Shown: positions 1-20,997 of the stretch, in pieces | Position numbering within the stretch: position 1 is the first letter of the stretch | How the letters are laid out: every line of letters starts with the position of its first letter | Assembly: GCA_042216015.1 (NCBI GenBank) | Contig: JBDGUI010000019.1 | Coordinates: 1 to 20,997, forward strand | DNA: 20,997 nucleotides | Direction: 5' to 3' | Source of the DNA: Halodesulfurarchaeum sp. | GTDB taxonomy: Archaea > Halobacteriota > Halobacteria > Halobacteriales > Halobacteriaceae | Position numbers and translations under genes: made by a program | The notes under the pieces: generated by a model | The model's database searches: none | The model's input: the letters and a program-made list of their open reading frames with translations, nothing else | What the model was told of the DNA's origin: nothing

Positions 1-143
1 ACGATCCACACGCCGTCACCGAAGTCGATGGCGTGGCTGGCCCGCTGCATCGTCTCCCCTGGGTGGGCGATCCAGCCGAATCCGTCGTCGAATCGGTCGA
101 CGATTTCGGGTTCGGTCATGGATCCGTCGTCCCTGAGTGTCAT
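1..143 (-). CDS. N-terminal part of a conserved haloarchaeal protein (probable MBL-fold-like); runs off the window edge
   Basis: Manual minus-strand translation from ATG at 143 gives MTLRDDGSMTEPEIVDRFDDGFGWIAHPGETMQRASHAIDFGDGVWI..., open to base 1. An alternative in-frame ATG lies at 119. The GWIAHP-E-MQRASHA pattern is recognised from haloarchaeal hypothetical proteins. Not in the ORF track because it is truncated. Confidence 0.75.
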   Translation of the reverse strand, partial: MTLRDDGSMTEPEIVDRFDDGFGWIAHPGETMQRASHAIDFGDGVWI

Positions 144-234
144 ACCCGTTCTACGGTTCCACCGCTGTTAATGATTTGTCAAGCGACGAACCGACTGGCC
201 CCGAGATTTCGCAGTACTGGCGTGGAATCGACCC

Positions 235-537
235 CTACAGCCGATCCGTGTCGATCACGACGCCAGGCGGGCCGACGACGAGAAAACGCCGGAAGTGAGT
301 CAACGTGCCGCCGCCCTCCTTGATGTCCCGAGCGAACCCGGCTGCAAGCTCGTTGATATCCCCCTCGATCGCGAGGATGAGGACGTTGCCCGCCTCGATT
401 TCGGCGATCCACTCCGCATCGGGCGTCGTCCCGTCGAGGGTGCCGAGGATGATCCGGCCGCTGAAGGCCCCTTCTTCGGCTTCCTCGATGTCGAGTTCCT
501 CCTCGGCATCCCGGAGGTCGAGGCTGAAATCGCTCAT
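235..537 (-). CDS. DUF5779-type small acidic protein (SepF-like C-terminal fold)
   Basis: 100 aa, acidic, starting MSDFSLDLRDAEEEL. The C-terminus GNVLILAI...GGTLTHFRRFLVVGPPGVVID resembles the archaeal SepF pattern. Confidence 0.75.
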   Translation of the reverse strand: MSDFSLDLRDAEEELDIEEAEEGAFSGRIILGTLDGTTPDAEWIAEIEAGNVLILAIEGDINELAAGFARDIKEGGGTLTHFRRFLVVGPPGVVIDTDRL

Positions 538-599
538 TGGGTGGGGGAACGCCGGCGCCGGGTAAAAACGTTCGTCTGCCGGGGTGGGAGTCGTCCGAT

Positions 600-1310
600 T
601 TACAGTTCGACGGTCTCGTCTCCCTCCAGAATCTCGACGCTCGCCCCGCTCCTGGTGGCCTCGACGGCCGCTGTGAAATCGTGTGGATCCTGCTCGATCG
701 GCGGGAAGGTGTCATAGTGCATCGGGAACGCGCGCCTGACCCCGAGCCAGTCGACGGCGATGGCTGCCTGGGCCGGTCCCATCGTGAAGTGGTCCCCGAT
801 CGGCACGGCGGCGGCGTCCGGCTCGAGGTGGGCGCCGATCACGTCGCGCATCTCGCTCATTAGCGCCGTGTCGCCGGCGTGATAGAACGTCCTCGCGTCT
901 GCACCCTTTTCGCTCGGGTCGGCGTCGCTGATGAGGAAGCCGGCCGGCATTCCGGCCGAGTTGGCGTAGTCGGTTTCGATGCCGTTCGTGTGATCGGCCC
1001 GGTGCATCGTGACGAAGGCGTTTCCCGCCTCGACGGTGCCGCCGAGGTTCATTCCGATCGTGTCGCTCACGCCGTACTCGTCGGCCACGTAGGCCGCGAG
1101 TTCCGGGGTGGCGATGACGGTGCTCCCTTCGAACTGCGGGACATGGGCGATGTGATCTGCGTGGCCGTGGGTTAGCAGGAGGTAGTCCGGCTCCTCGACG
1201 CTCGCCGGCCCCAGCTCCGTGTGTGGGTTGTCGAAGAACGGGTCGATCAGCAGGTTCGTCTCGCCGACGGTCACCGCCCAGGTCGAGTGGCCGTGCCAGG
1301 TGAGTTCCAT
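600..1310 (-). CDS. UPF0173 metal-dependent hydrolase (metallo-beta-lactamase fold)
   Basis: Starts MELTWHGHS; motifs IDPF, THGHADH (HxHxDH), [16 protein letters not shown] and PMHYDTFP. Start trimmed from 1337 to the ATG at 1310. Confidence 0.93.
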
Positions 1311-1401
1311 GGGTGAACAAACGGAGAAATGTGGCAAAAACGTGGCGGCGACTCATCGACCGCTCGCAACCCTTAGGCCCCGGGGGGTCAAACCCCAGGT
1401 C

Positions 1402-2145
1402 ATGCGAACCGTACGCTTCCGGGATCCAGCGGGGGCGACCCGGACTGGCGAGTGGACGGATGCGGGAATCGAGTTCGGCGGCCGGGTATACGACCCCCAA
1501 GACGTGGACGTGCTGGCGCCGGCCGAGCCAACGAAGATCGTTGCGATCGGGTTGAACTACGCCGATCACGCCGCAGAACGCGACTCGGAGATCCCCGATC
1601 GCCCGCTGCTCTTCCTCAAGACCCCGAACGCCGTCGCCGGTCACGGCGATACGATCACGCTCCCAGCCGGCAAAGAGCGGGTCGACTACGAGGCCGAATT
1701 CGGCGTGGTGATCGGGAAGCAGGCCCGGAACGTCGAGGAGGCAGACGCCTGGGAATACGTGAGCGGATTCACCGCGGTGAACGACGTGTCGAATCGCGAC
1801 GACCAGGAGCGAGAACAGAACTGGGTCAGGGCGAAGGCCTTCGATGGGGCGGCGCCGATGGGACCAGTCGTGGCCGATCCCGGTGACGTGCCGGAGAATG
1901 CGACAATCGAACTTCGGGTCGACGGCGAGGTGAAACAGCACTCCTCGCGGGCCGAGTTCATCTTCTCCGTGCCCGAACTGATTGCGGAGATCACGACCCA
2001 CATGACAATGGAGCCGGGGGATGTCATCAGTACTGGCACACCTGCCGGTGTCGGTCCGCTTTCGGATGGGAACCGGGTCGAAATCGAGATCGAAGGCGTC
2101 GGAACCCTCGAACACGACGTGGAACGGGTCGAGGAGCCGAGGTGA
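1402..2145 (+). CDS. Fumarylacetoacetate hydrolase family protein
   Basis: Motifs KIVAIGLNYADH, FLK, DYEAE, NDVSNRD, KAFD and GDVISTGTPAG. Start set at ATG 1402 (MRTVRFRDP). Confidence 0.93.
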   Translation: MRTVRFRDPAGATRTGEWTDAGIEFGGRVYDPQDVDVLAPAEPTKIVAIGLNYADHAAERDSEIPDRPLLFLKTPNAVAGHGDTITLPAGKERVDYEAEFGVVIGKQARNVEEADAWEYVSGFTAVNDVSNRDDQEREQNWVRAKAFDGAAPMGPVVADPGDVPENATIELRVDGEVKQHSSRAEFIFSVPELIAEITTHMTMEPGDVISTGTPAGVGPLSDGNRVEIEIEGVGTLEHDVERVEEPR

Positions 2146-2150
2146 CCACG

Positions 2151-2156
2151 CTTAAG
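2151..2156 (+). promoter_or_regulatory. Probable TATA box for a leaderless hisC transcript
   Basis: CTTAAG about 25 nt upstream of ATG 2181, the typical haloarchaeal leaderless spacing. Confidence 0.5.
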
Positions 2157-2180
2157 ACTCGCCCCCGTTTTCCTTCGGGC

Positions 2181-3254
2181 ATGCAACCACGGGACCTCTC
2201 TTCGAACCCGGAGTACGTCGCGGGCCAGGGCATCGAGGAGGTCGCCCGCGAACTGGGGATGGATCCCGCGAATCTCGTGAAACTCGCCTCGAACGAGAAC
2301 CCGCTCGGGCCGAGCCCGAAGGCCGTCGCGACAATTCGAGAGACTGCGCCGGATGTCCATCACTACCCGAAGTCGGTCCACACCGATCTCAGGGAGGCGA
2401 TCGCCGAGAATTGGGATGTCGAACCCGCACAGATCTGGCTCTCGCCCGGAGGTGACGGGGCGCTTGACTTTCTCGCGCGGGCGATGCTCGAGCCCGGTGA
2501 CGGCGTGCTCGTACCGGAGCCCGGATTCGCCTACTACGAGATGTCAGCACGCTTCCACCACGGGACGGTCCGCCGGTACACGATCCGCGAGGCAGACGGG
2601 TTCGCTCTCGAGGCAGAGACGGTGCTCGAGCACTACGCCGGCGAGCGGATCGTCTACCTCACGAGTCCCCACAACCCCACCGGGCGCCGGTTCGCCCTCG
2701 ATGCCATTCGCGATATCGGGGATCGGACCGGCGAGGAGACACTCCTGATCGTCGATGAGGCTTACGGCGAGTTCGCCGACGCCGAGAGCGCACGGACCTT
2801 GACCGAGGAGCGAGCGGACGTGGCCGTCCTTCGGACGTTCTCGAAGGCCTACGGACTGGCCGGCCTCAGGCTCGGGTACGCCATCGTCCCGAAGGCATGG
2901 GCGGATGCATACACGCGGGTCAACACGCCGTTTTCGGTCAGTTCGATCGCCTGCCGAGCGGGGCTTGCGGCACTCGAGGATCGGGAGCACGTAACGGAGA
3001 CCGTCGAGACCGTCGAACGGTCCCGCGAGCACCTGCAGACCGCGATCGATGCACCCGTCCTCGAGAGCCACGGGAATTTCGTTATGGTCGAGGTGGGAGA
3101 CGCCACGGCCGTCGCGGATGCCATGCGAGAGCGAGGGGTCATCATTCGTGACCTCTCGAGTTTTGGACTCCCCGAGTTCGTCAGGATCACCGCCGGGACA
3201 GCGGAAGAAACCGAGCGGGCGGTACGAGCGCTCAACGAGGTGCTCGGGTCGTGA
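2181..3254 (+). CDS. hisC: Histidinol-phosphate aminotransferase
   Basis: Motifs KLASNENPLGPSP, SPHNPTG, DEAYGEF and the PLP-lysine motif RTFSKAYGLAGLRLGY. Start at MQPRDLS. Confidence 0.94.
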   Translation: MQPRDLSSNPEYVAGQGIEEVARELGMDPANLVKLASNENPLGPSPKAVATIRETAPDVHHYPKSVHTDLREAIAENWDVEPAQIWLSPGGDGALDFLARAMLEPGDGVLVPEPGFAYYEMSARFHHGTVRRYTIREADGFALEAETVLEHYAGERIVYLTSPHNPTGRRFALDAIRDIGDRTGEETLLIVDEAYGEFADAESARTLTEERADVAVLRTFSKAYGLAGLRLGYAIVPKAWADAYTRVNTPFSVSSIACRAGLAALEDREHVTETVETVERSREHLQTAIDAPVLESHGNFVMVEVGDATAVADAMRERGVIIRDLSSFGLPEFVRITAGTAEETERAVRALNEVLGS

Positions 3255-3757
3255 AAGTGGCCGTGACGGGAACCCCCGGGACGGGAAAGACGACAGCGAC
3301 CGAGCGGATCGAAACCAGTCTCGATGTCGTCCATCTGAACGAGGTCATCCGAAATGAGGGCCTCTACACCGAGCAGGACGAGGGGCGGGACACCGTCGTC
3401 GCCGATGTCGAGGCAGTCGAGGAGTTTCTTGCCGGTCGGGATGACGTCCTCGTGGAATCCCATCTCGCCCATCACCTCGAGGTGGACCGGGTGATCGTCC
3501 TGCGCTGCCATCCCGCGACGATCGAATCGCGGTTGCTCGAGCGGGGGGAATCCGAGGAATCCGCCCACGAAAACGCGGAAAGCGAGGCGCTCGACGTGAT
3601 ACTCTCCGAGGCAGTCGGGGCACACGGTCCAGACGCCGTGTACGAAATCGAGACCACAGAGCAGACCCCGGAGCAGACCGCACGGGCGATCGAATCGGCG
3701 ATCGTGGGTGAGCGCGAACCGAGTGCCGGGACCGTCGATTTCACCGACTATCTATGA
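3251..3757 (+). CDS. Adenylate kinase, AK6/Fap7 (hCINAP-like) family
   Basis: P-loop GTPGTGKT, VESH motif, LRC, and ENAESE. GTGA overlap with the hisC stop codon. Confidence 0.88.
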   Translation: MKVAVTGTPGTGKTTATERIETSLDVVHLNEVIRNEGLYTEQDEGRDTVVADVEAVEEFLAGRDDVLVESHLAHHLEVDRVIVLRCHPATIESRLLERGESEESAHENAESEALDVILSEAVGAHGPDAVYEIETTEQTPEQTARAIESAIVGEREPSAGTVDFTDYL

Positions 3758-4353
3758 CACTCGATAGACTCAGACCCGTCGCGAACGCCGTTCTCGACCC
3801 ATTCGTTGACGCCGCACGGCGGATCGGGCTGACACCGAACGCCGTTTCCACGATCGCGTTCGGGGTTGCGGTCGTCGCGGGGTTCTCGTTCCTCCAGGCG
3901 GGCCCGTGGTGGTATCTGGCCGGGGCGGTCCTCGTCGTGCTGAACGGATGGCTTGACCTTCTGGATGGTGCCCTCGCCCGGGAACTGGCCATCGACACCC
4001 GGGCGGGTGATCTTCTTGACCACGTCCTCGACCGATACGCGGACCTCGTCATCGTCGCGGGCCTGGCGGGTGGAATCGGTCGATACGGGCTGGGATTTTT
4101 CGCGGTAACTGGCGTCCTGCTCACCTCGTACCTGGGGACCCAGATCGAGGCTGTCGGGCTCGAACGGGAGTACGGCGGGTTAGTGGGCCGAGCGGATCGG
4201 CTCGCGGCGATCGGCGTCGGGGCCGTGGTCGCGACGGTCTCTCCGACGGTCGCGGGATACTCGATCGTGGCGATCCTGCTCGGGGGCCTCGCGGTCGTCG
4301 GGCATCTCACTGCCCTTCAGCGCTTTTTCGGGGCATGGACGGCACTTCGGTGA
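3754..4353 (+). CDS. CDP-alcohol phosphatidyltransferase family (archaeal phospholipid synthase)
   Basis: Signature DLLDGALAR...GDLLDHVLDRYAD, N-terminal TPN, several TM segments. ATGA overlap with the upstream gene. Confidence 0.92.
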   Translation: MTLDRLRPVANAVLDPFVDAARRIGLTPNAVSTIAFGVAVVAGFSFLQAGPWWYLAGAVLVVLNGWLDLLDGALARELAIDTRAGDLLDHVLDRYADLVIVAGLAGGIGRYGLGFFAVTGVLLTSYLGTQIEAVGLEREYGGLVGRADRLAAIGVGAVVATVSPTVAGYSIVAILLGGLAVVGHLTALQRFFGAWTALR

Positions 4354-4366
4354 GCCGGTCGTACCA

Positions 4367-4372
4367 TTTAAG
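4367..4372 (+). promoter_or_regulatory. Probable TATA box of mbf1
   Basis: TTTAAG about 25 nt upstream of ATG 4397. Confidence 0.55.
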
Positions 4373-4396
4373 GCCGGTGACAGGGAATACTCGCCC

Positions 4397-4918
4397 ATGG
4401 TTCAGTGTGAGATGTGCGGCGCCGAGACCCACTCCCCGAACACGGTCAAGATCGAGGGCGCCGAGCTGCAGGTCTGTGATGACTGTGCGGAGTTCGGCAC
4501 GGAAGTCACGACACAGGAGACCTCGAGTACCTCGACGAAGTACTCGACGAATTCGAGCGGGTCGAGTTCCTCTCGGTCGGCGAACACCGGGGCCAGTGGC
4601 GGTTCGAGTGGGCGTCGTCGGGACCTCTACGACGAGATGGAGGAACTCGCGGAGGACTACGATGATCGGATTCGAAACGCCCGGGAGCGCGAGAATCTCA
4701 CCCAGGACGAACTGGCTAACCAGATCAACGAGAAGGTGAGTCTCATTCGCAAACTCGAGCACGGTGACATGGTGCCAAGCGACGACGTACAGTCGAAACT
4801 CGAGGGCCATCTGGGCATTTCTCTCACGGCGTCCTCGGCTGGAGGCGACGAGGAGTGGGAATCCGGGGGGAGCGATTCCGGGTTGACGCTCGGGGACATG
4901 GTCGAGCGGAAGGACTGA
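4397..4918 (+). CDS. mbf1: Archaeal multiprotein bridging factor aMBF1 (Zn ribbon + HTH)
   Basis: CEMCG...VCDDC zinc ribbon, Ser-rich linker, HTH (IRNARERENLTQDELANQINEKVSLIRKLE) and C-terminal LTLGD. Confidence 0.92.
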   Translation: MVQCEMCGAETHSPNTVKIEGAELQVCDDCAEFGTEVTTQETSSTSTKYSTNSSGSSSSRSANTGASGGSSGRRRDLYDEMEELAEDYDDRIRNARERENLTQDELANQINEKVSLIRKLEHGDMVPSDDVQSKLEGHLGISLTASSAGGDEEWESGGSDSGLTLGDMVERKD

Positions 4919-4972
4919 TCGGGGTCGGAGTCAACCGGCAATCTTTTTCGCCGTCCGCCCAGTTTCGTCGGT

Positions 4973-5614
4973 ATGTTCGTCCTCGTCAATCTGAAGGCCT
5001 ACGATGTCGATCCGGTCGAAATTGCCACCGCAGCGGCTGCGGTGGACGAAGCGAGCGAGACAGACATCGCTGTGGCTCCACAGACAGCAGATATTGCCGC
5101 AGTCGTCGAGACTGGCGTCGAGACCTGGGCCCAGCACACGAGTTCAGTCGAACCGGGAAGCCATACCGGCCAGCCACTTGCGGAGGGTCTGGCTCGAAAC
5201 GGCGCGACTGGGACGCTCATCAACCACTCAGAGCGACGGTTGACGCTCGCGGAGATAGACGCGGCCATCGAGCGCGCGGATCGCGCAGACCTCGCGACGG
5301 TCGTCTGTGCGAACAATCCCGACCAGATCGCCGCGGTGAGTGCGCTCGGACCGGACGCAGTCGCCGTGGAACCTCCCGAACTCATCGGCACAGGGACACC
5401 CGTCAGTCAGGCGGATCCGTCGGTCGTCTCGGAGGCCGTTGAGGCCGCAGCGGCAGTGAATCCGTCCGTCGAAGTGTACTGCGGGGCGGGGATCAGCACC
5501 GTCGCGGACATCGAGGCGGCCGCAGATCTTGGTGCGGATGGCGTCCTTCTCGCGAGCGGCGTCGCGAAGGCGGATGATCCGGCAGCCGCCCTCGAAGGTC
5601 TCGTGTCCACATAA
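4973..5614 (+). CDS. tpiA: Triosephosphate isomerase (archaeal type)
   Basis: Motifs VNLKAY, INHSE (catalytic His), AVEPPELIG (catalytic Glu), CGAGI and GVLLASG. Confidence 0.96.
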
Positions 5615-5669
5615 GGCAACGTCCTCGAAGGTCTCGTGTTCGCAAAAGTCAGCCGCCCTCGAAGGTGTC
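5583..5669. repeat. Three tandem degenerate ~33-34 bp copies across the convergent tpiA/dinB 3' ends
   Basis: CAGCCGCCCTCGAAGGTCTCGTGTCCACATAAGG (5583), CAACGTCCTCGAAGGTCTCGTGTTCGCAAAAGT (5617) and CAGCCGCCCTCGAAGGTGTC (5650). Confidence 0.85.
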
Positions 5670-6881
5670 GAAGCGGGCTTGCCCCCTGATCTCCGACTCG
5701 CGTTCTCCCTCCTCCTCGGTCTTCGAGGCCCCCGTCCAGTCCCCGAGCCCGGCCTGTTCGTTTTCGGCGAAGCTCAGGTTCGAGACTCGGACCCCCAGCT
5801 TTCGCACCCGATCGCCCTCGAACTCCTGGAAGAGCCGCGTTGCCGTCTCGCGAACGAGGTCCGGATCGTCGACGGGGCCACCGAGTGAACGCTCCCGCGT
5901 GTTCAGTTCGTAGGGCGGCTGGATGACCTTGATGCCGATGGTCCGGTAGAGCGCTCCCTTCTCGGTGGCCCTCGTGGCGACCGCCCGAGAGAGGGCGTCG
6001 ATCTGCTCCCGGGCCCGTTCGGGGTCCGAAATCGGGTCCCCGAAGGAGGTCTCTCGCGAGAGGCTCTTCGGCCGACCCCGCGATTCGACCTCGCGATCGT
6101 CGACTCCCTGTGCCCGAAAGTGCAGGTCGCGGCCCCGCTCCCCGAAGCGGTCGGTGATGGTTTCGAGATCGGCCTCGGCGAGGTCGCCGATGGTGTGGAT
6201 CCCCAGCTCGTGGAAGGTGGCTGCGCTCTTCGGGCCGACGCCGTGGAGATCCTCGATGGGGAGCGGATCGAGGAAATCCCGGAGTTCCGCGGGCGGAATG
6301 ACGGTCAATCCGTCCGGCTTGTCGTGGTCCGAGGCGATCTTCGCGGCGCTCATGTTCGGGGCGACCCCCACGCTCGCCGGCACGCCGACCTCCCGTTCGA
6401 TGCGTTGTTTGACGTGTCGGCCAAAGCCCTCGGCGACGTCCCAGGCGGTTCGGTCGGTCACGTCGAGGTAGGCCTCGTCGATGCTGACCTCCCTGACGGT
6501 ATCGGCCAGTTCATAGAGGATGGATTTGACCTCGCTCGCGACGGACTTGTAGAAGTCGTGATCGACGGAGCGATAGTGCCCGACTGCCCCGTCGTCGGGC
6601 GAGGTCTCGCCGGGTGGGTGCTCGGCCCGGGGCAGTCTATCGAGGGCCTCGGAGATCGGCTGGGCGCTCTCGACGCCGTACTCGCGGGCCTCGTAACTCG
6701 CGGTGGCGACCGCGCCGATCGTCTCGCCCGGTTCGTAGCCCATCCCGACGACCACCGGTTCTCCTTCGAGTTCTGGTTCGCGCAGGCGCTCGCAGGAGGC
6801 ATAGAAACAGTCCATATCGACGTGGAGCACGATGGCTGGGTCGGACTTGGTTGCCCCCGGGAGTCGACCCTCGCGTGCCAT
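5649..6881 (-). CDS. dinB: DNA polymerase IV (Y-family, DinB/Dpo4)
   Basis: Motifs HVDMDCFYAS, ATASYEAREYGV, SIDEAYLD, AKIASD..KPDG and HGVG. Start MAREGRL at 6881, with TATA-like TTAAAT at 6905-6910. Confidence 0.95.
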   Translation of the reverse strand: MAREGRLPGATKSDPAIVLHVDMDCFYASCERLREPELEGEPVVVGMGYEPGETIGAVATASYEAREYGVESAQPISEALDRLPRAEHPPGETSPDDGAVGHYRSVDHDFYKSVASEVKSILYELADTVREVSIDEAYLDVTDRTAWDVAEGFGRHVKQRIEREVGVPASVGVAPNMSAAKIASDHDKPDGLTVIPPAELRDFLDPLPIEDLHGVGPKSAATFHELGIHTIGDLAEADLETITDRFGERGRDLHFRAQGVDDREVESRGRPKSLSRETSFGDPISDPERAREQIDALSRAVATRATEKGALYRTIGIKVIQPPYELNTRERSLGGPVDDPDLVRETATRLFQEFEGDRVRKLGVRVSNLSFAENEQAGLGDWTGASKTEEEGERESEIRGQARFDTFEGG

Positions 6882-6945
6882 GTCCCAGTCTCGGGTCTGC
6901 TGGCATTTAACCACACTCACCGCGGTCGAAGCACCCGCTCGATTC

Positions 6946-7704
6946 TCAGACTCCCTCGATCTGTGTCCCCTGCTTCCGACACGTCTCGAGCCCGTGCTTT
7001 GCGGCCATTCCGGCGTCGTGGGCCGTCGGTCCGGATCCGATCCCGACCTGGAGGGTCACGTCGGCTGTCGCCTCGACATGTTCGATAATGGCCCGGTAGT
7101 CCTCGCGATCGAGGTCCGGACAGATCGCGATGACGTTGTCTCCCCCGACGAAGAAGGAGAGCCCCCCGTACTCGTCATGGAGGTGCTGCATGAGCGAAAA
7201 ATAGCCGTGCTCGATGTGGATGAACGTGGAGAAGGCGTCGAGTTCGTCGGTGTACTTCCCGGTTGCGTCGATGACGTCGAAATGGGCGATGTGGACGTCC
7301 TCGTCGGTCCGTTCGTCGCACGAAATCGTGCTGCCCAGAAGCTCTTCGGTCCGGTCCTCGTCCTGGGCACTCCCCCGATCCTGCAACCGGGCCGTGGCCC
7401 CGACCAGCGCCTCGCTGGGTGTGGAACCGCGACCGATCGCCATGCTGATGGTGACTGGATAGCGGTTCCCGATCGATTCCTGGATGCGTGCGTGGTCCGA
7501 GACGTCCATCCCGTTGGTCACGGCGATCATGTTGTCGAATCGGGTAAAAAACGTGTACCCGCCGTGTTCACCGAACTTCTGGGAGAGATCGGCGAACAGT
7601 CGCGACTGGAGGGTCTGGAGGTCGACCTCGCGGCGAGGCGACGGCGTGACCGTCCAGGGACCGTAGTTGTCGATTTGGATGAGAGTGACCTGCGTGTTCG
7701 TCAC
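6946..7704 (-). CDS. gch3: GTP cyclohydrolase III (IIa)
   Basis: Motifs QIDNYGPWT, RREVDLQ.LQ, TRFDN, HFDV and FFVGGDN. Confidence 0.94.
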   Translation of the reverse strand: MTNTQVTLIQIDNYGPWTVTPSPRREVDLQTLQSRLFADLSQKFGEHGGYTFFTRFDNMIAVTNGMDVSDHARIQESIGNRYPVTISMAIGRGSTPSEALVGATARLQDRGSAQDEDRTEELLGSTISCDERTDEDVHIAHFDVIDATGKYTDELDAFSTFIHIEHGYFSLMQHLHDEYGGLSFFVGGDNVIAICPDLDREDYRAIIEHVEATADVTLQVGIGSGPTAHDAGMAAKHGLETCRKQGTQIEGV

Positions 7705-7812
7705 GGTGAGTCGTCCTTTTCGCCGTCCGACTTAACCGTTTACGGTCCGGCACGGGATTCTGATGTTCCTGGAGACGCGGGTTTTTGGTTCCGGCTGTCC
7801 TGTGATTCGAAC

Positions 7813-9030
7813 ATGGGAGACGCCGAGTCTGTGAGAGGATCCGGGTTCGTCGAGCGAACCCGGGTCGATGAGGCACGCGAGATCCTCCGGGCGGAAGTTC
7901 CCACCGTGGGGACCGAGACGGTCCCGCTCGAGGCGGCGGACGGACGGGTGCTCGCCGAAACGGTCACCTCGCCGCGGAACGTGCCGGACTTCCCGAGAGC
8001 GGCGATGGACGGCTATGCAGTCAGGGCCGAGGACACCTTCGGCGCGGCCGACCGCTCACCTGCCGTCCTCTCCGTGCGCGAGGAACCCGGTCCCGAGCGG
8101 GCGACCTGGGTCCACACGGGCAGTTCGGTTCCGGAACCCGCCGATGCCGTCCTCAAGACCGAATACGCCACGGAGGTCGGCGATTCGATCGAAATCACGA
8201 AGGCCGTGGCCGTCGGACAGAACGTGAGCGACGTGGGGGAGGATCTGGAGGCGGGACAGCACCTCTTCGATCCGGGCCACCGGCTTCGGCCCTCGGACCT
8301 CGCGCTGCTTCGGTCGGTCGGGATCGAATCGGTTGCGGTGCGGAACCGGCCTGCGGTTGCCGTGATACCGACCGGGGAGGAACTCGTCGAGGCAGCTCCT
8401 GACCCGGGCGAGGCGATCGAGACGAACGGTATCATGGTCTCCTCGCTCCTCGAACGCTGGGGTGGAGAGGCGAGCCACAGGTCCGTCGTCACTGACGACT
8501 GGGACGCGCTCGCCGACGCGATCGAAACGAATCTCGATGCCGATCTAATCGTGACGACTGGCGGGTCCTCGATCGGCAAGCGGGATCTCCTGCCGGCCGT
8601 CGTGGAGGAGATGGGTGAGTTGCTCGTCCACGGGGTCGGCCTGAAACCCGGCCACCCCCTCGCGCTCGGACAGGTCGATGGGACACCCGTGATCATGCTT
8701 CCGGGGTATCCGGTCGCCTGCATCGTCAACGCCTGGCAGTTCGTCAGACCGGCGCTCAACTGGGTGGCGGGGACCAGTCCGGACGAGCCCGCACGCGTGC
8801 AGGCCCGCCTGGATCGGAAGGTCCGGAGCGAACCGGGCATCCGGAGTTGTGTCCGGGTCACGGTCGAGAACTCGGGCGAATCCGTCACGGCCTCACCGGT
8901 CCACGAGAGCGGATCGAGCATCCTCTCGAGTGTCTCGCTCGCGGACGGGTGGGTACAGGTCCCGGAGTCGATCGAGGGGTACGACGCGGGTGAAACCGTT
9001 TCCGTGGAGTTCTGGGAGGCGAGGCCATGA
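7813..9030 (+). CDS. moeA: Molybdopterin molybdotransferase MoeA
   Basis: Motifs GRVLAE, RAAMDGYAV, PTGEE, TTGGSSIG, KPGHP and LPGYP. The real start is ATG 7813 (MGDAESVRGSGF); the upstream part of the 732-aa ORF is the antisense shadow of gch3. Confidence 0.92.
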   Translation: MGDAESVRGSGFVERTRVDEAREILRAEVPTVGTETVPLEAADGRVLAETVTSPRNVPDFPRAAMDGYAVRAEDTFGAADRSPAVLSVREEPGPERATWVHTGSSVPEPADAVLKTEYATEVGDSIEITKAVAVGQNVSDVGEDLEAGQHLFDPGHRLRPSDLALLRSVGIESVAVRNRPAVAVIPTGEELVEAAPDPGEAIETNGIMVSSLLERWGGEASHRSVVTDDWDALADAIETNLDADLIVTTGGSSIGKRDLLPAVVEEMGELLVHGVGLKPGHPLALGQVDGTPVIMLPGYPVACIVNAWQFVRPALNWVAGTSPDEPARVQARLDRKVRSEPGIRSCVRVTVENSGESVTASPVHESGSSILSSVSLADGWVQVPESIEGYDAGETVSVEFWEARP

Positions 9031-10928
9031 CCGAGCGCAAGCAGTTCCGCGATTTGGCCGAGCCGAAAGCGTTACAGGAAGCAATCGAGTCGCTCTCGCT
9101 CTCGCCGGGACCCGAATACGTCGACCTCCTCGATGCCGACGGACGGGTCCTCGCCGACCGCATCGACGCCGGGATCGACGTGCCAGGCTTCGACCGCTCG
9201 ACGATGGACGGCTATGCCGTGCGGGCACGGGACACGTTCGACGCCTCGGAGGGCGATCCGTACGAGGCGGCACTACTCGACGTCGTCGAGGCCGGCGAGA
9301 AGCCGGAGACGTCGGTCGAGGACGGCGGCGTCGTCAGCGTGGCGACGGGCGCTCCGCTTCCGTCGGGCGCCGACGCGGTCGTTCCGGTCGAACGGACGAG
9401 CCGGGCCGAGGGCGAGTCCGGGACGACCGTGTCCATCAGAACCGCCGTCGCTCCCGGGGACAACGTCATGCACGCCGGCGACGACGTGGCCGCCGGCGAT
9501 CGGGCGCTCGGACCCGGGACCGTTCTGAGCACTCGCGACGTTGGGCTCCTGGCCGCCCTGGGTGAGGAGACCGTCCCCGTGTTCGGCAAACCGACGGTCG
9601 GAATCGTCTCCACCGGGGACGAACTCGTCCGACCCGGAAAGCCCCGGGACGACGAGCGGGGGCAGATCTACGATCTCAACACGTTCGCGCTCGCCGCCTC
9701 CGTGCGCGCAGCGGGTGGCGAGCCGGAGGTCGTTCCCCACATCGCCGACGACTACGATCGAATGCTCGAGGCGCTCGAATCGGTGGGCAACCAGTGTGAT
9801 CTCGTGCTCTCCTCGGGGTCGACGAGTGCGAGCGACGCGGACGTCCTGTACCAGGTCGTCGAGGATCACGGCGAACTCGACCTCCACGGCGTGGCGGTCA
9901 AGCCGGGGCGACCGACGATCGTCGGAAGGGTCGCCGAGACGGCCTACATCGGGCTACCGGGCAACCCGGTCTCCGCGCTTAGCATCTTCCGGACCTTCGT
10001 CGCACCGGCGATCAGGGATGCGGCCGGTCGCCCGCCGGAGTCGGTGCCTACCCTGGAGGGGCGAATGGCGGCCCCGAAACGCTACGCCGAGGGGCGGACC
10101 TATCTCCTCCCGGCGGCCGTCATCGAAGACGAGTCCGGGGAGATACTGGTCTATCCGGTCGATAAAGGGAGCGGCGCGATCACGAGTCTCACGGAGGCCG
10201 ATGGCGTCATCGAGATGGCGCCGGAGACCGAACTTCTCGCGGAGGGGCAGTCCGTCACTGTCGCCCTGTTCTCGGCCGATACCACCCCGCCGACGGTGTT
10301 GGGAATCGGGGAGTCAGACCCGCTCTTTGCCCGGCTGCTCGATCATGTGAACGGGCCACGATATCTCACCCACGGCAGTCGGGAGGGTCGCCGACGGCTT
10401 CGCGACGGGATCCCCGACTTCGCCGTCCTCACAGAGGCCGATGCGGCGGCCGTGGACGGCGACACGCTCGCGAGGTTCGGCAGGGAGTGGGGACTCGTGG
10501 TCCCCCCTGGAAATCCAGCCGGAATCGACGGACTCGCCGATCTCGAGCGAGCCGGGACGTTCGTGAACGTGGCCTCGGACATCGGCCTTCGATTGGCACT
10601 CGACGATGCTGTGGCCGACCTGGCGGTCGAAGGGGGATCGAGCGGGGCCGGCTTCAGGGAAAACGTGGATGGCTTCGAGCGGACGGTCCACGGCATTCGA
10701 AGCCCGGCCCAGCGGGTCGCGAACGGGAGCGCAGACGTCGGAGTCGGATTGCGGTTTTCGACGACCCAGCTCGACGTCGATTTCGTCCCGATCGGGACCC
10801 AGCCGTTGGTCGTCCGTGCCGCACCCGAGCGGCGAGAAAAGGCGGGGATGGAGGCGCTCGAGCGGGCAATGGAAATGAACCTTCCCGCACTTCTCGACCG
10901 GCTCGAGGGGTACGAAAACGGAATCTGA
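9027..10928 (+). CDS. moeA: Molybdopterin biosynthesis protein: MoeA fused to a C-terminal PBP/LysR-type substrate-binding domain
   Basis: Motifs RSTMDGYAV, STGDEL, SSGSTS, KPGRP and LPGNP, followed by an extension of about 210 aa (GSREG, REWGLVVPPGNP, ADVGVG). ATGA overlap with the first moeA. Confidence 0.92.
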   Translation: MTERKQFRDLAEPKALQEAIESLSLSPGPEYVDLLDADGRVLADRIDAGIDVPGFDRSTMDGYAVRARDTFDASEGDPYEAALLDVVEAGEKPETSVEDGGVVSVATGAPLPSGADAVVPVERTSRAEGESGTTVSIRTAVAPGDNVMHAGDDVAAGDRALGPGTVLSTRDVGLLAALGEETVPVFGKPTVGIVSTGDELVRPGKPRDDERGQIYDLNTFALAASVRAAGGEPEVVPHIADDYDRMLEALESVGNQCDLVLSSGSTSASDADVLYQVVEDHGELDLHGVAVKPGRPTIVGRVAETAYIGLPGNPVSALSIFRTFVAPAIRDAAGRPPESVPTLEGRMAAPKRYAEGRTYLLPAAVIEDESGEILVYPVDKGSGAITSLTEADGVIEMAPETELLAEGQSVTVALFSADTTPPTVLGIGESDPLFARLLDHVNGPRYLTHGSREGRRRLRDGIPDFAVLTEADAAAVDGDTLARFGREWGLVVPPGNPAGIDGLADLERAGTFVNVASDIGLRLALDDAVADLAVEGGSSGAGFRENVDGFERTVHGIRSPAQRVANGSADVGVGLRFSTTQLDVDFVPIGTQPLVVRAAPERREKAGMEALERAMEMNLPALLDRLEGYENGI

Positions 10929-11020
10929 ACCGGCGGGTCCTTCGTCACCATCATTTAATAGAGGCGATATTGAATCGGTGAGGTTAGGGGCCTCTATAAC
11001 GTACGACCGAATGAATCCTC

Positions 11021-12169
11021 GTGAGTGAAGACCGGAATCCCTGGGAATCGGTGCGTGCACGACTGCTGGCGGACTTCGATCTAGAGAGGGTGCCGTCGAA
11101 TGTGTGGGGGTTGGTCGTCACTGGACTCGGGCTCGTGCTTGTCGTCGCTCATTTCCTCAATCTGACAGAGTCCCATCCGCTCGGGACACTCGTGATCGGC
11201 GTGATCGTACCGATCCTCTTAACTGGGGGTGTCATGATTCCCTTCGGGTTGATATTGGCCCTGCCGACGGACTCCGCTCACGAGAGACACGTCACCTTCC
11301 TTCGGGACATCGGCCCCTGGGTGGCCGGCTGGATGGTCGTGGGGATGGGGTGGATGGCGATTGCGGGGGCCGGGTCGGTCCTCTATCAATCTGGAGTCGA
11401 ACTCACGGCTACAGATTCCATCTATCTCGTCGCCATCTTTGCCGCCTACGGGGTCGTTCCGGGAACCATCACGGGTTACTACTACGGTCGCACGGTGCAG
11501 ACGGCGACCGAGGTCGCCGAACGGGAGCGACTCCTGACAGTCTTCATGCGGGTCCTCCGGCACAACTTCCGGAACGAGATGAACGTGATCCTGGGCGAAC
11601 TCGGGTTGGCCGAGCGCCTGTCCCCGGAGGAGGCGGCAAGGCACGTCCGGAAGGCCTCGAGGCAGGGACGGGATCTGATGAAAACCGTCGAGAAACAGCG
11701 ATATCTCGTCGGCATCGTGACCGATCCGAAGGCGCCACAGGTTCAATCACTGTCGGAGGTCATCGAAAAGGCCGTCGAGACGACCCGCGAGAACCATCCT
11801 GGCGCTGACGTTTCGGTCTCCGATTCGCCCGCCTGTTCGATACGCGCCCATCCACAGATCGATCGGGCGATCGTGGAGCTTCTTGAAAACGCGATCGTCC
11901 ACAGCACCGAGACCCGTCCCCGGGCGGTCATCGAAATCGACCGGGGGACAGACCGGGTGGTCCTCTCGATTCACGACTCGGGCGCTCGCATTCCCATGGA
12001 GGAGATGGCGATACTCTCGACCGAATCCGATCCCACCCAGCTCGAACACGGAAGCGGACTCGGGCTCTGGATCGTCGACCGACTGATCGACCAGTCCGGG
12101 GGGAGTTTCGACGTGAAATCCGACGAGGAGAAAAACGAGGTCGTTCTCAGGTTACCGATTGCCGCCTGA
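11021..12169 (+). CDS. Membrane-bound sensor histidine kinase (orphan)
   Basis: About four TM segments, H-box RVLRHNFRN, N-box ELLENAIVH, IHDSG and G2 box HGSGLGLW. GTG start. Confidence 0.88.
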   Translation: MSEDRNPWESVRARLLADFDLERVPSNVWGLVVTGLGLVLVVAHFLNLTESHPLGTLVIGVIVPILLTGGVMIPFGLILALPTDSAHERHVTFLRDIGPWVAGWMVVGMGWMAIAGAGSVLYQSGVELTATDSIYLVAIFAAYGVVPGTITGYYYGRTVQTATEVAERERLLTVFMRVLRHNFRNEMNVILGELGLAERLSPEEAARHVRKASRQGRDLMKTVEKQRYLVGIVTDPKAPQVQSLSEVIEKAVETTRENHPGADVSVSDSPACSIRAHPQIDRAIVELLENAIVHSTETRPRAVIEIDRGTDRVVLSIHDSGARIPMEEMAILSTESDPTQLEHGSGLGLWIVDRLIDQSGGSFDVKSDEEKNEVVLRLPIAA

Positions 12170-12193
12170 GGTTCGTCTCCGAGAAAACTCCGG

Positions 12194-12847
12194 TCAGTCC
12201 TCGCCCCGGAACAGGTCGATGACGTCGTTCACCAGGTGGCTATCTGCGGCGACCAGGTATCGTCGTCCACCGACGAGTTTCTCCTCGGCCTGGGCGGCGA
12301 CGTGCCCGTTCGTCCGGGAGATCACCTGCACGCCGGCCGGGAAGTCCACCTCCGAAATGCGGGCCCCCTTGATTGGGGCGTCGTACCCGACCTGAATGTC
12401 GAGGATTTCGAGGTCACCCGTGACGTCCTCGAGCGTGCGAATGTTGCTGCCACTGAGGGCATTGACCGCGGCCTTGATGCTGGCGCGCTCGGGGAAGTAG
12501 ACCTCGTCGACGTAGTCGGCGAACTCGTCCCCGTACTCGTCTTCGATTCGAGCGACCGTTCTGACGTCCGAATCGAGTTGCCGTGCGATCAGGCAGACGG
12601 CCAGATTGGTGTCCTCGCGATCCGTGAGTGCCCCGATCGTTGTCGTCTCGTTCGTCATTCCCTCCTCGAGCACCGACGGCCGGGTCGCATCACCCGTGAT
12701 CACCTCGAAGTCCCCGTCGGTGTCGACGATCCCATCGGGATCCCTCTCGATGACGGTGACGGAGATGTCACGATCCGCGAAGCGCTTTGCGACGCGTCTG
12801 CCGACTCGACCACCACCCGCGATGAGGATATGGTCCGCTCGTTCCAT
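12194..12847 (-). CDS. trkA: TrkA-family NAD-binding (RCK_N + RCK_C) potassium-transport regulatory protein
   Basis: Motifs IAGGGRVG, VIE, GDAT, TDREDTNL and VARI. The ATG at 12874 lies within a TATA-like TTTATG (12872-12877), which favours the start at 12847. Confidence 0.85.
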   Translation of the reverse strand: MERADHILIAGGGRVGRRVAKRFADRDISVTVIERDPDGIVDTDGDFEVITGDATRPSVLEEGMTNETTTIGALTDREDTNLAVCLIARQLDSDVRTVARIEDEYGDEFADYVDEVYFPERASIKAAVNALSGSNIRTLEDVTGDLEILDIQVGYDAPIKGARISEVDFPAGVQVISRTNGHVAAQAEEKLVGGRRYLVAADSHLVNDVIDLFRGED

Positions 12848-12973
12848 GTCTCTACGTTCTTCGGGAACCCTCATAAACGTTCATTGACGAGGACGGCACC
12901 CACGCTCGAGCCAAGTTTCACGGGAGTGGGCCTCGACGGACGGTTTATCTCGCCCGGGCTCCAATGGATCAAC

Positions 12974-13261
12974 ATGCCCGAGACAGTGCTCTTCGAGTCC
13001 GAACGGACCCAGACTCGCGCTGAGATCGCGACGTACCTCCGTCAGGTTGCAGAGAAACTCGACGCTGGCGAGTCGATCACCCTGAAGGCCGGAACCGAGT
13101 CCCGGACCCTCGAACCGCCCGCCAGACTCACCTTCGAGGTCAAAGCCGAGCGCGAGGGGAGGGAGACGGGACCGGGCGAGTTGAGTGTCGAATTCGAACT
13201 CGAATGGGACGAGGGCGGCGAAGCCACCGACGGGGAGTCCTCGGAGCTCGAAATTCGGTAA
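12974..13261 (+). CDS. Amphi-Trp domain-containing protein
   Basis: MPETVLFESE...EIATYLRQVAEKL...FEVKAERE...SVEFELEW. TATA-like TTTATC at 12944-12949. Confidence 0.88.
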   Translation: MPETVLFESERTQTRAEIATYLRQVAEKLDAGESITLKAGTESRTLEPPARLTFEVKAEREGRETGPGELSVEFELEWDEGGEATDGESSELEIR

Positions 13262-13666
13262 TCCGAACCGGAGCGACCTGGCCAGCGTGTCGCTCGAATG
13301 CGCGGCGTTCGGCCCACGACGATGAGTTGGTTCGGTCCCGGCACGGTGTTCGCAATCTCGATGAGAGATCGCAGGAGCGGAGGCCCATTCGGCGATCCGG
13401 TACCAGGAAAATCACCAGGGACGCGCTGGTGGGCGAGGACAGACGCCATCAGCAGGAAGAATGCGTCCGAACGCCGCAACGGGGGCCCCGAGGCCTTGGC
13501 TTCCCCGGGGGAGTCATTTGCCCGGAGATCGGCGATCGATGGCACACCAACTCTTTCCACCGTTTCAATTGAAGGGTCGTCCCTGCAGGAGTCTCTCGGT
13601 GGTCGGCCTGGCGAACCGAAAACAGTTTGCAGCGCCCTGCGGGAGTATTTCATACCAGCTTTTGAC

Positions 13667-14752
13667 ATGGGCAACCCTGCGATTTACGAGTTGACGAAGT
13701 CCCTGGTCGACGTGCCCGAATCCGATTCCGAACGGGCGGCCGGCTCGCTGATCGTCGATTGGCTCCGCAGTGAGACGAGCGCGGAGGTCACACGGGACGA
13801 TGGTGGCAACGTCGTGGCCCGAAAAGGATCGGGCGGCCCCTCCCTGGCACTGGTCGGTCATCACGACGTCGTCGACCCCGCCCAGTCACAGATCGCGGAC
13901 GGTCGGCACCGCGTGAGCGAGGAGAACGGGCGACTGCAAGGCCGTGGGACGGCTGACATGAAGGGGGCGCTTGCCGCGATGATGGTGGCTTTCCAGCGTG
14001 CCGACCCGGATTCGGTACTGATCTTCGCCAGTTTCGTCGGCGAGGAGCGGGGCGGAATCGGCGCGCAGTCGGCGATCGAAGACGGGCTCAAACCCGACTT
14101 CGCGATCGTCGGCGAGGGCTCGGCGTCCTATTCACGGGAGGGCGTTCTCGACGTCGCGATCGCCCACAAGGGCCGCCGGGGTAGTTCGATCGAGGCCACG
14201 GGGACGTCCGCCCATGCGAGCGAACCGGCAGCCGGCGACAACGCGATTTACCGGGCCCTGGAGGCCGTCGATCGGATCCGAGATCTCGATCCGCCGACTC
14301 GAACGGTCTTCGGCGAACGGCTCGCCGGAAGCCTGGCCGTGACCGAAATCGACGGCGGAACCGACTGGAACGTCATCCCCGAGTCCTGTTCGGTGACCGT
14401 CGACGAGCGGACGGTTCCGGGAAAGCGTGCCGATCTGGGGATCGTGGAATCGATCCCGGGGGTCGAATGGACGGTCGACCAGGATCTTCCGCCCATGCGG
14501 TGTGAGAGCCGGGAATTCGCCGATCAGGTTCGGGCGGCGGCCGCAAAGGCGCAGTCCGGAACCCCCGAATTCGTCCAGAAGCCGCATGCGACGGATGCCG
14601 GATGGCTCGCGAAGGCGGGGACCGAGTGTGTCGTGTGTGGCCCGGCGGAACCCGGTGAGGCCCATTCCGCGACCGAGAGCGTCTCGAAATCGCTTCTGTA
14701 CACTGCGTTCGATTGCTATCGGTCGGTCGCCGATGACTGGGGTCCGCTGTGA
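13667..14752 (+). CDS. M20 family metallopeptidase/deacylase (ArgE/DapE-like)
   Basis: Motifs GHHDVV, GRGTADMKG, GEE, GEGS, AHAS, NVIP, TDAG and EAHS. Start set at ATG 13667. Confidence 0.9.
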   Translation: MGNPAIYELTKSLVDVPESDSERAAGSLIVDWLRSETSAEVTRDDGGNVVARKGSGGPSLALVGHHDVVDPAQSQIADGRHRVSEENGRLQGRGTADMKGALAAMMVAFQRADPDSVLIFASFVGEERGGIGAQSAIEDGLKPDFAIVGEGSASYSREGVLDVAIAHKGRRGSSIEATGTSAHASEPAAGDNAIYRALEAVDRIRDLDPPTRTVFGERLAGSLAVTEIDGGTDWNVIPESCSVTVDERTVPGKRADLGIVESIPGVEWTVDQDLPPMRCESREFADQVRAAAAKAQSGTPEFVQKPHATDAGWLAKAGTECVVCGPAEPGEAHSATESVSKSLLYTAFDCYRSVADDWGPL

Positions 14753-14851
14753 GTTTGAAACGTTTCCATTTGGATTCCAATCGTTGTTGTGCCCCGTGAA
14801 TGGAGGGGACGAACGCACGCATTGTGATTTTGTCTTCTGGAAGAAGGGGTA

Positions 14852-14985
14852 TGGGCCCGGAGGGATATTGAACCACGGTCAGTCCGCTCGCTCCGCTCGC
14901 TTCCTTCCCTGCTTCAAATCCCACCGACCCGCATTTCACACCTCGCCGCGGAGATGAAACTCCGCGGCCTCAGTCGGTCAGAAAG
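14852..14985 (-). repeat. tRNA-Trp trailer element: inverted and direct copies of the tRNA 3' end, plus a hairpin
   Basis: Direct copy at 14852-14874, inverted copy at 14911-14933, a 9-bp perfect hairpin at 14945-14968, and GCGAGCGGAGCGAGCGG in the spacer. Confidence 0.85.
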
Positions 14986-15158
14986 TGGGGCCGGAGGGAT
15001 TTGAACCCCCGATCGACTGATATCCCCGGTATGCCTCGGCACTCCAGAGGGTCGTCATCGCGCCCGAGAGCCAGTCGAACGCTCGGTATACCAGTCTGGA
15101 GTGTCGTCGTCGGCGAACCTCTGGAGTCAGTCGCCATTCCTGGCTTGGCCACAGCCCC
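14986..15158 (-). tRNA. trnW: tRNA-Trp (CCA) with a 99-nt intron at 37/38 (exons 15121-15158 and 14986-15021)
   Basis: GGGGCTGTGGCCAAGCCAGGAATGGCGACTGACTCCAG | intron | ATCAGTCGATCGGGGGTTCAAATCCCTCCGGCCCCA. Anticodon CCA at 15122-15124. A bulge-helix-bulge is present (CUCC/GGGG helix with AGA and AUA bulges). The CCA end is not encoded. Confidence 0.97.
15022..15120 (-). ncRNA. Intron-encoded box C/D guide RNA (targets C34 and U39 of pre-tRNA-Trp)
   Basis: Box C ACGACGA 15104-15110, D' CCGA 15083-15086, C' ATGACGA 15052-15058 and D CCGA 15036-15039. The D guide CCTCTGGAGT pairs with ACUCCAGAGG, with the +5 base opposite C34. Same layout as the known haloarchaeal tRNA-Trp intron sRNA. Confidence 0.9.
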
Positions 15159-15252
15159 GTACCCCCGATTGTCGGGTACGGCTAAAGGGCGTTACGGTTC
15201 ATTAGTCACCGGCGAACGCCCCCACACTGGCCCCGCCGCGTCTGAGAGTACC

Positions 15253-16116
15253 TCAGACCCAGGGCGCACGGTCGTCCTCGCTCTCCCCCGGGTAGCCATA
15301 CTGGTCCTTGCTGGGCTCGTCCTCGGCCGTGGGGCCGTTTCCTCCGCCGTTGGTGACCGCCGTCGATTGTCCTGCCGTCGTCCGATCGGCCTGTTCTGTT
15401 GGGTCGATGGCGAGCAACGCGGCCATCGCGAAGACCGGGAGCGGCGCCGACTCGGGGACGATGTCGATCAACGAGAGTGCGAGCGTGCCCAGGGCGACCG
15501 CGCTGCCAAAGCGGAAGCGATCGATGTCCACCATCCCCTCGATACGGGGGCGAAGGAGAACCAGCAGGAGGGCGAATGTGACCCCCACCCCGCCGGCGGC
15601 CATGCCTCGGGCCACGAGTTCGGTGTTCGTCGTGAGCGCGAAGGCGAAGGAACTCGGGTTCAGACTCGCGATCACCCCGAGGCCGATGATGACACTCGCA
15701 CTGGGGAGGTACTCCCCGATGGTCGAACTGGCGGTCTTCGCGGCAACGGCCACGATCACGAGGGCCGCGAACCGCTCGAAGATGATGATGTCGATGAAAC
15801 TGGCGATCGTCGGTGCCAGAGCGGATTCGATCCCCGCGATCGCGATCAGCGGGAGCCCGATCATGAGGACTTCCTTCGTTTGTCGGACCGGGTCGGCGTC
15901 CATCTCGACGAGCACCACGGCGACCGTGGCGCTCCCGCCGAAGACGAGCAGGCCGACCTGCAGGATGCCCACCGGACTCGAGAGCGCATCGGCGAGGACG
16001 AGCGCCGGGAAGATCCCGTCGATGAGCGGAAGGAGCATGACCGTCGCCAGCAGCCTGGTCGCGCCGCCGACCTGCTGCTCGAGGCGAAGCGCAATCGGGT
16101 GTCGGGAGCTGCTCAT
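15253..16116 (-). CDS. DUF5794-type haloarchaeal multi-pass membrane protein
   Basis: 287 aa with many TM segments; N-terminal HPIALRLEQQVGGATRLLATVM.LPLIDGIFPALVLA and C-terminal RAPW. Lies divergent from guaB. Confidence 0.82.
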   Translation of the reverse strand: MSSSRHPIALRLEQQVGGATRLLATVMLLPLIDGIFPALVLADALSSPVGILQVGLLVFGGSATVAVVLVEMDADPVRQTKEVLMIGLPLIAIAGIESALAPTIASFIDIIIFERFAALVIVAVAAKTASSTIGEYLPSASVIIGLGVIASLNPSSFAFALTTNTELVARGMAAGGVGVTFALLLVLLRPRIEGMVDIDRFRFGSAVALGTLALSLIDIVPESAPLPVFAMAALLAIDPTEQADRTTAGQSTAVTNGGGNGPTAEDEPSKDQYGYPGESEDDRAPWV

Positions 16117-16119
16117 CGA

Positions 16120-16299
16120 CTATGCGGGATGCCCGTAACCATGTGGGGCCTGGCGGTATTCGGGTTGAAGCCTCCGCTTTCGCTGGGGCCAGACCGATTT
16201 CCCCGCGTTCCCTGTATCGTTGCCGAAAAATGTGACCTCGCCGGTGGCGATTGATTGGTCGCCGGCGATGCACTCGGCAGTGGGACTCGCGGGGTCCAT
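16120..16299 (-). CDS. Putative 59-aa small/leader protein upstream of DUF5794
   Basis: MDPASPTAECIAGDQSIATGEVTFFGNDTG...EYRQAPHGYGHPA*. The ATG is about 25 nt downstream of TATATTTATG (16324-16333), and the stop is 3 nt before the DUF5794 ATG. Confidence 0.55.
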   Translation of the reverse strand: MDPASPTAECIAGDQSIATGEVTFFGNDTGNAGKSVWPQRKRRLQPEYRQAPHGYGHPA

Positions 16300-16323
16300 A
16301 CGCAATATTCGGGGACAGGGGAA

Positions 16324-16333
16324 CATAAATATA
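16324..16333 (-). promoter_or_regulatory. TATA box for the small-ORF/DUF5794 transcript
   Basis: TATATTTATG on the minus strand in the divergent intergenic region. Confidence 0.6.
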
Positions 16334-16411
16334 GTGTGAGAGGCGGTTACATTCCACGGACCGGATTCCCGCTCTCGCAACCCTTTTGTCGTCCCGGCAG
16401 GTGCGTACTAC

Positions 16412-17911
16412 ATGGCGAAGGATTCTCCCCCGAGTGGGACGTTCACCGAGAAGCTACAGGTCCGGGAGGCGTTGACCTTCGATGACGTGTTGCTCCGGCC
16501 GGCAGAGAGCCGAGTCGAACCCGACGAGGCCGACGTGAGCACCCGCGTCTCGACGAATATCGAACTCGAGATCCCGATTCTGTCCGCCGCGATGGACACC
16601 GTCACGGAGGCCGAGATGGCCATCGGGATGGCCCGTGAGGGTGGACTGGGCGTCCTCCATCGCAACATGGACGTCGAGGGGGCCGTCGAGGAGGTCGAAC
16701 GGGTCAAGCGCGCAGACGAGACGATCATCCGCCGCGAGAACGTCGTCACCGCCGATCCGGATCAGACCGTAAGTGAGGTCGACGAGATGATGAACGCGAA
16801 GGGCGTGAGTGGCGCTCCCGTCGTCGACGACGACGACACGGTCCTCGGAATCATCTCCGGCACCGACATTCGCCCGTATCTCGAGGTCGGGGATTACGAT
16901 GCAGTCCGGGAGGCGATGACCGATGAGGTCATCACTGCCCTCGAAGACGTGACCCCTCGCGAGGCGCTCGAACTGATGTACGAGCACAAGATCGAACGAG
17001 TCCCGATCGTCGACGACGAGAACCACCTCGTCGGGCTCGTGACCATGCAGGGCATTCTCGCGCGACGCGAGCACCAAGATGCGGTTCGAGACGGGGCGGG
17101 ACGGCTCCGCGTTGGCGTCGCGGTCGGTCCCTTCGAGATGGACCGCGCGACGGCCGTCGACGAGGCCGGCGCCGACGCCATCTTCATCGACACCGCACAC
17201 GCCCACAACCTGAACGTCGTGGACAGTGCCCGTGAGATCAAAGAGACCGTCGACGCCGACGTCGTCGTCGGGAATATCGGGACCGCAGAGGCTGCCCGCG
17301 ACATCGTCGACTTCGCCGACGGGCTCAAGGTCGGCATCGGGCCGGGGAGCATCTGCACCACGAGGGTCGTGAGCGGTGCGGGAATGCCCCAGGTGACCGC
17401 CGTGGCCGAGGTTGCAGATGTCGCCGCCGACCACGGCGTTCCGGTGATCGCCGACGGCGGGATCCGATACTCGGGCGATGCGGCCAAGGCCCTCGCGGCG
17501 GGGGCCGACGCCGTGATGCTCGGCTCGTACTTCGCCGGGACCGAGGAGGCCCCCGGTCGTGTCATCACGATCAAGGGGAAGAAGTACAAACAGTACCGGG
17601 GAATGGGCAGCGTCGGTGCCATGCAATCCGGCGGCGGGGACCGATACCTCAAGGAGGAACCGGAAGACGAGGAGTTCGTCCCGGAGGGGGTCGAGGCCGC
17701 GACCCCCTACAAGGGAACGCTCTCGAGCGAACTCCACCAACTCGTCGGTGGGATTCAGTCCGGCATGGGATATGCCGGGGCCCACAGCGTGGACGAACTC
17801 AAATCGGGGGCCCGGTTCGTCCGGGTCTCCCAGGCGGGCCAGCAGGAGAGCCATCCCCACGACGTGATGATCACCGACGAGGCGCCGAATTACAAGCCCC
17901 AGCGGGAGTGA
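16412..17911 (+). CDS. guaB: IMP dehydrogenase (with CBS pair)
   Basis: Motifs ALTFDDVLL, SAAMDTVTE, CBS domains, catalytic KVGIGPGSICTTR, IADGGI, YRGMGS and PEGVE. Confidence 0.97.
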   Translation: MAKDSPPSGTFTEKLQVREALTFDDVLLRPAESRVEPDEADVSTRVSTNIELEIPILSAAMDTVTEAEMAIGMAREGGLGVLHRNMDVEGAVEEVERVKRADETIIRRENVVTADPDQTVSEVDEMMNAKGVSGAPVVDDDDTVLGIISGTDIRPYLEVGDYDAVREAMTDEVITALEDVTPREALELMYEHKIERVPIVDDENHLVGLVTMQGILARREHQDAVRDGAGRLRVGVAVGPFEMDRATAVDEAGADAIFIDTAHAHNLNVVDSAREIKETVDADVVVGNIGTAEAARDIVDFADGLKVGIGPGSICTTRVVSGAGMPQVTAVAEVADVAADHGVPVIADGGIRYSGDAAKALAAGADAVMLGSYFAGTEEAPGRVITIKGKKYKQYRGMGSVGAMQSGGGDRYLKEEPEDEEFVPEGVEAATPYKGTLSSELHQLVGGIQSGMGYAGAHSVDELKSGARFVRVSQAGQQESHPHDVMITDEAPNYKPQRE

Positions 17912-18130
17912 TCGGCCCCAGGTTCCTGGTCCTGTTCCGTGGCGGTTCACTATGAATCGACGAATGATCGGTTTCACGCTCGGTGGACGCGGGGGATTCC
18001 TTCTCGATTCACCCGTTGCGAACAGATCTTTACAGCCGAGGGCCTCGCTCTCCTCGAATCGCTGTCCGCGCACGTGGTCGGTGCTCCCGACCCACGAACG
18101 GGGGTCACAGAGGTCCCCGGGTGAGCCGAC

Positions 18131-19894
18131 CTATTCCTCCTCGGGCGAGTCGACACCCGAAAATTCGAGCCGAAACCCCTTCGATTCGTCGTCGATGAGA
18201 TGCATCCGCCATCCGTGTGCCGTGGCGATTCGCTGGACCACGACGAGATCACAGGCGACGGACTCCCCACTGCCGATATGGGCCGACTCGACCGAATCGA
18301 CGCCGTCCGGGAGGCTCACGTCCTCCCGTTCGACGTAAAAGCCCTGTCTCACGGTTAGCTCCCCGACCCGAAAGGATCCATCGGATTCGCCGAGATTCGT
18401 GCAATTCTCGAAGAGCGTCTCGAAGAGGTGGCTCAGTCGGCCTCGATCCCCACGGATCGAGAGGCCGACGTCTGTTTGTAACGTCCCAGTCCCGGTTTCG
18501 ACGGCACGCCAGGTGTTCGTGATGAGGGTTTCGAGGTCGATGGTGGAGAGCCGGTCGAACCCCTCTCCCTTGCGGGCTAGCGTCAATGTGTAATCGATGA
18601 CGTGGTCCATTCGCTCGAGGGATTCCGATACCTGCTGGAGCGGTTCGAAGGTCCGTCCCTCTCGGGCAATTTCGGTCCACCCCTTGGCGACCGTCAACGG
18701 ATTTCTGAGATCCTGGGAGACCACTGCCGCGAACTCTTCGAGTCCGGCGTTGGTCCGTTCCAACTCCCGTTCGTAGGCCCTTTGCTCGGATATGTCCCGA
18801 GCGACGGTCAAGATCGATTCGGAGCCGAAATACTCGACCCGGGTCGCAACGACGTCCACCGGGACGATGGCACCGCTTGAGGTACGACATTCGGTTTCGA
18901 AGAACTCCTCGTCCGAATCGCCCCGCTTGAGCCGATCGAACGGTCGTTCGGCCCGATTCGTGACCAGCAATTCCCGGAGGTTCTTGGAGAGCAGATCCTG
19001 CTCTTTGCACTCGAAGAACCGGCAGGCCGCCTCGTTCACCTCGATGATGTCCCCGCCCGGCTCGTGGAGGATGAGTGGGTGTGGAATTCCCTCGACCAGG
19101 TCCCGATACGTCTCCCAGGATTCTCGCAGCGATTGGGCTCGACGTTTCAACTCGGTGATCTCCCGCATCGTCGTAACGGCACCTCTGATCTCTCCCTCTC
19201 GGGTTTCGAGGGGAAAGTACCGAATGTCGAAGACGTGATCCGTTCCATCCGGCCCCATTCGATTCATCTCGAACTGTGCGGTTTCGCCGTCGAGCACTCG
19301 CTCCACCTCGGGTTTGATTTCGGCATAGACATCCGGTGGGAGGACATCGGAGCGCGAGTCACCGGCGACGGGATCCTCCAGTGCGTGAAAGGTTCGGTAC
19401 CGCTCGTTTGCAAAGAGGAGCCGTTCGTTCTGATCGGTAGCCGCGATGAGATCGGTGGATCGCTCGATTGCCAATCGATAGATCGAGACGTCAAAGGAGC
19501 CGGCCTCGGGTGACGGCTCGACTGCCCCCTTCGCCGGTTTCGCGAGAACGACCGTCGGGTCGTCCTCGATCTTCTCCACCGTGACTCTTCTCTCTTCGCC
19601 CGAAGCCCGTGTGGCCGTGATCTGCACCGATTGAGCACTACCGTCTAGTGAATCGGACTCGGCATCTGTAAGGAAGGAGTCGATTTTTCGCCGATCGATT
19701 CGCTTCAATGAGAGCAGATCGGTGAGTGGGCCACCTCGGGCCTCCGGGGCGGAGTACCCGAAGAGTTCCTCACTTGCATCGTTCCATTCTGTCACGTACC
19801 CACCGGAATCGAGAACGATGATCGGATCGGAGACTGCCTCGATGATCGACGTGATCCTCTCGGCCCTCCGTCGATGGCCCATACCAAGTACCAT
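18131..19894 (-). CDS. Multi-PAS sensor with a degenerate histidine kinase module (probable pseudokinase); start uncertain (19933/19894/19882)
   Basis: Three PAS-like domains (WNDASEELFGY, FANERY...REITE, VNEAAC...ARDISEQ), a HisKA-like LEEFAAVVSQDLRNPL, and an eroded HATPase_c. Confidence 0.85.
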   Translation of the reverse strand: MVLGMGHRRRAERITSIIEAVSDPIIVLDSGGYVTEWNDASEELFGYSAPEARGGPLTDLLSLKRIDRRKIDSFLTDAESDSLDGSAQSVQITATRASGEERRVTVEKIEDDPTVVLAKPAKGAVEPSPEAGSFDVSIYRLAIERSTDLIAATDQNERLLFANERYRTFHALEDPVAGDSRSDVLPPDVYAEIKPEVERVLDGETAQFEMNRMGPDGTDHVFDIRYFPLETREGEIRGAVTTMREITELKRRAQSLRESWETYRDLVEGIPHPLILHEPGGDIIEVNEAACRFFECKEQDLLSKNLRELLVTNRAERPFDRLKRGDSDEEFFETECRTSSGAIVPVDVVATRVEYFGSESILTVARDISEQRAYERELERTNAGLEEFAAVVSQDLRNPLTVAKGWTEIAREGRTFEPLQQVSESLERMDHVIDYTLTLARKGEGFDRLSTIDLETLITNTWRAVETGTGTLQTDVGLSIRGDRGRLSHLFETLFENCTNLGESDGSFRVGELTVRQGFYVEREDVSLPDGVDSVESAHIGSGESVACDLVVVQRIATAHGWRMHLIDDESKGFRLEFSGVDSPEEE

Positions 19895-20042
19895 CGGTAG
19901 ACGGGTAATCAATTTACTGGCTGGAATGTTCAATTCAATGACGATTCATTTCGAAGCGACGGATGTGGAATCGTGTTTCAACGGTCACTGTCACTCGATT
20001 TTCCACCGTCAGAGACGGCCAGTAAGCAATCTGGGGAACCAG

Positions 20043-20477
20043 TCAGTTCGCCGTTCGCTCGGCAACGACGGTCCCGTCTATTCTGAGCTGAACGGTTAGA
20101 TTTCCTGGGTCCTCACCATAGACCGGCAGGGGGACATCTCGAGATACTGTTTGTCCCGGGCCAATCGACAGTGTGCCTACCTTGGCGAAGCTATCGTTTT
20201 CCACGTATCTGATGGCAATCGGAACCCTCGTCGCGTTCGTTCCGTGATTCGTCACCGCGACGGTGACGACGATGGTTTCGCCTTCGACGGCGGTCCGGAC
20301 GATGGAACCCGAGATTCCCCGGTCGGTGGGCGGGGGCTGGGTGACGGTCGTGGCCGGCACGTTCGTCCTGGTCCCCACGTCGGTGGTCGGCTGGGGTGGT
20401 GTGCCTGCGTCAGGGGCCGGTGCCGCACAACCGGCGAGGGCCACCAGAACGAGGACGAGTCCGATTCGAGTGTTCAT
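20043..20477 (-). CDS. Secreted lipoprotein with a Pro/Thr linker and a beta-sandwich (CARDB/Ig-like) domain; alternative start 20489
   Basis: Signal MNTRIGLVLVLVALAGC (LAGC lipobox), a PT-rich linker, then VTVAVTNHG...LSIGPGQTVSRDV. Confidence 0.75.
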   Translation of the reverse strand: MNTRIGLVLVLVALAGCAAPAPDAGTPPQPTTDVGTRTNVPATTVTQPPPTDRGISGSIVRTAVEGETIVVTVAVTNHGTNATRVPIAIRYVENDSFAKVGTLSIGPGQTVSRDVPLPVYGEDPGNLTVQLRIDGTVVAERTAN

Positions 20478-20577
20478 CGTCGAATTCATACAGGGTGAAA
20501 CGTCGGAAGGGTTGCGATTTCGGGGGCCGGACTCCGGTCTCCTCGGTAGTGACCCCGCTCTGGGACTGGAACTTCAC

Positions 20578-20757
20578 TCATCTCAGGTACAATTTTCGGA
20601 CTCTGTATCCGGTGTAGACTGTCGCGAGAATCATCGCCAAGGCGACGATCAGGAACACCTCCGTCCCCGATTGCAGCCATCCGAAGAGGAAAACGACCCC
20701 CGCGAGGGCGAAAAGCGCGACGGTGGCGAGATCGAAGGCGAGGTTCGTGTCTTTCAC
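20578..20757 (-). CDS. Small two-TM membrane protein (59 aa), not in the ORF track
   Basis: GTG at 20757 gives MKDTNLAFDLATVALFALAGVVFLFGWLQSGTEVFLIVALAMILATVYTGYRVRKLYLR*. GGAGAGAGGG lies just upstream. Two hydrophobic helices and a basic tail. Confidence 0.7.
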   Translation of the reverse strand: MKDTNLAFDLATVALFALAGVVFLFGWLQSGTEVFLIVALAMILATVYTGYRVRKLYLR

Positions 20758-20883
20758 GGTCCCTCTCTCCGTTCGAATTTGTTTCGGTGCTTGACAGATG
20801 AGTGCCTGTCCATATCAATCCCAATTGGGGGCGGGTGATTTGATGGTTTGCTTTTCGAGACTTCCGGAGGCTACCGGGGAGTT

Positions 20884-20976
20884 CGGGCGCGATTGAGAAC
20901 ATCCGATCGGAGCGAAGCACCTCTCTGCGTTCGAATCGCTGCCCGCATTGCTTCTCGCCTTCGTTCGTCGCAAAAG
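20884..20976 (-). repeat. Trailer element of the right-hand tRNA: inverted and direct copies of its 3' end
   Basis: Direct copy at 20884-20900 (GTTCTCAATCGCGCCCG on minus) and inverted copy at 20929-20947 (GTTCGAATCGCTGCCCGCA on plus). Confidence 0.75.
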
Positions 20977-20997
20977 CGGGCCGGGCGCGATTTGAAC
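20977..20997 (-). tRNA. 3' end of a tRNA cut by the window edge (probably tRNA-Lys)
   Basis: The minus strand reads GTTCAAAT-CGCGC-CCGGCCC-G followed by CTTTT: T-loop, T-stem, acceptor strand and discriminator G. Identity is inferred from the implied GGGCCGG acceptor stem; the anticodon is outside the window. Confidence 0.65.

What the first reader, a model, noticed from the sequence alone, without database searches (positions are those of the whole stretch)
14852..15007. Mirror trailer behind tRNA-Trp: the tRNA 3' end is followed by an inverted copy and then a direct copy of itself
Seen in sequence, in transcript direction: tRNA end GGTTCAAATCCCTCCGGCCCCA (14986-15007); a CTTTC spacer with a perfect 9-bp hairpin (14945-14968); an antisense copy (14911-14933, reading GCTTCAAATCCCACCGACCCGCA on plus, 3 substitutions and 1 insertion); a purine-rich spacer AGGGAAGGAAGCGAGCGGAGCGAGCGG; and a sense copy GGTTCAATATCCCTCCGGGCCCA (14852-14874, 1 substitution and 1 insertion) offset by 134 bp. 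Established: integrase-driven islands duplicate a tRNA 3' end as a direct repeat, but that does not explain an inverted copy, and no integrase is encoded here. Inference: the antisense copy can pair with either the tRNA T-arm/acceptor strand or the distal copy. That gives two mutually exclusive folds, which could act as a pre-tRNA processing or termination switch, or could mark a minimal non-autonomous tRNA-targeting element.
Basis: partly seen in the sequence, partly recalled or inferred. Interest (0 to 1): 0.75.

Follow-up and report, generated by a model that had tools for sequence, protein, structure and literature searches.

The report
Hairpin repeat copying tRNA gene ends
The mirror-image trailer behind this tRNA-Trp gene is one copy of a widespread family of small hairpin repeats that sit behind about half of the tRNA genes in salt-loving archaea. 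Each copy carries an inverted and a direct copy of its own tRNA's end, much like the long-unexplained "tRNA-linked repeats" of E. coli.

Summary
tRNA-Trp(CCA) lies at 14986-15158 on the minus strand and has an intron. It is followed by a 9-bp hairpin, an antisense copy (A', 14911-14933) and a sense copy (A, 14852-14874) of its own 3' end. No shuffle out of 2000 reached either score.

It is not a one-off. It belongs to a repeat family: spacer or hairpin H1, then A', a GA-rich stem-loop core, then A.
- Such units follow 9 of 39 tRNA calls in this incomplete genome.
- They follow 22 of 43 and 19 of 45 tRNAs in two complete genomes of the same genus, with up to three in tandem.
- The same cores sit behind different tRNAs, while the arms match the adjacent tRNA.
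- Sister species show clean filled and empty sites.
- A signature pattern occurs in 70 of 121 genomes of the order, against 0 for the control.

The layout matches the E. coli tyrV/rttR tRNA-linked repeats, which I checked here, but the Rfam RtT model does not hit.

Best reading: a non-autonomous, recombining hairpin repeat that duplicates the T-loop-to-3'-end segment. It is probably co-transcribed and its function is unknown. The RNA-switch idea is thermodynamically possible but unsupported. This scan has noted the same layout before in other genomes (DPANN, Patescibacteria, Acidobacteria).

The parts
14986..15158 (-). tRNA-Trp(CCA) gene with an intron. The intron is about 15022-15120 by the ARAGORN split and weakly resembles a C/D-box RNA.
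   Evidence: Rfam RF00005 scores 44.6 bits with a 103-nt insertion, and RF02163 (sR-tMet) scores 22.2 bits, E 0.55, inside the intron. ARAGORN -i gives tRNA-Trp(cca) i(39,99). The spliced sequence folds as a cloverleaf at -33.8 kcal/mol.
14969..14985 (-). Start of the trailer (CTTTCTGACCGACTGAG). It is pyrimidine-rich and partly mirrored on the far side of the hairpin.
   Evidence: Read directly from the sequence. Inverted repeat I1 extends into it.
14945..14968 (-). Perfect 9-bp hairpin with a 6-nt loop (H1 position). It appears to be an extra insert in a short-class spacer.
   Evidence: fold. It is unique in the genome. The homologous tRNA-Trp unit in same-genus genome G003 lacks it (compared by eye, no alignment was run).
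14911..14933 (-). A': imperfect antisense copy of the tRNA's T-loop, T-stem 3' strand and acceptor 3' strand.
   Evidence: score 14; 0 of 2000 shuffles reach it.
14875..14910 (-). Core: GA-rich stem-loop (AGGGAAGGAAGCGAGCGGAGCGAGCGGACTGACCGT), shared with units behind other tRNAs.
   Evidence: 94.4% identical over 54 nt (core plus the adjoining T-loop parts of both arms) to the unit behind tRNA-Met on contig C12. Related copies occur in many relatives (query positions 299-370).
14852..14874 (-). A: sense copy of the tRNA 3' end from GG plus the T-loop to the discriminator (1 substitution, 1 insertion).
   Evidence: D1; score 18; 0 of 2000 shuffles reach it.
14852..14933 (-). H2: the long hairpin formed by A', the core and A.
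   Evidence: RNA minimum free energy is -38.1 kcal/mol on the sense strand against -25.0 on the antisense strand.

Best explanation
The trailer is one unit of a haloarchaeal family of tRNA-linked hairpin repeats. Each unit lies directly 3' of a tRNA gene, on the same strand. It consists of:
- a spacer, short or carrying a covarying hairpin H1;
- an imperfect antisense copy (A') of that tRNA's T-loop, T-stem and part of its acceptor strand;
- a GA-rich stem-loop core drawn from a small set of shared types;
- a near-exact sense copy (A) of the tRNA from GG plus the T-loop to the discriminator.

**Shown**
- The family exists and its arms are specific to the neighbouring tRNA.
- The same cores occur behind different tRNAs.
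- Tandem arrays contain unlike units.
- Sister species differ by clean presence or absence.
- The family is spread across the order.
- The sense strand folds more stably than the antisense strand.

**Inferred**
- The units are non-autonomous DNA repeats.
- They are gained, lost and have their cores swapped by recombination or template switching inside the universal GGTTCRAATCC T-loop sequence and between the direct A repeats. This could use host replication and repair, or T-loop-class integrases acting in trans.
- A is therefore the duplicated target, and A' makes the unit a hairpin.
- The units are probably transcribed as tRNA trailers and trimmed off.
- No cellular function is needed to explain them.
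For: **Frequency at tRNAs**
- A sense copy (score >=18) follows 9 of 39 tRNA calls in the own genome. A tenth case is cut off by a contig end. The upstream control reaches at most 13.
- A sense copy (score >=17) follows 22 of 43 tRNAs in G002 and 19 of 45 in G011.
- 86 sense copies were found in the three genomes; 67 pass as strict units, with up to 3 per tRNA.

**Shared cores, tRNA-specific arms**
- The window unit is 94.4% identical over 54 nt (core plus adjoining T-loop parts of the arms) to the unit behind tRNA-Met.
- One core type lies behind Arg, Leu, Lys and Trp tRNAs. Its exact 28-mer occurs in 10 named haloarchaeal genomes, and 9 of those 10 loci lie just after a tRNA, with arms that match it by eye.
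- A' mirrors the T-loop variant of its own tRNA. Both sides change together in 17 and in 6 of 53 sequences at two paired columns.
- The A' arm ranks its own tRNA first in 20 of 67 units, out of about 40 distinct tRNA ends.

**Turnover between sister species**
- G002 and G011 show clean filled and empty sites at Trp, Val-gac, Gly-tcc and Glu-ctc, bounded by 22-30-nt direct repeats. At Arg-tcg only G011 has a unit, and the flanks there have diverged too far to show the boundaries.
- Of 42 orthologous tRNA pairs, 13 have units in both genomes, 8 only in G002, 5 only in G011 and 16 in neither.
- Only 12 of 32 G002 units have a similar core at the G011 ortholog.

**Repeat boundaries**
- The direct repeat starts 2 nt before the T-loop in 45 of 66 units. 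It ends within -1 to +2 nt of the tRNA end in 44 of 66.

**Spread**
- The signature pattern occurs in 70 of 121 genomes of the order, and in 55 of 76 high-quality ones. The same pattern read backwards matches in none.
- 87 of 120 public loci with the pattern have a tRNA within 300 nt upstream.

**Folding**
- Units fold far better than shuffles (mean z -5.54). The sense strand has the lower z-score in 58 of 66 units.

**Context and nearest relative**
- No integrase or transposase among the 22 window ORFs scanned.
- The E. coli tyrV trailer has the same A'-core-A layout.
Against: - No enzyme or mechanism of spread was identified.
- The Y1 transposase family is absent from G057 (99% complete, 23 pattern matches) and from the own genome. 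An IS200/IS605-type mobiliser is therefore not required, and nothing replaces it.
- How A' is re-templated for each tRNA is not explained by simple recombination.
- Gain as opposed to loss was not polarised on a tree, so every filled/empty difference could be a deletion between the direct repeats.
- The stronger sense-strand folding, covarying hairpins and constant core orientation would also fit a selected RNA.
- Units are not independent observations: many are orthologs or family members, so the statistics across them overstate the case.
Confidence: 0.55

Rival explanations
1. The unit is a functional RNA made from the tRNA transcript. It could be a pre-tRNA processing or termination switch in which A' pairs either with the tRNA end or with A. 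It could also be a tRNA-top-half mimic that tRNA-processing enzymes release as a small RNA.
For: - The alternative folds are nearly isoenergetic at this locus: -97.8 against about -96.5 kcal/mol. A' is expected to pair mostly with the tRNA end (15.45 expected pairs, against 3.15 with the distal copy).
- The sense strand folds more stably than the antisense strand in 55 of 66 units, and shuffles show no such bias.
- H1 and core stems covary between types, by eye. The cores listed all appear in one orientation.
- Each unit is usually followed by a T-rich stretch, as the tRNA is.
- E. coli RttR and RrA/B/F are transcribed and processed (PMC8144298, passages).
- Two RNA 3' ends were reported downstream of tRNA-Pro in Haloferax volcanii (PMC7237163, passage). 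I did not check whether that gene carries a unit.
Against: - Units are present or absent between sister species, number 0 to 3 per tRNA, and have different cores at orthologous sites.
- Many A' arms are degenerate beyond the T-stem.
- In the A'/A stems, G:T appositions (57) do not exceed A:C (69), p = 0.33.
- G:U pairs are equally frequent in sense and antisense folds (76 against 84 of 1783 pairs). The strand bias therefore comes from GA-rich loops, which would also stabilise single-stranded DNA.
- There is no usable RNA evidence for this locus.
Confidence: 0.25
2. The units are scars or miniature derivatives of integrase-driven elements that insert in the T-loop of tRNA genes (attL/attR duplications). 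They would be mobilised in trans, like cis-mobilisable elements.
For: - The direct repeats run from the T-loop to the tRNA end, sometimes up to 8 nt beyond. This is the span typical of tRNA att duplications. 22- and 43-nt tRNA duplications at haloarchaeal prophages are described in PMC3119063 (passages).
- One haloarchaeal-looking unit (L224) lies at the end of a predicted provirus contig.
- Many bacterial inverted-plus-direct tRNA-end palindromes lie at the ends of viral contigs.
Against: - Only about 85-135 nt lie between the repeats.
- No integrase was found in the window.
- The same cores lie behind many different tRNAs.
- The antisense copy is not explained by an att duplication.
- About half of all tRNAs are occupied, with up to three unlike units each.
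- BLAST of the unit against the phage and plasmid collections found nothing.
Confidence: 0.15
3. The resemblance is chance, driven by the conserved T-loop sequence.
For: GGTTCAAATCC is common to many tRNAs, so short matches to it are expected.
Against: - 0 of 2000 shuffles reach the observed sense or antisense score.
- The match extends through the tRNA-specific acceptor strand.
- The same layout recurs at dozens of tRNAs with matching arms.
Confidence: 0.01

Closest known systems
E. coli tRNA-linked repeats (TLRs): the rttR/RtT units of the tyrT-tyrV operon and rrA/rrB/rrF behind 5S rRNA
   Same: - They lie directly 3' of a stable-RNA gene, on the same strand.
- Each unit ends in a copy of that gene's own 3' end: 18-19 bp in E. 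coli (PMC8144298 passages) and 22-24 nt here.
- They form tandem units.
- In the K-12 tyrV trailer I found, in each of three 178-bp units, a short antisense copy (GGGGAAGGAT), a GC-rich core with GAGCG / CGAAGGG / GCGAAGCG motifs, and the sense copy.
- Their function is unknown.
   Different: - The Rfam RtT model (RF00391, cut-off 45 bits) does not hit any unit. Its best score in the own genome is 17.6 bits, at another place, and it gave no hit in the region at E<=1.
- The E. coli copy starts inside the T-loop and includes the encoded CCA. Here it starts at GG before the T-loop and stops at the discriminator.
- The E. coli tandem units are near-identical copies. Here the tandem units have different cores.
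- The antisense arm is much longer here, so the whole unit is one long hairpin.
- These are archaea, and about half of all tRNAs are occupied.
attL/attR duplications of tRNA 3' parts left by tyrosine-integrase elements (the T-loop sublocation class is recalled from my own knowledge, Williams 2002)
   Same: A direct repeat of the tRNA from the T-loop region to the 3' end.
   Different: - No integrase is present.
- The insert is about 100 nt instead of kilobases.
- There is an added antisense copy.
- The cores are shared between different tRNAs.
REP/BIME, PATE and MITE-type small hairpin repeats (PATE, MITE and SMR classes of Haloquadratum; PMC3119063, passages)
   Same: They are short, gene-less, hairpin-forming intergenic repeats with several sequence families, and they vary between strains.
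   Different: - These units are tied to one kind of site, the tRNA 3' end.
- Their arms are copied from the neighbouring gene instead of being fixed terminal repeats.
- The Y1 transposase is not required.
Inverted triplications formed by fold-back template switching at short inverted repeats (ODIRA). This is recalled; PMC11790251 was seen only as a search listing.
   Same: The order direct, inverted, direct (A, A', A), with hairpin-capable junctions (H1 and the core).
   Different: - The scale is about 20 nt instead of kilobases.
- The junction hairpins here are conserved sequence families shared between loci, not local sequence.

Membership tests
tRNA-linked repeats (TLR; E. coli definition) | Located immediately downstream of a tRNA or rRNA gene in the same operon and orientation | tested here: met
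   The unit starts right after tRNA-Trp on the minus strand. The same holds for the units behind 9 other tRNAs in the own genome printed, and for the 67 strict units, which were detected in the downstream sequence on the tRNA's strand.
tRNA-linked repeats (TLR; E. coli definition) | The 3' end of the repeat is identical to the 3' end of the upstream RNA gene (18-19 bp in E. coli) | tested here: met
   The window copy is 23 nt with 1 substitution and 1 insertion. Most other units score 22-24 of 24.
tRNA-linked repeats (TLR; E. coli definition) | Sequence and structure homology to the RtT RNA (Rfam RF00391) | tested here: not met
   No hit at E<=1 in 14000-16000. The best score in the whole genome is 17.6 bits, elsewhere, against a cut-off of 45.
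tRNA-linked repeats (TLR; E. coli definition) | Transcribed with the upstream RNA gene and processed out of the precursor | tested here: inconclusive
   There is only one 378-nt contig at depth 3.6, with 9 differences, in one RNA library. No raw reads were available for this organism.
Integrase att duplication / integrated element | Direct repeat of the tRNA 3' part flanking the insert | tested here: met
Integrase att duplication / integrated element | Integrase gene and element cargo between or beside the repeats | tested here: not met
   134 nt from start to start of the repeats. No recombinase family among the 22 window ORFs scanned against Pfam.
MITE / PATE (transposase-dependent miniature element) | Ends related to an autonomous element whose transposase is present | tested here: not met
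   No autonomous partner was found. Y1_Tnp (PF01797) has 0 matches in G057 and G000, although both carry units. Other transposase families were not tested.
Any curated RNA family (Rfam 15) | Match at or above the gathering score | tested here: not met
   Only tRNA passes its threshold in 14000-16000.

The most novel reading that the evidence does not exclude
These units, the E. coli TLRs and the look-alikes in DPANN archaea, Patescibacteria, Acidimicrobiia and Bifidobacterium would form one cross-domain class of hairpin cassettes. They are bounded by inverted T-loop sequences and would use the universal tRNA T-loop as their recombination or template-switch site. They would rebuild both arms from whichever tRNA they land behind. 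That would be a self-retargeting, enzyme-less (or tRNA-enzyme-dependent) kind of mobile element specific to tRNA genes.
Probability: 0.3. Interest if true: 0.85.

Novelty: new variant of a known kind. Interest (0 to 1): 0.66.

Why it matters
tRNA-linked repeats have been known in E. coli since 1978 without a function or an origin. Here the same layout occupies about half of the tRNA genes of some haloarchaea. It comes in many core types, turns over visibly between sister species, and occurs in cultivable, genetically tractable genera such as Haloferax, Natrinema, Haloarcula and Halobacterium.

That makes an old open question testable: how these units arise, whether they are transcribed and processed, and whether they matter for tRNA expression or genome stability.

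There are also practical consequences:
- The units are miscalled as tRNAs by ARAGORN.
- They coincide with contig breaks in metagenome assemblies.
- They can be mistaken for att sites of lost proviruses.

Tried and rejected
- **Rfam RtT (RF00391).** No hit on any unit.
- **BLAST of the trailer (146 nt, distant mode).** No match at E<=0.01 against 50,697 phage records or 72,556 plasmid records. Sensitivity is limited by the short query.
- **Y1 (IS200/IS605, RAYT) transposase as mobiliser.** Absent from G057 and G000, so it is not required.
- **Sense-RNA wobble bias in the A'/A stems.** Not found: 57 G:T against 69 A:C, p = 0.33. G:U pairs are equally common in sense and antisense folds.
- **A' as a memory of a previous host tRNA.** The window's A' is about as close to a tRNA-Arg(TCT) end as to the Trp end (my own reading). 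Across units, however, the own tRNA is the top match far more often than chance would give, 20 of 67. The idea is not supported as a rule.
- **Public reads.**
  - Only DNA metagenome contigs hold the locus, and they break at the tRNA.
  - The joints listed have short sides or low likeness and probably come from other organisms.
  - One RNA-library contig covers 14857-15004 at depth 3.6 with 9 differences. This is too weak to show transcription.
  - Parts without cover say nothing.
- **RNAalifold on 53 mixed units.** It recovered only the stem formed by the T-loop sequence and its inverted copy, because the cores of different types do not align.
- **Literature.** Seven answered full-text searches found no description of such units in archaea. 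They covered 'tRNA-linked repeats', haloarchaeal MITEs, 'downstream of tRNA genes', Haloferax tRNA-like/trailer, rttR/tyrT, Halobacteria intergenic repeats, and Haloferax termination. Subscription journals and older genome papers are not covered.
- **A simple inverted-triplication (ODIRA-like) origin.** It predicts junctions made of local sequence, but H1 and the cores are shared families.
Full report
**1. Observation**

The window is a whole 20,997-bp contig (C29) of a 1.68-Mb, 51-contig, 64% G+C haloarchaeal-type genome that is 86.6% complete.

The tRNA:
- ARAGORN without intron mode finds no tRNA.
- Rfam's tRNA model matches 14986-15158 on the minus strand (44.6 bits, E 9.5e-08) with a 103-nt insertion.
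- ARAGORN with introns calls tRNA-Trp(CCA) with a 99-nt intron.

Reading downstream on the minus strand:
- the tRNA end ...GGTTCAAATCCCTCCGGCCCCA;
- CTTTCTGACCGACTGAG;
- a perfect 9-bp hairpin at 14945-14968;
- GAGGTGTGAAAT;
- the antisense copy A' at 14911-14933;
- a 36-nt purine-rich core at 14875-14910;
- the sense copy A at 14852-14874.

The repeat finder reports the direct pair with spacing 134. It also reports an inverted pair of 30 nt at 77% complementarity that extends about 10 nt past the tRNA end into the trailer.

Local alignment of the last 24 nt of the tRNA against the 300 nt downstream scores 18 (sense) and 14 (antisense), against 8 and 6 upstream. None of 2000 shuffles reaches either score. 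Of 1989 random genomic windows, 0 reach the sense score and 1 reaches the antisense score.

**2. It is a family, not a singleton**

A search of 41 related genomes with the locus showed that the roughly 72-nt piece 14851-14922 matches many other places at 76-90% identity. Three of these are on other contigs of the same genome.

Reading those places gave the rule. Each copy lies just downstream of a tRNA. The centre is shared, but the flanks are an antisense and a sense copy of the 3' end of that particular tRNA.

| Genome | tRNAs with a downstream sense copy | Threshold |
|---|---|---|
| Own genome (incomplete) | 9 of 39 tRNA calls | score >=18 |
| G002 (complete, same genus) | 22 of 43 | score >=17 |
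| G011 (complete, same genus) | 19 of 45 | score >=17 |

- In the own genome, a tenth case (tRNA-Pro) is cut off by a contig end. Eight of the 39 calls have fewer than 90 nt downstream, and a few ARAGORN calls are doubtful.
- The upstream control never exceeds 13.
- For G002 and G011 I fetched every tRNA locus.
- Two further ARAGORN 'tRNA-Ser' calls in those genomes are themselves units.
- Altogether there are 86 sense copies in the three genomes. 67 pass strict criteria, with up to three units in tandem behind one tRNA.

**3. Anatomy of a unit**

- **(a) Spacer.** It is either short (about 25-32 nt, consensus near TTCTGCGACGAACGAAGGTGAGGAGC) or long (61-75 nt). The long form is a hairpin H1 whose stems differ between copies while pairing is kept, and it ends in GCGGTCGTRAAT.
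- **(b) A'.** This is the reverse complement of the T-loop and the T-stem 3' strand, plus a variable and often degenerate part of the acceptor strand.
- **(c) Core.** It is a stem-loop from a handful of types. Many apices have the form GA-NN-GNA-N'N'-GA, with a covarying 2-bp mini-stem (AC/GT, GC/GC, CC/GG).
- **(d) A.** It is identical to the tRNA starting 2 nt before the T-loop in 45 of 66 units. It ends within -1 to +2 nt of the tRNA end in 44 of 66.

A', the core and A together form one long hairpin.

Strict apex hairpins occur 10 times in the own genome, against 0 in the reversed-sequence control. Six of the 10 lie within 140 nt downstream of a tRNA, on the tRNA's strand.

In the window the spacer is of the short class with the perfect 9-bp hairpin added. 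That hairpin is unique in the genome, and the homologous tRNA-Trp unit of G003 lacks it (compared by eye).

**4. Arms follow the tRNA; cores do not**

- The window unit behind Trp and the second unit behind tRNA-Met on C12 are 94.4% identical over 54 nt, a stretch covering the core and the adjoining T-loop parts of both arms. Their tRNA-specific arm ends differ.
- One core type (AGGGAGGAGCTTTGCTCCGACCGT) sits behind Arg-CCG, Arg-TCT, Leu-TAG, Lys-TTT and Trp in G002, and behind Leu-TAG in G011.
- Its exact 28-mer occurs in 10 named genomes: Natrinema (2), Natrialba (3), Haloterrigena, Halosimplex, Natronomonas, Halostagnicola and Salinadaptatus. In 9 of these 10 loci a tRNA lies directly upstream, with arms that match it by eye.
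- In an alignment of 53 units, the A' column opposite the variable T-loop position changes together with it (UA 30, CG 16). The column for the TTCAATT variant does the same (6 sequences).
- Beyond the T-loop, the A' arm has its own tRNA as best match in 20 of 67 units, and within the top three in 33 of 67, out of about 40 distinct tRNA ends.

**5. Turnover**

- Pairwise alignment of orthologous tRNA loci of G002 and G011 shows clean filled and empty sites.
  - At tRNA-Trp, G002 has a unit and G011 has none, with the same downstream flank. The insert is bounded by a 30-nt direct repeat (tRNA end plus 8 nt).
  - Val-gac has an extra tRNA-proximal unit in G002.
  - Gly-tcc and Glu-ctc are filled only in G011.
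  - Arg-tcg has a unit only in G011, but the flanks there have diverged too far to show the boundaries.
- Of 42 orthologous tRNA pairs, 13 carry strict units in both genomes, 8 only in G002, 5 only in G011 and 16 in neither. Only 12 of 32 G002 units have a similar core at the G011 ortholog.
- At tRNA-Trp across the genus there are empty sites, units with different cores behind the same H1, and one internally deleted unit whose remnant of A carries that genome's own tRNA variant.
- Small hairpins of the H1 kind also come and go on their own next to tRNAs.

I did not polarise these differences on a tree. Loss by recombination between the direct repeats could explain many of them.

**6. Spread**

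- The pattern GGATTYGARYC-N18-48-GGTTCRAATCC occurs in 70 of 121 genomes sampled from the order, and in 55 of 76 high-quality ones. It is found in 15 of 18 families. The same pattern read backwards matches in none.
- A narrower pattern in the public genome collection hit its 120-locus limit. The 80 records listed are mostly haloarchaea (Haloferax, Halorubrum, Haloarcula, Halobacterium, Natrinema and others). A few are Nanoarchaeota, Woesearchaeota, Nanosyncoccus, Acidimicrobiia, Verrucomicrobia and Bifidobacterium records.
- 87 of the 120 loci have a tRNA within 300 nt upstream on the right strand, nearly always with a matching 3' arm. In bacteria the copy includes the encoded CCA.

**7. RNA or DNA?**

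- Units fold much better than dinucleotide shuffles (mean z -5.54). The tRNA-sense strand folds better than its complement: it has the lower energy in 55 of 66 units, and the lower z-score in 58 of 66. Shuffles show no strand bias.
- The numbers of pairs and of G:U pairs are the same on both strands (1783 pairs each; 76 against 84 G:U).
- In the A'/A stems, G:T appositions (57) do not exceed A:C (69; p = 0.33).
- The bias therefore comes from GA-rich internal and hairpin loops on the sense strand. These would stabilise an RNA, and also single-stranded DNA of that strand. From my own knowledge, GCGAAGC-type mini-hairpins are unusually stable in DNA.
- The cores listed all appear in one orientation relative to the tRNA.
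- For this locus, the spliced tRNA plus trailer has a minimum-energy fold in which A' pairs with the tRNA's own end (-97.8 kcal/mol). Cloverleaf plus folded trailer sums to about -96.5.
This says nothing about what happens during transcription and processing.
- Public runs gave no usable RNA evidence.

**8. Context and candidate enzymes**

- The unit lies in a convergent intergenic region. It sits between an M20 peptidase gene (13298-14752, plus strand) and the tRNA.
- The other genes are housekeeping: aminotransferase, triosephosphate isomerase, a DinB-type polymerase, two MoeA genes, IMP dehydrogenase and sensor kinases. None of the 22 ORFs scanned matches a recombinase or transposase family.
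- Y1 transposases are absent from G057 (99% complete, 23 pattern matches) and from the own genome. G002, G011 and G025 have one or two copies each.
- The unit has no match in the phage or plasmid collections.
- In IMG/VR, one haloarchaeal-looking unit lies at the end of a provirus contig. Many bacterial contigs carry near-perfect palindromes made of an inverted and a direct tRNA 3' half, and many of these lie at contig ends.

**9. Comparison with what is known**

Earlier notes of this scan describe the same layout in DPANN archaea, Patescibacteria and Acidobacteria, and point to the E. coli tRNA-linked repeats. I checked that lead in three ways.
- PMC8144298 (passages) describes 22 TLRs at ten loci. 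Each ends in 18-19 bp identical to the 3' end of the upstream tRNA or rRNA gene. [quoted passage not shown]
- Rfam's RtT model does not recognise the haloarchaeal units.

So the haloarchaeal units work like, and are laid out like, TLRs. They are not members of the RtT sequence family.

Seven answered full-text searches found no description of such units in archaea. The Haloquadratum comparison paper mentions only prophage-associated partial tRNAs and other repeat classes (passages).

**10. Verdict**

The finding is real and its coordinates are right. It is one member of a large, dynamic and apparently undescribed haloarchaeal branch of the tRNA-linked-repeat phenomenon.

The mechanism I commit to, with confidence about 0.55:
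- The units are non-autonomous DNA repeats.
- They turn over by recombination or template switching within the universal T-loop sequence and between the direct A repeats.
- A is the duplicated target, and A' closes the hairpin.
- They are transcribed passively as trailer.

A selected RNA role (about 0.25) and integrase-derived miniature elements (about 0.15) remain open. How A' comes to match each tRNA is not explained by any model I could test.

Noticed in passing
window 15022-15120 (-): The tRNA-Trp intron weakly resembles a box C/D guide RNA (RF02163 sR-tMet, 22.2 bits, E 0.55, below the gathering score). From my own knowledge, this fits the C/D RNA known in haloarchaeal tRNA-Trp introns.
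   Followed up: no
G000 contigs C4, C8, C11, C13, C14, C21, C44 (contig ends): Seven contigs of this genome begin or end at a tRNA gene, or within about 200 nt of one. Logan contigs of the metagenomes also break at the tRNA. tRNA genes, and perhaps their trailing repeats, appear to fragment the assembly.
   Followed up: partly
L026:693-786 (G002) and L077:390-483 (G011): ARAGORN calls two units 'tRNA-Ser(cga)'. Units can therefore be mis-annotated as tRNA genes or pseudogenes.
   Followed up: partly
L225-L301 (IMG/VR contigs) and L129/L131 (Bifidobacterium): Near-perfect 51-58-nt palindromes made of an inverted and a direct copy of a bacterial tRNA 3' half (...GGTTCAAATCCATGCCCCGCTACCA). Many lie at the ends of predicted provirus contigs.
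   Followed up: partly
L029, L049, L066, L086 (G002/G011 tRNA-Gly loci): Independent small hairpins (CGAG-stem-GAACGNAGTGA-stem-CTCG, followed by AAGGCGAG) are present in one species and absent in the other, next to tRNA genes and separate from the tRNA-end units.
   Followed up: partly
G000 C12:5808-6082 and C22:1000-1306: tRNA-Met and tRNA-Ser(TGA) of the own genome each carry two tandem units with different cores. The second Ser unit is degenerate.
   Followed up: yes
window 14857-15004: A salt-lake metatranscriptome run (X20) holds a 378-nt contig at depth 3.6, with 9 differences, spanning a tRNA 3' end, trailer and unit of a related sequence. It is a weak hint of co-transcription in a relative, and DNA carry-over is not excluded.
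   Followed up: no
control genomes: At E<=10 the RtT model rings weakly in Haloferax volcanii, Synechococcus elongatus and Deinococcus radiodurans as well as in E. coli. It passes the cut-off in only one of these genomes, which the output does not name. I did not look at those places.
   Followed up: no

Follow-up and report, generated by a model that had tools for sequence, protein, structure and literature searches.

Units of about 100 nt that contain no open reading frame and are built around further copies of a tRNA tail form a family that is specific to Halobacteria and lies directly behind tRNA genes. These units are insertions that are gained and lost between close relatives and that stack into tandem arrays, and the direct copy of the tRNA tail that each carries is a target duplication whose left edge is fixed at the T-loop. 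We put a probability of about one half on the reading that the units are non-autonomous, ORF-less, site-specific insertion elements of the T-loop type that would be moved in trans and stack into arrays.

Each unit consists of four parts, in the order spacer (S), inverted arm (I), core (H) and direct arm (D). The spacer has a T-rich start followed either by a GC hairpin or by a conserved purine-rich piece (S2), and the inverted arm is an imperfect inverted copy of the tRNA tail. The core measures about 30-45 nt and occurs in several subtypes that are mostly purine-rich on the tRNA strand, and the direct arm runs from tRNA position 52-54 through a few bases past the tRNA 3′ end. The inverted arm pairs with the direct arm to give a long hairpin in which the core is the closing part. 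The central statement of the preliminary description, that this layout is made from the tail of each tRNA on a conserved scaffold, held at many tRNAs and in many genomes. Three refuting conditions had been set beforehand, and none of the three came out against the claim: the arms were not generic, the tRNA end was not false, and the layout did recur at other loci.

Two tRNA trailers of the window

The window, which is the whole stretch of 20,997 nt that was analysed, is an entire contig (C29) of a 1.68-Mb genome (G000). On its minus strand, the tail GTTCAAATCGCGCCCGGCCCG (20997-20977) is followed by CTTTT and then by a purine-rich spacer, an inverted copy of the tail reads GTTCGAATCGCTGCCCG on the plus strand at 20929-20945, and the exact 11-mer AATCGCGCCCG of the tRNA-Lys tail recurs at 20894-20884. 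Reading of the bases confirmed every one of these parts as first described, from the Lys tail and CTTTT to the inverted copy and the direct copy with its 11-nt core. The 11-mer has four occurrences in the genome, which are the tRNA itself (at the ends of contigs C21 and C29), the trailer and one unrelated site. The proposal that the bases at the window edge, 20977-20997, are a genuine tRNA end was also borne out, as the end of C21 and the reverse complement of C29 share a 26-nt overlap, the joined sequence is a tRNA-Lys(CUU) according to ARAGORN, and full-length orthologs of this tRNA, alike in tail and trailer, are present in five further genomes of the genus to which G000 belongs (G009, G001, G002, G005 and G011). 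The parts of this trailer and of a second one, behind tRNA-Trp, are collected in Table 1.

Table 1. Positions of the tRNA genes and trailer parts at the two loci (window coordinates unless a contig is named)
Feature	Position	Strand	Basis
tRNA-Lys(CUU) 3′ end: T-loop, T-stem 3′ strand, acceptor 3′ strand, discriminator	20977..20997	-	C21/C29 overlap, ARAGORN, orthologs
Remaining tRNA-Lys(CUU) gene	contig C21 27023-27097		C21/C29 join
Lys spacer S, type S2: T-rich start, then purine-rich GCGACGAACGAAGG.GAG.AGC	20951..20976	-	alignment A3, trailers
Lys inverted arm I: imperfect reverse complement of the tRNA-Lys tail (4-nt deletion and substitution)	20929..20946	-	sequence
Lys core H: subtype CAGAGAGG-hairpin-CCGA.CG, forms the loop that closes the I:D hairpin	20902..20928	-	alignment A3, fold
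Lys direct arm D: decayed copy of the tRNA-Lys tail with exact 11-nt core AATCGCGCCCG	20881..20901	-	sequence, G009 ortholog
tRNA-Trp(CCA) with 99-nt intron	14986..15158	-	Rfam RF00005 (44.6 bits), ARAGORN
Trp spacer S with 9-bp GC hairpin	14933..14985	-	sequence, fold
Trp inverted arm I	14913..14932	-	sequence, arm scoring
Trp core H: purine-rich subtype CAGGGAAGG..GCGAGCGGAGCGAGCGGACTGACCGT	14875..14912	-	sequence, model
Trp direct arm D: differs from the tRNA tail by a 1-nt insertion and a substitution	14852..14874	-	sequence

In the Lys trailer, the S2 spacer is a conserved scaffold piece that is common to Arg-CCG and Lys-UUU elements (alignment A3), and a covariance model of the module matched at 20876-20952 on the minus strand with 35 bits (E 3.4e-6). 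The direct arm of the G009 ortholog is a perfect 25-nt copy, and relative to this intact unit, the window unit carries substitutions in the inverted arm and the core and has a broken direct arm. The direct arm behind Lys-CUU is degraded in G000, G005 and G001. The window Lys copy is thus an old and decaying ortholog, a fossil and not an active example, of a unit that is intact in a sister genome. When arm specificity was scored against the 31 tRNAs of G000, the Lys-CUU direct arm ranked its own tRNA first (25 against 22 for the best other) and the inverted arm ranked its own tRNA third, margins that are thin because the window copy is decayed.

The tRNA-Trp trailer has the same layout as the Lys-CUU trailer, with spacer, inverted arm, core and direct arm, and matched the model at 14849-14935 on the minus strand with 78.5 bits. 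Both its direct arm (35 against 33) and its inverted arm ranked their own tRNA first among the 31, and this trailer is the better preserved of the two. The preliminary description had also connected the two trailers through an 8-mer, AATGCGGG, and a CGA(A/G)C..GCGAG motif. The 8-mer is real, but it occurs 38 times in the genome and is mostly the complement of the acceptor ends of both tRNAs; the motif is present in both trailers, but in Lys it falls within the spacer and in Trp within the core.

A contig from an RNA library covers the tRNA-Trp tail and the entire trailer at a depth of 3.6, with DNA carry-over possible. In DNA run X2, one contig (depth 113) joins 14882 to 14981 and omits 98 nt of the Trp trailer; this contig may come from another strain or organism. 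Neither contig is counted as evidence of transcription or excision.

Recurrence behind tRNA genes of Halobacteria

The trailer survey covered 31 tRNAs of G000 with at least 100 nt of trailer. In nine of these, a strong direct copy of the tail is found no more than 250 nt away, and the own tRNA ranks first of 31 every time. The direct copies behind Lys-CUU and Leu-CAA are weaker and still rank first, and the inverted copy ranks 1 to 3 in all eleven trailers of this genome that have an inverted arm. Behind tRNA-Leu(CAA), in a region 3′ of the gene (G000:C2:57283-57500), a trailer repeat of another kind is present, in which about 40 nt from the tRNA end (TGCAAAGTGCAGAAGACCCGGAGCGGTCTTCCCTCGCAAA) recur 164 nt downstream without the T-loop part or the usual core.

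The covariance model, which was built on 19 modules, found 14 unique copies in G000, 13 of them behind tRNAs and one at the end of contig C32, and 43 unique copies in a closed 2.09-Mb genome of the same genus (G002). Forty-one of these 43 lie at most 540 nt downstream of 22 tRNAs on the identical strand, one lies behind a tRNA-Pro(CGG) that was overlooked by the Rfam search, and one lies behind a displaced 13-nt tail remnant of a tRNA reading as Arg(UCG). All copies mapped in the two genomes, except the one at the C32 contig end, are tied to tRNA tails, the orientation is that of the tRNA strand in 43 of 43 copies in G002, and 23 of the 44 tRNA genes in G002 carry units.

The covariance model search of Halobacteria that had been proposed as a check showed that the scaffold recurs widely, with matches in 148 of the 151 sampled genomes and between 2 and at least 29 matches per genome. 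Three near-complete genomes in this class-wide search (G050, G054 and G093) had no match to the model. A tRNA was placed by ARAGORN 25-70 nt upstream on the same strand at 28 of the best 30 loci. In a phylum-wide sample, 19 of 20 Halobacteria genomes were matched, and the model gave no match in 130 non-Halobacteria genomes from 20 other families of the phylum, all of which contain tRNAs; tRNA genes alone therefore do not trigger the model.

Searches of existing collections were largely empty. Rfam has no family for the module; a scan of the window at the gathering threshold returned only tRNA, and a scan at E<=1 of five loci with arrays returned only tRNA and noise. A blastn search with the Trp module gave no match among phages and plasmids, the 86-nt query making this a search of low power. 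A pattern scan of IMG/VR yielded 14 loci, 13 of which were ordinary phage tRNAs or unrelated sequence and one of which was a true unit behind a tRNA-Glu at a contig end.

Cognate arms, junctions and arrays

Arm scoring was conducted on 63 of 80 parsed modules, after 15 of 95 model matches had been dropped because they had no recognisable T-loop word. Inverted arms scored a mean of 4.86 against their own direct arm and 3.44 against non-cognate direct arms, and the observed value was reached in 0 of 2000 shuffles. The score with the own direct arm was above the 90th percentile in 28 of the 63 modules and below the non-cognate median in 12. Across 113 distinct aligned modules, 89.8% of the cells in the I:D helix are paired compared to 77.7% after shuffling, and double-sided changes in this helix number 131 compared to 47, with 0 of 500 shuffles reaching the observed value for either measure, although such shuffle controls are inflated by the relatedness of the sampled module copies. 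The inverted arm reflects an A/G variant of the T-loop, with UA in 66 modules and CG in 39. Together, the own-tRNA ranks, the cognate shuffles and the I:D covariation uphold the view that the arms track the adjacent tRNA and not a generic consensus.

Two intact copies had fold z-scores of -5.5 and -6.3, whereas the window Trp unit reached -3.4 and the decayed Lys unit only -1.5. The inverted arm reaches the acceptor strand in 48 of the 63 modules, where it is shorter than the direct arm in 29, equal in 7 and longer in 12. At one locus (L055, G046:C9, module 1501-1586), the core runs opposite to the arms and the tRNA, the sole such case in the best 30 loci and as expected from recombination between two inverted arms.

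Not all arms are cognate. A young Trp unit in G002 has a perfect Trp direct arm and an inverted arm that resembles the tRNA-Val tail, and in tRNA-Lys(UUU) arrays of three genomes of genus g19 (L057, L063 and L068), the last unit has a Lys-type inverted arm and an Arg-type direct arm, which suggests recombination between units of different tRNA loci. From the Val-like arm beside a perfect Trp arm and from the mixed Lys/Arg units, it follows that the direct arm comes from the target and that the inverted arm, in most but not all cases cognate, moves together with the element. In alignment A3, the scaffold formed by S2 and the CAGGGAGG/CAGAGAGG hairpin core is near-identical behind Arg-CCG and Lys-UUU (G002) and behind Lys-CUU (G009, G000 and G005), and both arms differ between these tRNAs in a coordinated way. 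On the strength of this alignment, we take arm switching to be real.

These observations revise the mechanism first suggested, in which each tRNA end is copied into the scaffold. The arms are indeed cognate as a rule, but the direct arm is the usual duplication of a target or att site, its left edge fixed at the T-loop, which is the familiar mark of T-loop-type integration. The inverted arm is imperfect, heritable in tRNA-specific lineages and sometimes non-cognate, as in the 12 modules below the median and in the Val-like Trp unit of G002, and it is therefore not copied afresh from the tRNA at every insertion. Reverse transcription of a mature tRNA was considered as a source and rejected, as the inverted arms in the examples read by eye have no complement of CCA.

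Comparison of close relatives shows both filled and empty sites. In G002, tRNA-Trp is filled by a 116-nt insert between two perfect 30-nt repeats, and in G011 the same tRNA is empty, with the native flank directly after it. Behind tRNA-Leu(UAG), the G000 core lies at +0, and a core of this kind lies at +59 in G011, with a perfect repeat of 81 nt. In related genomes, this tRNA is followed by arrays that contain two to four different units. Copy number varies from 0 to 5 per tRNA within one genus. Arrays of 2-5 units were seen, tRNA-Ser in G002 carries five unlike units, and G075 has four tandem identical units of 111 nt.

Boundaries were analysed in 73 direct arms with their tRNA in view. At the left edge, identity extends 2 nt to the left of T54 in 53 of the 73 (GG, positions 52-53), and tRNA-specific bases at these positions (TG in Lys-CUU, GA in Pro-CGG) were copied in four of six informative cases. 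The right edge falls between +1 and +7 in most copies, and larger values, up to +177, come from tandem units. The target duplication thus has a fixed left edge and a variable right edge, and ranges from about 24-30 nt to 81 nt and more.

Spacers are of more than one kind. The spacer behind tRNA-Ser and Leu-UAG copies the native trailer, and the purine-rich S2 belongs to the scaffold. The idea that the spacer is palindromised native flank was ruled out for Trp in G002, where only 8 nt are common to the flank. The last direct arm of some arrays borders spacer-like sequence and not unrelated native flank, which simple T-loop integration does not predict. At one tRNA-Asp locus (L021, G000:C16:18400-22400), about 1.8 kb lie between the tRNA (2913-2986, -) and an Asp-type module (1010-1092, -), with spacer-like sequence at both ends. 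This insert holds a 381-aa membrane ORF with sub-threshold matches to HisKA and DUF7937 and a 131-aa ORF without a family, and is possibly cargo inside a unit.

Explanations and relation to known systems

The repeat from the T-arm to the 3′ end, the precise left junction, the directionality, the filled and empty sites and the arrays of unlike units are hallmarks of site-specific integration that crosses over in the T-loop and of accretion at an att site, and units that carry no gene would therefore be moved in trans. In the mechanism that we favor, the crossover would take place within the T-loop, which would serve as a T-loop-type att site, and some recombinase would act on the units in trans. 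New units would enter either the tRNA or an existing direct arm, and arrays would grow in this way. A copy that becomes fused to the tRNA body would have to match the tRNA, so that selection would keep the elements cognate. The inverted arm would stay complementary if the I-H-D hairpin were the recombination site itself or a required structure, and after a switch of host tRNA, conversion inside the palindrome may restore the match.

In G002, no recombinase could be tied to the units: five PF00589 matches stand against 43 modules at about 24 tRNAs, and none of the five lies inside a unit. The only integrase gene adjacent to a unit there belongs to a separate insert of about 55 kb. In the contig-level data, no excised or circular form was seen. 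A double-stranded circle of about 110 bp is physically awkward, a cognate inverted arm is not known from tRNA-targeting integrative elements, and the strong class-wide conservation of the core would fit a host function equally well; all three count against the favored reading.

The large insert (G002:C1:1166485-1221439; L084, L085 and L078) lies in a tRNA reading as Arg(UCG) and is bounded by a 13-nt repeat of the tRNA end. A gene for a 385-aa PF00589 integrase is located just inside its far end, and the intact tRNA lies about 55 kb upstream of the displaced tail. The displaced tRNA-Arg tail retains a small module, located beyond the island's own 13-nt repeat. The insert is a classical island that integrated into a tRNA behind which a module was already present, and the modules are therefore not dependent on that integrase. 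Remnants of classical islands were rejected as a general origin of the units, given that the sole integrase-adjacent module in G002 sits beyond the 13-nt repeat of the island.

The closest known relatives of such elements are the tRNA integration sites of tyrosine-integrase elements, of which a T-loop type is reportedly set out in Williams 2002 NAR, and the integrase-less derivatives said to have been described by Pavlovic et al. 2004 as cis-mobilizable elements (CIMEs). These share with the units a direct repeat from the T-arm to the 3′ end, restoration of an intact tRNA, directional insertion, filled and empty sites among relatives and tandem accretion at one tRNA. Unlike the T-loop-type integrative elements, the units are about 100 nt long and gene-free, occur at about half of the tRNA genes rather than at one or two, contain the att segment in inverted form together with a core that is conserved throughout the class, and have no cognate integrase that was found; the genuine island in G002 is bounded by another repeat, 13 nt long. 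Passages of PMC3119063, PMC7002104, PMC7921747 and PMC5861418 describe haloarchaeal islands with partial tRNA repeats.

A second explanation is that the unit is a functional RNA linked to the tRNA, co-transcribed with it and released as a stable hairpin RNA, with the RNA or its processing serving the cell. The I:D helix would mimic the "top half" of a tRNA, formed by acceptor and T-stem, so that RNase P and tRNase Z would excise the unit. This explanation can coexist with mobility and is a serious alternative or parallel role, possible though unlikely in our estimate. The strand shared with the tRNA in all 43 G002 copies, the purine-rich sense strand, the core conserved across the class, the stable hairpins of the intact copies and the covariation of the two arms all agree with it, as does, by analogy, the tRNA-His 3′ trailer of about 60 nt that accumulates in H. 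volcanii (PMC3495736). The RNA-library contig over the tRNA-Trp tail and trailer would point the same way, but its depth is low and may reflect DNA carry-over. Copies decay without being replaced, as with the degraded direct arm behind Lys-CUU in three genomes, and both presence and copy number vary within a genus; this decay and the variation from 0 to 5 copies count against an essential role. In addition, half of the tRNAs have no unit and Rfam holds no matching family.

RtT repeats (Rfam RF00391) of the E. coli tyrT operon offer a parallel, consisting of units behind a tRNA that each end in the tRNA 3′ end and that are thought to be released by tRNA-processing enzymes, at one locus in enterobacteria. 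The haloarchaeal units are likewise repeats directly behind a tRNA that each end in a copy of its 3′ end, but they occur genome-wide at many tRNA species and have an inverted arm. The RtT covariance model gave no match in the Rfam scans of the window and the five array loci.

It is also conceivable, if rather doubtful, that no dedicated enzyme is involved and that the units arise from errors of replication or repair, through template switching or T-loop-primed synthesis, unequal crossing-over and gene conversion between tRNA loci of polyploid cells, with the palindrome then corrected by intrastrand templating. A duplication whose right edge varies from +1 to +177 at a fixed left edge would be consistent with such a process, as would the tandem identical units of G075, the chimeric arrays that join a Lys-type inverted arm to an Arg-type direct arm, and inverted arms that are imperfect and only partly adapted. 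However, the strong orientation bias and the sharp junction at 52-54 in the 73 copies point to a directional and site-specific step, and the conserved core and S2 at unrelated tRNAs need transfer between loci that have only about 11 nt of T-loop homology in common.

A more speculative form of the site-specific reading, to which we assign a low probability, borrows from integron attC sites and the attP hairpin of CTX phage. Common to these systems and the units would be an imperfect palindrome with arms that rebuild a double-stranded site, arrays and the lack of an own recombinase, with host XerCD acting for CTX phage; the arms of the haloarchaeal units derive from tRNA, unlike those of attC and CTX attP, and the likeness is a pure analogy. 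By this analogy, the units may be single-stranded, hairpin-folded att sites that a host recombinase found in all Halobacteria would insert at the T-loop of nearly any tRNA, with the inverted arm re-templated within the palindrome after a switch. If so, the units would be a naturally re-targetable, protein-free insertion module, and their presence at about half of haloarchaeal tRNA genes would be explained.

Transposition as single strands by the "peel and paste" route of IS200/IS605 or PATE elements is improbable. Here the spacer and core would be the end hairpins and the inverted arm a long guide pairing with the cleavage sites, and TnpB-type elements are common in haloarchaea. The two hairpins with conserved purine-rich loops, the ability of the inverted arm to pair with the tRNA tail or the direct arm, and insertion just 3′ of a defined sequence would suit this scheme. 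That family makes no target duplication, however, and the units, unlike IS200/IS605-derived PATE, have a target-derived direct repeat that is perfect even beside a non-cognate inverted arm; the spacer also differs among copies with an identical core. Among other small, non-coding, hairpin-forming, multi-copy, intergenic repeats with subfamilies, MITEs and REPIN/RAYT-type repeats resemble the units, but unlike in MITEs, the unit ends are the tail of the host tRNA itself, the inverted arms vary with the tRNA with no fixed terminal repeat, and the duplication is constant at its left edge and variable at its right, with no fixed short length. Chance resemblance to a generic T-loop consensus in GC-rich sequence with GTTCRAATC-like words, which the small Lys margins and weak Lys fold in the window might suggest, is already refuted by the perfect G009 ortholog, the model matches and the empty outgroup of 130 genomes, and the arm statistics are significant.

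The unit family appears not to have been described before, as no prior description was found in the full-text literature, a body that does not include subscription journals. Work by Hölzle et al. 2012, reportedly entitled "tRNA-like elements in Haloferax volcanii", may overlap with the haloarchaeal units. What is of a known kind here is tRNA-targeted insertion elements and tRNA-linked repeats, and what is new is the cognate inverted arm and the class-wide spread. If the units are insertion elements as we favor, a large share of haloarchaeal tRNA genes would carry unannotated, mobile, hairpin-forming DNA. The cognate inverted arm is the unusual part and implies either a self-folding recombination site or an RNA that mimics the top half of a tRNA; either reading bears on how tRNA genes are invaded, protected and processed. 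The units also explain the "partial tRNAs next to a full copy" in curated genomes, and a passage of one genome paper notes tRNA remnants that adjoin full copies (PMC7921747).

The units are sites of rearrangement, and they plausibly explain many contig ends of G000 at tRNA T-loops or tails. A tRNA T-loop word is present in the outermost 70 nt of 13 of 102 contig ends in this assembly (C2, C3, C4, C8, C11, C13, C14, C21, C29, C31, C36, C39 and C44), several of which end exactly in the T-loop or at the tRNA 3′ end. This suggests that these repeats, or units that vary between strains, are where the assembly breaks. The overlap between C21 and C29 is exactly the 26-mer made up of the tRNA-Lys tail plus CTTTT.
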